IMG/VR virus record: IMGVR_UViG_3300036770_005890
Direction: 5' to 3' (one strand)
Source of the DNA: a virus
Length of the DNA stretch: 64,000 nt
The notes under the pieces: model-generated
Databases searched by the model: none
Told to the model about the DNA's origin: nothing
Seen by the model: only the letters and a program-made list of their open reading frames with translations
Part shown: positions 1-64,000 of the stretch, piece by piece
Layout of the letters: the number at the start of each line of letters is the position of its first letter
How positions within the stretch are numbered: the stretch's first letter is position 1
Program-made: the position numbers and the translations under genes

Positions 1-1098
1 GTCGAGAGCCTGTACTCGAACATCAATCCTCGCCGCAGTGGCGACCTCAACGCGCCTGATAGCCGCGCGGTTGCGGCTGGCAAGCAGTTGCGGGCCTTCT
101 TGCAGGAGGCGCCGCGCCCGCTGACCCCCGCTGAAGCGCTTGATGCGGCCGCGCAGTTCGGTGCGCGCTTCCAGGTGGACGCCAATACAACGCTGCGCGC
201 AGCAGCTGAGATGACCACGGTGGAAATCCCGCTGCCTGGAGAGAGCGGCCGGACGATTACGCGGACTGTTCCAGCCAATGACCCCGGCAGGCCGCTGTTC
301 GCCCCCGGCAGCTACGCCGCAGAGATGCTTGAGCAGGCGAAGCGGGAGATCAGTGGTGGTCGTCGCGTGGATCTGTTCCCAGAACCAGCCACCGCAGGTC
401 TGGTGGAAGACGCGCCACGGACGTTTGACGCCGACGAAGCCTCTCAGCTGATCGAGATGCTGCAGTCCAGCGGCATGGACGAGACGGAATTCCAGGACCA
501 CCTGGATCGCGCTGAAACCCTTCGCAAGCGCAGCGGCTATCAGCAGGTTCTGGCGGAGCCGGAGCGACCCGCGGATCCCGTCGAGTCGTATGTGGACTAC
601 GCCACGCGCTACACCGGCGGCGATCGCGACCAGGCGGCATTCATCGTGCAGCGAGTTCTGGCCGATGAGAGCCAAGGGCGGCCGATGGGTTCCGTGAGCC
701 TGCCTCGCGCATCGAGCGACTTGGGGCTGCTGCCCAAGATTGACGCTTATGCGGCACCTGAGATGGATGTCGTCGCGGCTGGACGCTCGACCTATGACCC
801 CGTGGCGGCAGATCGGATCCGCATGGCGTATCGCCCCTCACCAGAAGGCACCGCTCCCGTGCCCGGAATCCCTGCTGGCGCTACGTTCAACGACATGGCA
901 AACGCCCTTGGCAGCGAGGTGGGCAGTGAGTCGCAAGAGCGGGCGATGGCGCTGTTGGCCAACAGGATCGCTCAGCGCAGCAAAGCAGCGCCGGACTCCA
1001 ACCTGAATGCTGTTGCACCTGGCCAATACCCGTCAGAGCCGATTAACAAAGGTGCGGCAATGACACGGCGCCGCTTGCTGGGCGTCATGGGCCGATGA
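1..1098 (+). CDS. hypothetical protein, 5' end outside window
   Basis: ORF track 88..1098. The same frame has no stop back to nt 1. ATGA stop/start overlap with the next ORF at 1095. Confidence 0.5.
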   Translation, partial: VESLYSNINPRRSGDLNAPDSRAVAAGKQLRAFLQEAPRPLTPAEALDAAAQFGARFQVDANTTLRAAAEMTTVEIPLPGESGRTITRTVPANDPGRPLFAPGSYAAEMLEQAKREISGGRRVDLFPEPATAGLVEDAPRTFDADEASQLIEMLQSSGMDETEFQDHLDRAETLRKRSGYQQVLAEPERPADPVESYVDYATRYTGGDRDQAAFIVQRVLADESQGRPMGSVSLPRASSDLGLLPKIDAYAAPEMDVVAAGRSTYDPVAADRIRMAYRPSPEGTAPVPGIPAGATFNDMANALGSEVGSESQERAMALLANRIAQRSKAAPDSNLNAVAPGQYPSEPINKGAAMTRRRLLGVMGR

Positions 1099-1334
1099 GC
1101 CAAGAAAAACGCGAGAAGGCCAAGGGTTTGACCCAGGCCTTCAAGAAGATGAGCAAGCCGGCAAGCAAGGGCGGAACCGGCGGCACCTTCACGGCTGCTG
1201 CGACCAAAGCAGGGCACGCAGATACACCAATGGGGCGTAAAGCATTCGCCGAGCAGGTGCTTGGGAACAAGGCTGAATACAGCTCTAAGATGGTTAAGAA
1301 GGCGAACTTTTACAAGAACGTCATCGCCAAATAG
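1095..1334 (+). CDS. small basic hypothetical protein
   Basis: 79-aa ORF, Lys-rich, ATGA-coupled to the upstream ORF. Confidence 0.45.
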   Translation: MSQEKREKAKGLTQAFKKMSKPASKGGTGGTFTAAATKAGHADTPMGRKAFAEQVLGNKAEYSSKMVKKANFYKNVIAK

Positions 1335-1354
1335 GCGGCCAACCTCATACAACA

Positions 1355-1864
1355 ATGAAGAGAGCTAGCAAGCAGGCCCAGAGCGCTGTCGCCAAGGTCG
1401 CCACGTATCGAAAGAGTAAGGCCGATGCGCAGAAATCGGCCCCAGCCGGGGCCAACCGGCCGAACCCACGGCGTGGCGATGATCGCGTAGTCGTGAAGGG
1501 AGACAAGCCAAAGAAAGCCAAGGGACCAATTGCTGCCCGCACAAAGGCAGTGGTTGAAGAGGGCAAGCAAAAAGCCAAGGAAAAGATCGCTGCAGCTCAG
1601 GCCCGCCGGGCTCAGAAAGAGCGGGAGGAGCGGCAAGCAAGGGCGGATAGGGCTCGCGCGAATCGAGCAGAGAGACAGCAAATGAGCGGTCGACCTGCCG
1701 TGCAGAAGCAGCAGGCACCAGCGCCTGCAAGACCTGAAGGGCCAAAGGGTCCCGTGAGGGCACCGCGCCCCGCCGCACCGGCCGGCATTGGACGCACCGC
1801 GCCAAAGCGGCAAGCCCCGTCTCCCAATGCTGGATACAACCCCGGCAGAAAAGAACAGTATTAG
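1355..1864 (+). CDS. highly basic Lys/Arg/Ala-rich low-complexity protein (possible DNA-binding or internal virion protein)
   Basis: 169 aa dominated by K, R, A, P and Q (KAKEKIAAAQARRAQKEREERQARADRARANRAERQ). Function is inferred from composition only. Confidence 0.5.
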   Translation: MKRASKQAQSAVAKVATYRKSKADAQKSAPAGANRPNPRRGDDRVVVKGDKPKKAKGPIAARTKAVVEEGKQKAKEKIAAAQARRAQKEREERQARADRARANRAERQQMSGRPAVQKQQAPAPARPEGPKGPVRAPRPAAPAGIGRTAPKRQAPSPNAGYNPGRKEQY

Positions 1865-1892
1865 AGAGAAGAAGCGAAAGCCGCGTCATCGC

Positions 1893-1898
1893 TAGGAT
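1893..1898 (+). promoter_or_regulatory. -10-like hexamer TAGGAT, 23 nt before GTG 1922
   Basis: Member of the fixed-distance TAnnnT set. Confidence 0.35.
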
Positions 1899-1921
1899 GT
1901 TGAAAAGCTATAGCGACTGGC

Positions 1922-2212
1922 GTGGCTTATAGGATCCCGGAAGATGCCGATACGCAGGGTCGAATTTTCGATCTAGCAATTCGCAGCAAGCAGGATCAAG
2001 AGGAGAACATCGCCGGCGGTCTGGGTTTTGAGGCTGGCAGCCCCGTCAAACGGCCGTCCGGGCGATTTGCTGGTGATCTTCTAGCAGGGAATCTTGGAGT
2101 GAACGGTCAATTCGGGGCGATGATCAAAGACCCGGATGCTGAGGCTGTTGTGGGTGAATGGGCTCAGTACTTCGCAAACGGCCCCTACGGCCCTGACACC
2201 GGTTACGTATAA
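1922..2212 (+). CDS. hypothetical protein
   Basis: 96-aa ORF with a GTG start 23 nt after a TAGGAT hexamer. Confidence 0.45.
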   Translation: MAYRIPEDADTQGRIFDLAIRSKQDQEENIAGGLGFEAGSPVKRPSGRFAGDLLAGNLGVNGQFGAMIKDPDAEAVVGEWAQYFANGPYGPDTGYV

Positions 2213-2214
2213 CA

Positions 2215-2817
2215 ATGGGACTCCGTTTAGCTGCAGGCATCCCCGCGCTGACACGAGCGCTGAAGGATATTTTCCCTGCAAAGTCAGGTAAGGACTACGC
2301 ATCGCTTGCGCTGCGCTTTGGCCCGGAGCTATTGGGAGCGGGATTGGTTGCTTCGAGCCTGCCTGACGGAACCGAAGGGGGAGCCAGGGCGTTGGCAGCC
2401 GGCGAGGAGTTGGCTACCAGCGTGGGCCTGTCACTGCTCGGGAACCTGGCGGGTCGAGGTGTCGCCCGCAATATGGCAGCGCGACGGTTGAACAACCTCG
2501 ACGCAAAGCCGCTCCCGGAAGGCGTGAGCCCGAGGCAGTACGCCAGGGAAATGACCGACATGGGCATGAATATCGGAGACGTGGCTGCTTTGCCCCTCCA
2601 GTTTTTTGTGCCGCGTGCGTTCTACAACTCACAGCTAGACGAATACGTCAGTCAACAGCAGGGTGGCAAGCGGTCCGAGGCGGAAGGTCAAGACAGCGAA
2701 GAGGACATGAATCTGGCCCTTGCAGCGCTGTTGACCTCAGGCGCTCTCGGCACTGGCGGTATGGCCCTCGGCTCCGGCCAGCCGAGGCAGATCATCGGAG
2801 GTCAATATGTCTCCTAG
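2215..2817 (+). CDS. hypothetical Gly/Ala/Leu-rich protein (probable membrane-interacting virion protein)
   Basis: 200-aa ORF starting 3 nt after the upstream stop. Hydrophobic G/A/L stretches. Confidence 0.5.
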   Translation: MGLRLAAGIPALTRALKDIFPAKSGKDYASLALRFGPELLGAGLVASSLPDGTEGGARALAAGEELATSVGLSLLGNLAGRGVARNMAARRLNNLDAKPLPEGVSPRQYAREMTDMGMNIGDVAALPLQFFVPRAFYNSQLDEYVSQQQGGKRSEAEGQDSEEDMNLALAALLTSGALGTGGMALGSGQPRQIIGGQYVS

Positions 2818-4186
2818 CTACCCAAGCGAGCCGACCTGGGATGATCTAGGGCGGGTTTTCCAGCAGGCCTTCAACTCGAGCTCGAAGGAGTACCAGCAGC
2901 ACCTCGCGCGGCTGGCTGGCAGCGAGGGGTACGAGGTCTCGCCGATTCGCGGGATGCTTGCCTCATCCCCGCTACTCGGTCTAGCCAGGCAAGCACTACC
3001 GAACACGGTTGGCGACACGGAGTGGGGGCGCGCTGCGGCAAGCTTGCTGCCAGCTGGCAAGGCGAGGCAAGCGGCTGAGGGCATCCGCCTTGGCGGCTAC
3101 AACCGGGCGGAGCGGGAGCAGTTCAGCCAGGCAAGAGCCGATGATCCCGAGCTGCGCCGGTACACGGTTGAACTTGGCAAGCTACCAAGCCTTGACGGAC
3201 CGGAAGAGGTCAATGCGGGCACTGGTAATTACCGTGCCAAAGCGGCGCAGGCGGCGGGCGTTGCAGCCAATGATCTAGTCACCGATGGCTTGCGCAACAT
3301 CTGGTGGTTCCTGAATGCCCCGCAAGCAATCACGACCGTGGCCATGCTTCATGGCATGCACGAAGCCGGGCAGAAATTTAAGCAAGACAGCGGGCAAGGG
3401 AAATACATCGGCCAGGATGCGCCACTGATCACAAGGCGTGGCATGCGAATGGCGGCTTTGGCCCCGGCCTGGATTGCGATGTCGATGGGTATCGGCAATT
3501 TCAGTCGTGAAGCCGGATACAAGGCTGTACTTCCAAGTGAAGTGGATCCACGTCAGACCACGGACCCTGTGGGCGAGCTCGCAAGTCGTTACTTTCTCGG
3601 CCGTACTGGTGCCCTGCTGCCATACGAAGAGTTCGTCCAAGAGCGCCCCGATGTCTCGAAGCAGGAATACGACGAGTACAAGTCGTATTTGTTTGGGAAT
3701 AGTTTGCCAATCAAGGCCACCATGGATGGCATTCACGGCCCTGAAGTAACATTCATGGGCAAGAGCATCCCCTTGGCTACTGGGGTGCTCCCTGCGGTAG
3801 CGGCGGTGATCGGTGCGCGGCGTGGCATGAAGGTCGGAGCGCAGAAGGTCGCATCGGCTGGCGGGTACGAGCAGGCGCAGCGCAAGGGTCTTGAGTACGA
3901 AAACCTCAAGAGAGAGTTCCTCGAGCAAGAGGAGCGCGTCAAGAGGGGGTTGACTCGGGTGACAAAGAGCAGCAAAAAGACAGAAGTCCATCGCCCGGAA
4001 TACGAAGCCGCTCATAAGGCTTACCGCGATCAAGTTGATGCCAACGAGCGTCAGGTTGCTAAGAGCGTCCTGGTGAATAGTTCTGGAGCATTGACCGGAA
4101 CGGCCTTGGCGGGACACGTCTTAGAATCACTGCGCAGGGCCATGAAAGGCACCGCGCCTCAAGAAGAACCCCTGGAAGAGGTGTAA
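2807..4186 (+). CDS. hypothetical protein, 459 aa
   Basis: Long ORF with GGAGG 6 nt upstream of the ATG. Overlaps the previous ORF by 11 nt. Confidence 0.55.
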   Translation: MSPSYPSEPTWDDLGRVFQQAFNSSSKEYQQHLARLAGSEGYEVSPIRGMLASSPLLGLARQALPNTVGDTEWGRAAASLLPAGKARQAAEGIRLGGYNRAEREQFSQARADDPELRRYTVELGKLPSLDGPEEVNAGTGNYRAKAAQAAGVAANDLVTDGLRNIWWFLNAPQAITTVAMLHGMHEAGQKFKQDSGQGKYIGQDAPLITRRGMRMAALAPAWIAMSMGIGNFSREAGYKAVLPSEVDPRQTTDPVGELASRYFLGRTGALLPYEEFVQERPDVSKQEYDEYKSYLFGNSLPIKATMDGIHGPEVTFMGKSIPLATGVLPAVAAVIGARRGMKVGAQKVASAGGYEQAQRKGLEYENLKREFLEQEERVKRGLTRVTKSSKKTEVHRPEYEAAHKAYRDQVDANERQVAKSVLVNSSGALTGTALAGHVLESLRRAMKGTAPQEEPLEEV

Positions 4187-4189
4187 TCA

Positions 4190-4621
4190 GTGGTTGCCCC
4201 GATTGGCGGCTTTGGCCGGTTCAAGTCCAACATCGGTGATGCCATCGGCGGCATGGCGTTGGCCAACTTCCAGGATGAAGCGGCCATGGCGAAAAACGCT
4301 CTCGTGGCTCGCAATCAAATCAAGGCCGCCAAAGCGGGCGCGGATGCAACGCGCTTTGCCGGGCAACAGATGGCAAATGCCACCATGTTCCAAGGGATCA
4401 TGGGAGGCGTTAGTGGCCTTGCCAGTGGCGTGATCGGCGGCCTTAGCAAAATTGGTTCGGGCAGCGGCAGCGGAGCGAGCGATCCCACAAAGGGGTACAC
4501 ATGGGGATCTGGTGATATCGGCGGACTTGATATCAATTACGACTGGAAGCCGGGGGCCACTGATTTCTCCAGTGGCTGGCAATCGTCGCCCACGAGCGGC
4601 TGGAATCTAAGCGGCTGGTAA
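4190..4621 (+). CDS. hypothetical Gly/Ser-rich protein
   Basis: 143-aa ORF, GTG start, glycine-zipper-like GIMGGVSGLASGVIGGL. Confidence 0.5.
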   Translation: MVAPIGGFGRFKSNIGDAIGGMALANFQDEAAMAKNALVARNQIKAAKAGADATRFAGQQMANATMFQGIMGGVSGLASGVIGGLSKIGSGSGSGASDPTKGYTWGSGDIGGLDINYDWKPGATDFSSGWQSSPTSGWNLSGW

Positions 4622-4641
4622 ACCACGAAACGACAACAGCA

Positions 4642-5043
4642 ATGGCATTCAAACCAGGCTCGTACCGATCGAAGTACTACGACGAGTACGAATCACAGGC
4701 AAGCCCGTTCGCGACATCATTCCTTGACGGCGGGAATTTTCTAGATAGTGCCCGGGGCTACCGCGCGAAAGCCGAGATGGATGTCAGCCCGATCCCGATC
4801 GGGGAAGGGATCTTTGACGCGGGCGGCACTAAGGCGTTGGTCGGTGGCGCGCTGGCAGAGCAGCAAGCTGAGATGGATGTAGCCAATAGTGCCTTGAAGG
4901 CTTGGGGCGACTTGAAGTCGTCGAAGCTTCTGGCAGAAGCACAAAAAGATGCCGCATCCGCGCAGGCAGGTGCCTCGAGGACAGGGTCAATTATCGGCGC
5001 AGTTGGTAGTATCGGTGGAGCGGTAGCTGGCGCTCTGATTTGA
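4642..5043 (+). CDS. hypothetical protein with C-terminal glycine-zipper
   Basis: 133 aa ending in GSIIGAVGSIGGAVAGALI. Confidence 0.5.
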   Translation: MAFKPGSYRSKYYDEYESQASPFATSFLDGGNFLDSARGYRAKAEMDVSPIPIGEGIFDAGGTKALVGGALAEQQAEMDVANSALKAWGDLKSSKLLAEAQKDAASAQAGASRTGSIIGAVGSIGGAVAGALI

Positions 5044-5846
5044 GAGAGCTCTATCGGGATACGCAAGAGCGGATAGCGTCTGCAGCTGCGAGATTCCCAA
5101 AGACCCTTGCGTGCTGGTCTGGCGGCAAAGACAGCATGGTCTTGCTGCACTTGCTGCATCGGGCTGGTTTGAAGCCGGACGTGGTGTTCTTCAGGGAGCC
5201 ATGGCAGCCAAGGAAGTACGCGTTCCAGGATCGGATGATCCGCGAGTGGGAGCTGCATGTGCATAGCTGGTACCCAGAGTGTTCGGCGATGCAGCAAACG
5301 GGTGATGAGTTTGAGGTGCAGAACGTCTACACCTTTAACCGGACGAAGTTGACATGTCCGACCGGGATTGTGGAGCCGGCGGAGGACCTGCCATGGGTGT
5401 GCGCCCTGGATATCTTGAGGCGCCCCAAGCAGCGTGGACTGGTTATGCCGCACTTCGATGCGGTGTGGATCGGGCATAAAGGGTGTGACACCGACGTAGT
5501 CCTTGGAGGCGACGCCGGTACAAGGATTGGGGCACGCGTCTTACCCCAAGAGGCATCGCTGCTGTTCCCTTTGAAGGACTGGAGTCACGACGACATCTGG
5601 GAATACATCGAGGAATATGAAGTCCCCTATGACGCTGAGCGCTACGAGAAGGTGGATGGTAAGTGGCGCGAAAAGCCAGATCGACGCGTCAATGCCGACT
5701 ACGTGCATGCCTGTACGCGGTGCCTTGATAGCAGGCCTGACGCGCCGAAGTTCGTCGAGTGCCCAAAGCTCGGCATGACGATTGAGAACATCGCCGATAA
5801 AGTCCCCTGGGTTGAGCCAGAGAAACTGAGTTATATGCAGGATTAA
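5040..5846 (+). CDS. PP-loop ATP pyrophosphatase, PAPS-reductase family protein
   Basis: SGGKDS PP-loop (LACWSGGKDSMVLLHLL). C-terminal CxxC-x12-C (CTRCLDSRPDAPKFVEC). TTG start overlaps the upstream TGA (TTGA). Confidence 0.8.
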   Translation: MRELYRDTQERIASAAARFPKTLACWSGGKDSMVLLHLLHRAGLKPDVVFFREPWQPRKYAFQDRMIREWELHVHSWYPECSAMQQTGDEFEVQNVYTFNRTKLTCPTGIVEPAEDLPWVCALDILRRPKQRGLVMPHFDAVWIGHKGCDTDVVLGGDAGTRIGARVLPQEASLLFPLKDWSHDDIWEYIEEYEVPYDAERYEKVDGKWREKPDRRVNADYVHACTRCLDSRPDAPKFVECPKLGMTIENIADKVPWVEPEKLSYMQD

Positions 5847-5853
5847 ACCCTTT

Positions 5854-5859
5854 TAGAAT
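5854..5859 (+). promoter_or_regulatory. -10-like hexamer TAGAAT, 25 nt before GTG 5885
   Basis: Context TTTTAGAATCGAAGG. Fixed-distance set. Confidence 0.4.
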
Positions 5860-5884
5860 CGAAGGATCGTGGATACGCGCTGAA

Positions 5885-6610
5885 GTGACTCCTACCCAGA
5901 GATATATGCAGGGTGAGCAGCGACGTCGTCAGGCGCAGCAGGACGCGATGATTCCTCTGTCTCCCACGGAGCTCGTAACCGAGGCGGCCGAACGCGCCAA
6001 ACCACCTGGCAAGGGTGGCCGGTTTTCTGGCAGTCAAGCCTTCCTAGACGGACTCGCGGACAAGGTGCGGGGCAATAAGTTCAAGCTGGCCGGTGCTGGT
6101 GGATTGCTGGCAGTCCTGGCCGGCGCCGCCGAACTAGCCGATCAAGACGACCCACTGAGCAAGAACATTGCACAAGCTCTGGGCCTAACAGGCGGCAACC
6201 TGGCTGGTGGCATGGCTGGCGTCGCAGCCGGTACAGCGATGGGAGGCCCGGTTGGGGGCGTCATTGGTGGAATTCTGGGTGCCACCGGCGGCGGCGCTGC
6301 CGGTAAGGGCGCGATGACCGGGCTTTACAACCTGGTGACTGGCGAGGATCCCGATGATCGCAAGCTAGAGCTCCTTGCCAAGCAGCGTCGACTGGAGATG
6401 GCGCTGGAGAACGAGGCTCTGCAAGGTCAGATCCCGTTGATGGCCGAAATTGCCAAGCTGAAGCAGGCGGATGATTTCGAGCGCCTGAAGATGCAGGCAG
6501 CGGTGAACCGCGACTACAACTTCGCGAACACCATGAACACTGCTGCATTGAATGCGCAGCAGAACGCCCAGGTCCAACAGGCACTGTTGACTCAAGCGCT
6601 ATTTAGCTGA
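5885..6610 (+). CDS. hypothetical glycine-zipper / coiled-coil protein
   Basis: 241 aa with GGNLAGGMAGVAAGTAMGGPVGGVIGGILGATGGGAAG. GTG start 25 nt after TAGAAT. Confidence 0.5.
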   Translation: MTPTQRYMQGEQRRRQAQQDAMIPLSPTELVTEAAERAKPPGKGGRFSGSQAFLDGLADKVRGNKFKLAGAGGLLAVLAGAAELADQDDPLSKNIAQALGLTGGNLAGGMAGVAAGTAMGGPVGGVIGGILGATGGGAAGKGAMTGLYNLVTGEDPDDRKLELLAKQRRLEMALENEALQGQIPLMAEIAKLKQADDFERLKMQAAVNRDYNFANTMNTAALNAQQNAQVQQALLTQALFS

Positions 6611-7221
6611 TGTTCTCGCTGTTCTCCCCAAACACCGCAGGTAACTACGCGGCGAGTTTCCGCCAGGTAGAGCCTGTCCCGGGGTTCTCGAATGTCAAAG
6701 AAAGTCGCTTCAGCGAAATGCTGGCGAATCTCCCGGTTGAAAAATACAAGCAGGAGATGGCCTTTGCGCGAGATGCGCTGGGTGAGGTAGCTGCTACGAG
6801 GCGGGCCAATGACCAACTGGATTACTACCGCGAGCGAGATGCGCTCGCTGACAGGCAGAGCCGAATTTCTAATCTCCTAAATCTCGTAGGCGGAACCGGG
6901 GCGCAGGTGGCCAGAATCGCGGTCCCGGAACGACGAAACTCCTACGACACGCTGTTAGGTGTAGCGCGAACGGAAGATGCACTTGGCGTCAGTCGCGCGA
7001 ACCGAATGGCTGGCTCCACCGGCGGCCTAACGGAGGCGTTGAAGGGGCTCGGCCCATTGCCATCGTTGGATTCCAAGGCAACAGGAGTCGATGCATCCTC
7101 ACTATTCCAGTCGACTCCAACCTACGCCCCACCGCAGCCTGGATCGCTGGCAGACGTGGCGAAAACAACCAGTAACATGGAGCTATTCGAGCAGTTCCTG
7201 AAGCAGACAGGCGGCAAGTAA
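6610..7221 (+). CDS. hypothetical protein
   Basis: 203 aa, TGATG overlap with the upstream gene. Confidence 0.5.
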   Translation: MFSLFSPNTAGNYAASFRQVEPVPGFSNVKESRFSEMLANLPVEKYKQEMAFARDALGEVAATRRANDQLDYYRERDALADRQSRISNLLNLVGGTGAQVARIAVPERRNSYDTLLGVARTEDALGVSRANRMAGSTGGLTEALKGLGPLPSLDSKATGVDASSLFQSTPTYAPPQPGSLADVAKTTSNMELFEQFLKQTGGK

Positions 7222-7787
7222 TGGCTAACCCAGTAGATGACCTCCTGAAGAAGCAGCTCAGTGACAAGCTCAAAGCGTTAGGCGCTGGAGTAAAGGCAGA
7301 CGGCACGATCGGCTATTCGGACCCGGAGAAAGATAAGCTCTGGCAGAAGTTCCAGGCGGATCTTGCTAAACGTGGGCAAAGTAGCTCAAGCACGCAGAAT
7401 ACGACGAACCAGTCACTGGAGAATTTCGACCGTCAAGCAGCGGCCCAGACGCGGGCTCGCGCCGCTGACAACGCAGTAACTCTGGACTACGCCCAGGCTC
7501 AGATCCCTCTTCTTCAGCAGAAGACGGCAATTGACACGAATGCATACGATCAAAAGCTAAGGGCCAATGTTGGCGCACAAAGTGGACTGCTAGATCGCAA
7601 CTACGATCACGAGCAGCGCCTGGACTTGAACACAACGGATCGTCTGCGGATGATCCTGGATTCAGACCAGCAGTATTACGACAAGACGACGAGTCTTGCA
7701 GAGAAACAGCTGCAGCAGCAGGGTACGGCCAATATCTTGAATCTGATCACCAACTTGGCCCTCGGCGGGGCCGCACTCTTCGCTTGA
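7221..7787 (+). CDS. hypothetical Gln-rich protein with C-terminal hydrophobic anchor
   Basis: 188 aa, TAATG overlap, C-terminus ILNLITNLALGGAALFA. Confidence 0.5.
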   Translation: MANPVDDLLKKQLSDKLKALGAGVKADGTIGYSDPEKDKLWQKFQADLAKRGQSSSSTQNTTNQSLENFDRQAAAQTRARAADNAVTLDYAQAQIPLLQQKTAIDTNAYDQKLRANVGAQSGLLDRNYDHEQRLDLNTTDRLRMILDSDQQYYDKTTSLAEKQLQQQGTANILNLITNLALGGAALFA

Positions 7788-7807
7788 TCTAGGCGGTCAC
7801 TGAAGTC

Positions 7808-8869
7808 ATGGCAAGCAAGGCAAACAGCGCTGCTCGGCGTACTGCAAAAACAAAGGCTGCCACCAAGGTCGCAGCAAAGCCCGCCACAAAGAAGGCAACT
7901 CCTGCCACTAAGGCGAAGACAAACACTGTTCTTGGCAACAGTGTCAACAAGGCAAAGGCCAAAAACAGTGGACGGTCTGGCTCGACAAATCAGTCGAGGT
8001 CATCTGCAGGCAGAAATCAAGGCAGGAATCAAGGTAGGAATCAAGGCAGGACATCGAGCTCGACGCAATCCACGACTATTCAGACGCAACCAACCGCGAT
8101 CGGAACGCAACCGATCAGCTCGAGCACGCAACGGTTTACGCCTGGCACCACCAAGACATTGGCGGGCACCATGTTCGACCAGGGCTGGGACTTCGCAACG
8201 GGTATCGGCAATAAATATGCCGACAACGAAGTCATCGGCGGCGCAGTGGCCGGCCTGGGCCTGGACGCAGCCGGGACCATGATGAACATGGGCCTGTACC
8301 AGCAGTACAACGATGCAATGCTGGCCAGCCTGGGGAATTATCAGGGCAATCTCGAGAACCTCCGCACGGGTAACACCATGAAGTTGATGGGTGCGGAGGC
8401 TGGACTCGCTCGGGATCTGATCGGTGTGCAGGGCACGGAAGCTCGTCGCCTTGAAGAGACCAAGGGCACGCAGGACCGTCTATCTAGGGTCACTCAGGGC
8501 GAACAGGACCGCCTCGGCTACCGGGTTCAGGGCGAGGAGGATCGTCTGTCTCGAATCACCCAAGGCGAACAAGACCGTCTCGGCTACCGAGTGCAGGGCG
8601 AGGAAGAGCGCCTGAACATCGGCGCTCGAGGCAAGGAGGATCGCCTGTCTCGAATCACCCAAGGCGAACAGGACCGGCTTGGGTACCGCGTTCAGGGCGA
8701 GGAAGAGCGCCTGAACATCGGAACCCGGGGCAGGGAAGAACGCTTGACTGTGGCGGCTCAAGGCGTAGAAGACCGCAAGAAGCTGCAAGAAGAGGGCACG
8801 CAACAGATCCGTCTGCGGAGCGACGCAAGAGGCGCGATCCGCTCGGCTGGCTCCCGCTTCTTCGGTTGA
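7808..8869 (+). CDS. repeat protein: H1-like KA(T/P)-rich N-terminus, GRNQ x4, and 33-aa tandem repeats
   Basis: 353 aa. Contains AKTKAATKVAAKPATKKATPATKAKT, GRNQGRNQGRNQGR, and about 3 copies of RLSRITQGEQDRLGYRVQGEEERLNIG. Confidence 0.55.
   Translation: MASKANSAARRTAKTKAATKVAAKPATKKATPATKAKTNTVLGNSVNKAKAKNSGRSGSTNQSRSSAGRNQGRNQGRNQGRTSSSTQSTTIQTQPTAIGTQPISSSTQRFTPGTTKTLAGTMFDQGWDFATGIGNKYADNEVIGGAVAGLGLDAAGTMMNMGLYQQYNDAMLASLGNYQGNLENLRTGNTMKLMGAEAGLARDLIGVQGTEARRLEETKGTQDRLSRVTQGEQDRLGYRVQGEEDRLSRITQGEQDRLGYRVQGEEERLNIGARGKEDRLSRITQGEQDRLGYRVQGEEERLNIGTRGREERLTVAAQGVEDRKKLQEEGTQQIRLRSDARGAIRSAGSRFFG
8474..8745 (+). repeat. about 2.7 tandem copies of a 99-nt (33-aa) coding repeat
   Basis: cgtctgtctcgaatcacccaaggcgaacaagaccgtctcggctaccg... 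recurs at about 8543 and 8643. Confidence 0.7.
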
Positions 8870-8882
8870 GGTCCACTGCTAG

Positions 8883-9395
8883 GTGAACGCAAGCCGAACT
8901 CCGAGGGAAGTTGAGCAGTTCTTAGTGGCGCTGGATAGCGGGCGCCGCGAGAGCTTCCTCGCTTACGCAGAAAAGACGTATTCGATTTACGAGATTTGGT
9001 TGTACGCCTCGGTCCTCGGATTCGACGGGCCGTTCACTGATCTCGAGGCCTGGGTGGCAAAAACGTACCCCAAGCTGAATCGGCGAGAAATCATGCTCGC
9101 TGAAATCGTGAAGCTCGAATCGGACATCGACTTCTTGAGGCAGCAGGTGCAGGCGGATCTGATTAAGGCAGATGCCGCTGCTACGCGGATCGCCCACCTG
9201 TCCAAGGAGCTACGCGGCCATGTGATGGAAATCGAACGACTGACCAAGAGTCAGGATCGACGTGGACTGGTCATGGCCGGGGCTGACAAGGTGATGCGTG
9301 AGTTGCGTGCCATCTTCAAGGGGAACGAGGATGTCACCAACGCGTTGGATTTAGCTTACGAGTCGGTGTGGGCAATGCTCACCGACGAGCGCTGA
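8883..9395 (+). CDS. hypothetical protein (positional candidate for terminase small subunit)
   Basis: 170-aa coiled-coil ORF immediately upstream of terL. The function is positional inference only. Confidence 0.45.
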   Translation: MNASRTPREVEQFLVALDSGRRESFLAYAEKTYSIYEIWLYASVLGFDGPFTDLEAWVAKTYPKLNRREIMLAEIVKLESDIDFLRQQVQADLIKADAAATRIAHLSKELRGHVMEIERLTKSQDRRGLVMAGADKVMRELRAIFKGNEDVTNALDLAYESVWAMLTDER

Positions 9396-9424
9396 AATAG
9401 GGTGAAACAATCTAGACTCGAGGC

Positions 9425-10957
9425 ATGAGCAATGCCTCGATTGCACTAGCGCGCCGGCGCAGTGCTCAGCTAGCTGCGCAGGCAATCAAGAAACAGCCGG
9501 AGGTCGTCGAGATCCCGCCTCATGTGCTGAAAGCGCGGGACAACTTCAGCTACTTCTGCGAGCTGATGGGCAAGAAGCCTGCTCGGCACATGAAGGAATG
9601 GCATCGTGCGTTCCTGACGGGGCAAAGCAGCGATCACCTCTTGGATATCGCTGGCCCGAACACGGTGCTCTTGAGTCCGCGTGGTAGCGCGAAGTCGACG
9701 GTGGTTGGCATGCTGCTGGGGTGGCTGATTGGCCGCCACGCGGAAGCGAAGAAGCTGCTGCGCATCCTCTACGTGTCGTACAACGTGGATGTGGCGCGCA
9801 ACAAGAGTGCAGCGATCAAGAATCTGATTCTGTCGCGGGAGTATCAGGAGATCTTCCCGTCGGTCAAGCTATCGAAGACGCGGACGTCTGACGAGCTGTG
9901 GAGCCTGGACTGGGAGTTTGCAGGGATCGACGTGCGCGGCGAAGACGCGTTCACGATTGCCTGCGCTGGCCTGAAGGGCACCATCACCTCAAAACGCGCC
10001 AACCTCGTGGTGGTCGACGACGCGATCAAGAGCGCAGCGTCGATCGCCAACCCGGATATTCGCCGGGAGATGGAAAGCAACTGGACGAACGTGATCGTGC
10101 CAACCATCTTCCAGGGCGGGCGGACCATCGCACTGGGGACCCGCTTTCACTTTGACGATCTGTTCTCCACAATTTTCACGGAGCAGAAGGGCTGGAAGGT
10201 CATCACTCAATCGGCCATCCAGTACGACGACGATGGCAGGCCCAAGTCGTATTGGCCGGAGATGTGGTCGACCAAATACCTGCTGCGACTGCAGGGCGAC
10301 GACAAGGTGGCGTTCTCGTACCAGTACCTGAACCAACCGGTTCGCTCAACGGAGCTCGGCATTTCACCGGAGCTGTTCATCAAGGGCGAGGTCCCAGACA
10401 CCTACGACACGGTTGGCGTAGGCATCGACCTCTCGGCGGGTATGAGCGAGCGAAACGACTGGACCGTCTTCACGTTGGCGGGACGGGTCGACGACAAGAT
10501 CTATGTGATCGACTACCGGCGCATGCGCTCGATGGGCAACATCGAGAAAGTGGAGGCACTCTGCGAGCTGTTAGTCGAATGGAACCTGCTGGCGGCTAAC
10601 GAGGAGGGCCATTACTTCCCGAGCGCCTCGCCAGTGACGATCTGGCCCGAGGTCGTCGCTTATCAGAAGAGCTTCGAGGGAGACCTGAAGCGAATCCTGT
10701 TCAACGAGTGGCAGCTGTACAACATCAACATCAGCCCAGTGAAGGGTTTCCGGGGCGACAAGCTGGCTCGCCTGCGCGGAATTATCGGCCTGTTCGAGGC
10801 CAAGAAGATCATTTTCAACAAGTACCGCGACTTCGGCGGCATGGTCGATGAGGTGGTGAACTTCGGGCACGCACCGCATGATGACTGTGCCGACTCTCTG
10901 AATATCGTTGTCCAGGGCTTGATGCGCCGTGGTGGCGCTCAAGTTGAGTGGAACTAA
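9425..10957 (+). CDS. terL: terminase large subunit
   Basis: Walker A-like LLSPRGSAKST, Walker B LVVVDD, C-terminal nuclease-type acidic motifs (VGIDLS, HDDCADSL). 510 aa. Confidence 0.85.
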   Translation: MSNASIALARRRSAQLAAQAIKKQPEVVEIPPHVLKARDNFSYFCELMGKKPARHMKEWHRAFLTGQSSDHLLDIAGPNTVLLSPRGSAKSTVVGMLLGWLIGRHAEAKKLLRILYVSYNVDVARNKSAAIKNLILSREYQEIFPSVKLSKTRTSDELWSLDWEFAGIDVRGEDAFTIACAGLKGTITSKRANLVVVDDAIKSAASIANPDIRREMESNWTNVIVPTIFQGGRTIALGTRFHFDDLFSTIFTEQKGWKVITQSAIQYDDDGRPKSYWPEMWSTKYLLRLQGDDKVAFSYQYLNQPVRSTELGISPELFIKGEVPDTYDTVGVGIDLSAGMSERNDWTVFTLAGRVDDKIYVIDYRRMRSMGNIEKVEALCELLVEWNLLAANEEGHYFPSASPVTIWPEVVAYQKSFEGDLKRILFNEWQLYNINISPVKGFRGDKLARLRGIIGLFEAKKIIFNKYRDFGGMVDEVVNFGHAPHDDCADSLNIVVQGLMRRGGAQVEWN

Positions 10958-10966
10958 GATAGACCA

Positions 10967-13180
10967 ATGAGACAGGCTACGAACGAGCGCTTCCGTCGGA
11001 TCCTGGAAGCCGCGCGCAAGCGTGACGGTACGAGTGGTACCGACACGATGATCGTGAACAGTCATCTCTCGCAGATGAAGATGTTCATGCTGCGTCAAGG
11101 TGTCGAGTTCTACCCGTCTCAGGACACGTTTGGTTTTCGCAAGAAGTTCCTCGATCAGCTGATTGAGGAAAACGAAATTGACTGCCGCCTTGAGGGCATC
11201 GTTGACGATTTCCTGATCGACGGTAAAGGACTGTTCTATTTCAGGCCGATCAGGGACACCTATCGCCTGATGTGGTTTAGCAAGGAGAACTACAGGGCTT
11301 ACTACGACGCAACGGGCCAGCTCGAGGAGATCGAGCTGATTTACTCCTTCACTGTGCGTGATGGCCTTGGTGTCTTGTCGGTGCCCGGCAGCGACGGGGG
11401 CTCCACGCGCTATGTGAAGCTGCGTGTCAAGCGTGATCAGATTAAAGAAACGATCAGCACAGAAAAGCCATCTTTCGACTCTGCATTCACAGCAGGAATG
11501 CTGTCTGCTGGTCAAACGCGCACGCTGATCAACAGTCTGGGATTTGTCCCGGCCGTCGAAGCCTTCAATACGATGCGCTCGACCGGCATGGATGCGACCG
11601 GCGAGTTCGACTGGCTGGCAGACCAGATCGTTACGCATGACGATCTGGTCAAGAACATCCGGACAAACATCCATTTCTTCGGCAATCCGACGCTGGTGTC
11701 GAGTCGCCCGAAGCAGGACCTTGTGGAGTCGGGCGATGAGGATGCAAGTCGCCCAACTATTAGTTCTCAAGGCGGGTTCTACGCAGGGAACCGCCCGTCC
11801 ACGCGAGTAAGCCAGCCCTATGGCAGCGGTGGTGGTGGACTCAAGGTTCCCCGGATCATCGCCAATGTCGAGCCGACGGACCGACTGCTGTATGTCACGC
11901 CGGATGCCGTGTCGGGCGACCAGAACCTGTACGCGCGTCAGTACCGAGAAGAAATCCGTACTGCGCTGGGTGGCGTTGACGAGCTGGGTGTCTCAACCGG
12001 CGCAACAGCTTATGAGATCAAATCCCTCTACGGCCGCGCCTCGACAACGGCTAAGCGCCGCTGCCGGGGGCTATTGACGTATGGCCTGTGCAAATTGCTT
12101 GCCCTGATCATCTACCACGAGGAGCAGATCTTCAGGGACTCATTCGCCGCGGCGAGTGGGATGGAAAAGCCGCAAGCGCCGATTCGCGAAGAATTTCAGA
12201 CTCGCGAAGATTTCGCGATGGCGATGGAGGCATACGAGGCAACTCTCGCGGAATTTAAGCAGCAACTGGAAGCCAGCATTGCCGAGGCCGTGCAGGCCAG
12301 AGAATTGCCGCCGGGTGTGGTCGGCTTGATCCCTGATGGCGATCGCAGAATCGAATGGCGTTGGCAGGGACCGGTCTTTGAGGATTCCGCAGAAGATATA
12401 CTGAATGCAAGCATTGTTGTGCGCAACCTGCAGGAACTCGGTGTCAACAGCATCGAGGCTCTCAGGTATCTCTTCCCCGACAAAACGGATGAAGAGCGCA
12501 GCGCGATGCTCAGTGGCTATCCATTCCGGATGGCGCAAGCCACGCAACAAAGCATTGGCACATTCCTGTCGCTCATTCAAACGATGCGACAGACACCCCA
12601 CCCGCAAGCTCCTGACCTACCGCTGCTTGCGGACCCTCAGCTCGATCTGACGCCCTACGTCTACCGAGCCCTGGACTTCTTGAAACGTGAGCTGACCTAT
12701 GCAGGACAGTACAGTGATGACACAGGCTCCGGTGACCCCGCAGCCCTCGATGACGTCGAGCGTACCCGCGTCGACCGTGGCTTACCAGCCAGCGCCGGCC
12801 CAGAGCGCCCCAGCTTCGTACCCGACAGCTACGGCGCCACAAGCGGAGCAGGTTTACTCGCAGGCGCCGGTGGCGCAGGCGAATCCCTGGCAGGAGGCGT
12901 TCAATCGACTGAGCGAAAGCCTGAGCGCGACGCGGAGCTCCCAATCGCAGGTGCCCTACTCGGCGCCGACCCAACAGGCAGCTCCCTCCCCGGAAGCCTA
13001 TTGGCAGCAAGCAGCCAGCTACCAAGCAGCCCCTTCCGTTTCGGGGACGCCGATTTCGCCGCTCCCTCAAACGCAGGCCTATTCCCAGGCGACGTATCAA
13101 CAGGCGCCGACCTGGAACAACGCCGCAACGGCGAGCGCGAGCGACGGGTATCTCGAAAGCGTCAGCAACGAAAGTCTTGA
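10967..13180 (+). CDS. portal protein candidate (C-terminal ~160 aa read through the next gene in another frame)
   Basis: 737-aa ORF directly after terL. Assigned by size and position. The last 482 nt overlap ORF 12699..13688. Confidence 0.6.
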   Translation: MRQATNERFRRILEAARKRDGTSGTDTMIVNSHLSQMKMFMLRQGVEFYPSQDTFGFRKKFLDQLIEENEIDCRLEGIVDDFLIDGKGLFYFRPIRDTYRLMWFSKENYRAYYDATGQLEEIELIYSFTVRDGLGVLSVPGSDGGSTRYVKLRVKRDQIKETISTEKPSFDSAFTAGMLSAGQTRTLINSLGFVPAVEAFNTMRSTGMDATGEFDWLADQIVTHDDLVKNIRTNIHFFGNPTLVSSRPKQDLVESGDEDASRPTISSQGGFYAGNRPSTRVSQPYGSGGGGLKVPRIIANVEPTDRLLYVTPDAVSGDQNLYARQYREEIRTALGGVDELGVSTGATAYEIKSLYGRASTTAKRRCRGLLTYGLCKLLALIIYHEEQIFRDSFAAASGMEKPQAPIREEFQTREDFAMAMEAYEATLAEFKQQLEASIAEAVQARELPPGVVGLIPDGDRRIEWRWQGPVFEDSAEDILNASIVVRNLQELGVNSIEALRYLFPDKTDEERSAMLSGYPFRMAQATQQSIGTFLSLIQTMRQTPHPQAPDLPLLADPQLDLTPYVYRALDFLKRELTYAGQYSDDTGSGDPAALDDVERTRVDRGLPASAGPERPSFVPDSYGATSGAGLLAGAGGAGESLAGGVQSTERKPERDAELPIAGALLGADPTGSSLPGSLLAASSQLPSSPFRFGDADFAAPSNAGLFPGDVSTGADLEQRRNGERERRVSRKRQQRKS

Positions 13181-13688
13181 GGTTCTCGAGCACTTCGGTC
13201 TTGAGGCCCCTGCGCTTCTGAACCGCTACGCCTGCGTCGTAGAGGATGCACTGCTGGCCCAGGCAACTCAAACTGCCCAGGTGATGCAGCAGGTTGAGCA
13301 GCTGGCTGAATCGCTGGAAGCCGCAAAGCTGGTGATCAACTCCGCCGCAGAGGACAACGCGGCGTACCACACCATGCTGACCGATCCCGATCTGCTGGCC
13401 GAGTACGTCAACGAGTTCTTCGGTCCCGAAGGTCCTTACCCGACCGAAACCGCCGAAGACCGCCTGGCTGCCGAGGTGTACGCCAACGAGATGCGCTACA
13501 GCGGCGCTCCCGTCTACGAGCGTCCTCAAATGGACATTCCCTCCCCCGGCGTTCAGGCCAGCGAGGGTGATGATTTCTGGGGCATGTTCTCTGCGATTAG
13601 CGAGCGCAACCCCGCCGCCGCATGGCAGATGCTGAGCCAAGCCTCGCCCGAGGCCCTGCGCAGCAAGCTGCTGATTTCGGAAGCCTGA
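12699..13688 (+). CDS. scaffold-like protein (Q/A/P/S-rich N-terminus, helical acidic C-terminus)
   Basis: 329-aa ORF between the portal and a terminator. Codon choice in 12900..13180 looks more gene-like in this frame than in the portal frame. Confidence 0.45.
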   Translation: MQDSTVMTQAPVTPQPSMTSSVPASTVAYQPAPAQSAPASYPTATAPQAEQVYSQAPVAQANPWQEAFNRLSESLSATRSSQSQVPYSAPTQQAAPSPEAYWQQAASYQAAPSVSGTPISPLPQTQAYSQATYQQAPTWNNAATASASDGYLESVSNESLEVLEHFGLEAPALLNRYACVVEDALLAQATQTAQVMQQVEQLAESLEAAKLVINSAAEDNAAYHTMLTDPDLLAEYVNEFFGPEGPYPTETAEDRLAAEVYANEMRYSGAPVYERPQMDIPSPGVQASEGDDFWGMFSAISERNPAAAWQMLSQASPEALRSKLLISEA

Positions 13689-13697
13689 TTCATTCGC

Positions 13698-13719
13698 GCC
13701 CCGCTACGGCGGGGCTTTT
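13698..13719 (+). terminator. rho-independent terminator
   Basis: GCCCCGC tacg GCGGGGC followed by TTTT, 10 nt after the scaffold-like gene stop. Confidence 0.55.
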
Positions 13720-13723
13720 CATC

Positions 13724-14068
13724 ATGATGTTGCCTCCTCGTGCCAACATCGACGCGATGGCGTTGAATGCGGCACCTAACTCGTCTGCAACCCTGCAAGT
13801 CCCCGTGGCACTGCAGGTGCAGCGCTCCAAGGATGCACTGCGCGCTGAAGAGGAACCCCGTCAGTTAATGGCCGGGATCCAGGACAGCGCTCGTGCGGCC
13901 GAGATGGATCAAAGCACAGCTGAAGCGAAGGCAAGCGCCTTGGCGATGTACACCGCAGCTGAGGTATCGAAGATGGCCGGCCTCGGCCAGAACAAGATGG
14001 CCTTGGCGCAAACCATGCAGCAATCAGGCATGAGCCCTGAGGATCTGATGGAGCTGATCTATCGCTGA
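13724..14068 (+). CDS. hypothetical protein
   Basis: Internal ATG of track ORF 13622..14068, placed just after the terminator hairpin at 13698..13719. Confidence 0.4.
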   Translation: MMLPPRANIDAMALNAAPNSSATLQVPVALQVQRSKDALRAEEEPRQLMAGIQDSARAAEMDQSTAEAKASALAMYTAAEVSKMAGLGQNKMALAQTMQQSGMSPEDLMELIYR

Positions 14069-14102
14069 TTTGCTGACTACGATGTAGTCATCTGCAAACA
14101 CC

Positions 14103-14342
14103 TTGATGCGCCTTGCCGGTAGCGATGAGATTTTCTCGGCGCTGGCAGGGCGTTTTGCTGTCAATGGCACAGCACCTGCAGATGATGCGCTGGATGCATT
14201 CTTCCAGACGTATGCGCTATTGAAGTCGAAGGGCTACAGCGACAATGCGGCCGAGCAGGTGGCAACAGATATTGCGCAGGGGCGCGAACCGGCTCCGCAC
14301 GTGACCAAGAGATTCGCGGACATCTATGGCGATCCATCCTGA
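14103..14342 (+). CDS. hypothetical protein
   Basis: 79-aa ORF with TTG-ATG at 14103/14106. Confidence 0.4.
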   Translation: MMRLAGSDEIFSALAGRFAVNGTAPADDALDAFFQTYALLKSKGYSDNAAEQVATDIAQGREPAPHVTKRFADIYGDPS

Positions 14343-15492
14343 AACGATGGCAATAGCCGTTCGAGAGATCGAGCGGTTTGAGGGAATTGAGCTCGAGGCG
14401 TACCTCGACCCAGTGGGGATCCCGACAATCTGCGCTGGATTGACTCGGTATCCAAACGGAACACCGGTCAGGATGGGCGATGTCTGCAAGGGCGATGTCT
14501 GCAGGTCCTACCTGCAGGTGATGCTGGAGAAAGAGTTTCTGCCGAAGCTGGAAGTAATCCCGCGCTGGAATGAGCTCGGGCCGAACCGGCAAGCGGCGCT
14601 GCTGAGTTTTGCTTGGAACCTCGGCGCTTCGTTCTACGGCGCTCCGGGCTTCGAGACGATTAGCCGTGTATTGCGCGAAGGGGCAGCGAGGCCTGAGATC
14701 TATCAGCAGATGAGCAATGCTCTCGAGCTGTATGTCAAGGCAGGCGGCAGGGTGCTGCCAGGGCTGGTAAACCGTCGTAAGGCGGAAGCAAAATTGTGGA
14801 ATGCTGAATCGGATGGGATCATGAAATTCATTGCAACGCAGCAGACTTACTTAAAGAAAGCCACAATCGAGAGTCGGTATTTGTCCGATCTCGGGAAGAG
14901 AAGCTTTGCGGAAGGCGAATCCCTTGCAATCAGTCGAGTGGAAGAGATCCCGGCTGACTCCCATGCCTGGGTCACCTTGAATGGAGGTACGGAAAAGTGG
15001 GTTCTCTTCCTACCTCACTGGCGAGAGGAGACAGCCAAGCCTGGCTTAGCACCAACAACCGCCATCAACTGGGGAGATTTCGGTGCGCGGGTTGGCGAAT
15101 ATATCACCGTTGGCGAAGTGCTTCAGTACGACGCGAGGCGTAAGCCAAAGGCGGGAAGCCAGGAAGAGAAAGAGATCATCAAGGTCTGCAAGGAGTTCGA
15201 TGCCATCCGCAAGAGCTGGGACGGCCCATTGGGTGTGACTAGCGGTTACAGGCCTGAGCCAATCAATCGACAAGTTGGTGGCGTCCCTGGTTCGTACCAC
15301 ACAAAGGGCATGGCGCTCGATATTTATCCGATCGGTGAATCACTCGAGAACTTCCACCGCTGGCTGATTCAACGCTGGAGCGGCGGGTATGGCGATGGGC
15401 GCCCCAAAGGCTTTATCCATATCGACACCAGAAATGGCGGGTGCTTCCACGCACGAGCGGGGGTAAAGCCGTTTACTGTTTGGAATTACTGA
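14326..15492 (+). CDS. two-domain lysin: GH24-type lysozyme N-terminus and peptidase M15-type C-terminus
   Basis: EIERFEGIELEAYLDPVGIPTICAGLT and GLVNRRKAEAKLW (lysozyme). SGYRPEPINRQVGGVPGSYHTKGMALDI and GFIHIDTR (zinc D,D-peptidase type). Confidence 0.75.
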   Translation: MAIHPETMAIAVREIERFEGIELEAYLDPVGIPTICAGLTRYPNGTPVRMGDVCKGDVCRSYLQVMLEKEFLPKLEVIPRWNELGPNRQAALLSFAWNLGASFYGAPGFETISRVLREGAARPEIYQQMSNALELYVKAGGRVLPGLVNRRKAEAKLWNAESDGIMKFIATQQTYLKKATIESRYLSDLGKRSFAEGESLAISRVEEIPADSHAWVTLNGGTEKWVLFLPHWREETAKPGLAPTTAINWGDFGARVGEYITVGEVLQYDARRKPKAGSQEEKEIIKVCKEFDAIRKSWDGPLGVTSGYRPEPINRQVGGVPGSYHTKGMALDIYPIGESLENFHRWLIQRWSGGYGDGRPKGFIHIDTRNGGCFHARAGVKPFTVWNY

Positions 15493-15524
15493 CACTTTCT
15501 AAGATGTATTTTTAATCGCGGATC

Positions 15525-15932
15525 GTGGCACCTCAACCAGGCTTCTTTGATCCAGTCACGATGCCTGGCGCGTCGATCCAACCCCAGGCGGTTCCGTTTG
15601 CGCCGACGGCGATGTATCGCAATAAGTACGGAACGGACGTACAGGCTGGTTACAACCTGCAAAGCGGAGAATTGCAGGGTGAAGCAACTTTCCCGTTGGG
15701 TGACGCCGCCAACGGGAACATGTTGACGATTCGTGGCGGGTACGGAGGCGAGTCAGGGCCGAGTGCGTTTATCGGGTTCACCAAGCGCAACTCGGACGCT
15801 GCCAAACAGATGATCCAGCAAAACCCTGACGAGTATTCAATCGGACTGGATCTGTTCGGCCAGAAGCGTCCAGCGGGCGCTGCTTTAGGCCTGACCCCAG
15901 GTCAGATGGGAGCCGCTGTAGGGATGCCCTGA
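15525..15932 (+). CDS. hypothetical protein
   Basis: 135-aa ORF, GTG start. Confidence 0.4.
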   Translation: MAPQPGFFDPVTMPGASIQPQAVPFAPTAMYRNKYGTDVQAGYNLQSGELQGEATFPLGDAANGNMLTIRGGYGGESGPSAFIGFTKRNSDAAKQMIQQNPDEYSIGLDLFGQKRPAGAALGLTPGQMGAAVGMP

Positions 15933-15945
15933 CGGACGATAGTCG

Positions 15946-16080
15946 TCAGCCCTTCCCCTGCCCCCGACGCAGCTTGCGGCCGTGACTGGCGCGGCTGCGT
16001 CGACCATTCCCCTGGCGAGTGATCTTCTCAACCGGATCCTTGTGGATGGCGCCGGTTGGGCTCTTCTTGACCTTGGCCAT
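15946..16080 (-). CDS. 44-aa very basic peptide (below the ORF-track cutoff)
   Basis: Hand translation: MAKVKKSPTGAIHKDPVEKITRQGNGRRSRASHGRKLRRGQGKG. Its ATG overlaps the TGA of the upstream gene (TGATG at 16078..16082). Confidence 0.35.
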   Translation of the reverse strand: MAKVKKSPTGAIHKDPVEKITRQGNGRRSRASHGRKLRRGQGKG

Positions 16081-16502
16081 CAGATCACACGCACGGCCAT
16101 AGCGCCGATGTTGAATTGAACGGTGTCACCAAGCTGGACACCAACGGAGGTTGTCAGTGCGCCAGAGGCGAGGAAGTTGCCACCGGTGGCGGCATCCCAG
16201 ATGCCGAAATGCGTAACGGTCTGGGTTGTTGTATTCACAGCACTGGTTGTGATCTGAACCACGCCAGTGTTGGTGATCTCGAAGCCGCCGCCTGATGCGG
16301 ATGCGACGGCAGTAAAAGCTGCGCTCGAGACAGTAGTCCGGGTTGCACTGCCTTTGATCGTGCCGGTTACATCATTCGATGTGCCAGCCGAGCCGGGATC
16401 ACCGGTGTGCAAGGACACGTAGACATTCGATAGCGCAGTAGGAAACGGAGATCCCTTGACCCAGTTCAATACCTGGGTTGCAAAATACTGCGAGAACGCC
16501 AT
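16080..16502 (-). CDS. structural protein, paralog family with 17850..18290
   Basis: 140 aa. The pattern FATQVLNWV...VYVSLHTGDPG...VTHFGIWDAATGGNFLASGAL...GDTVQF resembles a widespread phage tail/fibre-associated family (recalled, not searched). Confidence 0.55.
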   Translation of the reverse strand: MAFSQYFATQVLNWVKGSPFPTALSNVYVSLHTGDPGSAGTSNDVTGTIKGSATRTTVSSAAFTAVASASGGGFEITNTGVVQITTSAVNTTTQTVTHFGIWDAATGGNFLASGALTTSVGVQLGDTVQFNIGAMAVRVI

Positions 16503-16554
16503 GGACTTACTTCTCTACTGAACCATTCTGGCAAGTTCATGGAGCCGGCTAGTT

Positions 16555-17829
16555 CTAATAGCCGCCCCCATAACCTCCTCCGTAGGGAGGGGCAGAACTC
16601 AGGGTAGCGATACTGCTTCCGGTGCCAATTGCGGAACCTGAGATGCGATGAGTTTGCTTGAGCCTGCCGTACGGAACCATTGTTCCAACTGCAGCGCCGC
16701 GCATGATCGCAAGCGACAGTACAGGTATCGCGGCGATAGTAGCTGCGCCGGAGAGACGATCGATCTTGGAATCGGGTGGGATCGTTCCCGACATGGGACC
16801 CGTCAGGGTCGCAGCGCTGTACAGCTTGGCGATAGCAAATCGACCATACGGCGCGAATGTGCCTCCGGCAGCGCCGATGAGCGGCTTAAACCGGATGACC
16901 TGCATGGTGACCTTAAAAGGAATCGCTTGCCACTGATTGCAGGAGATCGTGAAGTAGTACACGCCAGCAGGGAGCGACTCCGCTGCTTCGTTTGTCTCGG
17001 TAGCGTGGTTGTCATTGCGATAAGCGAAGCCGTCCGGGTTCAGCGGTAGTGGCTTGCGATCGGCGTCAAGGACACCAACTGATAGGTAGTTCTTAGTGAA
17101 GGGTGATGTGGTGTTGTTCTTAATGAAGAGCTGCGCAGGGCCATCGGTTTCGACGACAAAGAAAGCGGTATTGGATCCGGCCTGACTGCCAAGTTCACCC
17201 TCGGCAACTGAGAACAGGTTGCTGATGAGGCCGAAGTTCTTGGCTTTGAGAGCAGAGTTGTACTTGACGTACTGGGGACGGATGAAGGAGCCGCCTGTGT
17301 CGTCGCTACCTCCATAAGGATTGAGCGGCTTGTCGCGCCGCTGTCCGGAAGCGGGTGCTGGCGGTTGGAACTGGAAGCCGCTGCCCTGGGGACTGGAAGT
17401 GAAGGCGGCTGTAGAGACGTCAAAAATGAGCGCCCGCTGCAGTGCGGTGACCGGTCCTTCGGCCTCGTACGCCGCAATCGGGGCAATAACCCGGGCGTGC
17501 AGAAAGATCGAATTGCTTACGCCCGTCGCGAGGAAGGAGCCCGCATCGCAATAGAGGATGTAGCCCCTGATGAAGCTGGCGGCCACAGGCGCGCGCGAGA
17601 AAGTGCCGCTCGAGAGAGAGAAGCGAAGACTGGCCTTGGGGTAAGCCTCTGGCCCAAGGACGGCATAGACTGCTGTTACAGGGGCCTGGTAGTAGCCGCG
17701 CGGGTACTGCGTGCTGCCGCCACTGGCAGTGAATGCGCCGGTGTCTGCATAGAAGCGGCGTGTAAAAGTGAGGACCGCCGCCGAGCCTTCGGCTTGATAT
17801 CTCTGGCGATTAGCAACAAGCGTCGGCAT
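16555..17829 (-). CDS. hypothetical structural protein, 424 aa
   Basis: Long ORF between two paralogous structural genes, with a Gly/Tyr-rich C-terminus. Confidence 0.55.
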   Translation of the reverse strand: MPTLVANRQRYQAEGSAAVLTFTRRFYADTGAFTASGGSTQYPRGYYQAPVTAVYAVLGPEAYPKASLRFSLSSGTFSRAPVAASFIRGYILYCDAGSFLATGVSNSIFLHARVIAPIAAYEAEGPVTALQRALIFDVSTAAFTSSPQGSGFQFQPPAPASGQRRDKPLNPYGGSDDTGGSFIRPQYVKYNSALKAKNFGLISNLFSVAEGELGSQAGSNTAFFVVETDGPAQLFIKNNTTSPFTKNYLSVGVLDADRKPLPLNPDGFAYRNDNHATETNEAAESLPAGVYYFTISCNQWQAIPFKVTMQVIRFKPLIGAAGGTFAPYGRFAIAKLYSAATLTGPMSGTIPPDSKIDRLSGAATIAAIPVLSLAIMRGAAVGTMVPYGRLKQTHRISGSAIGTGSSIATLSSAPPYGGGYGGGY

Positions 17830-17849
17830 TCTTCATCCTGGCGAGGGGA

Positions 17850-18290
17850 TCAGGCCAGGGTCAGAGCGCCATTCACCTGGTCGAAGTCAATGGTCAGGCT
17901 TTCGCCGTTGGAGAGGGTCAGCGACGTGCCGTAGTCGTAGTAGCCGATGAGCGGATCAGCTGGCGAGGTGGGCGTGTCGTTGAAGACGTAGATGTAGCGG
18001 AACGGTCCGACTGTCCCTGTCGCGTTCAGCGTCAGATCCGCGAGAACCAGCTTGTAGGTACCAGAGGCCTGTGCAGAGCTGGTGGTGGTGATGTTGCGGC
18101 TACTCAGGTTGGTATAGGAGACCTGGGTGACGTTGGCCAGCACACAGTTGGCTGTCGCTCCAGTGGGAGGGGTCGCCTCTGCAGTCGGGTTGACGTTGCT
18201 GAGCGCGAGCACCAGCTGATTGGTCGAGAGATTGTGAACACCCAGACTGAGGTGTTCAACAAAGCCGTTCAGCTTATTAAAGACCGCCAT
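17850..18290 (-). CDS. structural protein, paralog of 16080..16502
   Basis: 146 aa with the same N-terminal helix / beta-rich / G-x-L-T-L architecture. TAGACT lies 25 nt upstream of the ATG. Confidence 0.55.
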   Translation of the reverse strand: MAVFNKLNGFVEHLSLGVHNLSTNQLVLALSNVNPTAEATPPTGATANCVLANVTQVSYTNLSSRNITTTSSAQASGTYKLVLADLTLNATGTVGPFRYIYVFNDTPTSPADPLIGYYDYGTSLTLSNGESLTIDFDQVNGALTLA

Positions 18291-18315
18291 CGGGCCGGGT
18301 TATCGCGATTGATGC

Positions 18316-18321
18316 AGTCTA
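18316..18321 (-). promoter_or_regulatory. -10-like hexamer TAGACT, 25 nt before ATG 18290
   Basis: Fixed-distance set, minus strand. Confidence 0.4.
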
Positions 18322-18348
18322 AGAGATTGATTCAAGGAGTCCTGAGCC

Positions 18349-18513
18349 TTAGAGGTCGTAGACGCGGCACTCTTCTGCGCCCGGATTCTCGTCGCAGAAG
18401 TCAAGGAATTTGCGCCGAAGTCCCGAAGCGAGGCAGTAATCAGAGCCCAAGCGACGCGGCTCGCTTGGCTTGTTCTGCTCGGGTGTATTGGGAGGGTTCT
18501 CTGGAATCGCCAT
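18349..18513 (-). CDS. minimal CP12-like peptide (C-terminal Cys loop only)
   Basis: Ends in FCDENPGAEECRVYDL, matching the CP12 C-terminal C-x3-P-x4-C-R-x-Y-D loop. Start chosen at the internal ATG of track ORF 18349..18585. Confidence 0.5.
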   Translation of the reverse strand: MAIPENPPNTPEQNKPSEPRRLGSDYCLASGLRRKFLDFCDENPGAEECRVYDL

Positions 18514-18673
18514 CGGTGATCCGCAGGATCTTGAATATCCTAAGAAGATCATTTCCAGGCGCCGCCGCACTGTGATCAAGAGCACGGCGGATCACTCACC
18601 AGCTCGAGGAAACTACAAAAACTCGAGCTCCTGGAGGCCCCTGACGTAGTTCTGCTTCGGGGCAGAATTCAGC

Positions 18674-19252
18674 CTAGGTCCTTTTACGTTGAAGCTTGCT
18701 ACGCATCGATGCGTGTACGAGCGGGCGGATCGCCGGGATGAATTTGCGCATCGAATCAGGGGAGATGCAAAGGCGGCATCGGCTGTCAACGCGCTTGTTC
18801 GCAGCCTCGAAGCCTAAAGAGGTCAACCACTCACCGATGAGCTTCTTCTCGTGGGGGCTGTAGCCCCCTGTGATCTCCCCTGCTCGGCCATACCAGGAGC
18901 CGTGATCAAGCCAGAGCGCGCAAGCGCCCTGGAGCCCCGTGAGCTCGAGCACGGTCGGTGACAGCGTGAATTTGTCGCGGGGGTAGAGGAGCTCGTAGGC
19001 GCGCCAGAGTTCATCGCTTTGAATCCTGGCTCGATCGAGGTCGTAGAAACCCTCGGTTGGCACTCGGTCCCAGAAGATCTCGAGCTCCCCGGGATGGAGT
19101 TTGCGTAGCTGGTAGACCTGGGAACCGAGATACGCGCGCTCAGTCTCGGGTCGCTTGAGTTCCAGCCAGGGCCTCTTGCGGCTCCCCTTGAGAGCAATTT
19201 TCCCCTTGCCGATGCTGTAGCTCAGTACGCGCGCTACGAATTGAGTGGACAT
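18674..19252 (-). CDS. LAGLIDADG-like homing endonuclease candidate (second of tandem pair)
   Basis: Internal ATG (MSTQFVARVLSYSIGKGK...). Degenerate motifs VLSYSIGKG and ALWLDHGSWYG about 105 aa apart. Confidence 0.4.
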   Translation of the reverse strand: MSTQFVARVLSYSIGKGKIALKGSRKRPWLELKRPETERAYLGSQVYQLRKLHPGELEIFWDRVPTEGFYDLDRARIQSDELWRAYELLYPRDKFTLSPTVLELTGLQGACALWLDHGSWYGRAGEITGGYSPHEKKLIGEWLTSLGFEAANKRVDSRCRLCISPDSMRKFIPAIRPLVHASMRSKLQRKRT

Positions 19253-19853
19253 CCCACTGCTCTCCGGTGAAAAGGTGTTGACGACTGGGCGGTGCATAGG
19301 GAGCCAAGGACTCCCGGATCTTGCGGGTCTGTTCGGCATCAAAACGAAGCCTTGGCTTGATCAGTTCTCCCTCGATCTCGGAGCGTGCGCCGGTGAGGAC
19401 TTCAATCCACGACGACACCATGTGTCCTTCATCGACGGAGTTACCGACGCGGGCTAGGCACGAAGATCCATCACGGTTCAGCCGAGCTCCTTCGGCCCAG
19501 CACCACGCGGCAGCCTTGGCGCCAAGGAGATCCAGAGCGTTCTGAGTGATCTGCCGTTCGCCGCCCGGGTAGAGCAGGTTGTAAACAGGGCGCAGCTTGT
19601 TGGTCGAGACCCGAAAGCGCAGCACCTCGGTCGTCTTGCCGTTGGCGCGCGGGCGCGTCTTGTAGGGAATAATTTCTGCCGAAGTCGAGATGAATTGCCG
19701 AAATTCGGCGACCTTGTCCTCGAGAAACGCGGACTCAGAAACCCCGGCAGTCAACGTCAGTTGGATGTAACCCCCTGCAGGACTGCGATATGGGACAAGG
19801 CTGCCGTCAGGGAGGAGTAGGCCCAGGAGGCCTCGGACATCCGCCGCGTCCAA
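19140..19853 (-). CDS. LAGLIDADG homing endonuclease
   Basis: LLGLLLPDGSL near the N-terminus and AAWCWAEGARL about 105 aa later. TTG start. 3' end overlaps the next ORF out of frame. Confidence 0.6.
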   Translation of the reverse strand: MDAADVRGLLGLLLPDGSLVPYRSPAGGYIQLTLTAGVSESAFLEDKVAEFRQFISTSAEIIPYKTRPRANGKTTEVLRFRVSTNKLRPVYNLLYPGGERQITQNALDLLGAKAAAWCWAEGARLNRDGSSCLARVGNSVDEGHMVSSWIEVLTGARSEIEGELIKPRLRFDAEQTRKIRESLAPYAPPSRQHLFTGEQWDVHSIRSARTELQHRQGENCSQGEPQEALAGTQATRD

Positions 19854-19878
19854 ATTTTTTCACCCTACAAATCGACTT

Positions 19879-19884
19879 TATAGT
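19879..19884 (+). promoter_or_regulatory. -10-like hexamer TATAGT upstream of the capsid gene (59-nt leader with GAGGAG)
   Basis: AT-rich divergent intergenic region 19854..19943. Confidence 0.35.
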
Positions 19885-19943
19885 AAGAGCAAGCGCGCGT
19901 TCTGCGTGCTGTTTCTTCTACCAGCTGAGGAGCCTGTCGACCC

Positions 19944-21086
19944 ATGTGGATCGATAATGACTTTCCCAAGCTGCTAGGCGCAGAGCTTTATCGGCCCCAC
20001 CCTGGCTACATCATCGAGATGGCGGTTGAGCCCGTCGTCGTGCATGACTTCGCCAAGCAGCCGGGCCAGACTGTTCAGCTCGATCGTTACCGCTTCTGGG
20101 GCAATCCTGGCAACAAGGATTCCCGCGAGCGCACTGCCGATCAAACTCTGGGCACTGCATCTAGCCGCAATATCGTCAAGGACAAGGTCCTGGTGACGCT
20201 CAAGGAGTACACCGGTCCTGCTGATCCCCTTGATCCCACCGCTCCGTCCACCTTCAAGGTGGCTCGTGAGACCCTGCTGACTGCCCAGCGCCTGCTGCTG
20301 GACACCGGCAACCTGAATGTGTTCCACCAGAGCATCGGTTCGCTGACTCTGCTGGACGACTATCGCCGTTGGCGCGACCGCGTCTTCGCTGACGAGCTGT
20401 TCAAAGCCGAAGCCAATGGCAAGGCCGACAGCACTCAGGGTGGTTACTACTATCCCCTGAACAAGACCAAGGGTTCTGCTGCTCCTTATCTGAGCTACAG
20501 CGCCGGTCAGTCTGCGAAGTTCGACGTCAAGACCGACCTCCTGGCTGTGGTCAAGGACATGCGCAAGCGCAATGTCCCGACCTTCGCCGATGGCTACTAC
20601 CGTTGCATCGCGGATCCCACCGCAATGATGCACCTGCGCCAGAACGACGCGTTCCGTGAGATCGCTCGTTACGCGGGTAACGGTATGGTCAACCCCCTGC
20701 AGCCCGAGCAGGCTCCCAACGCCAACTTCTTCTATGGCATGGGTCCCGCTTACGGCCAGGCAGGCTTCGTGGCTGGTCAGCCCGTGATGCCTACCGGCTT
20801 CCTCTTTGAGGGTGTCCGCTGGTTCGAGTCGACCAACCTCCCCGAGAAGTCTCTGCAGGTGACCATCGCTGATGCGTCGATCACCTCTGCCGTGACCACT
20901 GCCGCCCCCATGCTGTTCTTCGGCCCTCAAGCCGTGGGCGTGGGTATCGGTGGTAATAACGCTCAGATCCTGTTGAATAACAACGACGATTTCAGTCGTT
21001 TTATTATCATGATCTGGTCGCTCTTCGCCGGTTTTGAGATCCTGAACAAGGACTTCATCACCGTCGCCTACAGCTTCGTGTACTGA
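19944..21086 (+). CDS. major capsid protein candidate
   Basis: 380 aa. TATAGT 59 nt upstream and GAGGAG 11 nt upstream of the ATG. The operon ends in a strong terminator. The sequence resembles the N4 gp56-type capsid family from memory (not searched). Confidence 0.7.
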   Translation: MWIDNDFPKLLGAELYRPHPGYIIEMAVEPVVVHDFAKQPGQTVQLDRYRFWGNPGNKDSRERTADQTLGTASSRNIVKDKVLVTLKEYTGPADPLDPTAPSTFKVARETLLTAQRLLLDTGNLNVFHQSIGSLTLLDDYRRWRDRVFADELFKAEANGKADSTQGGYYYPLNKTKGSAAPYLSYSAGQSAKFDVKTDLLAVVKDMRKRNVPTFADGYYRCIADPTAMMHLRQNDAFREIARYAGNGMVNPLQPEQAPNANFFYGMGPAYGQAGFVAGQPVMPTGFLFEGVRWFESTNLPEKSLQVTIADASITSAVTTAAPMLFFGPQAVGVGIGGNNAQILLNNNDDFSRFIIMIWSLFAGFEILNKDFITVAYSFVY

Positions 21087-21102
21087 TAGGAGGTAACGAA
21101 CA

Positions 21103-21741
21103 ATGGCGAAGAAGATCTACCCCGGTAACTGGGTTACCGAACTGAGCAGCTACCAGGGTCAGCCTGTTGTGGCTCTCCCCGGCCGTACCTACTACCAGGT
21201 GATCGGCTACGCACTGGTGGGTGCAACTGGTGGTACCAGCTTCGATATCACCATCCCTAGCCCCGACCTGCGTCAGGACGACAAGCCTCGTCCGAACATC
21301 ACCGGTCTGACCGTGCCCGCTGGCGCCAACATCTACCGCGTTGGTATCCGCGTGCCCGATCTGCGTAAGGACCGTGGCGTGGGCACCGCCTTCTCTGGCC
21401 TGGTTGGTACCAACACCAACCGCCTGAAGGTGGCCGATGCCCTGGCGAACGACGACACCATCACCGCTACCGCAGTCTCCACGACCTCTTCGGCCGTGGC
21501 CGTCTCCGGCGGCACCGTGGCTCCCGTCGCTAACAGCAAAGGTCTGATCACTCCCGTGGCTCTGACCGGCGCCGAGACTCTGAAGGTGTTCGTCACCGAC
21601 AGCACCGGCACCGCCGCTGGCTCCACTCTGACCTCCACCGCCACTGGCGGTACTCCGATCGTGGTTGAAGTCTGCTACTACATCGATGATGTGGTGCCCG
21701 ACGTGAACAGCACTTACCTGCCGTTCATCACCGAGTCCTGA
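21103..21741 (+). CDS. structural protein (capsid-associated or decoration candidate)
   Basis: 212 aa, T/A/G/V-rich. GGAGG upstream. Followed by the terminator at 21763..21796. Confidence 0.55.
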   Translation: MAKKIYPGNWVTELSSYQGQPVVALPGRTYYQVIGYALVGATGGTSFDITIPSPDLRQDDKPRPNITGLTVPAGANIYRVGIRVPDLRKDRGVGTAFSGLVGTNTNRLKVADALANDDTITATAVSTTSSAVAVSGGTVAPVANSKGLITPVALTGAETLKVFVTDSTGTAAGSTLTSTATGGTPIVVEVCYYIDDVVPDVNSTYLPFITES

Positions 21742-21762
21742 TCGGTTGTTTATCCCTACAAT

Positions 21763-21796
21763 GAGGGCGTCTGCAAAGTCAGGCGCCCTCTTTTTT
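21763..21796 (+). terminator. rho-independent terminator after the capsid operon
   Basis: GAGGGCGTCTG caaagt CAGGCGCCCTC (11 bp with one G-T pair) followed by TTTTTT. Confidence 0.7.
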
Positions 21797-21803
21797 GTGT
21801 CTT

Positions 21804-22235
21804 ATGGCGCTGTACCAGAACACCAAGAACGGTCAGATCGTTGAATTCATCGGCCACCACGACAAGGAGTGGGCGATGGTCAAGAACAGCACTGGCTCTG
21901 TGAGCTATGTGGCCCTGGCTGATCTTGTCTCGTACGAACCCGGCAAGGGTCGCACTGGGGTGTCGATCGAGCCCCAAAGTGCAGAACCCAAGGAGGATGA
22001 GGACAAGCTGCCCGAATCCGCGATCCCTGCGGATACCCGCTTGAACCTCAACGTGGCCACCGCTGAAGGCATCGCTAAGCACGTCAAGGGTATTGGCTAC
22101 GCAACCGCCAAGAAGATTGTCGAGCTGCGCCTGTCTCTGCCCGGCGAGCGATTCAAGAATCTCGAGCAACTGCGCAAGATCGGCCGCGTGGATTGGGACG
22201 AGGTGATTGCAGAAGATCTGATCTACATCGGCTGA
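21804..22235 (+). CDS. ComEA-like helix-hairpin-helix DNA-binding protein
   Basis: C-terminus LNLNVATAEGIAKHVKGIGYATAKKIVELRLSLPGERFKNLEQLRKIGRV matches the ComEA/HhH pattern. ATG at 21804, since the track TTG at 21795 lies in the terminator T-run. Confidence 0.55.
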   Translation: MALYQNTKNGQIVEFIGHHDKEWAMVKNSTGSVSYVALADLVSYEPGKGRTGVSIEPQSAEPKEDEDKLPESAIPADTRLNLNVATAEGIAKHVKGIGYATAKKIVELRLSLPGERFKNLEQLRKIGRVDWDEVIAEDLIYIG

Positions 22236-22241
22236 GCTTCT

Positions 22242-22247
22242 TAGAAT
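22242..22247 (+). promoter_or_regulatory. -10-like hexamer TAGAAT, 25 nt before CTG 22273
   Basis: Context TCTTAGAATGAGG. No canonical start codon occurs at the expected distance. Confidence 0.35.
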
Positions 22248-22362
22248 GAGGCCCAGGTCGCGTTGAGGTTCCCTGGAACTTAACAACTACGACAAAAGTC
22301 GCTGCAGGTTTCACCTGGGCTACAACGTAGGTGCCAACCTACCCGCTGGCGATGTCGCCAGA

Positions 22363-22758
22363 TTGGAGGAGGCTATGGCGCGGGTGCCTGATAGCTACTT
22401 CTACGCACGGGTGCTCGAGCACCTTGATCGCTGTGACAAGGCGTACAAGGTCTCGCAGATCTTCCGTGTTGAAGATCAGCCCCAGCCCAGCCGGATCGAG
22501 CGAATCACAGGCGATACGGATCGTGCGATCTATTCGTCTGATCCGCTGAAGGCTGATCGCGACTACCGGGAGGTCTACCTGCGGGAGGTAGATCGACTGG
22601 CTGAGACCTTGTATGTGGCGAACTATCGCCGCGACGAGGTTCGCCGTTACGCCTTTGAGCGTGCCGGCGCTGAATTCATCATGGCCATCCCGGGGCCAGC
22701 AGACACCGCCGTGGGCACGCGCATCGCCCAGGCAACAGGCTCAATCAGCTGGAGGTAG
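22363..22758 (+). CDS. hypothetical protein (N-terminus possibly longer, see findings)
   Basis: 131-aa ORF from TTG 22363. The frame is open back to 22267. Confidence 0.45.
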   Translation: MEEAMARVPDSYFYARVLEHLDRCDKAYKVSQIFRVEDQPQPSRIERITGDTDRAIYSSDPLKADRDYREVYLREVDRLAETLYVANYRRDEVRRYAFERAGAEFIMAIPGPADTAVGTRIAQATGSISWR

Positions 22759-22761
22759 ACA

Positions 22762-23919
22762 ATGGGCTATCGCAATCCCAACGGTACATACACCGACGAC
22801 CAGGGAAAGAATTGGCCAAGCTTTGCTGCGGCGAATGCCGCATTCCAGGCTCGGCAGCAGCAGGAGTCACGAGCGAAAAAGTTGCTCGACGTCAGGAATG
22901 ACCGAGACAAGCTCAACAACGATATTTGGAGTTACCAGGTAACCAAGAATGGGCTGGGCTGGATACCAGGCGTTGGGGCTGCAAGCGATCGCATCATGGC
23001 CAATAAGGCAAAAGCGAAAGCGGCAAAACAGCAAGAGCTTGACCGGCTTCGCAATCCCGCCGGCTCACCCTTCCTGCATCCTGACTTAAAGGGCCCGAAC
23101 GGGAATCAGGTTGGCAGCAAGGTCGACCCATCGAAATGGCCGAACGGCCGCAACGCTCCAGACGAAACACTGGCTTCGGCTGGCTCTAGCTGGACAACGC
23201 ATGTCACACCCGCAGGTACGGCACGCGAATCCGAGGCGCGCCGCATGATGCAGCAGTACGCCTCCAAGGAGTACTGGAATACCGAGCAGGGCAAGGCGAT
23301 GAAAGATCTCGCCCTGCAGGACAAATACAAGGGCGACAACCTGGCTGGCTACTACGCCGCGCAGCGGGCCCTTGGCGAAGGCTCGATCGACGAGATCATC
23401 CAGGGCATGGGTTACACCGGCGCCATGGCTGAGTGGGCACGGGCGAACAAGGGCATGGCCCTGCGCGAGTACATGAAGAAGTTCCCTGCTGGTCAACCAA
23501 CCATGGGCGGCGGGGTGCCCTCTGCCCCAACGGTTGATCAGGTGAAGCCGACAGTGGGCGAGCAGGCATTGATGAATGCCAAGTACGCCCTTTACGACGG
23601 CGCGCCTGTGGCTCCTGGTGTCACCGTCGGGAACGAGCCGGGGATGGTTGCCGGGGTGAATCGAAGCAAGATGGCCGAACTGCAGGCGATCGTGCCTCAA
23701 GCCAAGAGCACTGGCGCAGGCGAAGGCGCGTTCAACATGCAGCCCCAGAGCGCTGCGACCACGGGCTACCAGCTTCCCGCAGGAGCTGTTGGTGAATTCA
23801 ACATGCCGGAAGGAGTGGACGAGTTCACGAAGCTGGTGAACGCAAAAATCTGGCGCAACCGCAACGAACTAGCGGGACTCCCGACTGTGGGCGGTTATCA
23901 AGGTCAAGGCCTTTTCTAA
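22762..23919 (+). CDS. hypothetical structural protein, 385 aa
   Basis: Long ORF starting 4 nt after the upstream stop. Confidence 0.5.
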   Translation: MGYRNPNGTYTDDQGKNWPSFAAANAAFQARQQQESRAKKLLDVRNDRDKLNNDIWSYQVTKNGLGWIPGVGAASDRIMANKAKAKAAKQQELDRLRNPAGSPFLHPDLKGPNGNQVGSKVDPSKWPNGRNAPDETLASAGSSWTTHVTPAGTARESEARRMMQQYASKEYWNTEQGKAMKDLALQDKYKGDNLAGYYAAQRALGEGSIDEIIQGMGYTGAMAEWARANKGMALREYMKKFPAGQPTMGGGVPSAPTVDQVKPTVGEQALMNAKYALYDGAPVAPGVTVGNEPGMVAGVNRSKMAELQAIVPQAKSTGAGEGAFNMQPQSAATTGYQLPAGAVGEFNMPEGVDEFTKLVNAKIWRNRNELAGLPTVGGYQGQGLF

Positions 23920-23928
23920 AGAGTCATC

Positions 23929-24381
23929 ATGAAGCGCCGCAAAGAAAAGCAGCCGGGTGGCGAGGGTCTTGTCGATCGGAAGTATCGGCAAGGGCCTAAG
24001 CGCAGCACACGCTTTAACGAGTGGTACCTCAACAAGGAGGGTCACAAGGAAGCCAAGCAGTTCTTTGCGGACGCTCGCGGCACGGTGCCAAATAATCCGC
24101 AGAACGCAAAGTCGTTTATCTCAGAAGGCAATGTCGTTCACAGCCGCAATCCCTATGGCGATGGTGAGCGCTATGCGACCGAGGAGGCGCCACAGTTCAC
24201 CCGGCCTGACCAGTGGGGCGCCTTCGCTGAAGGGGGCGGTGCGACGGACGATGCGGAGGTGCAAAGCCATATCGGCTGGGGTAGTGCTCCGGGCGATGGT
24301 CCGATTCAAGGCCCGCGTAAGGCGCGGGGCACTCGGTTTGGAGTAGGCGGCGGCCCTCGTCGCAATGAGCCAATGAGCTGA
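23929..24381 (+). CDS. hypothetical basic/Gly-rich protein
   Basis: 150-aa ORF. Confidence 0.45.
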   Translation: MKRRKEKQPGGEGLVDRKYRQGPKRSTRFNEWYLNKEGHKEAKQFFADARGTVPNNPQNAKSFISEGNVVHSRNPYGDGERYATEEAPQFTRPDQWGAFAEGGGATDDAEVQSHIGWGSAPGDGPIQGPRKARGTRFGVGGGPRRNEPMS

Positions 24382-24419
24382 GGCGTCTTGCGTTTAGAAC
24401 GCCACAGTCTATTTCTGGA

Positions 24420-24425
24420 TACAAT
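24420..24425 (+). promoter_or_regulatory. -10-like hexamer TACAAT, 24 nt before GTG 24450
   Basis: Fixed-distance set. Confidence 0.4.
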
Positions 24426-24449
24426 CTGAGAAGACTAGAGAGGCCGTAA

Positions 24450-24986
24450 GTGGCAACGACGTCCAGCAATAAAATGCCACTGCTGGTCGACCGGCCGTTG
24501 CACTCGTTTGCAACGATCGGCGGCGCGGCCTGCCTCAATACCTCGACTGACTTCAACACAGTCAACGGCGGCGGCTGTGTATTGCTGGTTGACTGTTCGT
24601 CAAACGACGGCGGCATTATTGACAGCATCTCGATCGTTGCCAACCAGGCCAGCACTACCGCATCGACAGTGCTGGTGTTCCTGAGCGTTGCGACATCGTC
24701 GAACGGCATCAACTCAAGTAACACCGCGTGCGTCGCGAGTGCCGCGATTGGCTCGAGCTCGGCAGGTCAGCGCACCAATATCTCGCTGCCGCCACTGTGT
24801 GTCCCGGTACCCAACCTGGCAGGACCTGCAGCGACGACGACGACCTTCGCATCGGAAACCGACAAGAAAAACACAGGCCTATATGTGCCCTCCGGCGCGC
24901 TGATCTATGTCGGAGTGAACGCCGTGCTGACGGCGCCTAGCGCGTCGACCCGTGTCCACGTGTTTGCCCAGGGCGGCTTCTTCTAG
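24450..24986 (+). CDS. structural protein, S/T/A-rich beta protein (family with 29251 and 30956)
   Basis: 178 aa. GTG start 24 nt after TACAAT. Confidence 0.5.
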   Translation: MATTSSNKMPLLVDRPLHSFATIGGAACLNTSTDFNTVNGGGCVLLVDCSSNDGGIIDSISIVANQASTTASTVLVFLSVATSSNGINSSNTACVASAAIGSSSAGQRTNISLPPLCVPVPNLAGPAATTTTFASETDKKNTGLYVPSGALIYVGVNAVLTAPSASTRVHVFAQGGFF

Positions 24987-24988
24987 TC

Positions 24989-26734
24989 ATGGCGAAAAAA
25001 GGCGGCGGCAGAAAGTCGGCCCCAGCTCCGGCGCCGAGGCCTAACCCGGCACCAGCTCCGAGGCCTAACCCTGCCCCAGCGCCGCGTCCAGCACCGGCTC
25101 CAGCGCCAAGGCCGAATCCCGGTCCGGCGCCGAGGCCTAATCCGGCCCCAGCCCCGAGGCCTAATCCAGTTCCAGCGCCGAGGCCTAATCCGGCTCCAGC
25201 TCCAAGGCCTAATCCGGCTCCGAGGCCGAGGCCTAATCCTGCGCCAGCTCCGAGGCCTAATCCGGCTCCGGCTCCGAGGCCTAATCCGGCTCCGAGGCCT
25301 AATCCGGCTCCGAGGCCGAGGCCTAATCCTGCGCCAGCTCCGAGGCCTAATCAAGGTAACCAGCCAGGCAGGGCAGCATCAAACCCGAGGGCAGCTGCGA
25401 GCGCGGTTAGCCGTGCGCAGCAGCAGATCACGAATCGCTCAAACCAGGCAGGCAATCAAGCCAAAGATTCACCGGCAAAGGTCAGCGCGGCTGACCGGAT
25501 GGCGCAGAATGCCAAGGATAAAGTTAAGGGGAACAGCCAGATTTCCGGGAAGCCCGGGAATAGCGGCAGCAAGGCTCAGGGTGCGAATACCGTTAAACCG
25601 GGGGCGCGGAACAAGCCCGGTAATCAGGGGAACAAAGTCAATAATGGTCTGACTGGAGCGTCGCGAACGAACTCGCCCGCAGGGAAGGACAATCCTGGTA
25701 ATCAAGGCGGCAGAGTCAATAATCCTCTAGCGGGCGGTCGGACAAATGCTCTACCGAGCAATAACAATAATCCCGGCAGAAAGGGGAACAACGGCAACTC
25801 CAAGAGCAACCATGTCAACGACCGCATCCAAAAACTGAGAGACAAGATTGCGGGCAGGAACACGGCTTTAGCGGATCAGCAAAATACATTCGATACAGAG
25901 CGTGAGAATTGGCAGTCCAGTTATGACCAGCTAGGCAGCGATTTCCAATCGAAATGGGATGAGGCCCAAGGTGACTTTCAGTCAAGGTTTGATGAGCAGC
26001 AGCAGGGGTTTGACGAAAGTCTGCAGTCGCTCCGGGATGAAAACGAGGCTTATCGCCAGGAAACCGAGGGACTGCTGGGCGAGTATCAAAGTCAAATGGA
26101 CCAGATGGGCGTCGACTATGAGAACTCGTGGCGAGAGCGAGAGGAGACGCTGCGCGGTGAGCTCCAAATGGGTGACGACACTCGGGTGCTTAGCGAGCAA
26201 GACAACAGCCAGTTCGATGCAAGGATGGATGAGCTGGCCAGTCAAATCGAACAACTTGGTTCGCAGTTTGAGGAGAAGCAGCAAACAGGCGTCGACGATG
26301 CATATAAGCAGCAACTTGAAGAAACGCTTGCCAATTACCAAAGGCAGTTCGAGGAGCTCCTGAAGTCGCGAAGCGAATCAACTGCTTCATCGACTTCGGC
26401 AGGTACGGAGGCCGGAGGTTCAGGCAATACCGGCATCGACGATGGGCAGTATCAAGCCTTCCGTGACTGGCAGGCTCAAGACGCTGAGTACGGGCTGCAA
26501 ACCCTGAGAGGCGGCGGTCGCGGTAGAGGCAGCAGCCCATTCAGCGGCAGCTACAGCCTGGCGTCTGGTACAAGCTCGTACCAAAGTGGCAGAGCGGGTC
26601 GCGGATCCGGTAGCGGCTCGATGATCTCAGGGAGCTATGGCAGCCGGAGCTCAACAGGTGGCGACGGTTCCTCCCTAGCGAGCGGTAGCGGGCGTTCCGC
26701 CGCCGACTACTACTCGCGGCGCTTCGGGCGGTAA
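24989..26734 (+). CDS. modular repeat protein: (PAPAPRPN)n, N/G/K-rich, Q/E coiled coil, G/S-rich tail
   Basis: 581 aa. About 110 aa of PAPRPN repeats, then a coiled-coil segment (DQLGSDFQSKWDEAQGDFQSRFDEQQQGF). Confidence 0.6.
   Translation: MAKKGGGRKSAPAPAPRPNPAPAPRPNPAPAPRPAPAPAPRPNPGPAPRPNPAPAPRPNPVPAPRPNPAPAPRPNPAPRPRPNPAPAPRPNPAPAPRPNPAPRPNPAPRPRPNPAPAPRPNQGNQPGRAASNPRAAASAVSRAQQQITNRSNQAGNQAKDSPAKVSAADRMAQNAKDKVKGNSQISGKPGNSGSKAQGANTVKPGARNKPGNQGNKVNNGLTGASRTNSPAGKDNPGNQGGRVNNPLAGGRTNALPSNNNNPGRKGNNGNSKSNHVNDRIQKLRDKIAGRNTALADQQNTFDTERENWQSSYDQLGSDFQSKWDEAQGDFQSRFDEQQQGFDESLQSLRDENEAYRQETEGLLGEYQSQMDQMGVDYENSWREREETLRGELQMGDDTRVLSEQDNSQFDARMDELASQIEQLGSQFEEKQQTGVDDAYKQQLEETLANYQRQFEELLKSRSESTASSTSAGTEAGGSGNTGIDDGQYQAFRDWQAQDAEYGLQTLRGGGRGRGSSPFSGSYSLASGTSSYQSGRAGRGSGSGSMISGSYGSRSSTGGDGSSLASGSGRSAADYYSRRFGR
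25020..25352 (+). repeat. tandem coding repeats for PAPAPRPN, including an exact 57-nt duplication
   Basis: ggcctaatccggctccgaggccgaggcctaatcctgcgccagctccgaggcctaatc occurs at about 25206 and 25296. Confidence 0.8.
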
Positions 26735-28152
26735 TGCCAAAGCGGCTTGGATCACGCATGGATCAGGGCTTCGGCTTGAGCCCTGTGTCCAAGCCCATGA
26801 GACAAAAGGCGAGCGGTGTCTACCCGTCGAAAGGGCAGGGACTCGGCGAATACGGCTCGGTGACGTTCCCCTCGGTGATCGAGGCGTACAACCGCGAATC
26901 AGATTACCGGCGCTGGAAGCTAGGCCAGGAATACTATTTCGGAAATGGCCGAAGCTGGGCTGACTACCAGATCCACAGCCTTGCGCGCTTTGTCACTGGC
27001 GCTGTTGATGGCACGTCGAAAGACATCGTCACCGTCTTTCCGAGCGGCAGCAGTCCTGAGCGGGCCTGGTATGTCGGGATGCGGACGCGCGGGAGCATCA
27101 TTCTGCCGCAACCGCTGAGTGCTGCAGCAATCAGCGTGAATACGTCTGACCCGGACCCAGCCAATCACACGCTGACCTACGACGTCTCAGGCGTGCTCAC
27201 ACCAGCCCAGGTTGGGATCTTTTCGGTGTTCCTTGGAGACCAATTTGAGGACACAGCCTCTGGCACGAACTACCCAGATGACCTGATCAGTCGGCCAGTC
27301 GGCAGCATCGCGCTGACATTGATTGCGGCCAACCCGGGATCGATGACCCTGATTTTCGACCTATCGAAACCACAAGGGCGTATCGAAAGGAATGGCCGGA
27401 TCTACTGGAAAGCGCTCGACTATGACCCAAGTGCGCCACTGACCTGGAACACTGCCAGCGGCCGGCACTTGTGCTCCTCCTTCAAGATGTTTTGCTGCTG
27501 CCCGGATCACCTGGGTGGAGCGCTCGCAAACCTTGAATACCCCGAGGACGATCGCGCTGGGATGGCCATGCGTGAATTCCCGATGCCGAATGCGAACAGG
27601 ACCGTTCGAGCGCCATGGGAAAGGCAAGGGGCGGGCTACTACCGGCAGTGGCGGACATTGCCATTCCGTATCGACCAGCGGCGCGAGTGCAAGCACATGC
27701 ACGCCTTGCGCTGGCAATGCGGTATCCCGTGGTATGAGCCAAGTGATTATCCGACGCAGGAAGAGCGAGACATTCTTGAGGTGGCAGGCGCATCGGAGGG
27801 GCGTTATAGCCAGCGAGTTTTCAATCAGTACTTCGCATTGCGCCAAGTGAATTACGACCGCTACGCCATGTCGTTGGCTGAGGTGGTTGGGCTCGAGCTC
27901 TTCCCAGGCTCGGACGTGCGGGACGCCATTCGCCCAGATCCCCGACCGCTGCTTTGGAACGACGGCGAAGAACCGCTTGCGATTTGGTGCCGGCAGAACG
28001 ACTGGTGGCTGGAGCGAGGTTCTCAGCAGATCCGGATCTTCAATGCAGGAAGCGGGCAATTCGAGTCGACGGTGACCGTTGGCTCGATGACGTATCCATT
28101 CATTGAGCGTGTCGAAGCTGGTTCTACTGGCGCGCCTGTAATTGTTCCCTGA
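26734..28152 (+). CDS. hypothetical tail protein, 472 aa
   Basis: Long ORF whose ATG overlaps the upstream TAA (TAATG). Confidence 0.55.
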   Translation: MPKRLGSRMDQGFGLSPVSKPMRQKASGVYPSKGQGLGEYGSVTFPSVIEAYNRESDYRRWKLGQEYYFGNGRSWADYQIHSLARFVTGAVDGTSKDIVTVFPSGSSPERAWYVGMRTRGSIILPQPLSAAAISVNTSDPDPANHTLTYDVSGVLTPAQVGIFSVFLGDQFEDTASGTNYPDDLISRPVGSIALTLIAANPGSMTLIFDLSKPQGRIERNGRIYWKALDYDPSAPLTWNTASGRHLCSSFKMFCCCPDHLGGALANLEYPEDDRAGMAMREFPMPNANRTVRAPWERQGAGYYRQWRTLPFRIDQRRECKHMHALRWQCGIPWYEPSDYPTQEERDILEVAGASEGRYSQRVFNQYFALRQVNYDRYAMSLAEVVGLELFPGSDVRDAIRPDPRPLLWNDGEEPLAIWCRQNDWWLERGSQQIRIFNAGSGQFESTVTVGSMTYPFIERVEAGSTGAPVIVP

Positions 28153-28161
28153 GCGAGAACT

Positions 28162-28167
28162 TAGAAT
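28162..28167 (+). promoter_or_regulatory. -10-like hexamer TAGAAT, 23 nt before GTG 28191
   Basis: Context CTTAGAATCGAGC. Confidence 0.4.
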
Positions 28168-28190
28168 CGAGCTGGGGCAAGAGCATTACC

Positions 28191-28754
28191 GTGACTACAG
28201 AGCCTCTGAATCCATCGGTATTGCCGCTCTATCAGGAACGGTACGCCGAGAATACATCAGGCATTATCGCCGCCATCACGGCATGCATTGCCGCTGCAGG
28301 AGGAACTGTTGTGTCATATCCCAGCAATACAGCTGGTGTTATTCAGGCGTTGATTGATCTGCGCTCCGCGATCTCAGGCGCCGGCCCAGCCTCTGATGTG
28401 TCGACTCTGTTGCCTGTTACCGCAGGCGAGGCGTTGGCCGTTGGAGATGCTGTATACATGGCTGCCGATGGCAAGGTCTACAAGGCCCGCAACACAGGGA
28501 CCCGGAACGAGGCCAATGTCCTTGGTCTGGCGAGGGATTCCGCAGCAGCAGACACGTCTGTCGTCGTTGTCGTGCGCGGCAAGATTGCAGGTCTCGCAGG
28601 ACTAACCGCAGGCAGCGAGTATTTCCTGGGCCTCAACGGCACCTACAGCCTCACACCACCAGTAGGCGGAGGCATCTACTTGTCGATGGTGGGGCAGGCG
28701 ATATCCACGACACAGCTTGATGTCCAACCCCAGACTCCATTGCTGCTGAGCTGA
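28191..28754 (+). CDS. hypothetical tail-associated protein
   Basis: 187 aa. GTG start 23 nt after TAGAAT. Confidence 0.5.
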   Translation: MTTEPLNPSVLPLYQERYAENTSGIIAAITACIAAAGGTVVSYPSNTAGVIQALIDLRSAISGAGPASDVSTLLPVTAGEALAVGDAVYMAADGKVYKARNTGTRNEANVLGLARDSAAADTSVVVVVRGKIAGLAGLTAGSEYFLGLNGTYSLTPPVGGGIYLSMVGQAISTTQLDVQPQTPLLLS

Positions 28755-29251
28755 TGCAACGGTATCCACTGGTACTGGTCGGTGGCTTCCCGCAAGAGCT
28801 GCCAGATAGCGACCGGATTGTTCATTCGGCCAATGTCATCCGGTCGGCCACCCCACCCTCGACGCCGGTTGAGGGGGACCTCTGGTTCAATACCGGAAAC
28901 AATACGATCCGCATTTTCGATGGCACGACGTGGATCAATATCATCTCGGGAAACACGGGTGCCACCGTCGACGTCGGGACCACTGAGCCAAGCCCGGCGA
29001 ATAACGGATTGCTCTGGTATGACACCGCCAATGGGTTACTGAAGGTATACCTCAGCAGTACTTCGGCCTGGTATCCGGTTCAGACTCAGCTGTGGGTCCA
29101 ATCCAGTGAGCCGACGACTGGAGTGGAGCAAGGTGACATCTGGTACAACAGCTTGAGTGGCAGCTTTAGCATGTACCTAGGAGGGGTCATTAACGCATGG
29201 CAGCCTCTTGGTTCTCAGATCTCGATCGCTGACATCCTGGCATTCGGATAA
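28754..29251 (+). CDS. hypothetical tail fibre-associated protein
   Basis: 165 aa, TGATG coupling, repeated W-x-N/D-T motifs (LWFNTGNNT, LLWYDTANG, IWYNSLSG). Confidence 0.5.
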   Translation: MQRYPLVLVGGFPQELPDSDRIVHSANVIRSATPPSTPVEGDLWFNTGNNTIRIFDGTTWINIISGNTGATVDVGTTEPSPANNGLLWYDTANGLLKVYLSSTSAWYPVQTQLWVQSSEPTTGVEQGDIWYNSLSGSFSMYLGGVINAWQPLGSQISIADILAFG

Positions 29252-29598
29252 TGGCAACATTCACCAGGGGAGCATCGGCAGCCGTCGGGAGTCCGCCGAG
29301 CGCTCCGGCTCCCGTGAGCGTCTATACGACTCCTGCAGCAAAGAAATCCGTGATCACCGGATTGACGGTGACCAACGTCACGGCATTTGATCTGCCGGTC
29401 AGCGTGTGGATCGATTCGGGCGGAACCTTGTACTACATCGGCAAGGATCTGCGGGTGGGCTCAGGTGAGTCCCAGCGGCTGACGGGCTCGGAAAAGATGG
29501 TCCTGCTGGCCGGTGACATCGTGAAAGCCGATGCCCCGCAGACCGCGCCTGGTGTTGGCAGCTTCAATGTCGTGGTCTCTGTTTACGAGGATGTCTGA
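29251..29598 (+). CDS. small beta-rich structural protein (family with 24450 and 30956)
   Basis: 115 aa, TAATG coupling. Confidence 0.5.
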   Translation: MATFTRGASAAVGSPPSAPAPVSVYTTPAAKKSVITGLTVTNVTAFDLPVSVWIDSGGTLYYIGKDLRVGSGESQRLTGSEKMVLLAGDIVKADAPQTAPGVGSFNVVVSVYEDV

Positions 29599-29867
29599 TG
29601 AGCTCGATTCAACTGGTCAAAGAGGTCATCGCACCAGCGGTTGTTGAGTTTCCGGAGCCCGCCGGCAAGATTGCCTATGGCTTCAAATACGATCCCGCGA
29701 CGGGCTCCTTTCAGGTCGTGCGCCACGACGATGGGAGCTTTGTCAAGCTAAAGGACGACTCTATAATCAGAGATGACGACTACGCTCAGGTGGTGTGGTC
29801 TGACAAGCTTCTGGGCTTCAGCTGGACAACTTCCTATCCTGGACATCTGCAGGTTGAGATCGTATGA
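29598..29867 (+). CDS. hypothetical protein
   Basis: 89 aa, TGATG coupling. Confidence 0.45.
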   Translation: MSSIQLVKEVIAPAVVEFPEPAGKIAYGFKYDPATGSFQVVRHDDGSFVKLKDDSIIRDDDYAQVVWSDKLLGFSWTTSYPGHLQVEIV

Positions 29868-30736
29868 GCACCGTTATTGATCTCGGTAAGCTGCGGTTCC
29901 ATTATCGGGGAAGCTACAACTCAGCGAACCAGTACGAATTTAATGATGTCGTCGTCTTCGGCGGCAACGCTTACTGCTATATCAGCTCGATCGCCACGAT
30001 CGGCCAGAGCCCCAGTAACACGACCTACTGGGCGCAAATGGTCTCGGGCCTCAGCGCTCGCGGTACTTACAACGGGGCAACTGCCTACCAGGTGAACGAC
30101 CTGGTGGTGAGTGGCGCCAACACCTACCGGTGCATTGCCGCATCGACTGGGAACCAGCCTCCCAATGCGACCTACTGGGAGGTTTTTGTTCAGGGCCTAG
30201 CCAGTCAGGGCGCCTATAACGCGGCGACCGCTTACGGAGTCAACGACGTCGTTGTCCACGGCGGTTCGGTGTATCGCTGCATCGCCAACAGCACTGGCAA
30301 CGAACCCCCGAACGCAACGTACTGGGAGCAGCTTGTTGGCGGATACAAGCATCGTGGAACCTGGGCCACTGCGACCGACTACAAAGTCAACGATGCCGTG
30401 ATTCACCTGGGGCAGTCCTACCGGGCGCTCGCGAATCACACGTCGGGTACGTTCTATACGGATTTCACCAGTAGCAGCCGCTGGCAGCGGTTTGCATCCG
30501 GCCAGCAATCCCGTGGCGTCTATACCAATGGAACGGCCTACTTCCAGGGAGACCTGGTGTCTGTTGGAACGGCCCCGAACCTGGACTACTACCTTTGCCT
30601 GACAGATCACATTGCCAACGGTGTCAATATCACCGACGGAACAGAGATTGCCAACTGGCAGCTTCTGATCTCTGGCACCTATACGGCAACGGCGTCGTTC
30701 CTGCAGTACGCCTACTTCGTCGCAGCGTCTGCGTGA
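29864..30736 (+). CDS. tail fibre / receptor-binding candidate with five carbohydrate-binding-like repeats
   Basis: Five repeats of Y-x-x-N-D-x-V-x-x-G-x-x-Y-R-C-I-A-x-S-T-G-N-x-P-P-N-A-T-Y-W, resembling the CBM5/12 pattern. Confidence 0.6.
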   Translation: MSTVIDLGKLRFHYRGSYNSANQYEFNDVVVFGGNAYCYISSIATIGQSPSNTTYWAQMVSGLSARGTYNGATAYQVNDLVVSGANTYRCIAASTGNQPPNATYWEVFVQGLASQGAYNAATAYGVNDVVVHGGSVYRCIANSTGNEPPNATYWEQLVGGYKHRGTWATATDYKVNDAVIHLGQSYRALANHTSGTFYTDFTSSSRWQRFASGQQSRGVYTNGTAYFQGDLVSVGTAPNLDYYLCLTDHIANGVNITDGTEIANWQLLISGTYTATASFLQYAYFVAASA

Positions 30737-30900
30737 TGCAGGCCAAAAAGCGCGCCGTTCAGCAACAGCAGCAGCGTCTCGCCTCCAACCGAGGCGCTCG
30801 CCAGGCTTCCGTGCAGGCGGTGAAGCCGCTACAGCGCGTCGTCGATCGAACAAAGGCGCTGCGAGCCATGGTGGCTCGCTTGAGTGAACCAGGCGAATAG
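30736..30900 (+). CDS. 54-aa basic Gln-rich peptide (below track cutoff)
   Basis: MQAKKRAVQQQQQRLASNRG... Its ATG overlaps the upstream TGA (TGATG at 30734..30738). Confidence 0.35.
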   Translation: MQAKKRAVQQQQQRLASNRGARQASVQAVKPLQRVVDRTKALRAMVARLSEPGE

Positions 30901-30904
30901 TCTC

Positions 30905-30910
30905 TATACT
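30905..30910 (+). promoter_or_regulatory. -10-like hexamer TATACT (TCTATACTTGAGAGACC), 45 nt before ATG 30956
   Basis: Shares its extended motif with 49608 and 35589. Confidence 0.3.
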
Positions 30911-30955
30911 TGAGAGACCAGGCATTCACTTTGCCGCAAGCATTGCGATCGGATC

Positions 30956-31291
30956 ATGGCTTCGGGTATCAAAGGATCAGCTAAGCCCTCCGGCGGTACG
31001 CCTACCTACGCTTCGACCCCTCTGGTCACGGCGAGCACGACCACGACGCTGATACTCTCGGCTTGCAATCAAAACAGCTCGGCTGACACCATCAAGATTG
31101 CTGTTGTGCCTGCAGCTGTGACAGCAACCACGGGCGCGATTGCCACTCAGTACTACATCGAGTTTGATTTCTCGGTGACAGCCAATAGTGCCCTAGAGCG
31201 CACTGGTATCACCTTGGAGAGTGGCGCGCGCATTTTTGTTGGCAGCAGCGCCGGCAATGTTTCATTCGTTGCCTACGGCCTCGAATCCTGA
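30956..31291 (+). CDS. small beta-rich structural protein (family with 24450 and 29251)
   Basis: 111 aa. TATACT lies 45 nt upstream. Confidence 0.5.
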   Translation: MASGIKGSAKPSGGTPTYASTPLVTASTTTTLILSACNQNSSADTIKIAVVPAAVTATTGAIATQYYIEFDFSVTANSALERTGITLESGARIFVGSSAGNVSFVAYGLES

Positions 31292-31321
31292 TCGCGTTAA
31301 GGAGCGCTAGGGGGGTAAGCG

Positions 31322-32548
31322 ATGAGCAGAAAGATCTTTGTTCAGTCAGGTGGCGGCGGTGGCGGCGGGTCCATCGCCGGAATTATCACTTCGCTTCCGC
31401 TGATCTCCTCCGCGTCGTGGGCCGGTACATATAGCCTGGCTCTGGACTCCTCTGGGGGCTGTCAACTCAGCGCTAACCAGTTTGGTTACGTTGAATTTGG
31501 CTATAACACCGGAAGTAATATCATTGCTCTGCAGGCTCGACCCATTCAGGTCAGCAACAGTGGTGTTATCACCCTGGGGTCGAATTCTACGGTTACCAAT
31601 AGTTCTGGTAGCTCGATATCGACTACCCAGTTCGTCTCAGAGCCTGCTCCTGGTCGATTCGCTGTCATCGGGCGCCACTACTGGAGTGGGACCACCTATA
31701 GCATCATGAGCTGGGGTGCGACATTCGCCAGCAATAATACGGTCACCACGGGGCGGAATCAGGGATCCGATTACAGCACGGGAGTTTCATACGCGCATCC
31801 CAATAGCGGCAACCTTGTTGGCGTGGGTAACGGAAGTAATTTATATCTACCTGGCTATACCACGAATAGCTATGGCACGTGGAACCGCTATAGCTACAAC
31901 GGCTCCAGTCACTACGATTACGCGGCCGGGACTACTGTCAATTCTTACTCCAGTACCTACTACGGCTTCCCCGCCTTGCAACATTGGTCGGACACGCAGG
32001 AGCGATGCGGCATTCTTTCTGACCATCGAGACTCCTCGAGCGGTTTTTACATGATCGAGGCGTTCAGCTCCAGCACGCCAACGAATCTAGGCTACAGTAA
32101 CACGCTTCTCGGAGATTCGAATTACTCGACCGTCACAGGCTACCGCCTTGTAGGCGGTAAGGCCGTTTATGTCAATGGGAACGGCAGATACCTGGTGACT
32201 GGCGGCAACGGGACGGTGCTAGCCCAAGCGAAGGCCCTGAGTCGCCCTACGTTCGCAAGTAGCTCAACCTACCTTGGCAACCAAACGACCGCACTTGGCA
32301 ACGACTTCTTCGCACAGCCTACAAGCAGTGGCAACTGGGTCATCTTCAAGGTCGCGGTAGATGGATCCAATAACGCCACACTCACGCCAAAGGCGACATT
32401 GCTTAGCTCGTCGGGGCTAACCCCAAGTGCCTCGGTGAGCTATCAATGCTGGCGCCTGGGCGGCGACCAGAAGCAGTTCTTGGTGCTCATGGGTCCCGGC
32501 ATGGTCAACGTGTATGACGCAACGGCCTTGACCGCCCTGATGGTGTAG
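31322..32548 (+). CDS. receptor-binding / tail fibre candidate, paralog A
   Basis: 408 aa, collinear with 32959..34164 (PALQHWSDTQ.RCG, SSGFY, TNLGY, QKQ(F/Y)LV...YDA(T/S)ALTALM). Confidence 0.55.
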   Translation: MSRKIFVQSGGGGGGGSIAGIITSLPLISSASWAGTYSLALDSSGGCQLSANQFGYVEFGYNTGSNIIALQARPIQVSNSGVITLGSNSTVTNSSGSSISTTQFVSEPAPGRFAVIGRHYWSGTTYSIMSWGATFASNNTVTTGRNQGSDYSTGVSYAHPNSGNLVGVGNGSNLYLPGYTTNSYGTWNRYSYNGSSHYDYAAGTTVNSYSSTYYGFPALQHWSDTQERCGILSDHRDSSSGFYMIEAFSSSTPTNLGYSNTLLGDSNYSTVTGYRLVGGKAVYVNGNGRYLVTGGNGTVLAQAKALSRPTFASSSTYLGNQTTALGNDFFAQPTSSGNWVIFKVAVDGSNNATLTPKATLLSSSGLTPSASVSYQCWRLGGDQKQFLVLMGPGMVNVYDATALTALMV

Positions 32549-32582
32549 GCCCCCCTGCCACTGCAGGAAGAATCATCTCCAT

Positions 32583-32588
32583 TAGGAT
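32583..32588 (+). promoter_or_regulatory. -10-like hexamer TAGGAT, 23 nt before ATG 32612
   Basis: Fixed-distance set. Confidence 0.4.
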
Positions 32589-32611
32589 GATACGAAAGGT
32601 TTCGGTTTGCA

Positions 32612-32932
32612 ATGGCCTTCACCAGCATGGATGATCTGCGTGCTGCGCGGAATGCGGCACTGGCGGCATCTGACTTTTTACTGCTGGATGATGCGCCGTA
32701 TCCCAAGGAAAATCGTCAGATTGCCTTGACTTACCGAGAAGAGCTCAGAGCGCTGCCTGAGCGCGCGATTGAGATTGGCCTTGAAAACGTCGAGATCCCA
32801 GACTATTCGGTCTTCTTTCGCAATCCCCCAAGAGCCACGGTTGATGAAGGGGTAGCAGCTGATTCGGCTGATCAAGGTGACGAACCGGTCACTGAACCTG
32901 TCGGCTCCCCCGAGCCAGCGACTGAGCTCTAA
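32612..32932 (+). CDS. hypothetical acidic protein
   Basis: 106 aa. ATG 23 nt after TAGGAT. Confidence 0.4.
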   Translation: MAFTSMDDLRAARNAALAASDFLLLDDAPYPKENRQIALTYREELRALPERAIEIGLENVEIPDYSVFFRNPPRATVDEGVAADSADQGDEPVTEPVGSPEPATEL

Positions 32933-32958
32933 GAAGTGATTACGCGAGGCTTTCAGTA

Positions 32959-34164
32959 ATGGCGCGCAAGATTCTTACGGCAGTTACCGGCGGCGGCGGA
33001 AGTAGCGCAGGCGGATTGTCGTTCGCACTGCCGCTCATTTCGACAACGACCTTAACTCCTGATACCTGGATCGATAGTCTGCGATTTAGTCGCGTCAGCC
33101 AGTTGAATGCGAATCAATTCTTACTAGGGTACGGCGGAAGGGACAACCCAGGCAACCGTTGCGGCTGGACTGCTCAGCCGTTTCAGGTCAGCGAAGCCGG
33201 TGTTGTTACCCTTGGCACGGGATCAAGCATAAACAATACTTCAGGGACAGGCTGGTCGACGACAACCTATGGAGAACCCGCCCCAGGCCGCTTGGCAGTT
33301 GTAGGGCGAATTCATCAGGATAGCGTCTATGGCGTTCAGTCATGGGGTGCGACTGTCACCACCAGCAATACGGTGTCCGCAGGACGCGAAGTGGGGGCAG
33401 ACGTCCCTACACGCAAGCATCCAAGCAGCAGTGTGAATATCGGGGCTAATAACAACCTAATCGTGCCGACGTATGACAGCAGCGGCTATGGGTGGGTTAG
33501 CACTTATTCCTATAATGGCACTTCGCATTATACATTTTCCAGCGACCTGCAACTCAACACCTACAGCTCAACAGGCGGTGCTTACCCGGCACTTCAGCAT
33601 TGGTCGGATACGCAAGGTCGGTGCGGCGTTGGCTATGACCACAGATCGGCCAGCAGCGGTTTTTATTTCAAGGAGTATTACTCGAATACGGCCACAAATC
33701 TAGGGTATAACTCGTCTATCTTCGGCGGGGGCACAAATGTGTATAGCGATCTTGTCGGCTTCCGCCTGACCGGCAAGGCCTTATACATGAGCCAAAGCAC
33801 TGGGAGATATATCGTCACAGACGGCGCGGGCAGTTTATTGGCTAGTAATACCAATCCGAGGATGGCCTATCCAATCAGGTCGTCGCAGAGCGATTTCTTT
33901 TCGGCAACCGTTCCGCTGGGGGATGGTTATTTCGCTGGTACGAGCAGTAATCAGTACTGGACAATCTTCAAAGCAGAGCTCAATGCAAGCAACCAACCCA
34001 CGTTTACAGGCAAGGCTGCTTTATGGGCGGAAGGTATCAATGGTCCGTCACTAAACGGTACTGCCTGGCGCCTGGCCGGGAGCCAGAAGCAGTACCTGGT
34101 CGTAGCTCACCCCACGGAGATTGATATCTACGACGCCAGCGCATTGACTGCTCTGATGACCTGA
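32959..34164 (+). CDS. receptor-binding / tail fibre candidate, paralog B
   Basis: 401 aa, collinear with 31322..32548. Confidence 0.55.
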   Translation: MARKILTAVTGGGGSSAGGLSFALPLISTTTLTPDTWIDSLRFSRVSQLNANQFLLGYGGRDNPGNRCGWTAQPFQVSEAGVVTLGTGSSINNTSGTGWSTTTYGEPAPGRLAVVGRIHQDSVYGVQSWGATVTTSNTVSAGREVGADVPTRKHPSSSVNIGANNNLIVPTYDSSGYGWVSTYSYNGTSHYTFSSDLQLNTYSSTGGAYPALQHWSDTQGRCGVGYDHRSASSGFYFKEYYSNTATNLGYNSSIFGGGTNVYSDLVGFRLTGKALYMSQSTGRYIVTDGAGSLLASNTNPRMAYPIRSSQSDFFSATVPLGDGYFAGTSSNQYWTIFKAELNASNQPTFTGKAALWAEGINGPSLNGTAWRLAGSQKQYLVVAHPTEIDIYDASALTALMT

Positions 34165-34173
34165 TCAATAGAA

Positions 34174-34521
34174 ATGGGCCGCAAAGTTCTCGCACCTCCA
34201 GCCAGTCAGCCGGCTTTCTACAGTCAGCCACCCGTTGCTATAGCGGCATCTGATGTTGACTGTTCACTTGGCAACTATTTCACCAAGACAGTCAACGGCG
34301 CTACGACATTCAGTTTCAGTAACGCGCCAGCAGCAAAGGCCTACAGCTTCACGCTGGAGATCACACATACCAGTGGCACGATCACTTGGCCGGCCTCGGT
34401 GAAGTGGCCTGCTGATACGGCGCCAACATTGAACACCGGCAAGACGCACGTCCTGGTGTTTGTGACCGACGATGGCGGTAGCCGCTGGCGAGGCGGCTCT
34501 TTGGTGAATTACGTAACCTAA
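34174..34521 (+). CDS. hypothetical protein
   Basis: 115-aa ORF, last gene of the plus-strand tail block. Confidence 0.45.
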   Translation: MGRKVLAPPASQPAFYSQPPVAIAASDVDCSLGNYFTKTVNGATTFSFSNAPAAKAYSFTLEITHTSGTITWPASVKWPADTAPTLNTGKTHVLVFVTDDGGSRWRGGSLVNYVT

Positions 34522-34533
34522 AACGACGGGAGG

Positions 34534-35133
34534 CTAAACAGGTAGCACGTAGCTGCCGGCATAGGCAGATGGCGTGCTTCTCAGCGTCCCGGTCAGCGCA
34601 CCTGTCCAGTAGGACAGTGCAGGATAAATCGTGCCACCAATGAAGCCTGTATTGGTGAACACTGGGCCGAGGGCTCCGTTCTTGTAAAACGCAAGCTTGC
34701 CTGTTGCTTCATTCCAGACGCACCCGCAGATGTCACCGCTGGTGAATGTAAACGCCGATCCGCTCTGCGATGTGCCGGTGCCTTCGCCGTAGGAGAAGCT
34801 GTTGCCGAGATACATCATGGCCCGCTCCCCCGTGTTGCCGCCGTAGCTCAGGCCGCCATTCCAGTGCGTGGCGTTGAGGATTCCGACAAAACCAGTGCTA
34901 TTGCTCCAGCTGTTGTCGACATTCCATTCAAAGTATTTAGATCCAGTAAAGCCCCCCCAGCGCACGCCTGCCTGGGATTGACTGCTGCCGGTCCCTCCCT
35001 GGTAGCTGCCTGTGCCGAATGCACCTGAACCCTGGACCGCATCGACCGTGGCGACGTGCTGTGTCAAGGTTACTGGAGGCGGCCCGGGCAAAGTACCGGC
35101 TGTCGCCATCAGCATTTGCGAAAGTGGATCCAT
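34534..35133 (-). CDS. SPRY-domain protein
   Basis: KYFEWNVDN...GFVGILNA, GDICGCVWNEATGKLAFYKNGALGPVF and TIYPALSYW fit the SPRY/B30.2 pattern. Confidence 0.6.
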   Translation of the reverse strand: MDPLSQMLMATAGTLPGPPPVTLTQHVATVDAVQGSGAFGTGSYQGGTGSSQSQAGVRWGGFTGSKYFEWNVDNSWSNSTGFVGILNATHWNGGLSYGGNTGERAMMYLGNSFSYGEGTGTSQSGSAFTFTSGDICGCVWNEATGKLAFYKNGALGPVFTNTGFIGGTIYPALSYWTGALTGTLRSTPSAYAGSYVLPV

Positions 35134-35172
35134 AGCAGCTGCAAGTGAGTCGTTGCTGTCGGTATTGCGAGA

Positions 35173-35433
35173 TCAGTCGTTGAGCCAGGGAGCGCGCAGC
35201 CGTTGCTCGCCGCCAAGCAGTTGACTCGCCCCTGTCTGCAGTTCCGGGTCAGGAGGTGATTGGCTGTAGAGCGGCTGATCCGCCTCTGGCTGGCTCTGGT
35301 GCCAGTCCTCGATCGCCACATCCAGGCGCGGCTTGAGGGTCGCCTCGAACTTGCGATCCTGCGCTGCCTTCTGGAGGTGATACCTCCAGCCCTTATCGCC
35401 GAAACGTAGGAGCCACGTCGTTTCGGGCTTCAG
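35173..35433 (-). CDS. cryptic ORF without a canonical start (candidate -1 frameshift extension or CTG-initiated protein)
   Basis: Hand translation: LKPETTWLLRFGDKGWRYHLQKAAQDRKFEATLKPRLDVAIEDWHQSQPEADQPLYSQSPPDPELQTGASQLLGGEQRLRAPWLND. No ATG/GTG/TTG gives more than 48 aa. Confidence 0.3.
   Translation of the reverse strand: MKPETTWLLRFGDKGWRYHLQKAAQDRKFEATLKPRLDVAIEDWHQSQPEADQPLYSQSPPDPELQTGASQLLGGEQRLRAPWLND
35399..35426 (-). promoter_or_regulatory. stem-loop 9 nt downstream of the heptamer
   Basis: CCGAAACG (12-nt loop) CGTTTCGG. A second perfect 8-bp hairpin lies at 35371..35389. Confidence 0.3.
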
Positions 35434-35567
35434 CGCTTTGGGAACAGCGACTGCAGTCCCCGCAGCAGCAGTTGAATCCAGCTATTGCTGCGAATCGGCA
35501 GCAGAGCAATGATCTCACTGCCGGCAGCAATGATGATCGCAATAATTGCAGCAGTGGTGGGATCCAT
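35430..35567 (-). CDS. 45-aa single-pass membrane peptide (below track cutoff)
   Basis: MDPTTAAIIAIIIAAGSEIIALLPIRSNSWIQLLLRGLQSLFPKR. TACACT lies 21 nt upstream of the ATG. Confidence 0.4.
   Translation of the reverse strand: MDPTTAAIIAIIIAAGSEIIALLPIRSNSWIQLLLRGLQSLFPKR
35436..35442 (-). promoter_or_regulatory. candidate -1 frameshift heptamer C CCA AAG
   Basis: Fits X XXY YYZ in the zero frame of the 45-aa ORF, two codons before its TGA. Confidence 0.3.
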
Positions 35568-35588
35568 AAAGCAGGCGATGCTCTCTTC

Positions 35589-35594
35589 AGTGTA
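35589..35594 (-). promoter_or_regulatory. -10-like hexamer TACACT (TACACTGAAGAGAGC), 21 nt before ATG 35567
   Basis: Supports the 45-aa membrane peptide as a real gene start. Confidence 0.35.
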
Positions 35595-35614
35595 AGAACA
35601 TCGCCCGCCTTGGC

Positions 35615-35806
35615 CTACAGAATGCGTGCTGCGGCGGACTGAAGCGACGCCGCGATCGAAGCCCTGGGGAATCCCGAGGATTCCAGGAAGTCCGAGAAGG
35701 CATGCACCAAGGCATGAATCTCCTCGGTTTCGACGCGAACCGTGATGGTCTGGCAGTACTCCTCATCAGGGTAGCTGCGGGTCAGTGATAGCCGGTAGGC
35801 GTCCAT
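35615..35806 (-). CDS. 63-aa hypothetical protein
   Basis: Internal ATG of track ORF 35615..36019 (MDAYRLSLTRSYPDEEYCQT...). Its ATG overlaps the TGA of the upstream micro-ORF. Confidence 0.4.
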   Translation of the reverse strand: MDAYRLSLTRSYPDEEYCQTITVRVETEEIHALVHAFSDFLESSGFPRASIAASLQSAAARIL

Positions 35807-35958
35807 CACTGCTCGAGCTGCGGTTTGATGAAGGTCTCGAGCACGTCCTGCACGAAGGCGATCACGGTCGGCGGGGTCTTGCCGCAGGGGGCGACGTAGT
35901 TCTCGGTGAACCACTGCTTGTAGTGAGCGTCGATCTGTTCGGGAGTCGGCAGGTCCAC
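35806..35958 (-). CDS. 50-aa hypothetical protein (below track cutoff)
   Basis: Begins with GTG. Hand translation VDLPTPEQIDAHYKQWFTENYVAPCGKTPPTVIAFVQDVLETFIKPQLEQ. CATAAT lies 23 nt upstream. Confidence 0.4.
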   Translation of the reverse strand: MDLPTPEQIDAHYKQWFTENYVAPCGKTPPTVIAFVQDVLETFIKPQLEQ

Positions 35959-35981
35959 GGCTAGCGCGATGAGTCGGGCTC

Positions 35982-35987
35982 ATTATG
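35982..35987 (-). promoter_or_regulatory. -10-like hexamer CATAAT, 23 nt before GTG 35958
   Basis: Divergent region shared with TAGCCT at 36036. Confidence 0.35.
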
Positions 35988-36035
35988 GGCCTGATCAGGC
36001 GGGCCGCAAGCCTTGGCAAGCGGTTCCTGACTGCC

Positions 36036-36041
36036 TAGCCT
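36036..36041 (+). promoter_or_regulatory. -10-like hexamer TAGCCT, 23 nt before ATG 36065
   Basis: Fixed-distance set. Confidence 0.35.
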
Positions 36042-36064
36042 TGCAAAGCACGATGCGATGTGAA

Positions 36065-36301
36065 ATGAAAACGGCAGCAGCTGTTCAGCAGGATCAGAAC
36101 CGAGCGGACTACGTGGAGTATCTCTACGAGTTGTTTGATCGCAGCAATCCAAGCGTTGAGCACTGCTTCACGTACACAGGACTGCACCGGATGTACGTTG
36201 AGCGCGTCGGCGCTGATGTAGCCGAAGCCCGGCTGATGTGGTTCGACGAAGAAGAGGAATCGATCCGCGCTTCTGATGCTGAATTTTCCGCAGCGGCCTA
36301 G
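36065..36301 (+). CDS. hypothetical protein
   Basis: ATG at 36065 (MKTAAAVQQDQN...), 23 nt after TAGCCT. The upstream part of the track ORF is probably not translated. Confidence 0.4.
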   Translation: MKTAAAVQQDQNRADYVEYLYELFDRSNPSVEHCFTYTGLHRMYVERVGADVAEARLMWFDEEEESIRASDAEFSAAA

Positions 36302-36491
36302 GGCTCAGATTTCCAGCACAACGCAGCGGGTGGCAGCGGTGGTTGCGACCCGCGATTTCTTGCTGCGTCTGACCAACGCGAAAGTGACACCGAGGATCCC
36401 AAGGGAAGTCAGGCGAGAAGCCAAGGCACTGCTGCGGCACTTTCCGATTGCCGATCAACTGCGGCCAATCTTGGAGGAGAACTTGGAATAG
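36276..36491 (+). CDS. hypothetical protein (resembles the BPSL0761-type small protein family from memory)
   Basis: RDFLLRL...PRIPREVRREAKALLRHFP pattern. The family name is recalled, not verified. Confidence 0.4.
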   Translation: MLNFPQRPRAQISSTTQRVAAVVATRDFLLRLTNAKVTPRIPREVRREAKALLRHFPIADQLRPILEENLE

Positions 36492-36508
36492 GAAGAAGCA
36501 AGTCTTTG

Positions 36509-36514
36509 TAGACT
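36509..36514 (+). promoter_or_regulatory. -10-like hexamer TAGACT, 25 nt before GTG 36540
   Basis: Fixed-distance set. Confidence 0.4.
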
Positions 36515-36539
36515 TGATCTAACTCTTAACTACCGGACA

Positions 36540-37013
36540 GTGCGACAAGCGTTTGCTGGAGAAGGGCTTGGGCTGTCGCCTGATCTAGTGAATTACATCG
36601 GCAGACAGTCGCAGCAAGGTCGCACCGATCCGCGTATCCTGACACCAGAAGATCAGCAAATTGCTGAGGCCATCACCGGAACGCTAGTAGACACGGTTGG
36701 TGGCGGCCCGCAAGAGGGCGACTACTCGAATATGCCTGTCATCCCTTGGGAGGAGGGCGAAGAGGATCGATATGAGCAGCAGATGGAGGACTACCGGAAC
36801 CGTGCGTTCCCTGGGCAATGGGATGAAGAAGGAGCTCCTGAGATTCTGGCGGGCAGTCCAAGCTTCGATCTGAGTTACCCCAAGATCCCTGGCCGGAACG
36901 TGGAAGGCATCCCGAATGCCAATGATCCGGTGATGCGGGAGAAGCTGCGTCAGCGCCTGCTCAAGAATCCTGATTACGGCCAAGACCTGCCTGGATTCCT
37001 CAAGAGAGCTTGA
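36540..37013 (+). CDS. hypothetical acidic protein
   Basis: 157 aa. GTG start 25 nt after TAGACT. Confidence 0.45.
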   Translation: MRQAFAGEGLGLSPDLVNYIGRQSQQGRTDPRILTPEDQQIAEAITGTLVDTVGGGPQEGDYSNMPVIPWEEGEEDRYEQQMEDYRNRAFPGQWDEEGAPEILAGSPSFDLSYPKIPGRNVEGIPNANDPVMREKLRQRLLKNPDYGQDLPGFLKRA

Positions 37014-37015
37014 CC

Positions 37016-37141
37016 ATGGCAGTCCGCAAAGCAGGCGACAAACTCAAGGATGCGTGCTGGAAGGGCTATGAGGCCATCGGCATGAAGGTCAAAGACGGCA
37101 AAAAGGTGCCGAACTGCGTGCCGAAGAAGGACAAGCCATGA
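37016..37141 (+). CDS. 41-aa Lys-rich Cys peptide (below track cutoff)
   Basis: MAVRKAGDKLKDACWKGYEAIGMKVKDGKKVPNCVPKKDKP. ATGA overlap with the next gene. Confidence 0.4.
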   Translation: MAVRKAGDKLKDACWKGYEAIGMKVKDGKKVPNCVPKKDKP

Positions 37142-37416
37142 CTGTCCGCAAAGCCGGCGAAGTCTTCGAGGGCTACAACAAGCCCAAGCGCACGCCGGGT
37201 GAGAGTAAGAAGTTTGCGGTGGTCGTCAAAGATGGCGACACCGACAAGATCGTGCGCTTCGGTGATCCGTCGATGGAGAACTACCGCAATGGCCCAAGCG
37301 GGCGCGGCGGCCATGGCGACGAGGATCGCCGCGCCGATTTCAAGAGTCGTCACAACTGTGACGAGAAAAAAGACAAAACCACTCCGGGCTACTGGAGTTG
37401 CAACTGGAGCTGGTAA
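37138..37416 (+). CDS. small conserved phage protein (KPKRTPG...FGD...RHNC...YWSCNW pattern)
   Basis: 92 aa. Shares the N-terminal M-x-VRKAG with the preceding peptide. Confidence 0.5.
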   Translation: MTVRKAGEVFEGYNKPKRTPGESKKFAVVVKDGDTDKIVRFGDPSMENYRNGPSGRGGHGDEDRRADFKSRHNCDEKKDKTTPGYWSCNWSW

Positions 37417-38801
37417 TGGCACCTAGAGATCCAAGTCAGAAGCGCACTTCTGTTTTGAAGCTCGGCGAGGAGTTCGTCAATCCCTATGGCCTCGATGTCC
37501 AGCCCCCGCTGGAGTCCGGCCCCTTCGCGATCCATGACGCGGGGCATCGTTTCTCGAATGTCCCGGCCACGGTCTATGGCGAGCTTCTCGAGAACGTCAC
37601 GGATCACGCAGCGCTCGACAAGCTGTATGCGTCAGGCGCGATTCACGGCAACCCTGGATGGTATGGGCCCGATCGAGGGCCTGGCACTCCGAACTACAGC
37701 AACTTCGTGAATTACGGCACCATGCCGGATCGCGAAGCATTTACGCTTCGGAAGCTCGAGCAAATTGAACAGGGCGTAGATCCCAGCTACTTCGCGCCCG
37801 GCGGAGAAGGGAGCTGGGACCAAAAGCTTGCAGACTCCCTGACAGCCAAGCAGGGAAATCTGACCCGGGTCTTCAATCTCGCCGCTCCCTCATTTAAGAG
37901 AGGTGACCTCGATTTCATGGATGCCGGCGAGTTTGATTGGGACGAAGGCTTCATGCCGACCCCGCAGACTCGCAACACTCGCGCTATCGCCGATCAGGAT
38001 GTTGGGACTGCGCGGATTCGCGGCGAGAAGTACGCCGATGAATTGATTCAGGGCTATCAGCGTGCCGTCGATGAAGGCCGCTACACCCCGAAGCGCTGGA
38101 CGGCTGGCGGCTCGATTCACGCCGCTGATCTCTCAGACGCCGCCATGGACGGAAGCCTGGAGATCGGACGGGGTTGGGCTGATGAAGGGATCTTCCCTTA
38201 TCAGGACAAGATCAGCGCCCTCTCGAATCCTCCCGCCAGGATCCCGGCGACGTACGAGAAGGACATGGCCATCCAGTTCGCAGAGAACGCTCGCGCTGGC
38301 CGCGCCTTTGAAAGGGTGCGAAATGCTGTCGGGACTGGCTTCAATGCCACGACCGATCTAGCTGGATCGGTTCCGCTCTTCGATCCGGAGTTCCGCCAAG
38401 CGGTCGAGACCGGAAATGTCCGCAAGGCGGGTGAGCGGGTAGCGCAGGAATACGCCACGGGCCTGCTTGCCGCTCCCGTGGTCGGCATGGGCGCAGGTGC
38501 GCTGCAGCGCCTGGCACCGGCAGCCGCGACCCAGGTGCTGCCGGCTGTGGCCACCGGCGCTCGCATCGGCAATCCCGTCGCGGTGGTGTCGCAGCTGGGC
38601 GGCAGTACCAAGCCCAGCCAGCGGCAGCGCGCAGAAGAAAAGCGCTTGGACCCCGGGGCGTTCGGTGCCCAAGGTCCAAGCGCTAATCCTCAGTTGCTGC
38701 GAGCGGAGGCGGCGCGGCGGCGCGGTGGGAAGTGGAAGCTCGGTCCCTTTACGGTTCCCGAGCTGGGGCTCTCGGAGGCAGGCGGCCTGTTCTTCCGTTA
38801 A
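37398..38801 (+). CDS. hypothetical protein, 467 aa
   Basis: Long ORF overlapping the previous one by 19 nt. Confidence 0.5.
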   Translation: MQLELVMAPRDPSQKRTSVLKLGEEFVNPYGLDVQPPLESGPFAIHDAGHRFSNVPATVYGELLENVTDHAALDKLYASGAIHGNPGWYGPDRGPGTPNYSNFVNYGTMPDREAFTLRKLEQIEQGVDPSYFAPGGEGSWDQKLADSLTAKQGNLTRVFNLAAPSFKRGDLDFMDAGEFDWDEGFMPTPQTRNTRAIADQDVGTARIRGEKYADELIQGYQRAVDEGRYTPKRWTAGGSIHAADLSDAAMDGSLEIGRGWADEGIFPYQDKISALSNPPARIPATYEKDMAIQFAENARAGRAFERVRNAVGTGFNATTDLAGSVPLFDPEFRQAVETGNVRKAGERVAQEYATGLLAAPVVGMGAGALQRLAPAAATQVLPAVATGARIGNPVAVVSQLGGSTKPSQRQRAEEKRLDPGAFGAQGPSANPQLLRAEAARRRGGKWKLGPFTVPELGLSEAGGLFFR

Positions 38802-38828
38802 CGAGCGGGCGGAGCCAGGGGATCTCGA

Positions 38829-39242
38829 CTAGGCCGCAAGGAAGCCATCGGGCAGGGCGCTCCAGGGCACCCAAACCTGGATCGCAACCAATGCCCCCTC
38901 CTGCTTGCCGCCGTCAGCGGACACGGCTGTGACTCTGGTGACGTTCTGCCCACCTGTCACTTTGTCGGCGCTGAATGCGTTCGGGTGCGAGGCCAGAGCT
39001 GCCTGCTCGAAAGCCTCTTCGATTTTGAGCTCGATGGAGTCCTTGAACTCCTGGAAGGCCGAGGCGCTCCGTGCGGCGGGATGGCTGTCGACTTTCGCGG
39101 CGAGTTCGTCATCGTCCTCGTCGCCGGTGAGCTCCATGAGTCCATCGACTGCGATGCTGCAAATCGTGAGCTCGTGAGCTTCTTGGGCGAGGTCGCGCTC
39201 CGTCCAACCGAACAGGGCGGTGTCTTCTGTAATGCGTTGCAT
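38829..39242 (-). CDS. hypothetical acidic protein divergent from the integrase
   Basis: Internal ATG (MQRITEDTALFGW...), 137 aa. Confidence 0.45.
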   Translation of the reverse strand: MQRITEDTALFGWTERDLAQEAHELTICSIAVDGLMELTGDEDDDELAAKVDSHPAARSASAFQEFKDSIELKIEEAFEQAALASHPNAFSADKVTGGQNVTRVTAVSADGGKQEGALVAIQVWVPWSALPDGFLAA

Positions 39243-39364
39243 TTCTGCAGAGGATCTGTCGTGTGTCTTAGGTGGTACTCGTTTCTGGAATACCGTCGAC
39301 CTACTGCTGCGTAGCCCCAGCAGGGGTCGCCGCAAGTGTGCCTCCTGCAGCGCGTGTGTCAACC

Positions 39365-40615
39365 ATGGTTTTGAGAATCGGATACGCCCGCACCTCGACG
39401 GCCCAAGAGGAGCAGGACAAGTCGATCGAGGGCCAGGTCGTCGAGCTCAAGCGTGCCGGCTGTGAGCGGGTCATTTCCGAGCGGAGGTCAGCTTTCAAGG
39501 GCAACGCGCGTCCGGGCTGGGATGAGCTTTGGGCCCTGGTTGGTCGCGGCGGCGTCGACGAGGTCGTCGTCGCGGATCAGTCTCGCCTGAGCCGCTCGGG
39601 GGATGACATGGCATTCCTCGAGCTCTGTGCCGCACGCGGCACCAAGGTGGTGGCCCTGGTCGGCGGCACCATTGAAACCGAGTCGATCGGCGGCTTCGTG
39701 CAGGCCGGGATGATGAGCGTGTTCTCGCAGATGCAGAGCCGGCTCACGGCAGCCAAGGTCAGAGACGGTCTGAGGCGACGCAAGGCCCAGGGGTACTACG
39801 CCTGCGGCAAGGTTCCCTTTGGATACAGCTACGACGGGCAGTACGTCGTGCCATGCCCGGATCACTGGGATGCCGCGCGCCAGATGTGGGATGAGCTGAT
39901 GGAGCTCGACTTCAATGTCTCTGGCTGGATCGCCAAGACGCAATCGAAGTGGACCCCGAAGGGCGTCAAAAGCTGGATTGCCAATCCGATGTTGCGCGGC
40001 ATCGTGCGCGGCGAGCACGGCGGGACCAAACCGTTGATCAGCTGGCAGGAATGGGCGGAAGCTGAAAACAAGCTCAAGGCCCGATCAAACATGCGGGGTA
40101 GAGCTGCTCACACCGTGCATCTGTTCACCGGACTGGTGCGCTGCGAGAGCTGCGGCAAGTCCCTGCACAACATCCGCGATCGGGCGGTCCCTCGCCTGAA
40201 ATGCCACAACCGCATTTGCGCTCGCTACGGGCAGGGCATCCGCGTCGAGGTGGTGCGCAGGAAGGTGATTGATGCGTTGACCACCAAGGCAGCGGAGCTC
40301 GCCAGCGCAGCTATCAGCGAAAAGAAGGAGCCAGCGGAAGCCGGACCAATTCGCAATCAGATCTCAGCGCTGCAGGCAGCGCAGGCTGCTGGAGTCGATG
40401 GATTAGAGGACAAGTTGGCGGCGCTGCATCGTCAGCTGCAGGCGCTGCAGCAAGTGGATAGCTCAGCTCGCTATGAGCTTCTGGTCGAGCTGTTTGCAGA
40501 CCGGCGGACGCTTGAACTGGCGACGGACGAGGAACTGCGGGCGGTGATCCTGCAATTCGTCAGCGAACTTGTCTGGCCCGGAGGACTGGAGAGCCTGGAG
40601 ATCACGCTGCGCTAA
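39365..40615 (+). CDS. int: large serine recombinase (integrase)
   Basis: MVLRIGYARTSTAQ catalytic Ser region, VVADQSRLSRS, recombinase domain, Cys-rich zinc ribbon CESCGKSLH...LKCHNRIC, C-terminal coiled coil. Confidence 0.85.
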   Translation: MVLRIGYARTSTAQEEQDKSIEGQVVELKRAGCERVISERRSAFKGNARPGWDELWALVGRGGVDEVVVADQSRLSRSGDDMAFLELCAARGTKVVALVGGTIETESIGGFVQAGMMSVFSQMQSRLTAAKVRDGLRRRKAQGYYACGKVPFGYSYDGQYVVPCPDHWDAARQMWDELMELDFNVSGWIAKTQSKWTPKGVKSWIANPMLRGIVRGEHGGTKPLISWQEWAEAENKLKARSNMRGRAAHTVHLFTGLVRCESCGKSLHNIRDRAVPRLKCHNRICARYGQGIRVEVVRRKVIDALTTKAAELASAAISEKKEPAEAGPIRNQISALQAAQAAGVDGLEDKLAALHRQLQALQQVDSSARYELLVELFADRRTLELATDEELRAVILQFVSELVWPGGLESLEITLR

Positions 40616-40674
40616 GGCGCGCTCTGCGATGCGCTCAAGCGCCTCCTGCCCAGTCATGCGCGACCTGTCGTGCG

Positions 40675-40718
40675 TTGCTGCGCGAAGTATGCCACAGCTT
40701 TCTCTTCGCAAGCTGCAA
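40675..40718. promoter_or_regulatory. imperfect inverted repeat downstream of int (attP-core or terminator candidate)
   Basis: TTGCTGCGCGAAG - 16 nt - CTTCGCAAGCTGCAA. Confidence 0.2.
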
Positions 40719-40798
40719 TCCTAGGAAGTCGGGATCGGTCGCTCAGATTTCGCCCTGCATCGCTCTGCCTACGGTGAGGTCACGACGGACCATCGCCG

Positions 40799-41389
40799 AT
40801 GACGCCGGAACACTGGGATACCTACGTGTTCAGTCTCATCGATCTGTCTCCGGGTTCGGCGCGACGCCGATTCCGGCAGTCAATCAAGGAAGAGTGGGGC
40901 TGCTGCGCCTACTGCGGGCGCGATAGCGATGAAGCCGGGAGCCGGCTCAATCTCACCCTGGACCACATCAAGCCACGGGCGTGGGGCGGCAGCAGCATGC
41001 GCTCCAATTTGGTGCCCGCCTGCCGCCGCTGCAATCTCGCCAAGGGGTCGGTGCGGGAGTGGCGCAAATGGTTTCAAGAGCAGGAGTTTTACTGCACTGA
41101 ACGAGCCGCCAGAATTGAGGAATGGATGCGTCCATATTCCTGCCCAGGCGTGGCTCAGCCCTGGACCATCGGAGGATCGGCTCATGGACGAGAACCTGAC
41201 GCACGAACAGCAGTACCTACTGCGCCGCATCGAACTCGAGATCAGCGACCTCTCAAGGGACGAATTGAAAGCTGCGCTACTCGATTGCTGGGAGGCGCGA
41301 TTTCGGCAGAAGCAGATCTTTCTGTCGACGACGCGATCAGCTGGTTACATCTTCAGGATGGACGAGGGGGCGACGCTGTTTGCGCCTGA
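40799..41389 (+). CDS. HNH endonuclease
   Basis: CAYCGRDS...LTLDHIKPRAWGGSSMRSNLVPACRRCNLAKG. The last ~70 codons overlap the next ORF and look non-genic. Confidence 0.7.
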   Translation: MTPEHWDTYVFSLIDLSPGSARRRFRQSIKEEWGCCAYCGRDSDEAGSRLNLTLDHIKPRAWGGSSMRSNLVPACRRCNLAKGSVREWRKWFQEQEFYCTERAARIEEWMRPYSCPGVAQPWTIGGSAHGREPDARTAVPTAPHRTRDQRPLKGRIESCATRLLGGAISAEADLSVDDAISWLHLQDGRGGDAVCA

Positions 41390-41525
41390 GACTGAGGAAG
41401 ACTTCGCTGAGATTTTTGGCTACGTCCCGAGTGACGAAGAAGCAGAAGATTATATGCGTGGCCTGTGGGAAAATGCCACAATGGAACTGGACATGGACGC
41501 AATTGTCCTGGAATCTGAAGACTGA
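41184..41525 (+). CDS. NblA-like protein candidate with acidic C-terminal extension
   Basis: GGAGGA 8 nt upstream of the ATG. LTHEQQYLLRRIELEISDLSRDELKAALLDCWEARFRQKQIF parallels the NblA pattern LSxEQQFxxxxxxxQVxxxSxE. Confidence 0.45.
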   Translation: MDENLTHEQQYLLRRIELEISDLSRDELKAALLDCWEARFRQKQIFLSTTRSAGYIFRMDEGATLFAPETEEDFAEIFGYVPSDEEAEDYMRGLWENATMELDMDAIVLESED

Positions 41526-42484
41526 TGGCGGCGCTTTCGGAAGGCCAAGTAGCTGAGCTTCTGCGGCGCGCTGGGGTCCCCGAGGACAAAGTTCCCTTGA
41601 TGGTGAATATCGCCAAACGGGAGTCAGGTCTAAACCCGTTGGCGCACAACCCAAACCGGGCAACCGGTGACAACAGTTATGGCTTGTGGCAGATCAACAT
41701 GATTGATCAGCCCGGCTATCAACTAGGGCAAGAGCGACTGAGGCAATTTGCTGATATTGGTGTTCGCTCGTACGACGATCTCAAGGATCCCTGGAAGAAC
41801 GCCCAGGCCGCAGCCAGGATCCTCAAGAGCTCCGGCATCAATGCCTGGACAACCGCCGGCGCGGCCAGCAAAGATCCGATGCCGAGTCTGTCTGGCGGTG
41901 GTGGACTTGAGATCGGGGGTCTCCCATCCGTTCAGCCGGTGGCCAGCACTGCAGCGCCACAGCAAACGATGGATCCGGTGGCAGCAACAGCACTCGCGCT
42001 GATTGGCGGAGACCAGGACCGACCGGTGGCACGAACCTCCAGCGGCCAGCGCATGGCAGCGCAGAGCCCGTTGGCGGTTGCAATCGCGTCACTGAATCCG
42101 GAGACGCCGCAGGAGACCAAGCAGATCGTCGAGACAGGCGGCCTCGATGCAATGACACCCGCCACATCCGCAGGCGGGTTCAAGCCCATCGAATATCTGA
42201 CAGGTGATCGCTCCCATGCTGGATATCGAGACGACCACGGCGGGGAGAACTACCACGAGCACCTGGCCTTCTCCACGCCGGAAGAAGCCAGGGCCGCTGC
42301 GTCATTACTGAACCAAGCCGGCATTAAGACAACCGAGCTCAAGGGAGTGAATGCAGTGGGCGGGCACTCGCCAAACTCCTACCACTACAGCGGACAAGCG
42401 TTTGATGTCCCTGCGGCGCAAGTTCCACGCGGCAAGGAGCAGGAGTTATCAAGACGAGTGCGCGCGATTTTGCGGATGTCGTAG
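41525..42484 (+). CDS. two-domain lysin: lytic transglycosylase (SLT) N-terminus and peptidase M15-type C-terminus
   Basis: IAKRESGLNPLAHNPN...YGLWQINM and HEHLAF...GGHSPNSYHYSGQAFDV. Confidence 0.75.
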   Translation: MAALSEGQVAELLRRAGVPEDKVPLMVNIAKRESGLNPLAHNPNRATGDNSYGLWQINMIDQPGYQLGQERLRQFADIGVRSYDDLKDPWKNAQAAARILKSSGINAWTTAGAASKDPMPSLSGGGGLEIGGLPSVQPVASTAAPQQTMDPVAATALALIGGDQDRPVARTSSGQRMAAQSPLAVAIASLNPETPQETKQIVETGGLDAMTPATSAGGFKPIEYLTGDRSHAGYRDDHGGENYHEHLAFSTPEEARAAASLLNQAGIKTTELKGVNAVGGHSPNSYHYSGQAFDVPAAQVPRGKEQELSRRVRAILRMS

Positions 42485-42506
42485 TGCGGGGCTGCGCGAT
42501 ACGAGA

Positions 42507-42512
42507 TACATT
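42507..42512 (+). promoter_or_regulatory. -10-like hexamer TACATT, 22 nt before ATG 42535
   Basis: Fixed-distance set. Confidence 0.35.
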
Positions 42513-42534
42513 TTGATGACTGATCACCATTGAC

Positions 42535-42876
42535 ATGCTCGAATCGTTCGTGGCCGGTGCAGCAGCGGCGCTGATCGGCGTGCTCTCCGGCCAGGGGCTG
42601 GTCCTGGCAGCGCAGCACAAGAAATCCAGCGGCCGCATCAGTGCCCTCGAGCAGGCCATGCCTGAGCTGATTACCCGGGCAGAAGTGCAAAACGCGTTCG
42701 CTCAGGCAGCTGCCATCGAGGCCCGCCGCATGGCCGAGAGCCAGCAACAGGCCAGGCAGGCAGCTGCGTTCCCCGCGCAGCAGCAGCCCCCTGGCTTGAA
42801 CAAGCAAATCAATGATCAGCTGGCTGCACTCAGTGATCGGATCAGCGCGATCAACAACCAGTTCGGAATCGGCTGA
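42535..42876 (+). CDS. membrane-anchored coiled-coil protein (holin/spanin-like by position)
   Basis: N-terminal TM segment FVAGAAAALIGVLSGQGLVLAA followed by a Q/A-rich helix. ATG 22 nt after TACATT. Confidence 0.45.
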   Translation: MLESFVAGAAAALIGVLSGQGLVLAAQHKKSSGRISALEQAMPELITRAEVQNAFAQAAAIEARRMAESQQQARQAAAFPAQQQPPGLNKQINDQLAALSDRISAINNQFGIG

Positions 42877-42885
42877 ACCAACGCG

Positions 42886-43317
42886 TCACTCGCAACCGTC
42901 GTCATCGTTGCCGAGTTCAGAGCTGCCTATGTCCTGGCAGCGCTGAGAGCCGGTGCGATCGACCCAGCAGGCTTGGGCTTGGCTATGCAGGGGCTGCCTG
43001 CCGTCATGCTTCATGAAGGCTTCTCCGTCGGGCTTGACGAAACGGTCGTCGTCGCCCCAGCGGTTGCGCTGGTATTCCATGAGGAAGATCAAGCAGCAGC
43101 CGGCATGGGCTAGATGCGAGAGCCCGGTCTCGGGGTCCGTATTCTCGCCGCGCCACCAGGCGAAGATATGCCTGCAGAGCGCCGAGAAATAGCGGCTCCA
43201 GGGGGTACCACGGCACCAGTTATTGGCGGAATACTTGTCGGCGCCGTAGGTCAGGACATCGGCAATCTCCTCGAGTGCGGCAAATGGCACAAGGTCAAAC
43301 CGCGTCTTGGGTTTCAT
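42886..43317 (-). CDS. dATP/dGTP pyrophosphohydrolase-like (MazZ-like) domain protein
   Basis: FDLVPFAALEEIADVLTYGADKYSANNW and RHIFAWWRGENTDPETGLSHLAHAGCCLIFL match the phage dNTP diphosphohydrolase N-terminal domain as I recall it. Confidence 0.6.
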   Translation of the reverse strand: MKPKTRFDLVPFAALEEIADVLTYGADKYSANNWCRGTPWSRYFSALCRHIFAWWRGENTDPETGLSHLAHAGCCLIFLMEYQRNRWGDDDRFVKPDGEAFMKHDGRQPLHSQAQACWVDRTGSQRCQDIGSSELGNDDDGCE

Positions 43318-43392
43318 GGCGCCTTTGTTATTGGAAGTAGGATAAGAAGAGGACCATGCTGTGGCAAGCGGTCTGAACGATAGAGCGCAGCC

Positions 43393-43680
43393 ATGGACCG
43401 CCGATACAAAGAAGCTCGAGGTTTCTCGTTAGGCGCTCAGGCCCAGCGCGATGCGACTGCCAAGCGCCTGCAAGCCAGGGCTAGAAGCCAAGCCCACACA
43501 GCCAATGCCTATGGCGGTAGCACGGGCGGCTTGCGGAGCATCGACAGCGGGCGCGGCCTGGAGGTGATGCAGGAGCGCGCGCAGTCCATCGCCCAGGCGC
43601 GGCAAGTTTTCAAGGACTTCGGCAGTGGCGCCTTGGGCGCCCGCAAGGCCTTCAGCGAAGCCAGGGTCCTACCAGAGTGA
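43393..43680 (+). CDS. hypothetical protein
   Basis: 95-aa ORF. Confidence 0.4.
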   Translation: MDRRYKEARGFSLGAQAQRDATAKRLQARARSQAHTANAYGGSTGGLRSIDSGRGLEVMQERAQSIAQARQVFKDFGSGALGARKAFSEARVLPE

Positions 43681-43704
43681 GTACCCAATACTGGGTAGTC
43701 ACTC
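43675..43704. terminator. hairpin between convergent genes
   Basis: GAGTGAGTACCCA atac TGGGTAGTCACTC (one mismatch). No U-tract. Confidence 0.35.
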
Positions 43705-44133
43705 CACCAAGGATGCTTCAACGTAGCGCTGCGATACAGCCCGAAGCTTGAGTCCCGGACGCTTGACGCATAGCCGAATCAAGTCAGCAGCGCTGTAGTC
43801 ATCCATGTAAAACAGGACCGAGCCTCCTGAATTCCAGGCTTGATCGCTATCGGTTGGATCCCACCAACGCGAGACGTGGAAGGGTGAGATTGTGAGGCCC
43901 CGGTAGCAAGGCAACGACTGGTGGAACAGATGGAGCTGCTTGGCCAGGGCCGTGACGCAGTCATAAGCTGAGCCGTCGAGTTGCTCACGCAGCTCTGGCT
44001 CAGATGGCAAGGCATCGCGCCAAATCAGCCATGAGTCAAAGACAATGGCGCGGAAGATGCTGAACCAGGCTCCATCAGGAGCCTGGAACTCGTCTGCCGC
44101 GCACTCAGAGCCGGGTACGTGAAACTTACTCAC
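43699..44133 (-). CDS. hypothetical protein
   Basis: In-frame GTG at 44133 overlapping the stop of the upstream gene (GTGAGTAA). The track ORF extends to 44184. Confidence 0.45.
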   Translation of the reverse strand: MSKFHVPGSECAADEFQAPDGAWFSIFRAIVFDSWLIWRDALPSEPELREQLDGSAYDCVTALAKQLHLFHQSLPCYRGLTISPFHVSRWWDPTDSDQAWNSGGSVLFYMDDYSAADLIRLCVKRPGLKLRAVSQRYVEASLVE

Positions 44134-44746
44134 GGTAGTTGTAGGGCTTTTTCTGCAGCGCCTGGTAGGACTTCTCCCAGTCACCTTCGCCGCTCATCTC
44201 GTTGAAGACGACGCGGCCCAGTGCGCTGAAGACGGTGTGAAAGCGAGAGACACGGTTCTGGAATTCGGCGACGGGATCGGGCGGCGGCAAGTAGAAAACA
44301 GCAGACCAGTCCGAGAGCGCGACGTTGCGGAAGACTTCCAGTTCGTCGTCCCACCAGCACGGCCGCAAGCGGCGGAATGGCATACAGGCGGGGAAGTCCC
44401 ACAGCCATGGAGCTTTGATGATGGTCTCGTTATGCGAGATCCAAAGCATGGCCTGATTAACTCGACCGGCCCGGTACTCGCGCAGGGTCTTGTTGATCAA
44501 GCGCCTGGAGAGCACGGCGCTCATGGGAGGGGCGACAAGCACGCGCTTGTCTCCTGGCAGATCCCATGGTTGAGAGAGGAGAAGCTCGAGGTCGTCTTTG
44601 TCACGGTCGTGAAAACGACTGGCCTGAACGAGCCTGTTGATATCGGAATTCGCGAAGGCATCGAAGTCGATGGCGCCCATGACCGAGCGTGCTGCAAGCA
44701 CGAAGTCCTGGGGCGGAGCAAGGCGGGCCCTGTGTTGTTCACCCAT
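44126..44746 (-). CDS. phage Dam-family (N6-adenine methyltransferase-like) protein with degenerate catalytic motif
   Basis: FVLAARSVMGAIDFDAFAN, KRVLVAPPMS at the position where NPPY is expected, LREYRAGRVNQAMLWIS, WLWDFPACMPFRRLRP. Alignment made from memory of the family. Confidence 0.5.
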   Translation of the reverse strand: MGEQHRARLAPPQDFVLAARSVMGAIDFDAFANSDINRLVQASRFHDRDKDDLELLLSQPWDLPGDKRVLVAPPMSAVLSRRLINKTLREYRAGRVNQAMLWISHNETIIKAPWLWDFPACMPFRRLRPCWWDDELEVFRNVALSDWSAVFYLPPPDPVAEFQNRVSRFHTVFSALGRVVFNEMSGEGDWEKSYQALQKKPYNYRE

Positions 44747-44749
44747 CGG

Positions 44750-45193
44750 TCAAGCAGCAAATTCTTCGAGCATGGCCTGGATTGCCCGGGCCGGATAGTC
44801 ACGATCGATCGGGAAGACTTGCATCGAGCTGTTGTCGATAAGCAGGACAAGCCCGCACTTCTCGAAATTGGTGGAGCCGATCTGGGAGATGGCATCAGCG
44901 AGGAACTGCTCGACATCGCTGTCGCCAGCTCGCTTGGCTTCCGCCTGGTCAACTCGCAGGTCATCAACAGGCAGGTATTCACTGCATTGAGCGCCGTCAC
45001 GGAGGCGCACGCACAGAAGTCCTGGACCGTTGTGCCGAAACCCGATATCAAAGAGATGCAGTTGATCGGCAAGGATCGCCTCACACGCCAGCGTGTTGAA
45101 ACGCAGTGAAGCCTCTTTGTCTCCTTGGGTTCCAGGCTGCTTGAGCTCGGGGAAGAACTTGCTGAGCAGTTCAAAACGAGAAGGCCTAGTCAT
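44750..45193 (-). CDS. hypothetical protein
   Basis: 147-aa ORF collinear with the minus-strand operon. The competing frames 44237..45109 and 44521..45174 were judged spurious. Confidence 0.45.
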   Translation of the reverse strand: MTRPSRFELLSKFFPELKQPGTQGDKEASLRFNTLACEAILADQLHLFDIGFRHNGPGLLCVRLRDGAQCSEYLPVDDLRVDQAEAKRAGDSDVEQFLADAISQIGSTNFEKCGLVLLIDNSSMQVFPIDRDYPARAIQAMLEEFAA

Positions 45194-45437
45194 GGGGCAT
45201 GCGCTGTTGGAAGGTGATGACGATGAAATCCGTGAGTTGCTCGGCGGCTTTGATCATGCCCTGCAGTTCGGGATCAAAGTTGTCCTGCTGGAGGTAATCG
45301 ACAACTTCGCTGAGGAGGCCGTGAGACTGGATGAGCTTGTCAAACAGGTGATGGACCTCGAGAGCAGGGAGATCCTCTGCTGTATCGAAGCTGTTAATGA
45401 AGTCTGCTAGAGACTGATCGGAATCGTTGGAGAACAT
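45186..45437 (-). CDS. hypothetical acidic protein
   Basis: 83 aa. Confidence 0.45.
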   Translation of the reverse strand: MFSNDSDQSLADFINSFDTAEDLPALEVHHLFDKLIQSHGLLSEVVDYLQQDNFDPELQGMIKAAEQLTDFIVITFQQRMPHD

Positions 45438-45438
45438 G

Positions 45439-46152
45439 TCAAGGTGCGAGCTGTGCTTTGCCCTTGCGGTTGTTCGCCCACCAGCCGTGGACTTCGGGCG
45501 CCCAGCGCTGAACCTCTGTTGAGATCAGCTCCATTAGATGGCGGATCTCTGATTGAGCATCACTTTTTAGGCGGACATCAAGCATGTGCAGCCAGGATCG
45601 GAGATTGCCGGTAACCATGGCGTTCTGGTAGTAAGAGGTCACCAGAACCTGCCTGGCGTGTTCTTCAGAAACACCTTTGTCCCGCAGACGGGCGTAGTCG
45701 ATTGCCGATGACAGGGCGATTGCGTGCGCCTCTTCGGCGTCGTCGGCACTCCAGGTGTAGCGATCACCTTGACGATCCCAGTAGGTGCCGGGTTGGCGAA
45801 CGTAGAAGACGTCTTCAGGGGGGATCTCGCGGCGAGCAACGCGCATCAGGCGCTCGCCTGTGTAGCGCATCGACTGAACATCGAAGCTCATGCCAATGCG
45901 ATGTGTCCGCATCTGCACGATGGTGTTGTGGTCAGCGCAGATCAGTACAGACAGCGAAGGGTGCTCGAGGGGGCCGTAGTGACCACGGTTGCCCTTGAGC
46001 AGGCGCTCAACAACGATCTCGCCGCAGCGATCCTCACTCAGGTCGGTAGCTGGAGCGAAGTCCTCGGAGTAGTCAGTATGGAGCGCGATGTAAGCAACAC
46101 GCTGCGGCATCTCGGTGGCCGCAACGGTTTGCGCGCGAAACAAGCCAGTCAA
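45439..46152 (-). CDS. thyX: flavin-dependent thymidylate synthase ThyX
   Basis: ThyX signature RTHRIGMSFDVQSMRY (RHRxxSxxxxSxR). 237 aa, TTG start. Confidence 0.9.
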   Translation of the reverse strand: MTGLFRAQTVAATEMPQRVAYIALHTDYSEDFAPATDLSEDRCGEIVVERLLKGNRGHYGPLEHPSLSVLICADHNTIVQMRTHRIGMSFDVQSMRYTGERLMRVARREIPPEDVFYVRQPGTYWDRQGDRYTWSADDAEEAHAIALSSAIDYARLRDKGVSEEHARQVLVTSYYQNAMVTGNLRSWLHMLDVRLKSDAQSEIRHLMELISTEVQRWAPEVHGWWANNRKGKAQLAP

Positions 46153-46235
46153 GCGACAGGGGCGGGTAAGCAGAGAGTAATGACTGCTCCGTCACTGCGC
46201 AAGCTCTGTCGCACAGCGGGATGGGATCTGCAGAA

Positions 46236-47027
46236 TCAGCCAATCCTCTTTTTGTAATACTTAAACAGGTCTTTCCCGTCGCCAAGAGAGGGAACCTTGC
46301 CGACGAAATTATCCAGGTGGAAGCGACCCGAGTCTCCGATTTCTTGGGCGCCACGCGTGGCAACGGCGTAAGACTCAGGCAGGAATCGCCGGAAATAGTC
46401 ATCGGTGGCGTCGTTGCCGTATTGGGCAACGGAGGCAATCATGTCCTCGCCAGGATTGAAATGGATGCTGCCACCAGTTGTGTAGCCACCGCCGTAGGTG
46501 CCGGAGTCGTCTTGACCGGGGCCGTCGTTGGAGCCCTGAGTGGGATCTTGAGTGGGATCTTGGGTGGGATCCTGAGTGGGGTCGGGATTGGCTGGGTCTT
46601 CTTTCTTGACGCGGCTCGGGATGTCACCGATGTAGGTGTACGAGCCCCTGGAGTTTTGAACCCAGTTCGCAGAGCCCTTGTCGTAGCTTCCTCGGCCGGG
46701 GAAGGTGACAGGGCTGCTATTGCCGTTGAAATTTGCGGTCTGGTCTTCCGGGAATTCGTGGGTCAACTGCCCGCGCTTGTTCAGCCTGACGCCTGTAACT
46801 TCGGCTGACTTCTTGCCAATTCTGAGAGTGGGATCTTTCTTGAGCGCACGGGCGATCTCGTTCGCCATGTACGTGTTGTTGAGAGCGCTGCCCGAGAGGG
46901 GGAATGTCCGCTCAGCGACATCCCTGAAATCCTTCTTCGTGATCTTGCCGTCCTTGGCAGCCCTGCGGATCACCTTCTCGGCCTGAACCTTGGCCTTGTC
47001 CCTGAGTTCCTTTTCCCAGCTACTCAT
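46236..47027 (-). CDS. hypothetical protein with (DPTQ)4 repeat
   Basis: 263 aa, contains PANPDPTQDPTQDPTQDPTQGSNDGPG. Confidence 0.5.
   Translation of the reverse strand: MSSWEKELRDKAKVQAEKVIRRAAKDGKITKKDFRDVAERTFPLSGSALNNTYMANEIARALKKDPTLRIGKKSAEVTGVRLNKRGQLTHEFPEDQTANFNGNSSPVTFPGRGSYDKGSANWVQNSRGSYTYIGDIPSRVKKEDPANPDPTQDPTQDPTQDPTQGSNDGPGQDDSGTYGGGYTTGGSIHFNPGEDMIASVAQYGNDATDDYFRRFLPESYAVATRGAQEIGDSGRFHLDNFVGKVPSLGDGKDLFKYYKKRIG
46536..46592 (-). repeat. 12-nt tandem repeat x4 encoding DPTQ
   Basis: Plus strand tgagtgggatct repeated. Confidence 0.7.
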
Positions 47028-47075
47028 GACGCAAGAAGGAGGCCGTATGTAATGCGTTCATCATAGAAACTGCCG

Positions 47076-47753
47076 CTATTCCGTTCCCTCCTGTTTAGCG
47101 AGCGCACGCACGTCTACCGGTCCGTCTGAGTTCAGGCGTGACTCAATCCAGAGCTTGTTGCTTTTCTCCAGCTTCTCGAAGCGCTTGGGGTCTCGATCGC
47201 GCGTGGTTAGTAGGAACGACTGGGTTTCGTTGATGAGTTTGTGGGAGTTGAATTCCAGATCGATGGCCTGGATATGGCGGTTATGGAAGTAGTGGGGAAC
47301 GCCCCTGACTCGGATGTGCAACGGGTTGCAGCAGTTGGGATTGCCGCAGACGGTCTTGACGGGTAGTCGACCGATGTCACCCCACGTCAGCCAGGCAGCA
47401 ACGCGCGGGGCACTCCATTGTTGATTGCTGGTCCAGAAGCGCGGAAATGAGAAATAAGACGTGCCGTGGCGGGAATGGATCAGCCCGCGCCACTCCCAGC
47501 ACCCCTCGGGGTCATCGATATCGACGAAGCTCCAGAACTCGAGGAACCGGCGCCTGAACGACTTATGGATTCGATGGACGTCCAGGCTGAGGCGCCCTTC
47601 CGTCAATGAGCTGACGCAGCGGACGCAGGCATGGCTATCGGTATAGCGGGGGATGCGGCCGTCGCGGGAGCCCAGTGAATGATCAGCAAAAGGGCAAATG
47701 GGTCCCCCTTCAATCTGAGCGTGAAGATTGGGAGGGAGTTGCCAGTGCCCCAT
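47076..47753 (-). CDS. HNH homing endonuclease
   Basis: PEGCWEWRG...VCGNPNCCNPLHIRV, the typical HNH_3 pattern. ATG 22 nt after TACATT. Confidence 0.7.
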   Translation of the reverse strand: MGHWQLPPNLHAQIEGGPICPFADHSLGSRDGRIPRYTDSHACVRCVSSLTEGRLSLDVHRIHKSFRRRFLEFWSFVDIDDPEGCWEWRGLIHSRHGTSYFSFPRFWTSNQQWSAPRVAAWLTWGDIGRLPVKTVCGNPNCCNPLHIRVRGVPHYFHNRHIQAIDLEFNSHKLINETQSFLLTTRDRDPKRFEKLEKSNKLWIESRLNSDGPVDVRALAKQEGTE

Positions 47754-47768
47754 TGCAAAGAAGCATGC

Positions 47769-48062
47769 TTAAAGCAATGTATCGGCTGGTGCCGAATCAA
47801 CGGGGGCGAGCTCAATGCGCTGGCGTGCATGGGTTTTCGGGCGGTGATCGCCGTCCCAAAGAACGCTGACGTAGGTGTAGGCGCTGCCGTTCGCCGCCTT
47901 GCGCGTCTCGATCGCGACGATCTCGCCGCGACGCTCGGATTTAACGATGTCGCGCGCAATCGCGAACCCCGGAGAGGTGGGCTTGGCAATGAACATCTTG
48001 AGTGAGTCGCGCTCGCGAACGCGATCGCCGATCTGAAGCGTCGGCGCCTTGGGTTTGCTCAT
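47769..48062 (-). CDS. hypothetical protein
   Basis: 97-aa ORF. Confidence 0.45.
   Translation of the reverse strand: MSKPKAPTLQIGDRVRERDSLKMFIAKPTSPGFAIARDIVKSERRGEIVAIETRKAANGSAYTYVSVLWDGDHRPKTHARQRIELAPVDSAPADTLL
47776..47781 (-). promoter_or_regulatory. -10-like hexamer TACATT, 22 nt before ATG 47753
   Basis: Fixed-distance set, upstream of the HNH gene. Confidence 0.35.
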
Positions 48063-48313
48063 GATTGGGCTGCAGCAGGAATCAAGGGAAAGCCCTTGGG
48101 TGGTTGAAAGCGACCACCCAAAGCGGGCACTTGTTCTCGCTTGGGGCGCGAGACGACGTGACGCAAGGGCCAGTACTCGTTGCGTGTACTGCCTTCAATG
48201 GCGACCAGGATCAGGGCGCGGTTCCAGCCAGCGGCCTCGGCCTTGCCGATGATCAGAGCACTGCGCCCATCAACTGCGTGCGTGACGCGCTCCCCGAGAC
48301 GGAGAGAAGCCAT
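48059..48313 (-). CDS. hypothetical protein
   Basis: 84-aa ORF overlapping the next gene by 4 nt. Confidence 0.45.
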   Translation of the reverse strand: MASLRLGERVTHAVDGRSALIIGKAEAAGWNRALILVAIEGSTRNEYWPLRHVVSRPKREQVPALGGRFQPPKGFPLIPAAAQS

Positions 48314-48344
48314 ACCAAGGAGTGATCAACGCACGCCAGGGTAG

Positions 48345-48893
48345 TCACTCTGCAAGACATTGCAAGCCCAACGACTCAAGCTCGTCGGCGTGATCGCCGT
48401 CTTCTTCGATGATCGGGTTGATCGGGCCCTTGATGGGGATGCGATGCACGGCAACGCCGGCCTCAATGAACATCTCGCGGGCTAGGCCAAAGCTCTCCTG
48501 CCAGCGGAGGGGCTCGACAAAATCGGGAACAACGACTTTGGTGATGTCGGCCTGGATGAGCATGGCCGCGCAGGTAGCGCAGGTCATGAGCGGCCAGACG
48601 TACATCGTGGCGCCAGCGAGGCAAACGCCGTTGCGGGCGGCGTAGGCAATGCAGTTCATCTCGGCATGGGTGGTCATGCTGAGACGGATGTCTCGATTCA
48701 TGAGACGTGTCTCGCTATCGGCAACCCCGACCGGGAGGCCGTTGAAGCCGGTCGCCAGGATGCGGCGATCGCGAACCGCGACGGCACCCACTTTGGTACT
48801 GGGGTCTTTCGACCAGCCGGCAACGTGAGAGGCGATGACAAGAAAGCGCTGGTCCCAGTGCTTGGGCGGACGGGGTGGCTTGAGGTTGTCCAT
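48345..48893 (-). CDS. dCMP deaminase
   Basis: Zinc motifs HAEMNCI and TCATCAAMLIQ (H-A-E and C-x-x-C). 182 aa. Confidence 0.85.
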   Translation of the reverse strand: MDNLKPPRPPKHWDQRFLVIASHVAGWSKDPSTKVGAVAVRDRRILATGFNGLPVGVADSETRLMNRDIRLSMTTHAEMNCIAYAARNGVCLAGATMYVWPLMTCATCAAMLIQADITKVVVPDFVEPLRWQESFGLAREMFIEAGVAVHRIPIKGPINPIIEEDGDHADELESLGLQCLAE

Positions 48894-48919
48894 GGTGATT
48901 GTGAAATCTGGAGTAAGCG

Positions 48920-49600
48920 TTAAGGCTGAACTGCAGTGGCGTGGAACCCATACACGCCATTGGATGTTGTCAAGGGCATCAGGTTCATGGAAAGGCTTTG
49001 CCTGCCCGGCGCTGAGGGTGGGTAACCGTGCAGTTGGTGCGACTCCCAGAGCAGGATGTCTCCCACATCCGGCGCAATCACAGCATCTGAATTGAATGGT
49101 GTATGGCTAACGGTGCGCAGGGAGAGGCTGGGAGTAGTGGGAACTGCGTTGCGGCGGGGATTGGCGAAGACGATGGGCGAGTGACCGGCGGATCTCTTGA
49201 TGTAGTAAGTGCCGGAAATGAATGAATTGGTGTGGATATGGGGTTGCTGGAAGCCGCCATCGCGGGTCTCATTGACCCAGCTATCGGTCACGGTGAATCC
49301 GGAAGATGCGTCTAGCCCCAGGGCCTCTGTGGCAAAGACCTTGGCCAGGCCTTCGACCCAGGCGCGGAATTCAGAGAAGCAAGAGCGCAGTAGTACGGAT
49401 TCGCCATCAAAGAAGATCTTGAGCCCGGGGTTCCCTTCATTGACGATGGGGGACGATGACTCAATCAGCTCCGCAAGTGCCTTGTTGAATTGGCGGGAAT
49501 CCGGGTAGGAGGCTTGGAGAATCGGTGCAGGGTGGACAGGCAGGAAAACATGAGGGGGGCCCTTGACTTCTCGCAAGGATGGAAGGAATCCGTTGGCCAT
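48920..49600 (-). CDS. 2OG-Fe(II) oxygenase family protein (cyanophage type)
   Basis: PHIHTNSFISGTYYIK and LLWESHQLHG motifs. Confidence 0.65.
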   Translation of the reverse strand: MANGFLPSLREVKGPPHVFLPVHPAPILQASYPDSRQFNKALAELIESSSPIVNEGNPGLKIFFDGESVLLRSCFSEFRAWVEGLAKVFATEALGLDASSGFTVTDSWVNETRDGGFQQPHIHTNSFISGTYYIKRSAGHSPIVFANPRRNAVPTTPSLSLRTVSHTPFNSDAVIAPDVGDILLWESHQLHGYPPSAPGRQSLSMNLMPLTTSNGVYGFHATAVQP

Positions 49601-49607
49601 GAATTTC

Positions 49608-49613
49608 TATACT
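49608..49613 (+). promoter_or_regulatory. -10-like hexamer TATACT (TCTATACTTAGTGAGAGCC), 25 nt before GTG 49639
   Basis: Fixed-distance set. Confidence 0.4.
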
Positions 49614-49638
49614 TAGTGAGAGCCTCTGACGCCGTGGC

Positions 49639-49845
49639 GTGGTCGAAGTCGCAGCCGTGATCGGCGTTGCTGCAGTAGGTGCACTTTGGCGTATGGCCTT
49701 TGAGCAGGGCAAGATGCAGCGCGGCATGGATGCGATCTTGCGCGAAGTGCAGATGCTGCGGACCGACCTGTCAAAGGACATCCAGGGCCTGGAAGGCCGC
49801 GTCGGCGACCACGAAATTCGGCTGCGAGAGCTGGAGCGTCGCTGA
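49639..49845 (+). CDS. small membrane-anchored coiled-coil protein
   Basis: 68 aa, VAAVIGVAAVGALW followed by a heptad-like region. GTG start 25 nt after TATACT. Confidence 0.4.
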   Translation: MVEVAAVIGVAAVGALWRMAFEQGKMQRGMDAILREVQMLRTDLSKDIQGLEGRVGDHEIRLRELERR

Positions 49846-50256
49846 TCAGGCGGCGTTGACGTCAGCGCCTGAGCCGACCTCTATGGCATCGACGATGGCG
49901 GGGCGCCAGCCGCCAGCCCAGAGGGAGCGGCAGCGGCGGTTGAGGTCATCGCGTGACATCTGCCAGCGAGCGAGGCAGCGCTGCAGGTCCTGCTGGATGT
50001 CGTAGCAGCCGGGGTAGCCGTCGTAGCGAATCATGAGCCGCCCGGCGTCGGTGCAGTGCTGAGCGTCGGGGGTGGGCGCCTGGAGCAGTTGATCAATGAT
50101 CGCCCTGTCTTGTTTGTAGAGCGTATGAGACTGGTCTTGAGACAGCTGAGGCACGGCCCTATGAAGCGTACGTCGCACAGATCGTAGGCCCTGTCTTGCT
50201 TTTTGCAAGACTGTGTCACGGCGTCTCGCAGGTGTGCCAGACCCCGGTACGTGCAA
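49846..50256 (-). CDS. hypothetical protein (start uncertain)
   Basis: The track ORF starts at a TTG. The first in-frame ATG is at 50034. Confidence 0.4.
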   Translation of the reverse strand: MHVPGSGTPARRRDTVLQKARQGLRSVRRTLHRAVPQLSQDQSHTLYKQDRAIIDQLLQAPTPDAQHCTDAGRLMIRYDGYPGCYDIQQDLQRCLARWQMSRDDLNRRCRSLWAGGWRPAIVDAIEVGSGADVNAA

Positions 50257-50574
50257 ATCGATTGCGCTGGAATGAGACTGACGGGGTGTACGGGGTGACA
50301 GGCTATTTCTACAACTTCTAAATTAAATTCCTCCCCTTTCTTGGTTTAGAGGGACAACCAAGAAAACCCACACCGGTATCACGAGTCATCGTAGCGAGGA
50401 CGACGCGGAGTGGGAAAAGCAGGAAGAGGGAGAAGAGGGAACGGCGTAAGCCGAATAAAGAGAGGGTAGGAATCGCCTAGCACGCCCCGGCACGGGCTAA
50501 GACTCACGCTGCTGCAGGTGATGCAGCGTGACGCCAGGTCTTCCTGATTGCGTGACGCTGTGACGAGCAAGCAC

Positions 50575-50600
50575 AAAAAAGCCGCCCTCACTGGAGCGGC
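50575..50600 (-). terminator. weak rho-independent terminator downstream of the primase gene
   Basis: Minus strand GCCGC...GCGGC followed by TTTTTT. Confidence 0.4.
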
Positions 50601-50646
50601 AGGCGTATCAGATTGGACCAGATCGAGACTGGTCTCATTGCGGGAC

Positions 50647-53112
50647 TCAGTCTTCGCCCTTAACCCAGATCCTGCGGACCCGACCACCGATGCGACAGCG
50701 ACGTTGCTTGTGGCCGGAGCGCTTGAGGGAATCGGTGATCGCCATGGTCATCGATGACTGGTCGCGGATCGAGATCTCCAGCCACTTGAAGATATCGGCG
50801 AGGCACCAGTAGACCTGGCCCTGGTGGTAGCCGCTGTGATTGCGCTCCAGGACGCGAGCCAATGGATCATCGACGGGGTTGTCGCGGGTGAAGCAATCCA
50901 CGTACTCGGCAATGTGGGAGAGCTCGTAGCTGGAGAAGGTATGGACCGGGTTATCGAGGTACGCCTGGTAAGCCGCTGACCAGATGGCGTCGCGGTCGGC
51001 CTTAAGGCGGTCAAGGTCGATGATCTTGATCTTGGGGTTCTCGCGGCTCGGAACCTTGCCGGTCACGACGATCGGCATGAAGCGACGGTTGCCGGTGGGA
51101 TCCACCAGGAAGTCGTTGCTGTTGGTGGCACCAGCCAGGACGAAGGCGCGCTGGAAGGATCGTTCGTTCTCGTACTTCCTGGCAGAGCGGTCGTTGCTGA
51201 CCGAGACGATGTTCTTGAGTTCCTCGGTGGTGGCTCGCTTGAAGTAGCGCTCCACCTCATCGAGGACGACAACCCAGCCGCAGTGCAGGACATGGGGCTT
51301 GTCCTTGATGTAGCTGATGCCTTGCTGCATGGTTGTCACCCATGGGTAGCTGCCCGGGTCGTTCGGGCTGGGCGGCGTCAGGTACTGATAGAAGGTTGTC
51401 TTGCCTGCGTTCTGCGGACCGATCAGGACAGGCATCCAGTCATGGGTGCAGCCGGGCTGAAAGACCCGGGCCACAGCACCAATGAGGAAGCGACGCATGA
51501 CCTCGTCGGCGACGAGGTTGCCATTGGGCATGCGTGGATTATCGATTTCATTGGGCGGCAGGCCAAGCAGCTCGGAAGCCAGGCGGTCGAAATAGGGGCA
51601 GGGGGCCGCCGAGGACGCGCAATGCTCGAGGTAACTGCGGACGGGGTGATAGCGGTTCTCGTAGGCAATGATGCTGGCGGTGTCGTGCGTGAGCATCTTT
51701 GGGAGGACGCGCTGCAGCCCCCGAGAGATTCGGACGTAGGCGGTTGTGATGTCGTGGACCTGCTGGGGGTTCTCTTTGGGGCCGAACTCCATCTCCTGGT
51801 TCATGGCATTGAGCCTGAGCCCTGGGTAGAGGCGGGTAAGGCGGGTGCGGATCAGGTCGATCTGGTCTTGGTCGCCGCCCGCTGCAGGCCGTCCGCCCCC
51901 CTGCCGGTCAAAGTTGCCTCGCCCGGCGGCAAGAGGCGGGTTGAACATGTCGTCATCGGCGCCAAGTTCGTCGTCGTCGTCGTCGTAGTCCTCATCGAGC
52001 TCAGGCGCGGCGACGTGCTGAATGCGGGGCGGGGCGTCTACCACTGCGGCGGATGCGCCCTGCTGCTGAACCACGGCGATCCGGGTCCAGGGCCGCTCGG
52101 CATCGAAGAGCGACATGGTCTCCTCGTCGGGCGGCAGCTCCTCGGGTTCGCCAAGGAAGTCCTCATGGGCATAGCCAGCGAAGGCGTCACCGAAGATGCC
52201 GAGCTTGCTTTCGCCGCCGCTGGAGCGGAGTTCCTCAGGCAACTTGTCGCGCCAGTCGGGGTCGTCCTCGCTGGCGAGATAGAACAGGCTGCCGAGTGAT
52301 GTGCCGTTCAGGCCGCGAAAAAATCTCTCTGAGGTCTGGCGGGAGTTCTTGCCTTTGCCGTGGTGGCCGCGCGAGGCCCAGTCGGACCAGGCGGTAAAGA
52401 GCCGGTCCCCGGCCGAACGAGCGGCGGCGGTGACTTTGATGAAGCGGTCTCGCTCGCCGTCGTTGGTGGGTTCGATGATCTGCTCGAGGCAGAAGATCGC
52501 TCGATCAATCGAGACCTCGTCGTAGTCAGCGGTCTGCCGGTCGTAGTGCCGGCGCTGGCGCTCAGCCTCCCGCTCGGCGTCATCGATCAGCTCAAACGGC
52601 AGTACTGCATCCGGCTGCCAAAGCAAATGGATGCACTGGTCATTGCCATAGAACAGGCGGCAGGGGTCTGTGCAGCTCTTGTCGCCACCGAGGGCACGGG
52701 ACAGCAGAGTGACGACGGCCTTGTAGAGGTCAGGATCGTGCAGGCGGGTCGGGAGCCGGAAGGCGACACGGAAGCGGTGCTTGCTTTGTTCGGGCGCGTG
52801 GCTTGCTGTCGTGTAGGCCCAGCAGGCGGAGGGTGCGAGTGGGTGGGCGAGAAAGTCCTCGGTGCTCAGGCCACTGTCGATGTCGACGACGACGAGGTCG
52901 GCTGCATCGAATGCGCTGCTGCTGCGATGCGCGGAGGTCATGCCCGCTGGAATGAAGGCGCCGCCAGCGGCAACGTGTTCTTTGAGGGCTTCGAGGTCGG
53001 CGCTCTGGACCTGCCAGTTAGAGGCGAAGGCTGGATCCCAGTGCTCCGGCTTGTTCTTGATGGCGGGGTGCGTGCAGAAAATCAGCGTCATAGTGCGGGA
53101 CGTGTGAGGCAT
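50647..53112 (-). CDS. bifunctional primase-polymerase / P-loop helicase (VirE/D5-like)
   Basis: N-terminal AEP-type LVVVDIDSG. Walker A LIGPQNAGKTTF, Walker B WVVVLDEVE. Acidic linker EDYDDDDDELGADDD. 821 aa. Confidence 0.8.
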   Translation of the reverse strand: MPHTSRTMTLIFCTHPAIKNKPEHWDPAFASNWQVQSADLEALKEHVAAGGAFIPAGMTSAHRSSSAFDAADLVVVDIDSGLSTEDFLAHPLAPSACWAYTTASHAPEQSKHRFRVAFRLPTRLHDPDLYKAVVTLLSRALGGDKSCTDPCRLFYGNDQCIHLLWQPDAVLPFELIDDAEREAERQRRHYDRQTADYDEVSIDRAIFCLEQIIEPTNDGERDRFIKVTAAARSAGDRLFTAWSDWASRGHHGKGKNSRQTSERFFRGLNGTSLGSLFYLASEDDPDWRDKLPEELRSSGGESKLGIFGDAFAGYAHEDFLGEPEELPPDEETMSLFDAERPWTRIAVVQQQGASAAVVDAPPRIQHVAAPELDEDYDDDDDELGADDDMFNPPLAAGRGNFDRQGGGRPAAGGDQDQIDLIRTRLTRLYPGLRLNAMNQEMEFGPKENPQQVHDITTAYVRISRGLQRVLPKMLTHDTASIIAYENRYHPVRSYLEHCASSAAPCPYFDRLASELLGLPPNEIDNPRMPNGNLVADEVMRRFLIGAVARVFQPGCTHDWMPVLIGPQNAGKTTFYQYLTPPSPNDPGSYPWVTTMQQGISYIKDKPHVLHCGWVVVLDEVERYFKRATTEELKNIVSVSNDRSARKYENERSFQRAFVLAGATNSNDFLVDPTGNRRFMPIVVTGKVPSRENPKIKIIDLDRLKADRDAIWSAAYQAYLDNPVHTFSSYELSHIAEYVDCFTRDNPVDDPLARVLERNHSGYHQGQVYWCLADIFKWLEISIRDQSSMTMAITDSLKRSGHKQRRCRIGGRVRRIWVKGED

Positions 53113-53319
53113 AAATGGCGATTCTGGCGCGCGCCATGCACGCCGTGTCGCACGCAGATGATGCCACGGGCGTCAAGCTGCAGTGTCAAGACTTCGTAAA
53201 AACGCTTGCGGTGCATGGGATCTTGCGTGCCGCCAACCTCGTCGACGTGTCTTACAGTGCCGCGGTCCAGGAATCTGGACTAAATCGAAAGCCTGCCCGT
53301 TTGGTCATTTCAGCGACCT

Positions 53320-53976
53320 ATGGTTGCCGCACTGCAAGCCAAAGCCCGTGAATCGTTTATGGACAGTACATCCGTTCTCAGGGGTCAGGAAGACCAGCTG
53401 CATACAGAGCGCTTCAAGCGAGCGCTGCTGCAAGCTCTGACGCTCAACAACTATTCCCAGCGGGAGCTGAGTGAGCGGATCGGTATAACGATCGGCACCA
53501 TGACGAAATACCTCAAGCAGGTGGTGCCGCCGTTCAAAGTTGGACTGGGTATCCAGCGGCACCTGGCCAAGGAGCTGGGCGTGACCCTCGACGCGTTGGT
53601 GGCGTACTACGAGACCGGCGAGTATCTGACCGGTGTGTCACTCTCGGACGTCGAGAGCTGGATTCGCAGCAGCGCCGGGCAGCAGGACCTGCCTGCCCTG
53701 ATGAAGTCCATGCACGAAGCGGCTCTCAAGATGGCCGGCGATGAGAATGCACCTGCCGCCTCAGCGCCGTACACCTGGCCGATCGAGGCTCTGAAGCAGG
53801 CCGGTGTGAGCGATGCGATCCGCGAACGCTTGGGTCTGACGCTGTCGGCCCTGAATCTGCTCGCCACCGAGGGGGTCTATGACGAGGAGATGGTCGAGGG
53901 TTTCGCCCTGGTGACGGGCTATGCGTCTGATGCAGTGCGGCAAGCGTTTGAGAAGCGGGGGCCAGTGGCTGCCTGA
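53320..53976 (+). CDS. XRE-family helix-turn-helix regulator
   Basis: YSQRELSERIGITIGTMTKYLK HTH. Divergent from the primase gene. The start may be ATG 53359. Confidence 0.6.
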   Translation: MVAALQAKARESFMDSTSVLRGQEDQLHTERFKRALLQALTLNNYSQRELSERIGITIGTMTKYLKQVVPPFKVGLGIQRHLAKELGVTLDALVAYYETGEYLTGVSLSDVESWIRSSAGQQDLPALMKSMHEAALKMAGDENAPAASAPYTWPIEALKQAGVSDAIRERLGLTLSALNLLATEGVYDEEMVEGFALVTGYASDAVRQAFEKRGPVAA

Positions 53977-54006
53977 GCTGCTAGTCTGCAAGACGAGAAA
54001 GGACAA

Positions 54007-54033
54007 AGCTCCCATCGCAGCGGGAGCTTTTTT
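54007..54033 (+). terminator. rho-independent terminator after the XRE regulator
   Basis: AGCTCCC atcgcagc GGGAGCT followed by TTTTTT. Confidence 0.55.
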
Positions 54034-54220
54034 ATGCCTGCTGGCGCTCGTTGATGTAGCGCCGATGCCGGCGGGCGTAGCGGATCTTGGCGTTGTGAAC
54101 GGCATCGCGATACCGGTGATAGCCGACCGTATCGCCCAGGATGTCGGCTGTCGTCATCAGATCCTCGAGCGTGGCCAGGAGCCTGAGCGCTTCGGTGAGG
54201 AGCTGGGTGGAGTCAGTCAT
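54032..54220 (-). CDS. hypothetical protein
   Basis: 62-aa ORF. Confidence 0.35.
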   Translation of the reverse strand: MTDSTQLLTEALRLLATLEDLMTTADILGDTVGYHRYRDAVHNAKIRYARRHRRYINERQQA

Positions 54221-54527
54221 TGCCTTGGAACCACTTTCGTTCTTCCGAGAACCACTCCGCCAAGTTGACGGGGCTCTGCGGTCCGTTGAGATGATTGGCT
54301 GGGTCGGGATCCCCCAGGTCCATGGCTTGCATGAACGCGTCGAGCTCGCTCATCGGTTCATCGCCATGGATGGCCTGCCGTCGCGCACGGCGCAGCATGG
54401 AGTCAACAGTGTGGTTGCTCTTGGCCCACTTCTGGATCCACTGCATGTCCGCCAGCTGAACTTCTTGTCGCTTGGCGATGCGAGCGCAGATAAATTCAGC
54501 CTTAAGGCGAACACGAGTTGACAGCAT
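54213..54527 (-). CDS. hypothetical protein
   Basis: 104-aa ORF. Confidence 0.4.
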   Translation of the reverse strand: MLSTRVRLKAEFICARIAKRQEVQLADMQWIQKWAKSNHTVDSMLRRARRQAIHGDEPMSELDAFMQAMDLGDPDPANHLNGPQSPVNLAEWFSEERKWFQGND

Positions 54528-54551
54528 ATAGATGCCGCTGTTGGTTACAGC

Positions 54552-55319
54552 CTAGGCAGGAACAGCTTCTTGCTCTGCTTGTTCAAGCGCGAGAGCCTCA
54601 AGCTCCTTGAGTTCGCGGTAGTGGCGGACCTTCTGTAGCCAGCGAATGCGAAAGCGTGCAAGCTCGTCGCCGTGGATGAAGAAGTTCTGATCGATCTCGG
54701 GTGTACTGACCAGGATCTGAGCGCAGTCGACGTGCAGACCGAGGGTCTCTTCAACGGCCAGGGCGTAAGCAGCGAGCTGCAAGCCGCATTTGTTCATCTT
54801 GCTCCAGCCAGTGAAGTTGGAGCGATCGGTTTCCTTGGGGAAGTAGCGGCAATAGGGCTGGTTGGAAGTTTTGAAGTCGCCCAGGATGATGACGTTGTTG
54901 CGGACTCCGATCAGGTCGGGGCAGCCGCAGAAGCCGTACTCGTGCGACCAGACGCGAGATATCCCGTCCTCGCCAGTGCAGAATTTCCATTCAGGCTTGA
55001 GCGGCTTTTCGGACCACAGGAAGTAGTCGTAGCGATCGAGATGCTGACTGAGCCCCTCCCAAAATGGGAGGTACGCCTCAGGGACATTAACGGGCAAACC
55101 ACGGATGTAGTTCTCGCAGGCAGCGTGGATGGCCGTACCACGAGCAGCTGCAGCCTCCTTGCCGCCTGGGTTTTTGGCGTTCCAGTTGCTGAGCATCTTC
55201 TTGGCATGGGCTGATGCCGTCTTGCCAAGGATGGTGGTGACCGATGGATAGGCCTTACCTGGCCTATCGGTGGCGTAATGGCGTTCGCCGTTGACCTCAA
55301 AGCGCGTTGGCGCGGGCAT
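54552..55319 (-). CDS. PD-(D/E)XK family exonuclease
   Basis: GTAIHAACE, CPDLIGV...IILGDFKTS and QLAAYALA motifs. TACATT 19 nt upstream of the ATG. Confidence 0.7.
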   Translation of the reverse strand: MPAPTRFEVNGERHYATDRPGKAYPSVTTILGKTASAHAKKMLSNWNAKNPGGKEAAAARGTAIHAACENYIRGLPVNVPEAYLPFWEGLSQHLDRYDYFLWSEKPLKPEWKFCTGEDGISRVWSHEYGFCGCPDLIGVRNNVIILGDFKTSNQPYCRYFPKETDRSNFTGWSKMNKCGLQLAAYALAVEETLGLHVDCAQILVSTPEIDQNFFIHGDELARFRIRWLQKVRHYRELKELEALALEQAEQEAVPA

Positions 55320-55338
55320 GAATCAACAGCTTTGATCC

Positions 55339-55344
55339 AATGTA
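55339..55344 (-). promoter_or_regulatory. -10-like hexamer TACATT, 19 nt before ATG 55319
   Basis: Lies just downstream of the terminator at 55385..55409. Confidence 0.35.
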
Positions 55345-55384
55345 ACGAAGAGCAACTTGTCTGTATCAAAGAGTGCCAAGCAAT

Positions 55385-55409
55385 AGAAAACCCCGGAGGG
55401 CTTCCGGGG
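55385..55409 (-). terminator. rho-independent terminator
   Basis: Minus strand CCCCGGA agccc TCCGGGG followed by TTTTCT. Confidence 0.5.
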
Positions 55410-55610
55410 CGAGCGCGACAATTCTGGAAGCCATGTCGACCTTGCGTTCGGTCAGACAGGAACAACGACCCAGGAGCTACCGAACGTCCTCGACGGGACC
55501 CTTGGCTTGCAGGTGAGAGGCCAGTCGTAGCCCACCGCATAGTCCGAGCAGTGGCTGGCATCAACAGGGAGATCGACAAAGAGCATGCCCAGCTCTATGG
55601 CAATCCAGAA

Positions 55611-55820
55611 CTATTCAATAGTACCGAGCGCTTCGACAGTTAGAGCAGCTGGAGATTGTGTAGAAATTGTGAGTGACCAGCGCATTCCTTCTGCCGTGAT
55701 CTCATAGTGCCTGCCTTCTAGGCCAACGAGCATGCTGTCGAGATCACGTTGAGCGCGACGCTTCTGGCTGGCGAGATCGGTGATCAGCCGCCACTGACGG
55801 AACAAGCGCAGAGGGGTCAT
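55611..55820 (-). CDS. hypothetical protein
   Basis: 69-aa ORF. Confidence 0.35.
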   Translation of the reverse strand: MTPLRLFRQWRLITDLASQKRRAQRDLDSMLVGLEGRHYEITAEGMRWSLTISTQSPAALTVEALGTIE

Positions 55821-56248
55821 GCCTCCTCCTCGGAGTTATCGCGCTGCCAGGGATCATCGAGGAGCTCGAGGGCGTCGCTGAGCACGTCTCGTGCGCCCTG
55901 CTCGCTGCGGTAGGCAGAGAGTTCTTCCAGGAGACGGCGAGCCAGCATGGTGCCGCCCTTCATCATTTCCTCGAGGCCGATGTCGTCGTTCTGGATTTTG
56001 TGCGCCAGGACGGGGCCGAGGATCGAGAGGTAGGCCGAGACGAAAGCATCCGGCAGGTAGCCATTGAAGCTGGCGCCGCCGGAGGTGAAGCCGTTGATCA
56101 GGTAGAGCAAGTCCTGCAGCTGCTGCATGATGTGCTCCTGCTGCTGCAGGCTGCGCTCTTGCAGTTGGTTGTGCCTACGCAGCTCATCGAGAATGAGCTT
56201 GCTGGTGTCAAAGAGGGTCAGGCTGTCCGGGCTGGGTGCTGAGTTCAT
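55817..56248 (-). CDS. hypothetical protein
   Basis: Internal ATG (MNSAPSPDSL...) of track ORF 55817..56329. Confidence 0.4.
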   Translation of the reverse strand: MNSAPSPDSLTLFDTSKLILDELRRHNQLQERSLQQQEHIMQQLQDLLYLINGFTSGGASFNGYLPDAFVSAYLSILGPVLAHKIQNDDIGLEEMMKGGTMLARRLLEELSAYRSEQGARDVLSDALELLDDPWQRDNSEEEA

Positions 56249-56456
56249 GGACGATGACACCGTCGAAGTTGCGGGCGAGAGCCAAGGCACCGCGTTGCGC
56301 CGGGTTGACGTATTGCCACAGGGGTGCAACGACGTCGTAGCCGTAGCGGGCGATCAAAACGCGAACGTCCTCTGACACCCTTGCGGCTTCAAGAGCGTCA
56401 ACGATCTCCTGAGTCGGGTCGGGTTGCAAGAAAGATCGGCTGTGACTGCTCCTCAA
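56208..56456 (-). CDS. hypothetical protein (start uncertain)
   Basis: TTG-initiated track ORF overlapping both neighbours. Confidence 0.3.
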   Translation of the reverse strand: MRSSHSRSFLQPDPTQEIVDALEAARVSEDVRVLIARYGYDVVAPLWQYVNPAQRGALALARNFDGVIVHELSTQPGQPDPL

Positions 56457-56628
56457 TGTACCGGTAGTCGCTCAGTTCGCCCGACTGAGTCAGGAGGTCA
56501 AGGGCTTGGAAGTCGGAGTCGTCTGGAGGGATCTGCCTGGGAGGAATGGCGAGAGCAATGCCGCCTGAATAAGGAATGGAAACAGATGAAATGTTTAAGC
56601 AGGCTTTGTAATAGGCAACAGCAGGCAT
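56398..56628 (-). CDS. hypothetical protein
   Basis: 76-aa ORF. Confidence 0.3.
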   Translation of the reverse strand: MPAVAYYKACLNISSVSIPYSGGIALAIPPRQIPPDDSDFQALDLLTQSGELSDYRYIEEQSQPIFLATRPDSGDR

Positions 56629-56668
56629 GACTCGGATAAATGGTTAGCGTTGGTCAAATTAACGAGGC

Positions 56669-56953
56669 GTGGTGTCCATGATCGAACACCCGGAAGCTGG
56701 CGGTGACGCCAGTTTTGAGCCGACCGTAGGTGAGCAGCTCAGGCTGGCTCAGTTCGTTAACGCCCTAGATAAAGCATCAGAACAGGAGCTCAGAGAGATC
56801 TCAAAGCTGATGGCACAGCAGGTCTTGGTGACCTATCCAGCAGCGATGCGATTCCTAGCCAGTGAAGCCGCAAAGAATATGTCTGGTCACTACTGGAGTG
56901 AACAGCGGTCAGAGCAGCTGTTGCGCGGCTTAACGAAAGGTGCAGCAGAGTGA
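56669..56953 (+). CDS. NblA-like protein candidate (second copy)
   Basis: VGEQLRLAQFVNALDKASEQELREISKLMAQQVLV parallels the NblA pattern. Lone plus-strand gene, followed by a perfect 15-bp hairpin. Confidence 0.4.
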   Translation: MVSMIEHPEAGGDASFEPTVGEQLRLAQFVNALDKASEQELREISKLMAQQVLVTYPAAMRFLASEAAKNMSGHYWSEQRSEQLLRGLTKGAAE

Positions 56954-57024
56954 TGCACCAGTCGCGCGGCTTGGCCTGAGACCATAGCCCGAAGAGCGCT
57001 GCAAATGGTACAAGCCCGATAGCA

Positions 57025-57061
57025 AAAGCCCCTTTATGCAACTAACGCATAAAGGGGCTTT
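57025..57061. terminator. bidirectional terminator hairpin
   Basis: Perfect 15-bp stem AAAGCCCCTTTATGC / GCATAAAGGGGCTTT with a 7-nt loop, between convergent genes. Confidence 0.6.
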
Positions 57062-57080
57062 AAGGAGATGGTAAATAGAC

Positions 57081-57797
57081 TTACCAGCCTTCTGGCATCG
57101 AGGCTGTCGCTACCTCTTGGTCAGCGCCAAGGGCATCGCGATGGGTAGGAGGCAGCCCCTCGGGCCGGCCGTCGGCAGGTTTCCCTGCGAAGGGATCGGC
57201 GCCGTTGTAGAGAGCAGGCAGCCAGATGCCGGGGCCGGATTCAGCCCAACGCTTCTCGTCCGCTTTGGTCGGCGCCTTCAGGGTGGGGGTCAGCAGCCAG
57301 CTGGTGTTCATGTCGCTGCCCTTGCGCTTGATCGTCACGAAGAAATTCGCGACGCCGCTGGGAAGGATGGTGTAGTCCTCCATGGCGAGGATCTCCTCGA
57401 ACTGCTCGCGGATGCCCTTCTTGTCGAGGGTGACGACGATGAAGTCATCGACCTCGCGGCTCAGAGCGGTGAAGCTGAGGAAGTACTTGGGCTTGCTGCG
57501 GTTGGCAGGATCGGCGGGGTCAAGGCCGTTCTGCTTGGCTTCGTAGGTCAGACCGATGTCCTCGAGGTAGTTCTCGGGCCATTTCGGGAAACGCTTGGGC
57601 CGCCCTTCCATCGAGAAGTAGCTGAAGCCGGCAATGACGTGGCCTGTGTCATGCGAACCACAGGGCCGCAGGGTCACGCTCTCGCCGTCTTTGAGGTACT
57701 TGCCGGAGCACTCGAAGTAGCGCTTGGACGACGAGGCGGCGTCGTTGCCTGCGCTGGAGCCGGAAGCCGGACGGTAGTCAGAAGGAAAGAATCCCAT
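57081..57797 (-). CDS. hypothetical protein (replication/recombination module)
   Basis: 238-aa ORF immediately downstream of ssb. Confidence 0.5.
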   Translation of the reverse strand: MGFFPSDYRPASGSSAGNDAASSSKRYFECSGKYLKDGESVTLRPCGSHDTGHVIAGFSYFSMEGRPKRFPKWPENYLEDIGLTYEAKQNGLDPADPANRSKPKYFLSFTALSREVDDFIVVTLDKKGIREQFEEILAMEDYTILPSGVANFFVTIKRKGSDMNTSWLLTPTLKAPTKADEKRWAESGPGIWLPALYNGADPFAGKPADGRPEGLPPTHRDALGADQEVATASMPEGW

Positions 57798-57803
57798 GGG
57801 TGA

Positions 57804-58520
57804 TTACCAGGTGGAGGGCATGTCGAGGTCTTCTGTGAAGTCCGAGTGGCTGTAGCCAACTGCGGAGGTACCAGCAGCGGGGTCCTTGGCCGAACTACTG
57901 CCAGCTCGGCTCTTGTTGTGGACCTTGATCTGGCGGACTTTGAGCTCGGGGTAGGGAGCTCCGTCTCGGTTGCGGCGTTGCTCGAGAACGCCGCTGACGG
58001 AAACGAGTGAGCCTTTATCGGCCTGCTGAAGGCGATCCTTCGAGTAGCCGTAAGCGCGAACACGGAACCAGTCGGTGATCTCCTCCTGGTTGACGTAGCG
58101 GTTGACGGCAACGCTGCGACTCACGCTCTTGGAGGAGGGTGACTCCTTGGCATCGCTGCTGAGGCGGCCCACGATCAGTGTTTCGTTGACGAACTGATCG
58201 GGCTGGGCGTTGCAGAGCGTGCGAATCAAAATGATGGGCTGGTTGCCATCGGTGGAGAGGATCAGATCACCAGAGATGATCAGAAGGTCTCCTTTGCTCT
58301 TGGCAGCGAAACGCTGCGCGGGGCTGGTGCCACTGCGAACACGTAGCAAAAGATTGACGGGTTCGTCTGTAGTGGTTTCGGCGTAGGCCTCGAGGACCTC
58401 TTTGCCGTCAGCAACAGCCGCGACGGGAGAAGCTGCCAGAGCAACGACGATCGTGCAGAAGGACACGTGGGTTGCTTGGGTGCGCTCCAGGCTAACCAGC
58501 AAATTGCGTGTGGCAAGCAA
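57804..58520 (-). CDS. ssb: single-stranded DNA-binding protein
   Basis: OB-fold pattern TDWFRVRAYGYSKDRLQQADKGSLVSVSGVLEQRRNRDG, with a Gly/Ser-rich linker and acidic tail DFTEDLDMPSTW. Confidence 0.6.
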   Translation of the reverse strand: MLATRNLLVSLERTQATHVSFCTIVVALAASPVAAVADGKEVLEAYAETTTDEPVNLLLRVRSGTSPAQRFAAKSKGDLLIISGDLILSTDGNQPIILIRTLCNAQPDQFVNETLIVGRLSSDAKESPSSKSVSRSVAVNRYVNQEEITDWFRVRAYGYSKDRLQQADKGSLVSVSGVLEQRRNRDGAPYPELKVRQIKVHNKSRAGSSSAKDPAAGTSAVGYSHSDFTEDLDMPSTW

Positions 58521-58526
58521 GTTGCA

Positions 58527-59138
58527 CTACTGGGCAAACAGTTCGAGCCAGCTGGGCAGGGGCGGAATGGGCTCCGCTGTTTGCGGCATGACCAGGACAA
58601 CGATGTCACCGCAGTCGCTTTGGATCCGCAGGGGACCGCCGTCGAATGCGCTGAAGACCAGCGACTTTTCGCGCGTACTTAAGACTTTGATCGCCTTCTC
58701 GACATAGTCCGTGGCATAGCGACCAGCGGTATTGCTAGCCACGGGAGTGGCGCCCCAGGTGTCGATGCAGTGGCGCATGATCTTGGCCAGCGGGGGTGGT
58801 GTCGTCTGGCTTTTGGTGATCGGGATCTCCTTGACCTCATTGGCTGCGCTCTTGCGAAACGTGGTGATCAGGGCGGTCTGGTCGCCAATGGTGATCTCGC
58901 GTTCGGCTGTCTTGAGTCCTTTGCAGCTGCGAACGAGTTCAGTGGATGGCAGCAGATAGATCGATTCGTCGCCGCGTCCCTTGCGGTCGTATGCCATGCA
59001 GGCAATCTTGCCGCTGTCGGTTGCTGACACAAAGACGCCGCCACCCGAGCAAGGCGTCAGTGCTACGCCTTGATAGGGGGCGTAGGGGCCTGTGAATTCG
59101 GCAACGATCGCAATGAGCGCCGAGTCAAGAGTCAGCAT
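58527..59138 (-). CDS. hypothetical protein
   Basis: Track ORF 58527..59171. The second ATG (59138) reduces the overlap with the upstream ORF. Confidence 0.45.
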   Translation of the reverse strand: MLTLDSALIAIVAEFTGPYAPYQGVALTPCSGGGVFVSATDSGKIACMAYDRKGRGDESIYLLPSTELVRSCKGLKTAEREITIGDQTALITTFRKSAANEVKEIPITKSQTTPPPLAKIMRHCIDTWGATPVASNTAGRYATDYVEKAIKVLSTREKSLVFSAFDGGPLRIQSDCGDIVVLVMPQTAEPIPPLPSWLELFAQ

Positions 59139-59337
59139 CGTGTGCTGCAGCTTGCAGGGTGACAGATCCATGAAGGGTAGTCACGCGATCAAGCCACCGC
59201 CAGCGGTAAGTCATGTCACGGCTGGCCAGGCTGGCATTGGCGCTTTCGAGTTCAGTGGGCCAAATCGTCGGGTGCCAGTCAGGGCTGAGGGGTTGGTTGG
59301 TGCGGGTATCGATCAGGATGGCGCGGTATCGCTGCAT
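59125..59337 (-). CDS. hypothetical protein
   Basis: 70-aa ORF. TAGGTT 20 nt upstream. Confidence 0.35.
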   Translation of the reverse strand: MQRYRAILIDTRTNQPLSPDWHPTIWPTELESANASLASRDMTYRWRWLDRVTTLHGSVTLQAAAHDADS

Positions 59338-59408
59338 CGTTCTTGGGGTGGACGCTCAACCTAAAAACTCTTAAGAGGCATAACAGATTTCGCCCGACAG
59401 AGCGCTCA

Positions 59409-59414
59409 TAGAAT
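59409..59414 (+). promoter_or_regulatory. -10-like hexamer TAGAAT, 24 nt before ATG 59439
   Basis: Heads the plus-strand island within the minus-strand early region. Confidence 0.4.
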
Positions 59415-59438
59415 GCCCAGGAACACCGCTCGCGAGCG

Positions 59439-59774
59439 ATGGAGCTGCGGGATTGGATCGCCGTCCTGGGCTTCTCATACGGCATAGCGAGTGACTGGAT
59501 CGGCGAAAGCGGACGGTTCCAGGCCAGCAGCGTGGCGGGATTGGTGTGGCATTGGCTGAAGTCGTTTGGTGCGGAGCAAGCACCACCTACGGCTCCTGCG
59601 CCCAAGCCTGCTACTGGATCTACTGAGCCACTGTCGTACGCGAAGTTGATCGAGGACGGCATCTATCACCGCAATCGATTGATGCGGCAGCCGGGCGTCA
59701 AGGAGGTGGACATGGCCTTGATGGGTCGCCACCTGGTGCTGACGGTGTATCGAGAGCGGCAGGGCGATGCCTAA
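59439..59774 (+). CDS. hypothetical protein
   Basis: 111 aa. ATG 24 nt after TAGAAT. Confidence 0.4.
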   Translation: MELRDWIAVLGFSYGIASDWIGESGRFQASSVAGLVWHWLKSFGAEQAPPTAPAPKPATGSTEPLSYAKLIEDGIYHRNRLMRQPGVKEVDMALMGRHLVLTVYRERQGDA

Positions 59775-60027
59775 TTGGCTCTGGCGTTCGGTCGTTGGCG
59801 TGGCGCTGGCAACGGCGGCGTTGTCGGTTGCTCAGTGGATGAACTGCGCATTCGTCGTGGCGCCACGGCAGTGGCCGTTCTATGCCAAGTACATCGGAAC
59901 TGATGTGTCCGAGAAGCTGGATCCACGGCGCCTCGGCTGCGAAGACAGCGACAACAGAAGCGTGGCTGTACTGATGAGCGTGTTGACAACGCTGATCAGC
60001 TTGAGCCGTCAAACCAAGGACGAATGA
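59767..60027 (+). CDS. two-TM membrane protein
   Basis: 86 aa with WRSVVGVALATAALSVA and VAVLMSVLTTLISL. Confidence 0.4.
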   Translation: MPNWLWRSVVGVALATAALSVAQWMNCAFVVAPRQWPFYAKYIGTDVSEKLDPRRLGCEDSDNRSVAVLMSVLTTLISLSRQTKDE

Positions 60028-60338
60028 TCATGAACAAGACCTGGACAATCCAAGTGCAGGACAACGGTGTGCTGCAGCTGCCCGAGGAGGTCACGCGAGA
60101 CCTGGGCTGGAAGAGCGGTGATGTGCTGCACTGGCGCCGCATAGAAAAAGGGGCTGTCTCGGTCAAGCGTTGCGCCGAGATCAGCCCCATGGACTTGAGT
60201 CTTTGGTTTGATGACTACTACGAGTCGATCGCCGAAGGAGAGGCATATGTGGTGGTGAGCGAGGAAGGGAAGTTCTTGTTTGCTTCGGTCGAGACGGTCT
60301 TCAGCGAGTTGTCCGCCGTGGAGGATACGGACGCCTGA
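60024..60338 (+). CDS. AbrB/MazE/SpoVT-family DNA-binding protein
   Basis: TIQVQDNGVLQLPEEVTRDLGWKSGDVLHWRRIEKGAVSVKR fits the swapped-hairpin barrel motif. ATGA overlap with the upstream gene. Confidence 0.6.
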   Translation: MIMNKTWTIQVQDNGVLQLPEEVTRDLGWKSGDVLHWRRIEKGAVSVKRCAEISPMDLSLWFDDYYESIAEGEAYVVVSEEGKFLFASVETVFSELSAVEDTDA

Positions 60339-60471
60339 GCGGTGATGGCGGATACCTGCATCTGAGGCGGCAGATCAAGCGAAGCGATCGGGGTGAGGCT
60401 CATGAACGAGAGCTTGGCTGTGGTTAGCAGCATGGAGATCTCCTTAGAGTGAACAAAATCGGAGTCCAGCA

Positions 60472-60795
60472 ATGGATGACAGCCTTGTAGAGGTCCACAG
60501 CATTGATGATGCAGTGGAAGAAGAGGTGCTTGAGGTAGAGGATGGGCTGACAATCCGCTGTTATCGATCAGAAAGCGGGGCTAGATTCCTGGATTTGGAT
60601 TGGGAACCGGGCTCAAAGTGGGAGTTCCTTGAAACGGTTGAGCCTGAATTCATCCTCGAGAGTCTACTCAGTGAGCTCTTTAGCGAGGCTGAAGCAGACA
60701 AACTGCTCGAGGGAGTCAAGGTGCTCGGGCTGGTCGACGAGAAGCCGCAAGACTGCGGATGCGGCGACCCAGGCGCTGGCCAGTGCCAGTTGTGA
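60472..60795 (+). CDS. strongly acidic hypothetical protein
   Basis: 107 aa, roughly 30% D+E. Confidence 0.4.
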   Translation: MDDSLVEVHSIDDAVEEEVLEVEDGLTIRCYRSESGARFLDLDWEPGSKWEFLETVEPEFILESLLSELFSEAEADKLLEGVKVLGLVDEKPQDCGCGDPGAGQCQL

Positions 60796-60799
60796 GGCC

Positions 60800-60904
60800 A
60801 TGGAAGGGCCGAGTGCTGATGTGATGATCTTCGCGACGTTGATGACGGCGCCGCTCCTGGGGCTGATCATCGTCACGTTGATTGGGATGCTGCTCGACCT
60901 CTAG
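60800..60904 (+). CDS. 34-aa hydrophobic peptide (below track cutoff)
   Basis: MEGPSADVMIFATLMTAPLLGLIIVTLIGMLLDL, 4 nt after the upstream stop. Confidence 0.25.
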   Translation: MEGPSADVMIFATLMTAPLLGLIIVTLIGMLLDL

Positions 60905-60992
60905 GAAATTCCTAGAGTGATGGAAATCGTCGAGCCTTCGGGCTGCAATCACGGCATCAGACGACGGGGATGCCGCGTTTGGAGGGCGTGTG

Positions 60993-61160
60993 ATGCAGGT
61001 TCTGCGGGCCTGGCTGAAGGGATTCAGCTCCCTTGAGCGGCAGTTCCTTGAGGAACTGAAGAAGCGGGGTCGGAGTGAGACGCCGCAACTGTGCACGTAT
61101 CGCGGCTTGAAGTACGAGTGCAGCGGACGTGCCGGCCACTGGGGAATCCTGGAGGGCTGA
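60993..61160 (+). CDS. 55-aa hypothetical protein (below track cutoff)
   Basis: GGAGGG 7 nt upstream. MQVLRAWLKGFSSLERQFLEELKKRGRSETPQLCTYRGLKYECSGRAGHWGILEG. Confidence 0.3.
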   Translation: MQVLRAWLKGFSSLERQFLEELKKRGRSETPQLCTYRGLKYECSGRAGHWGILEG

Positions 61161-61161
61161 G

Positions 61162-61347
61162 ATGGAAGCTGTTCGCCTGAGCTGGCTGATGCGCCAGCAG
61201 AACGATCGTGCGCAGGCCTTGCGTCATGTGGAGCGCTGCCAACAGGTAGACGGGCTGGGGGCCCTGCCCGCCTGCGCTGTTGACGGTGTGGTGTTCAGAT
61301 GTCGCCCCTCGGTGGTGGCGCCATCATCTGCTCCATGTAGGGGTTGA
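61162..61347 (+). CDS. 61-aa hypothetical protein
   Basis: GGAGGG upstream, in frame with track ORF 61129..61347. The 3' end collides with a minus-strand ORF. Confidence 0.25.
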   Translation: MEAVRLSWLMRQQNDRAQALRHVERCQQVDGLGALPACAVDGVVFRCRPSVVAPSSAPCRG

Positions 61348-61481
61348 GGATTCGGTACCACTGAGCTGCGGTGTAGCGGCGACCGGTGGAGTCATTGAGC
61401 TCCTCGGTCGCTGCTTCGCGGTGCAGGATGTCCTGCAGTGCTGCCCAGTAGCGATAGACGCAGTGGGCGCTCAGCTGCAGT

Positions 61482-61661
61482 TCAGCGACTGATGAAGCTG
61501 GCTGCGATGGGGTAGTGCTTGGTTGTGCCGTAGTGAATGCGGTAGGGGATGCCGTTGGCGCGGTAGGTGCGGATGACATCAGAGAGGGCGTCAGGGGTGG
61601 CGTTGGCGAGGGTGACGGGCTGGAGCCCGGGGACGAGGGGGTTCACGGTGACGTTGGCCAT
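61482..61661 (-). CDS. 59-aa hypothetical protein (below track cutoff)
   Basis: MANVTVNPLVPGLQPVTLANATPDALSDVIRTYRANGIPYRIHYGTTKHYPIAASFISR. Confidence 0.3.
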   Translation of the reverse strand: MANVTVNPLVPGLQPVTLANATPDALSDVIRTYRANGIPYRIHYGTTKHYPIAASFISR

Positions 61662-61715
61662 GAGAAAGGAGAGGGCGGGCGAAGTGTATGCCTGGTCTTG
61701 CGCTGTGTCGATGAA

Positions 61716-62366
61716 TCAGTGCTTGATGAAGGCCACGATGTAATCCCGATCAGGGATGGCACACATGGGGGTGCCGTTGCCGCAGCCGCAGCACTGGGTT
61801 GTCTTGTTTGTGGCCTGGTTCTCGCAGACCTTGAAGGGGACGCCCTTGTGGCGGAAGGTGGCGGTATCGCTCCCGTCGATCACGCAGGTGACGGGATAGC
61901 CCCGGCGGTAGTACTTGATGGCGTCGTCGAGGGTTTCGGTCGAGACGTTCACCGTGAAACCAGTGCGGTTGGCAAGGCGAATGGCGTACTGGTTCCAGCT
62001 GTCGGGCCTGTGGTGCGTGTAAGTCCAGGCATGCGAGAGGTGCTGGACAGCCTGGGTTAAAAGCTTGAGCAGGGTCCGATCGATGCGACCGCGCTGGTGC
62101 CAGAGGTCCCCGCCGACGTTGTGGCGGAACATGGTGCCGGGACGCAGGGCGGCGACTTGCTTGATGAATTGCTCGGGCGGGACGCCGCGCTCATGGCGGG
62201 TGATGGCATCGCCGTGAAGTCTGGTGTGGTAGCCCTTCATGGCGTAACACTCATCCTTCATGCCGCATTCAGGTGGGCAGCTGGACCAGCCGGTGGAGCT
62301 GACGGCGATGGGCCCGGTCTTGGAGTTCTGTGAGACCTCTGTAAGAGAAGAGAAGCTAACTGACAT
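61716..62366 (-). CDS. GP88-family-like Cys-rich protein
   Basis: SSCPPECGMKDECYAMKGY, FRHNVGGDLW and QCCGCGNGTPMC. Start moved to ATG 62366 because a terminator hairpin lies at 62404..62438 inside the longer track ORF. Confidence 0.55.
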   Translation of the reverse strand: MSVSFSSLTEVSQNSKTGPIAVSSTGWSSCPPECGMKDECYAMKGYHTRLHGDAITRHERGVPPEQFIKQVAALRPGTMFRHNVGGDLWHQRGRIDRTLLKLLTQAVQHLSHAWTYTHHRPDSWNQYAIRLANRTGFTVNVSTETLDDAIKYYRRGYPVTCVIDGSDTATFRHKGVPFKVCENQATNKTTQCCGCGNGTPMCAIPDRDYIVAFIKH

Positions 62367-62403
62367 CGCAGCAGGAATCGAAATGCACCGCTGAAAAGCG
62401 GCA

Positions 62404-62438
62404 CAAAAAGATCCCCCTGCCGGTGAAGACAGGGGGAT
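62404..62438 (-). terminator. rho-independent terminator between the iteron region and the GP88-like gene
   Basis: Minus strand ATCCCCCTG tcttcaccgg CAGGGGGAT followed by CTTTTTG. Confidence 0.6.
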
Positions 62439-62483
62439 GCTGGCAACTCCTAATTTGGGGAAAATTAGAAGTTCATTAGGAGT

Positions 62484-62540
62484 TACGGACAAGTACGTGT
62501 AAATACGAACGTGCCCGTATGGGATACGGACGTGCTCGTA
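62484..62540 (+). repeat. three TACGRAC-containing sites at 20-21 nt spacing (two full 16-mers TACGRACGTGCYCGTA)
   Basis: tacggac at 62484, tacgaacgtgcccgta at 62504, tacggacgtgctcgta at 62525. Confidence 0.6.
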
Positions 62541-62550
62541 AGACCGTCAG

Positions 62551-62568
62551 CAAGTACCCATCAAGTAC
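62551..62568 (+). repeat. two CAAGTACCC iterons 11 nt apart
   Basis: caagtacccatcaagtaccc. Confidence 0.6.
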
Positions 62569-62615
62569 CCTCGCTGAGTCGGGAAGCGGGGAGTGCGGCT
62601 GTCGCTGGCGGCTAG

Positions 62616-62670
62616 ATCAAGTACTGATCAAGTACCAGTCAAGTACCAGTCAAGTACCAGTCAAGTAAGA
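62616..62670 (+). repeat. five tandem 11-bp iterons (TCAAGTACCAG)
   Basis: atcaagtactg atcaagtacca gtcaagtacca gtcaagtacca gtcaagtaaga. Confidence 0.8.
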
Positions 62671-62764
62671 GCTACGAAGATTGATGACCCAAGCGTGAGA
62701 CGCCTCGAGGGCGAGCAGGTGCTTGGGCTCTATCGCTACGTAGCCTAGTGAAGGTGACTGCTCA

Positions 62765-62800
62765 CCGAGCAAGTTACCGAGCAAGTCGCCGAGCAAGTAG
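62765..62800 (+). repeat. three tandem 12-bp repeats CCGAGCAAGTNN
   Basis: ccgagcaagtta ccgagcaagtcg ccgagcaagtag. They share the CAAGT core. Confidence 0.7.
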
Positions 62801-62809
62801 CGAAGGTGA

Positions 62810-63016
62810 TTACGAGGTTTCAAGCTCGTCAGCGATGGTATTCAAAACATCTGCAGGATGTTTCAGCTCAGCCCAACGGAGGCATACCTCATCCGCAGCA
62901 GCTCGCAGGGCGGCGGCAACGTTTTCGCGGAGGTCATCCATTTGCAATCCTGTGTGCTCGGAGTCACCGAGGAAAGCGTCTAGGACTGTTTTTGCGGCGG
63001 GTGAAAGTTCAGACAT
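62810..63016 (-). CDS. hypothetical acidic protein
   Basis: 68-aa ORF. Confidence 0.4.
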   Translation of the reverse strand: MSELSPAAKTVLDAFLGDSEHTGLQMDDLRENVAAALRAAADEVCLRWAELKHPADVLNTIADELETS

Positions 63017-63030
63017 AGAAGTGGAAGCGG

Positions 63031-63246
63031 CTAAGAGGGCGGATAAAGCTGATTGATTGCATCACGAATGAGAAGAGCGTCTTCTTTGCTAAGGCTTAGC
63101 TTTATCTCACCCACTTGATCATTGTCGTCGTGATACTTGATGGTGAGGCCAGAGCCAGGCTCTACATCGTACTCGGCAGCGCAGTCTTCAACTGTCCACC
63201 ACCACTCAAATTCAGATTGACAGCGTTTGATTGTTGTTACGGGCAT
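63031..63246 (-). CDS. hypothetical protein
   Basis: 71-aa ORF. Confidence 0.4.
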   Translation of the reverse strand: MPVTTIKRCQSEFEWWWTVEDCAAEYDVEPGSGLTIKYHDDNDQVGEIKLSLSKEDALLIRDAINQLYPPS

Positions 63247-63265
63247 GGGTAATTAGGGGTAATGA

Positions 63266-63742
63266 CTACTCAAATTCTGGTTCGTAAGGCTGCGGCACTA
63301 TGGAGTGCATAGCGTCAAGCAGCGCCTTTTCGTGCTGCTCGTAGCCCCACTGGGCGGCACACCTAGCGACGTACATTTCTTCTGGACTTACTTCCCCAAG
63401 ATCGCCGCCGTAATACTCCAGTAGCCACTGCCGTACCAGCTTGGGCGGTGGGGTGTGATCAATCTCTTCAAGAGCTTCTGCAATGTACAGGAGCCGCGAA
63501 CAACTGATAATTCCAGGGCTTTCTTGGAGTTGGTTGATTGCCTCCTTAAACGCAGCGGCAAGAACTGGACCATCGGAGATACCACGCTCACAGGCGGAGA
63601 TATCAAAAGCTCGAAAGATTTCGAGCGCTATTTTGGCGCGGGACTCTTGAGCTGCGCGTTTTACCCAGTCATCAGTCTTGAACCCATCCATGCAATCAAG
63701 CCAAGGGGCATCGTCTTTGTCGGGGAGGTTGTGTTCAGTCAT
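63266..63742 (-). CDS. hypothetical protein
   Basis: 158-aa ORF. Confidence 0.45.
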   Translation of the reverse strand: MTEHNLPDKDDAPWLDCMDGFKTDDWVKRAAQESRAKIALEIFRAFDISACERGISDGPVLAAAFKEAINQLQESPGIISCSRLLYIAEALEEIDHTPPPKLVRQWLLEYYGGDLGEVSPEEMYVARCAAQWGYEQHEKALLDAMHSIVPQPYEPEFE

Positions 63743-63885
63743 TTATGCGGACCAATGCAGATGACGCGCTCGCCAATAACAAAGAAAAGTGCAAGCGTTG
63801 CCTCTGGTAAGTCGCCACCAAAGCCGATGCCAAAAAACAAGGTTTTGTCGAAGTCTGCTTTGCGTATGGAAAACCACTTAGTCAT
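63739..63885 (-). CDS. 48-aa hypothetical protein
   Basis: Internal ATG (MTKWFSIRK...) overlapping the stop of the upstream partial ORF. Confidence 0.3.
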   Translation of the reverse strand: MTKWFSIRKADFDKTLFFGIGFGGDLPEATLALFFVIGERVICIGPHK

Positions 63886-64000
63886 CGAGCTTCTCCACGG
63901 CACGGCGAAGATCTTGCAGGATCTCAGGCAAGTAATGCCCATCCCGCTCCATCACGTCTAGGTGTTTCAAGGATTGCTCTTTCAAGCTCGGCGGCTTGGG
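63878..64000 (-). CDS. hypothetical protein, 5' end outside window
   Basis: Open frame from the window edge to TAA at 63878 (...HLDVMERDGHYLPEILQDLRRAVEKLDD). Confidence 0.3.
   Translation of the reverse strand, partial: PKPPSLKEQSLKHLDVMERDGHYLPEILQDLRRAVEKLDD

Follow-up and report, generated by a model that had tools for sequence, protein, structure and literature searches.

A putative −1 frameshift in a tiny holin-like gene of cyanophages, and its neighbours in a minus-strand gene cluster

Phage lambda makes its holin and antiholin, S105 and S107, through a dual-start motif, and the two products, which have three transmembrane (TM) segments, differ by two N-terminal residues. Programmed −1 ribosomal frameshifting on X_XXA_AAG heptamers operates in the phage tail assembly chaperone gene (G/GT) and in Escherichia coli dnaX. 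In mycobacteriophage Ms6, the small protein Gp1 binds the N-terminus of the endolysin; its gene lies immediately 5′ of lysA and runs into it. To our knowledge, the control of lysis in cyanophages is largely uncharacterised, and we know of no holin that has been firmly assigned in the siphovirus-type cyanophage lineages considered here. Domains with SPRY or LamG lectin folds have already been described in tail fibres and virion proteins of phages, the B30.2/SPRY protein of Ralstonia phage RSL2 being one example (Iyer et al. 2021, PMC7824862).

We analysed a cluster of five minus-strand ORFs in a 64,000-nucleotide stretch of DNA from an uncultured cyanophage (IMG/VR record IMGVR_UViG_3300036770_005890, hereafter the window; GC 0.589). 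Direct reading of the letters placed the five ORFs and two −10-like hexamers where a sequence-only reading of this DNA had put them. The ORFs are co-directional and closely spaced: a TGATG overlap joins the first two, 47 nt precede the third, the third and fourth overlap in different frames, and 39 nt separate the fourth from the fifth. The candidate hexamers are CATAAT (35982..35987, minus strand), which lies 24 nt 5′ of the first start codon and is identical in the closest complete relative, L038, our reference for counting codon changes, and TACACT (35589..35594, minus strand), which lies 22 nt 5′ of the ATG of the third ORF and is kept in L038. A promoter scan of the region gave no two-hexamer sigma-70 site, and no terminator-like site was seen on the minus strand between the five ORFs. 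Searches of the region against phages by blastn and against Rfam gave no match, and the products of the cluster matched nothing in PADLOC or NCBIfam. Downstream, the cluster converges with the last tail-fibre-like gene (34174..34521, plus strand; 115 aa; phrog_9017, 'tail fiber protein', E 1.5e-15), which ends 12 nt from the stop of the fifth ORF. A homologue of this gene lies on the same strand as the TM-peptide gene, and upstream of it, in seven relatives (L013, L014, L016, L023-L025 and L080). On the other side lies a divergent 110-aa ORF (35969..36301, plus strand). Since its relatives align only from about residue 34 and its first 32 codons are poorly conserved in L038, translation probably begins further in, with the ATG at 36065.

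With moderate confidence, we read the cluster as a mosaic of three minus-strand units: orf50 with orf63, a holin-like gene with two products, and a SPRY gene. The five ORFs proved to be genuine coding units, as the sequence-only reading had proposed; conservation against L038 and GC content at third codon positions (GC3) speak against chance.

The first unit comprises orf50 (35806..35958, minus strand), which starts with GTG and encodes a soluble protein of 50 aa, and orf63 (35615..35806, minus strand), which starts with ATG and encodes an acidic protein of 63 aa; the A of TGATG is common to both. GC3 is 0.90 in orf50 and 0.75 in orf63. Compared with L038, the orf50 protein is 100% identical, with three synonymous and no non-synonymous differing codons, while orf63 differs by 10 synonymous and two non-synonymous codons (13 and two for the pair). 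A 134-aa ORF (35615..36019), which joins the 63-aa frame to a stretch overlapping orf50, was ruled out as a gene by a stop in that frame in L038. By this pattern of codon change, orf50 and orf63 are real genes. The predicted split into 50 and 63 aa, the view that the 134-aa ORF merges two frames, and the small-ORF conservation on which the proposal had been staked all came through the comparison with L038. orf63 has a homologue at 84% identity, P0045, and the cluster of orf63 itself is present on 23 contigs; both are called as 63 aa. Look-alikes of orf63 in the Atlas are small viral hypothetical proteins, which we take as a lead only. No family match to orf50 was found in Pfam, PHROGs, NCBIfam or PADLOC, and neither ORF was matched by tblastn in 50,697 phage isolate records. 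Among the comparison loci the two ORFs occur in L038 only; a few near relatives also have them. We read the two products as translationally coupled, small soluble proteins restricted to a lineage of ~82-85-kb phages.

The second unit begins with a 45-aa holin-like peptide (35430..35567, minus strand; phrog_22542, E 1.5e-8), the product of the 0 frame. The peptide has a single hydrophobic segment (Kyte-Doolittle 19-residue maximum 2.44, residues 7-25) and a basic C-terminus (...RGLQSLFPKR), so that it shows the small size, the TM segment (at least one) and the charged C-terminal tail by which a holin may be recognised. Nine synonymous and three non-synonymous codons differ from L038. A tblastn search of the 50,697 phage isolate records with the peptide gave no match. 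One codon before its TGA stop (35432..35430), the gene carries a slippery heptamer in the 0 frame, C_CCA_AAG (35436..35442, minus strand). Between 35481 and 35173, and so across the heptamer, no stop interrupts the −1 frame, which holds an ORF of 87 codons (35173..35436, minus strand; GC3 0.75) with no ATG, GTG or TTG ahead of a GTG at 35319. Joined to residues 1-44 of the peptide, this ORF would give a predicted trans-frame product of 131 aa.

This arrangement recurs in 201 IMG/VR contigs and in three Synechococcus siphoviruses; tblastn with the −1 ORF matched Synechococcus phages KBS-S-2A, S-CBS3 and S-CBS1. We compared 84 loci, 83 of them by script and one, KBS-S-2A, by eye (A_AAA_AAG). All 84 have a second ORF in the −1 frame and an X_XXA_AAR heptamer in frame, 1-2 codons before the stop of the peptide, and a homologue of the peptide lies directly upstream of the −1 ORF in 83 of them. 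The heptamer in the 83 scripted loci is A_AAA_AAG (42), C_CCA_AAG (38), G_GGA_AAG (2) or C_CCA_AAA (1), and the stop that follows in the 0 frame is TGA (46), TAG (20) or TAA (17). Slip-site proline is always encoded by CCA, compared with nine of the 122 proline codons (7%) elsewhere in these ORFs, and the Lys-Lys pair is always AAA-AAG. With these synonymous positions fixed, the slip site and the relation of the two frames are kept in relatives more strictly than the encoded protein would demand. Directly after the 0-frame stop, third-codon-position entropy was 1.08 as against 0.56 and 0.52, and this variability shows that the −1 frame is coding right after the stop. At three loci, the open part of the −1 frame begins just 13 nt ahead of the end of the stop. 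From these patterns we infer that the TM-peptide gene is almost certainly extended by a programmed −1 ribosomal slip on C_CCA_AAG; the proposal that the cryptic 87-codon ORF is recoded is strengthened by the universal presence of the −1 frame with its heptamer and by the fixed synonymous sites.

The −1 ORF is largely missing from annotation. Called proteins number three among 5.8 billion clusters, compared with 201 IMG/VR loci, and the ORF is absent from the RefSeq record of KBS-S-2A and truncated in S-CBS1 and S-CBS3. No conserved stimulatory hairpin was found after the slip site (RNAalifold consensus −2.4 kcal/mol), and the local fold in the window was not better than that of shuffled sequences (z = −1.09). 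The only feature shared by all loci that might act as a stimulatory element is the nearby 0-frame stop. When the −1 domain was used for a profile search of the PDB, the only matches were at chance level. Pfam, NCBIfam and the PDB place neither the peptide nor the −1 ORF in any named family of holins, antiholins or spanins, and their PHROG families are labelled 'unknown function'. A search of the available literature on frameshifting in holin or lysis genes and on cyanophage lysis found nothing relevant.

The gene downstream of the −1 ORF is an endolysin in 65 of 73 related loci, where typically about 28 nt at its start are shared with the −1 ORF. This overlap points to the peptide and its −1 extension as a holin-like gene, and by its position in relatives the pair appears to belong to the lysis cassette. 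The catalytic domains of these endolysins vary (Glucosaminidase with a C39-like domain, or lysozyme with M15), the endolysins are nevertheless linked by BLAST, and those that were read have an N-terminal segment in common, independent of the catalytic domain. In the window the pair does not adjoin an endolysin. A tblastn search with the S-CBS3 endolysin located that of this phage 20 kb away (14326..15492, plus strand; Phage_lysozyme E 4e-20, Peptidase_M15_3 E 9e-19), and in L038 the module and a copy of this endolysin with 99% identity are about 21 kb apart. In this lineage the endolysin would have moved off, and it lacks the N-terminal domain common to the adjacent endolysins of relatives.

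Tentatively, and at slightly less than even chance in our judgement, we propose that a conserved, programmed −1 frameshift in the final codons of a very small holin-like gene is at work in many cyanophages, ranging in size from siphoviruses of 30 kb to phages of 85 kb, and that it yields a second membrane protein, lengthened at the C-terminus, that controls lysis or acts as a dock for the endolysin. Ribosomes that read straight on would make the 45-aa single-pass membrane peptide, which may be the membrane-lesion (holin-type) component. A fraction would move back one base on C_CCA_AAG, read 87 more codons and make the 131-aa protein, which would have the same membrane anchor followed by a soluble domain and could serve as a regulator, comparable to an antiholin, or as a docking partner of the endolysin. 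The frequency of slipping would then set the ratio of the two forms.

The third unit is a gene for a stand-alone protein of 199 aa (34534..35133, minus strand) that starts 39 nt after the stop of the −1 ORF. The protein's own score on the Pfam SPRY model (PF00622) is 22.0 bits (E 1.8e-4, residues 114-177), below the gathering cut-off of 26.3 bits. However, 11 of 22 aligned family members match SPRY (best E 7.9e-21), and the member P0010 (profile E 2.3e-55 to the family of the 199-aa protein) passes with 38.7 bits. An AF2 model (pLDDT 90.2) searched with Foldseek against the PDB gave top matches that were all SPRY domains (Ash2L, TRIM9, RanBP9/10, DDX1 and SPSB2; E 4e-6 to 1e-4, TM 0.5-0.68), and matches in BFVD included phage SPRY and tail-fibre proteins. 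The earlier SPRY assignment therefore holds at the level of the modelled fold, a bent beta-sandwich, and of the family, while the protein's own Pfam score falls short of it. In its relatives, the domain sits at the extreme C-terminus of proteins of 700-1700 aa with glycine-rich, Big_9 and cadherin-like domains; its close homologues are P0002-P0005. None of the 83 comparison loci has the gene, and it is likewise missing from L038, whose complete genome keeps the other four ORFs (the positive control worked); this distribution marks it as strain-specific. No match was found by tblastn in the 50,697 phage isolate records, and no confirmable relative in IMG/VR (also when P0010 was used), JGI metagenomes or GTDB genomes. 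The protein is a strain-specific accessory, probably a surface-binding lectin. Its gene would be an insertion between the TM-peptide/−1-ORF unit and the convergent, hypervariable tail-fibre genes, and its product would most likely bind a glycan or protein on the host surface in the manner of a lectin, as an accessory adhesin or a partner of the fibres. Two other ideas on this gene were considered and rejected. The protein is neither a diverged endolysin nor a fragment of one, as it has no similarity to the endolysins found downstream in relatives and forms a separate BLAST component. Nor is the gene compositionally foreign, its GC being 0.585, compared with 0.589 for the window.

Could the 87-codon ORF be translated alone, without a frameshift, as a separate soluble protein that initiates or reinitiates at the CTG overlapping the TGA (CTGA) or at GTG 35319? 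The codon overlapping the stop is CTG in 41 of the 83 scripted loci and TTG in five, and in three database entries, as in S-CBS1 and S-CBS3, gene callers placed the start internally or upstream. However, that codon is not NTG in 37 of the 83 loci, being GTA, ATA, TTA or CTA, and in 47 the −1 frame lacks ATG, GTG and TTG altogether; the slippery heptamer is universal and held at synonymous sites, and conserved residues, an invariant Trp among them, precede all the annotated internal starts. We consider separate initiation improbable and prefer the −1 slip. Granted the slip, the product need not be a holin: since the pair stands apart from the endolysin in this phage and in L038, it could have a role outside lysis, as a factor for endolysin export or a chaperone, as a membrane protein for DNA entry or superinfection exclusion, or as a tail-associated membrane-targeting factor, with adjacency to the endolysin reflecting late-gene order only. 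Such a role would fit the purifying selection on the pair here and in L038 despite an endolysin 20-21 kb off, the position of the pair, always after tail-fibre genes, and the lack of a holin family match. However, two observations point to a functional link with lysis, namely the overlap between the stop of the pair and the start of the endolysin at most loci and the co-variation of the pair with a shared N-terminal endolysin domain. A small protein with one TM segment and a basic tail would also fit the small holins. We judge a non-holin role unlikely, if less so than separate initiation, and retain the lysis reading.

The sequence-only reading had treated the five genes as one accessory operon that matched no system it recognised and could serve host interaction, exclusion or the fibres. 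On such a view the SPRY protein would work with the membrane peptide and its extension, perhaps as a membrane-anchored device for host interaction or superinfection exclusion, expressed against the late structural genes. Co-directional ORFs with short gaps and no terminator-like site between them on the minus strand agree with a single operon; the SPRY gene, 39 nt downstream and co-directional, might for that reason be co-transcribed with, and so functionally linked to, the pair; and the phage encodes a serine integrase, so that expression of a moron in lysogeny is conceivable. The distribution of the genes argues against this. The check that had been suggested, synteny of SPRY with the TM peptide in other phages, found the combination in none of the 83 other loci, and the nearest relative's complete genome keeps the other four ORFs without SPRY. 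The TM-peptide/−1-ORF pair is widespread, with the endolysin as its conserved partner, whereas orf50 and orf63 belong to a narrow lineage. The idea of an exclusion module likewise found no support, as no product matched a defence-system model in PADLOC. A single five-gene device thus seems as improbable as separate initiation, and we keep to the mosaic of three units.

If the frameshift is real, it would be a second widespread phage recoding event beside that of the tail chaperone, and would correct a systematic annotation gap in which gene callers miss or truncate the −1 ORF. It would also provide a candidate holin and lysis-timing system for the Synechococcus phages of marine and fresh waters, with recoding in place of the dual start that yields holin and antiholin. 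Of more local interest is the SPRY gene, which marks the hypervariable edge at which this phage recognises its host and whose product is a candidate stand-alone adhesin.

The SPRY protein shares the beta-sandwich fold of the SPRY/B30.2 and LamG domains of phage fibre and virion proteins (PMC7824862), and its gene lies at the edge of a tail-fibre block; unlike those domains, it is a stand-alone protein of 199 aa encoded on the strand opposite the fibre genes. As with Ms6 Gp1, the small gene overlaps the endolysin start in relatives, whose endolysins have an N-terminal segment conserved independently of the catalytic domain. The likeness lies in this arrangement, and unlike the predicted −1 product, Ms6 Gp1 is neither membrane-anchored nor made by frameshifting. 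With G/GT and dnaX the gene shares the class of 0-frame heptamer (A_AAA_AAG, G_GGA_AAG, C_CCA_AAG) and, as predicted here, a short product with a longer trans-frame fusion. In contrast to both, neither a conserved hairpin downstream nor an SD-like stimulator upstream was detected. As for G/GT, the arrangement is kept across distant phages despite sequence divergence; unlike G/GT, the gene encodes a membrane peptide that adjoins the endolysin in relatives, and its 0-frame stop lies within 1-2 codons of the slip site. The lambda S105/S107 proteins differ from the present ones in having three TM segments rather than one and in sharing no sequence similarity with them; moreover, the two forms would differ here by an 87-residue C-terminal domain, through −1 frameshifting instead of alternative initiation. 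The resemblance to lambda lies in a small membrane-protein gene that heads a lysis cassette and yields two products with a common membrane segment and one end different, and here, as in lambda, the ratio of the products could set the timing of lysis.

Direct reading of the sequence found all the elements that had been listed for the minus-strand module at 34534-35987, namely five ORFs and two hexamers. These are CATAAT (35987..35982), orf50 (35958..35806, GTG start), orf63 (35806..35615, sharing a TGATG junction with orf50), TACACT (35594..35589), a 45-aa TM peptide (35567..35430), an 87-codon open frame (35436..35173) with no ATG, GTG or TTG before 35319, and a 199-aa ORF with a SPRY fold (35133..34534). 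A plus-strand tail-fibre-like gene (34174..34521) matching tail-fibre PHROGs (E 1.5e-15) is convergent with the 199-aa ORF, their stops lying 12 nt apart. The window corresponds to bases 181-64180, reverse strand, of an 82,418-bp IMG/VR virus record with an estimated completeness of 96%. We treat the virus as a probable cyanophage because the only isolate-phage matches to the 87-codon frame are Synechococcus phages. Approximately 3.3 kb away from the module lies a large serine recombinase (39272-40615, +; phrog_95 integrase, E 4e-49), which would fit a temperate phage.

Using tblastn, the 87-codon frame was matched in the cyanosiphoviruses KBS-S-2A, S-CBS3 and S-CBS1, in which tail-fibre genes are followed by a ~50-aa TM-peptide homologue, the -1 ORF and an annotated endolysin. 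A domain profile of the -1 ORF gave 201 IMG/VR relatives; 80 of these loci were retrieved and, together with two isolates and the window, made up the set analysed by script (n = 83). By tblastn, 83 of the 84 loci had both the TM peptide and the -1 ORF; in the exception, KBS-S-2A, the pair was confirmed by eye. At all 83 scripted loci the second ORF is in the -1 frame and an X_XXA_AAR heptamer lies in the 0 frame, that of the TM peptide, 1-2 codons ahead of its stop (A_AAA_AAG in 42, C_CCA_AAG in 38, G_GGA_AAG in 2 and C_CCA_AAA in 1), which supports the earlier proposal that the cryptic ORF is recoded. All three isolate phages carry in-frame A_AAA_AAG two codons ahead of the peptide stop, and the window carries C_CCA_AAG one codon ahead.

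The 0-frame stop itself varies (TGA 46, TAG 20, TAA 17), and the codon overlapping it is not NTG at 37 of the 83 loci. At 47 of the 83, the open -1 frame contains no ATG, GTG or TTG ahead of the conserved residues, and at three loci it is open only from 13 nt upstream of where the stop ends. Proline at the slip site is always encoded by CCA, a codon used for 9 of 122 prolines elsewhere in these ORFs, and Lys-Lys is AAA-AAG in every case. Read in the -1 frame, the codons immediately after the 0-frame stop have an entropy of 1.08 at position 3, compared to 0.56 at position 1 and 0.52 at position 2. Judged on sequence, no model other than programmed -1 frameshifting accounts for every locus. A slip at the window site would yield a 131-aa product consisting of TM-peptide residues 1-44 and 87 more. 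We found no conserved stimulatory RNA structure at the slip site, which is the chief gap in the sequence evidence. A search of a limited set of literature returned no description of this predicted conserved -1 frameshift, the notable result of our analysis.

Public annotation misses or shortens the -1 ORF: the KBS-S-2A RefSeq record leaves it without annotation (NC_020854.1 6418-6627), and its annotated start is an internal ATG in S-CBS3 (gp22) and a TTG in S-CBS1 (gp23). Only three called proteins were found among 5.8 billion clusters, each with a makeshift start. With its C-terminal half, the -1 domain also gave weak tblastn matches (E 3e-3 to 0.5) in isolate records of the large T4-like Synechococcus phages S-CREM1, S-CRM01, S-B68 and DSL-LC03, so the domain may extend beyond siphovirus-type lineages.

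Where the ORF downstream of the -1 ORF was readable (73 loci), it fell in 65 into one BLAST-linked set together with the three annotated endolysins, and in most of these its start overlaps the -1 ORF end, typically by ~28 nt. The linked endolysins, drawn from the isolate and IMG/VR loci (e.g. L005:5257-6384 and, in S-CBS1, L004:3185-4306), differ in catalytic domain: Glucosaminidase with a C39-like peptidase, lysozyme with an M15 peptidase, or no Pfam match. Those read have in common a ~60-residue N-terminal segment (IRLxDLFRYYKxLxHQxAAIxELE-like). In the five endolysins scanned, this segment had no Pfam match; it may be the docking partner of the -1 ORF. Endolysins with this segment are always encoded directly after the -1 ORF. 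From this linkage and overlap, and from the small size, single hydrophobic segment and basic tail of the TM peptide, we infer that the pair is a lysis gene of holin type, the long form of which would regulate the short form or dock the endolysin. The lysis function stays putative, since the pair matched no named family of holins, antiholins or spanins. In 13 loci (L002:2579-2824, L003:2602-2844, L004:2559-2804 and 10 IMG/VR loci) the TM peptide is preceded by a protein of ~81 aa in which a hydrophobic stretch at the N-terminus is followed by a heptad-like charged segment, probably a coiled-coil. This protein, with no clear counterpart in the window, could be a further spanin- or holin-like component of the lysis cassette.

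The window endolysin (14326..15492; Phage_lysozyme and Peptidase_M15_3), 20 kb from the module, lacks the shared N-terminal segment. In the nearest relative, L038, whose complete genome measures 85,174 bp and has terminal repeats, a copy with 99% identity is also distant from the module, at ~21 kb. Because the endolysin is distant in both, the pair is uncoupled from it in this lineage while still under purifying selection. Among the other loci, 17 carry a homologue of a divergent 110-aa ORF (35969-36301, +), and in many of them it sits just beyond the endolysin on the opposite strand, which suggests an inversion or rearrangement of the module in the window lineage. The true start of this ORF is probably the ATG at 36065; its first 32 codons are poorly conserved compared to L038, and relatives align only from about residue 34.

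Comparison with L038 also upheld the split into 50-aa and 63-aa ORFs: a stop in L038 breaks the merged 134-aa frame of the ORF track, which rules it out as a gene. Among 80 related IMG/VR loci, orf50 and orf63 occur in L038 only, with 3 codons differing in orf50 (all synonymous) and 12 in orf63 (10 synonymous). One additional orf63 homologue (84% identity) was found, and the 63-aa call is present on 23 contigs. Pfam, PHROGs, NCBIfam and PADLOC gave no match for either. By codon conservation, both are genuine genes of narrow range.

The 199-aa protein scores 22 bits against Pfam SPRY, under the 26.3 cut-off, and a five-sequence profile reaches only the RanBP10 SPRY domain (E 0.04). An exhaustive profile search gave 35 relatives. 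In many of them the domain forms the very C-terminal end of a protein of 700-1700 aa that also carries glycine-rich (ALK_LTK_GRD), Big_9 and cadherin-like domains. The score of one close relative clears the Pfam model (38.7 bits), and 11 of 22 aligned family members match SPRY (best E 7.9e-21). An AF2 model from the 22-member alignment reached pLDDT 90.2, and all top PDB matches were SPRY/B30.2 domains; BFVD matches were phage proteins named B30.2/SPRY, tail fibre or structural protein. The predicted structure and family profile thus bear out the SPRY call at the fold level.

The SPRY clade is rare. It had no tblastn match in phage isolates and none in the IMG/VR, JGI and GTDB scans. SPRY is also missing from the 83 comparison loci and from the whole L038 genome, with the window's own genome as positive control. 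In L038 the genes that converge on the module are instead glycine-rich and fibre-like, and the SPRY gene, whose composition is not foreign, is therefore a strain-specific accessory in a hypervariable fibre junction. Where the window has 401-aa fibre paralogues and a 115-aa fibre gene, L038 has three glycine-rich proteins of 314-379 aa (L038:5424-8760, -); the one scanned (314 aa) matches Gly_rich_2 (E 5.5e-5). The receptor-binding block is fully exchanged between these otherwise near-identical phages.

The sequence-only reading had viewed the cluster as one previously undescribed system. With SPRY missing from the comparison loci and L038, and the pair mostly beside an endolysin, this was not supported, and the synteny search for SPRY and TM-peptide pairs found no such combination in the 83 comparison loci. 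Altogether, gene content points to a mosaic of three parts: a small-gene pair specific to the lineage, a widely conserved frameshifted holin-like gene that here no longer adjoins its endolysin, and a SPRY lectin-fold gene specific to the strain. Nor is SPRY new to phages: SPRY and LamG lectin-fold domains have already been described in phage fibres (PMC7824862), and the 199-aa protein does not represent a novel class among phage proteins.

Follow-up and report, generated by a model that had tools for sequence, protein, structure and literature searches.

Organisation of the locus

The locus at positions 35,173 to 35,594 of a 64,000-nucleotide stretch of viral DNA (IMG/VR record IMGVR_UViG_3300036770_005890, referred to here in its full length as the window) raises the question of how a reading frame of 87 codons might be translated when the first ATG, GTG or TTG codon that it offers, GTG 35319, would yield a product of only 48 amino acids. 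The frame lies on the minus strand, in the -1 register relative to a short upstream ORF which ends close to the heptamer C_CCA_AAG (Table 1). A preliminary description, made from the letters of the window alone, had proposed that ribosomes reach the downstream frame by -1 slippage at this heptamer, yielding a membrane-anchored fusion protein, or else by starting at a CTG codon that overlaps the upstream stop. Inspection of the sequence confirmed the coordinates and phase of the one-helix ORF and its heptamer, the 87 open codons up to the TGA, and the lack of any ATG, GTG or TTG giving more than 48 amino acids.

The product of the zero-frame ORF, MDPTTAAIIAIIIAAGSEIIALLPIRSNSWIQLLLRGLQSLFPKR (45 aa, MDPTT...LFPKR), contains a single hydrophobic helix, in which a Ser-Glu is conserved, and after it an amphipathic helix of positive charge. 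The heptamer, read in the phase of this ORF, fits the X_XXY_YYZ pattern for tandem slippage. On its 3' side the -1 frame encodes the 87 residues ALKPETTW...LLGGEQRLRAPWLND (...RAPWLND); it is open from 35481, with a TAG at 35484..35482 as its upstream bound. The predicted fusion would have the junction ...LFPK-ALKPE..., which would be spanned, for example, by the peptide ...SLFPKALKPETTW. The 64-kb window contains no tRNA genes, and a scan for promoters and terminators gave nothing informative.

Table 1. Positions of the features discussed in the text, numbered as in the window
Feature	Position	Strand	Remarks
Zero-frame ORF	35430..35567	minus	45 codons and TGA; ATG 35567, TGA 35432..35430
Slippery heptamer C_CCA_AAG	35442..35436	minus	In zero-frame phase, TTC CCA AAG CGC TGA
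CTG overlapping the zero-frame TGA	35433..35431	minus	CTGA
Zero-frame stop TGA	35430..35432	minus	One codon past the heptamer
Trans-frame (-1) coding part	35173..35436	minus	87 codons and TGA 35175..35173
Predicted long product	complement(join(35173..35436,35436..35567))	minus	131 aa
Stem CCGAAACG (35426..35419) / CGTTTCGG (35406..35399)	35399..35426	minus	9 nt 3' of the heptamer
8-bp hairpin CTGGAGGT-ATC-ACCTCCAG	35371..35389	minus	Present in the sequence
Endolysin homolog	14326..15492	plus	tblastn with S-CBS3, L012 and L020 endolysins, E down to 3e-27
68-aa protein, transmembrane helix and coiled coil	49639..49845	plus	tblastn with the gene preceding the frameshift gene in contig L011; 61% identity, E = 5e-16

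The best reading of the region is that of a single gene recoded by -1 programmed ribosomal frameshifting, with the 45-aa peptide and the predicted 131-aa fusion as its products. In this mechanism ribosomes would initiate at the ATG and translate the membrane-helix ORF, and at the heptamer the majority would read on through CGC and terminate at the TGA, releasing the 45-aa peptide. A fraction would slip back by one base, tRNA-Pro moving from CCA to CCC and tRNA-Lys from AAG to AAA, and would then add 87 codons in the -1 frame. The resulting 131-aa protein would consist of the hydrophobic helix, the amphipathic helix and a soluble domain of roughly 85 residues, at the end of which the family has the motif LLGG..(L/I)(R/K)(A/S)PW. 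The signal itself would be made up of the heptamer and a stop codon 0-1 codons 3' of it, no conserved RNA structure or Shine-Dalgarno-like element having been found in the searches described below.

Homologs in sequenced phages

A megablast search of GenBank phages with the 5 kb around the site gave no match. When the hypothetical 131-aa fusion was used as a tblastn query, matches were found in Synechococcus phages, homologs of the trans-frame part being present in KBS-S-2A, S-CBS1, S-CBS3 and S-EIVl as well as in cyanomyoviruses. In each of the four named phages the domain homolog lies in the -1 frame of a helix ORF, the end of which reads GC A_AAA_AAG AGC TGA in KBS-S-2A, CA A_AAA_AAG GAC TGA in S-CBS1, GG A_AAA_AAG CTC TAG in S-CBS3 and CC G_GGA_AAG CGC TGA in S-EIVl. 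The T7-like cyanophages S-B28 and WH11-B have ...CC A_AAA_AAG TAA, followed by a -1 ORF that ends in SPW and is 64 aa long in S-B28. The -1 relation was thus read directly in six isolates (KBS-S-2A, S-CBS1, S-CBS3, S-EIVl, S-B28 and WH11-B); 7B11-B was a search match only. The downstream ORF is missed in the annotation of KBS-S-2A, and GenBank starts the homologs S-CBS1 gp23, S-CBS3 gp22 and S-EIVl AHV82131 at internal TTG or ATG codons.

Other relatives encode the two parts in one frame. The cyanomyoviruses S-CREM1, S-B68 and S-CRM01 have a colinear protein of 121-139 aa that is read from a single ORF. A database protein of 132 aa (P0001, from contig L089) is exactly the fusion predicted for an S-EIVl-type gene, encoded in one frame; its DNA reads CCG GGG AAA GCG TTA, with one more G in the GGG run than S-EIVl.

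The sole exception is S-CRES2, in which the helix gene (gp111) and the domain gene (gp110) are separate and do not overlap. Here gp110 has its own ATG and a hydrophobic N-terminus, and a hairpin and a T-run separate gp111 from gp110. Because S-CRES2 splits the two parts into two genes, covalent fusion is not obligatory. An ATG-started homolog with no heptamer upstream, which the preliminary description had named as evidence that would speak against slippage, was found in this phage alone.

The 237 family members recovered by a profile search of 1.84 billion representatives are of two kinds, full-length proteins with lengths of about 120-140 aa and fragments, 50-110 aa long, that are restricted to the C-terminal half. 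Such C-terminal fragments are expected, because gene callers cannot see a frameshift. Some database proteins, P0010 and P0073, have frame breaks elsewhere.

Conservation of the heptamer

A first scan of IMG/VR yielded 80 loci. The domain was in the -1 frame of the helix ORF in 85 of the 86 loci that had both parts, and all 73 distinct junctions carried an in-phase X_XXA_AAG, which was A_AAA_AAG in 64, C_CCA_AAG in eight and G_GGA_AAG in one. The zero-frame stop followed the heptamer directly in 13 of these junctions and after one codon in the other 60. A second scan used the helix peptide alone as its seed and was hence blind to the downstream domain. With it the number of distinct junctions, isolates and viral metagenomes taken together, rose to 132, and in these the helix ORF could be recognised whether or not a domain followed; the motif SE(I/L/V)I..(K/R).NS.IQ of this ORF is conserved in 168 loci.

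Of the distinct junctions in the enlarged set, 121 have a -1 domain, and all 121 carry C_CCA_AAG or A_AAA_AAG in the zero frame, S-EIVl having G_GGA_AAG; the stop came 0 codons (23/121) or one codon (98/121) after it. No heptamer without a recognisable -1 domain was found among the 132 distinct junctions, and the heptamer was absent from all 11 junctions that lack the -1 domain, ten of them helix-only and one in frame (L089). The preliminary description had proposed conservation of the heptamer as a check, and the heptamer was kept in every junction with a -1 domain and lost from every other. The ten helix-only junctions belong to one clade of Oinezvirus-like podoviruses and end in ...AAG CCA AAG AAA CAG GCC TAG, so that Lys-Lys is retained in codons that are non-slippery. 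The association between heptamer and -1 domain is without exception (Fisher's exact p = 3e-16, a value that overstates independence since the sequences are related).

The first base of the heptamer is supplied by 12 different codons for nine amino acids, Arg and Pro being represented by two codons each, and the required third base is present in every case. When the amino acids and local codon usage are taken into account, the observed codon choice has a probability of 2-11% per class over the 12 classes. Substitutions between the window and six relatives are biased towards third codon positions of the zero frame 5' of the heptamer and towards those of the -1 frame 3' of it. Between the window and its relative L009, for example, there are 2, 1 and 9 substitutions at first, second and third positions upstream of the heptamer, and 3, 3 and 16 downstream. 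The coding-type conservation of the -1 frame among relatives, on which the preliminary description had made its proposal depend, is seen from the heptamer onward.

Comparison of these sequences establishes the signal and the phase in which it is read, and shows that both frames are coding. It is the relatives, and not the window alone, that place the arrangement beyond chance, and they likewise decide in favour of the -1 frameshift interpretation. The proposal of slippage to a 131-aa membrane-anchored fusion is strongly supported by the 121 heptamers in 121 junctions together with the full-length homologs encoded in one frame, and the long protein very probably arises through -1 slippage of ribosomes at the heptamer. 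We infer that it is the ribosome that slips, and that the short and the long product are both made and both of importance.

Other routes to the downstream frame

Initiation at the CTG would give a separate 86-aa protein, by termination-reinitiation on the CTGA overlap. Stop/start overlaps are frequent in phages, and the CTG overlaps the stop in the window and at 53 of the 73 distinct junctions. At 17 of the 73, however, the corresponding codon is GTA, CTA or TTA, which cannot initiate. With TGA as the stop, moreover, the overlapping -1 codon is bound to be NTG, yet ATG, GTG or TTG occupies this position in only three junctions out of 73. No Shine-Dalgarno-like sequence lies upstream, and the homologs encoded in one frame fuse the two parts exactly at the point where the separate protein would start. 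A CTG start also leaves unexplained both the invariance of the heptamer and its loss exactly where the -1 domain is absent. The CTG start proposed as an alternative in the preliminary description therefore fails, because of the 17 junctions with GTA, CTA or TTA and because it does not predict the heptamer; we regard it as very unlikely.

Transcriptional slippage, in which RNA polymerase would insert one A in an A-run and so fuse the two parts, is suggested by the many relatives with 6-9 A at the site (GCC AAA AAA AAG TAG, for example), long A-runs being known slippage sites (reviewed in PMC5009743). It cannot explain CCCAAAG in the window, where the run is AAA only, or GGGAAAG in S-EIVl, and the conserved feature is a phased X_XXA_AAG with its terminal G, not the length of the A-run. 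As a general explanation it is less probable still, although it may contribute in the A8-9 variants.

If only a short C-terminal piece were made, from the internal GTG 35319 (48 aa), the intervening 260 nt would be untranslated. This is in effect what annotators assumed when they placed internal TTG or ATG starts in the homologs of S-CBS1, S-CBS3 and S-EIVl. Amino-acid conservation and the third-position bias nevertheless begin at the heptamer, tens of codons before the internal starts, and the internal starts are not conserved among relatives; in 43 of the 73 junctions the -1 frame has no ATG, GTG or TTG between its upstream stop and +45 nt. An internal start is accordingly given hardly any weight.

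That sequencing or assembly introduced the frame break, or that it marks a decaying pseudogene, the true gene being a single ORF as the extra G of contig L089 and the frame breaks of P0010 and P0073 might suggest, has a negligible probability and is rejected, because the -1 relation recurs in upward of 120 distinct sequences obtained from independent samples and in independently sequenced isolates; the stop, which is always within one codon of the heptamer, argues likewise against error or decay.

Sequences around the heptamer

The flanking sequences were searched for stimulatory elements. The 103 nt after the heptamer in the window fold no better than shuffled sequences (z = -1.3). Both the 8-bp stem and the hairpin noted in the preliminary description are present, but they are not conserved, and no common downstream structure was found. 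The stem lies outside the minimum free energy fold and was not kept in 22 relatives from the window's group, and the hairpin is partly kept only in the closest relative, L009. Local folds 3' of the heptamer in the relatives are somewhat stabler than nearby sequence (mean z = -1.24). RNAalifold found no shared downstream RNA structure in either sequence group; a 10-bp helix picked by hand for the siphovirus group had only weak support, with pairing in 69% of cells. A search of the region against Rfam returned only noise (IRES_Bip, E = 0.37). Upstream of the junction, GGAG or GAGG was found at a distance of 5-18 nt in 0 of the 73 junctions, a Shine-Dalgarno-like stimulator not being mandatory for -1 sites.

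C_CCA_AAG, G_GGA_AAG and A_AAA_AAG rank as the three most efficient of the -1 heptamers measured in E. coli, with frameshifting of up to 54% when a strong pseudoknot is present and of only about 0.3% in vivo for the heptamers by themselves (PMC4066793). The dnaX heptamer alone gave about 14-16% in vitro (bioRxiv 10.1101/2025.10.02.679949). An adjacent stop codon can promote P-site slippage at 'shifty stops' (Weiss et al. 1987, as cited in PMC5009743). By analogy, the stop directly after the cyanophage heptamer could promote P-site slippage in the same manner.

Properties of the predicted proteins

The product of the helix ORF matches phrog_22542 (E = 1.5e-8) and the trans-frame part matches phrog_3316. 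Pfam and NCBIfam contained no family for either part, and the PHROGs matches are to families of unknown function only. Foldseek found nothing in the PDB and only members of the family itself in BFVD, with no neighbour of known function. An AlphaFold2 model of moderate confidence (pLDDT 78.8) predicts a membrane helix, an amphipathic helix, one long helix and a small beta-hairpin, with helices at residues 7-22 and 27-41.

The short product, 45 aa long with a single hydrophobic helix and a C-terminus that is charged, resembles a holin in these respects, and the 22 residues that follow the helix carry a mean net charge of +3.7 across the relatives. No match to a described holin or spanin family was obtained in Pfam, NCBIfam, PHROGs or Foldseek. 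From the distribution of charge, the domain is predicted to be cytoplasmic in the frameshift-type proteins and periplasmic in the in-frame proteins of the myoviruses.

The possibility that the extension is an o-spanin lipoprotein was also considered. Neither a Cys nor a lipobox was found in 73 trans-frame extensions, and this reading is ruled out because the extensions contain no Cys. A match to an Rz-like protein in the fold search was not significant (E = 3.3).

Gene neighbourhood

The frameshift gene adjoins an endolysin gene in most relatives. Among 64 relatives, the ORF directly downstream carries Phage_lysozyme (31), Glucosaminidase (18) or Peptidase_M15 (32), the figures being counts of domains. 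The convergent neighbour is an endolysin in S-EIVl and L089, and the single-ORF homolog lies two genes past the endolysin in S-B68 and S-CRM01. In most loci the helix/domain pair is preceded by a gene of about 81 aa that encodes a helix and a coiled coil. In S-B28 and WH11-B this gene and the frameshift gene are flanked by the tail fiber gene on one side and the small terminase gene on the other, a position that on the T7 map belongs to the holin gene, 17.5.

The cassette is dispersed in the window, where the endolysin homolog is some 20 kb, and the homolog of the helix-coiled-coil gene about 14 kb, from the frameshift gene (Table 1). The operon setting assumed in the preliminary description did not hold up, as the gene in the window is not within a lysis operon or any other recognisable operon. 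The neighbouring gene that had been described as encoding a SPRY domain does have a Pfam match of this kind, at a sub-threshold score (22 bits against a cut-off of 26.3).

The adjacency to endolysin genes in relatives, together with the T7 holin position in the T7-like cyanophages, suggests a role in lysis. Since it comes from the neighbourhood in relatives, we consider the case that the gene acts in lysis to be evenly poised. It is possible, though doubtful, that the isoforms form a holin/antiholin-like or otherwise ratio-dependent pair. In one tentative version a holin-like peptide of 45-50 aa would be opposed by an extended isoform acting as an antiholin or timer, or would have it as an envelope-tethering partner, with the frameshift setting the ratio. 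We know of no recognised holins or spanins in marine and freshwater cyanophages. In the survey of Kongari et al. (2018), 20 phages of Prochlorococcus and Synechococcus had no identifiable spanin (PMC6139136); the phages of the present set are not listed in the supplements of that survey.

Discussion

The mechanism proposed here, -1 programmed frameshifting, is a known one, and what we rate as new is the gene family and its context. Full-text searches turned up no description of a frameshift in lysis or membrane genes of cyanophages, a 2016 review of recoding mentions neither holins nor cyanophages (PMC5009743), and no annotation of the frameshift was found in public annotations. Few programmed frameshifts are known in tailed phages (tail chaperones and some capsid genes), and the gene would add to them a deeply conserved one in a gene of a different kind, which encodes a membrane protein and is linked to the lysis cassette. 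The finding would also correct the annotation of KBS-S-2A, S-CBS1, S-CBS3, S-EIVl and S-B28 and of hundreds of metagenomic contigs, in which the downstream part is missing or begins at arbitrary internal codons. Cyanophages control major primary producers of the ocean and, to our knowledge, their lysis proteins beyond endolysins are essentially unknown. The gene provides a concrete candidate for such a protein, with two predicted isoforms and with short-only, long-only and split-gene variants occurring naturally.

The closest known parallel in mechanism is the gpG/gpGT pair of phage λ, which is made by -1 frameshifting at G_GGA_AAG and is conserved across tailed phages. The cyanophage heptamers are of the same class. 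In both systems the site is near the 3' end of a short ORF, a short and a C-terminally extended product are made, or in the cyanophages would be made, in a set ratio, and the frameshift persists while the sequences diverge; for gpG and gpGT the ratio is 30:1 (PMC5009743). Unlike G/GT, the cyanophage gene encodes a membrane helix and adjoins an endolysin gene in relatives, and in every case its zero-frame stop follows the heptamer directly or after one codon. Membership of the tail assembly chaperone G/GT family was considered and rejected; the gene does not lie between the major tail and tape-measure genes and gave no matches to tail-chaperone families. It is placed outside that family because both its position and its protein differ.

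The heptamer of most relatives, A_AAA_AAG, is identical to that of E. coli dnaX, which encodes tau and gamma; the site of KBS-S-2A even has the form GCA AAA AAG AGC TGA. The shift in dnaX gives a truncated product, whereas that in the cyanophage gene would give an extended one. For dnaX, an upstream Shine-Dalgarno-like element and a downstream hairpin are described as stimulators, neither of which is conserved in the cyanophage gene.

Among lysis genes, the two-component Rz/Rz1 spanins (PMC6139136) are similar in having an out-of-frame overlap within a lysis cassette, with an N-terminal membrane helix encoded first. They differ in that the o-spanin is a separately initiated lipoprotein. Other cases in which a change of reading frame is coupled to the expression of a lysis function involve unrelated genes, hosts and mechanisms, and neither is a fusion of a membrane peptide driven by a heptamer.

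The holin and antiholin of λ, S105 and S107, are isoforms that differ by two N-terminal residues as a result of alternative starts. There is no sequence or fold relationship between them and the cyanophage proteins, for which holin activity is putative. The analogy that we propose is that one gene would provide two isoforms of a small membrane lysis protein in a set ratio, the cyanophage isoforms differing, unlike S105 and S107, by an 87-aa C-terminal extension added through recoding. If this is correct, cyanophages of the sipho-, podo- and S-EIVl-like types would possess a frameshift-based counterpart of the λ S105/S107 switch.

Relatives joining or separating the two parts

The helix and the trans-frame domain are encoded by separate genes in S-CRES2 alone among the relatives. 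The gap between these genes, gp111 and gp110, contains a GGGGCC-TCT-GGCCCC hairpin accompanied by a T-run, and the domain gene has a hydrophobic N-terminus of its own (MSFWVFFKGWIVEII).

In L089 the GGG run at the position of the slippery heptamer has one extra G (CCG GGG AAA GCG), and helix and domain are therefore contained in a single ORF; either the variant is natural and 'long-only', or the extra base is a homopolymer error. In L061 the -1 ORF has no stop past the heptamer and continues in frame through the endolysin ORF, giving a predicted helix-domain-endolysin product of 370 aa. Either the endolysin might here be tethered to the membrane, or the contig might be misassembled.

The helix peptide of the Oinezvirus-like podoviruses ends in AAG CCA AAG AAA CAG GCx stop, and both the heptamer and the downstream domain are absent from this clade. 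The clade shows that the short peptide can exist without the domain.

Public annotation of the gene pair

The public annotations of the pair in KBS-S-2A, S-CBS1, S-CBS3, S-EIVl and S-B28 contain errors or gaps. In KBS-S-2A the -1 ORF has no annotation, and it has been given an internal TTG or ATG start in S-CBS1 gp23, S-CBS3 gp22 and S-EIVl AHV82131. Neither ORF has its own CDS in S-B28; the only overlap is between the end of gp06 and the beginning of the helix ORF. In some relatives (family members P0002, P0011 and P0012), conserved Asn-Ser-Trp codons (..TCA TGG..) create a -1-frame ATG 14 codons upstream of the first -1-frame codon of the heptamer, and because of this ATG the ORFs predicted by gene callers are 109-114 aa long and have nonsense sequence at the N-terminus (MGAVDREGAESYFPK...).

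Neighbouring genes and membrane topology

Counterparts of the window's endolysin homolog and 68-aa helix-coiled-coil homolog flank the frameshift gene in relatives. In the window these two genes are 20 kb and 14 kb away from it, and a compact lysis cassette is therefore absent from this genome. The 199-aa product of the downstream gene matches Pfam SPRY at 22 bits, below the curated threshold of 26.3 bits, and also phrog_10080, a family of unknown function.

S-B28 gp07 and the S-EIVl 'lysozyme' are homologous to each other and end in SG(L/I)PW, similar to the C-terminal (A/S)PW motif of the trans-frame domain. Judged from the protein sequence, the 'lysozyme' label looks unfounded.

Ala, Gly and Ser are abundant in the family helix, which also carries a conserved Glu. 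By the positive-inside rule, applied family-wide, frameshift-type proteins are predicted to be N-out/C-in, whereas the in-frame cyanomyovirus homologs are predicted to have the opposite topology, N-in/C-out.

Features in the window and in related loci (L-numbers; isolates or viral metagenomes, own coordinates)
Feature	Locus	Coordinates	Strand	Remark
Pair wrongly or incompletely annotated	L003	2501-2710		
Same	L005	2004-2216		
Same	L004	2034-2201		
Same	L002 (S-EIVl)	2429-2835		
Same	L090 (S-B28)	1501-1830		
Helix gene gp111, domain gene gp110	L001 (S-CRES2)	2441-2930		
Helix peptide only	L093	1500-1640		Oinezvirus-like podoviruses; also L127, L129, L136-L140, L145, L154, L162, L165
-1 ORF running into endolysin ORF	L061 (IMGVR_UViG_3300021368_001381)	3013-3985		
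Single in-frame ORF	L089 (JGI Ga0634395_01655)	3001-3399		S-EIVl-like contig
Endolysin homolog	window	14326-15492	+	~20 kb from frameshift gene
Helix-coiled-coil homolog, 68 aa	window	49639-49845	+	~14 kb from frameshift gene
199-aa gene downstream of frameshift gene	window	34534-35133	-	sub-threshold Pfam SPRY; phrog_10080
~100-aa protein beside cassette	L090	970-1278		S-B28 gp07
~100-aa protein beside cassette	L002	4258-4566	-	S-EIVl, labelled 'lysozyme'
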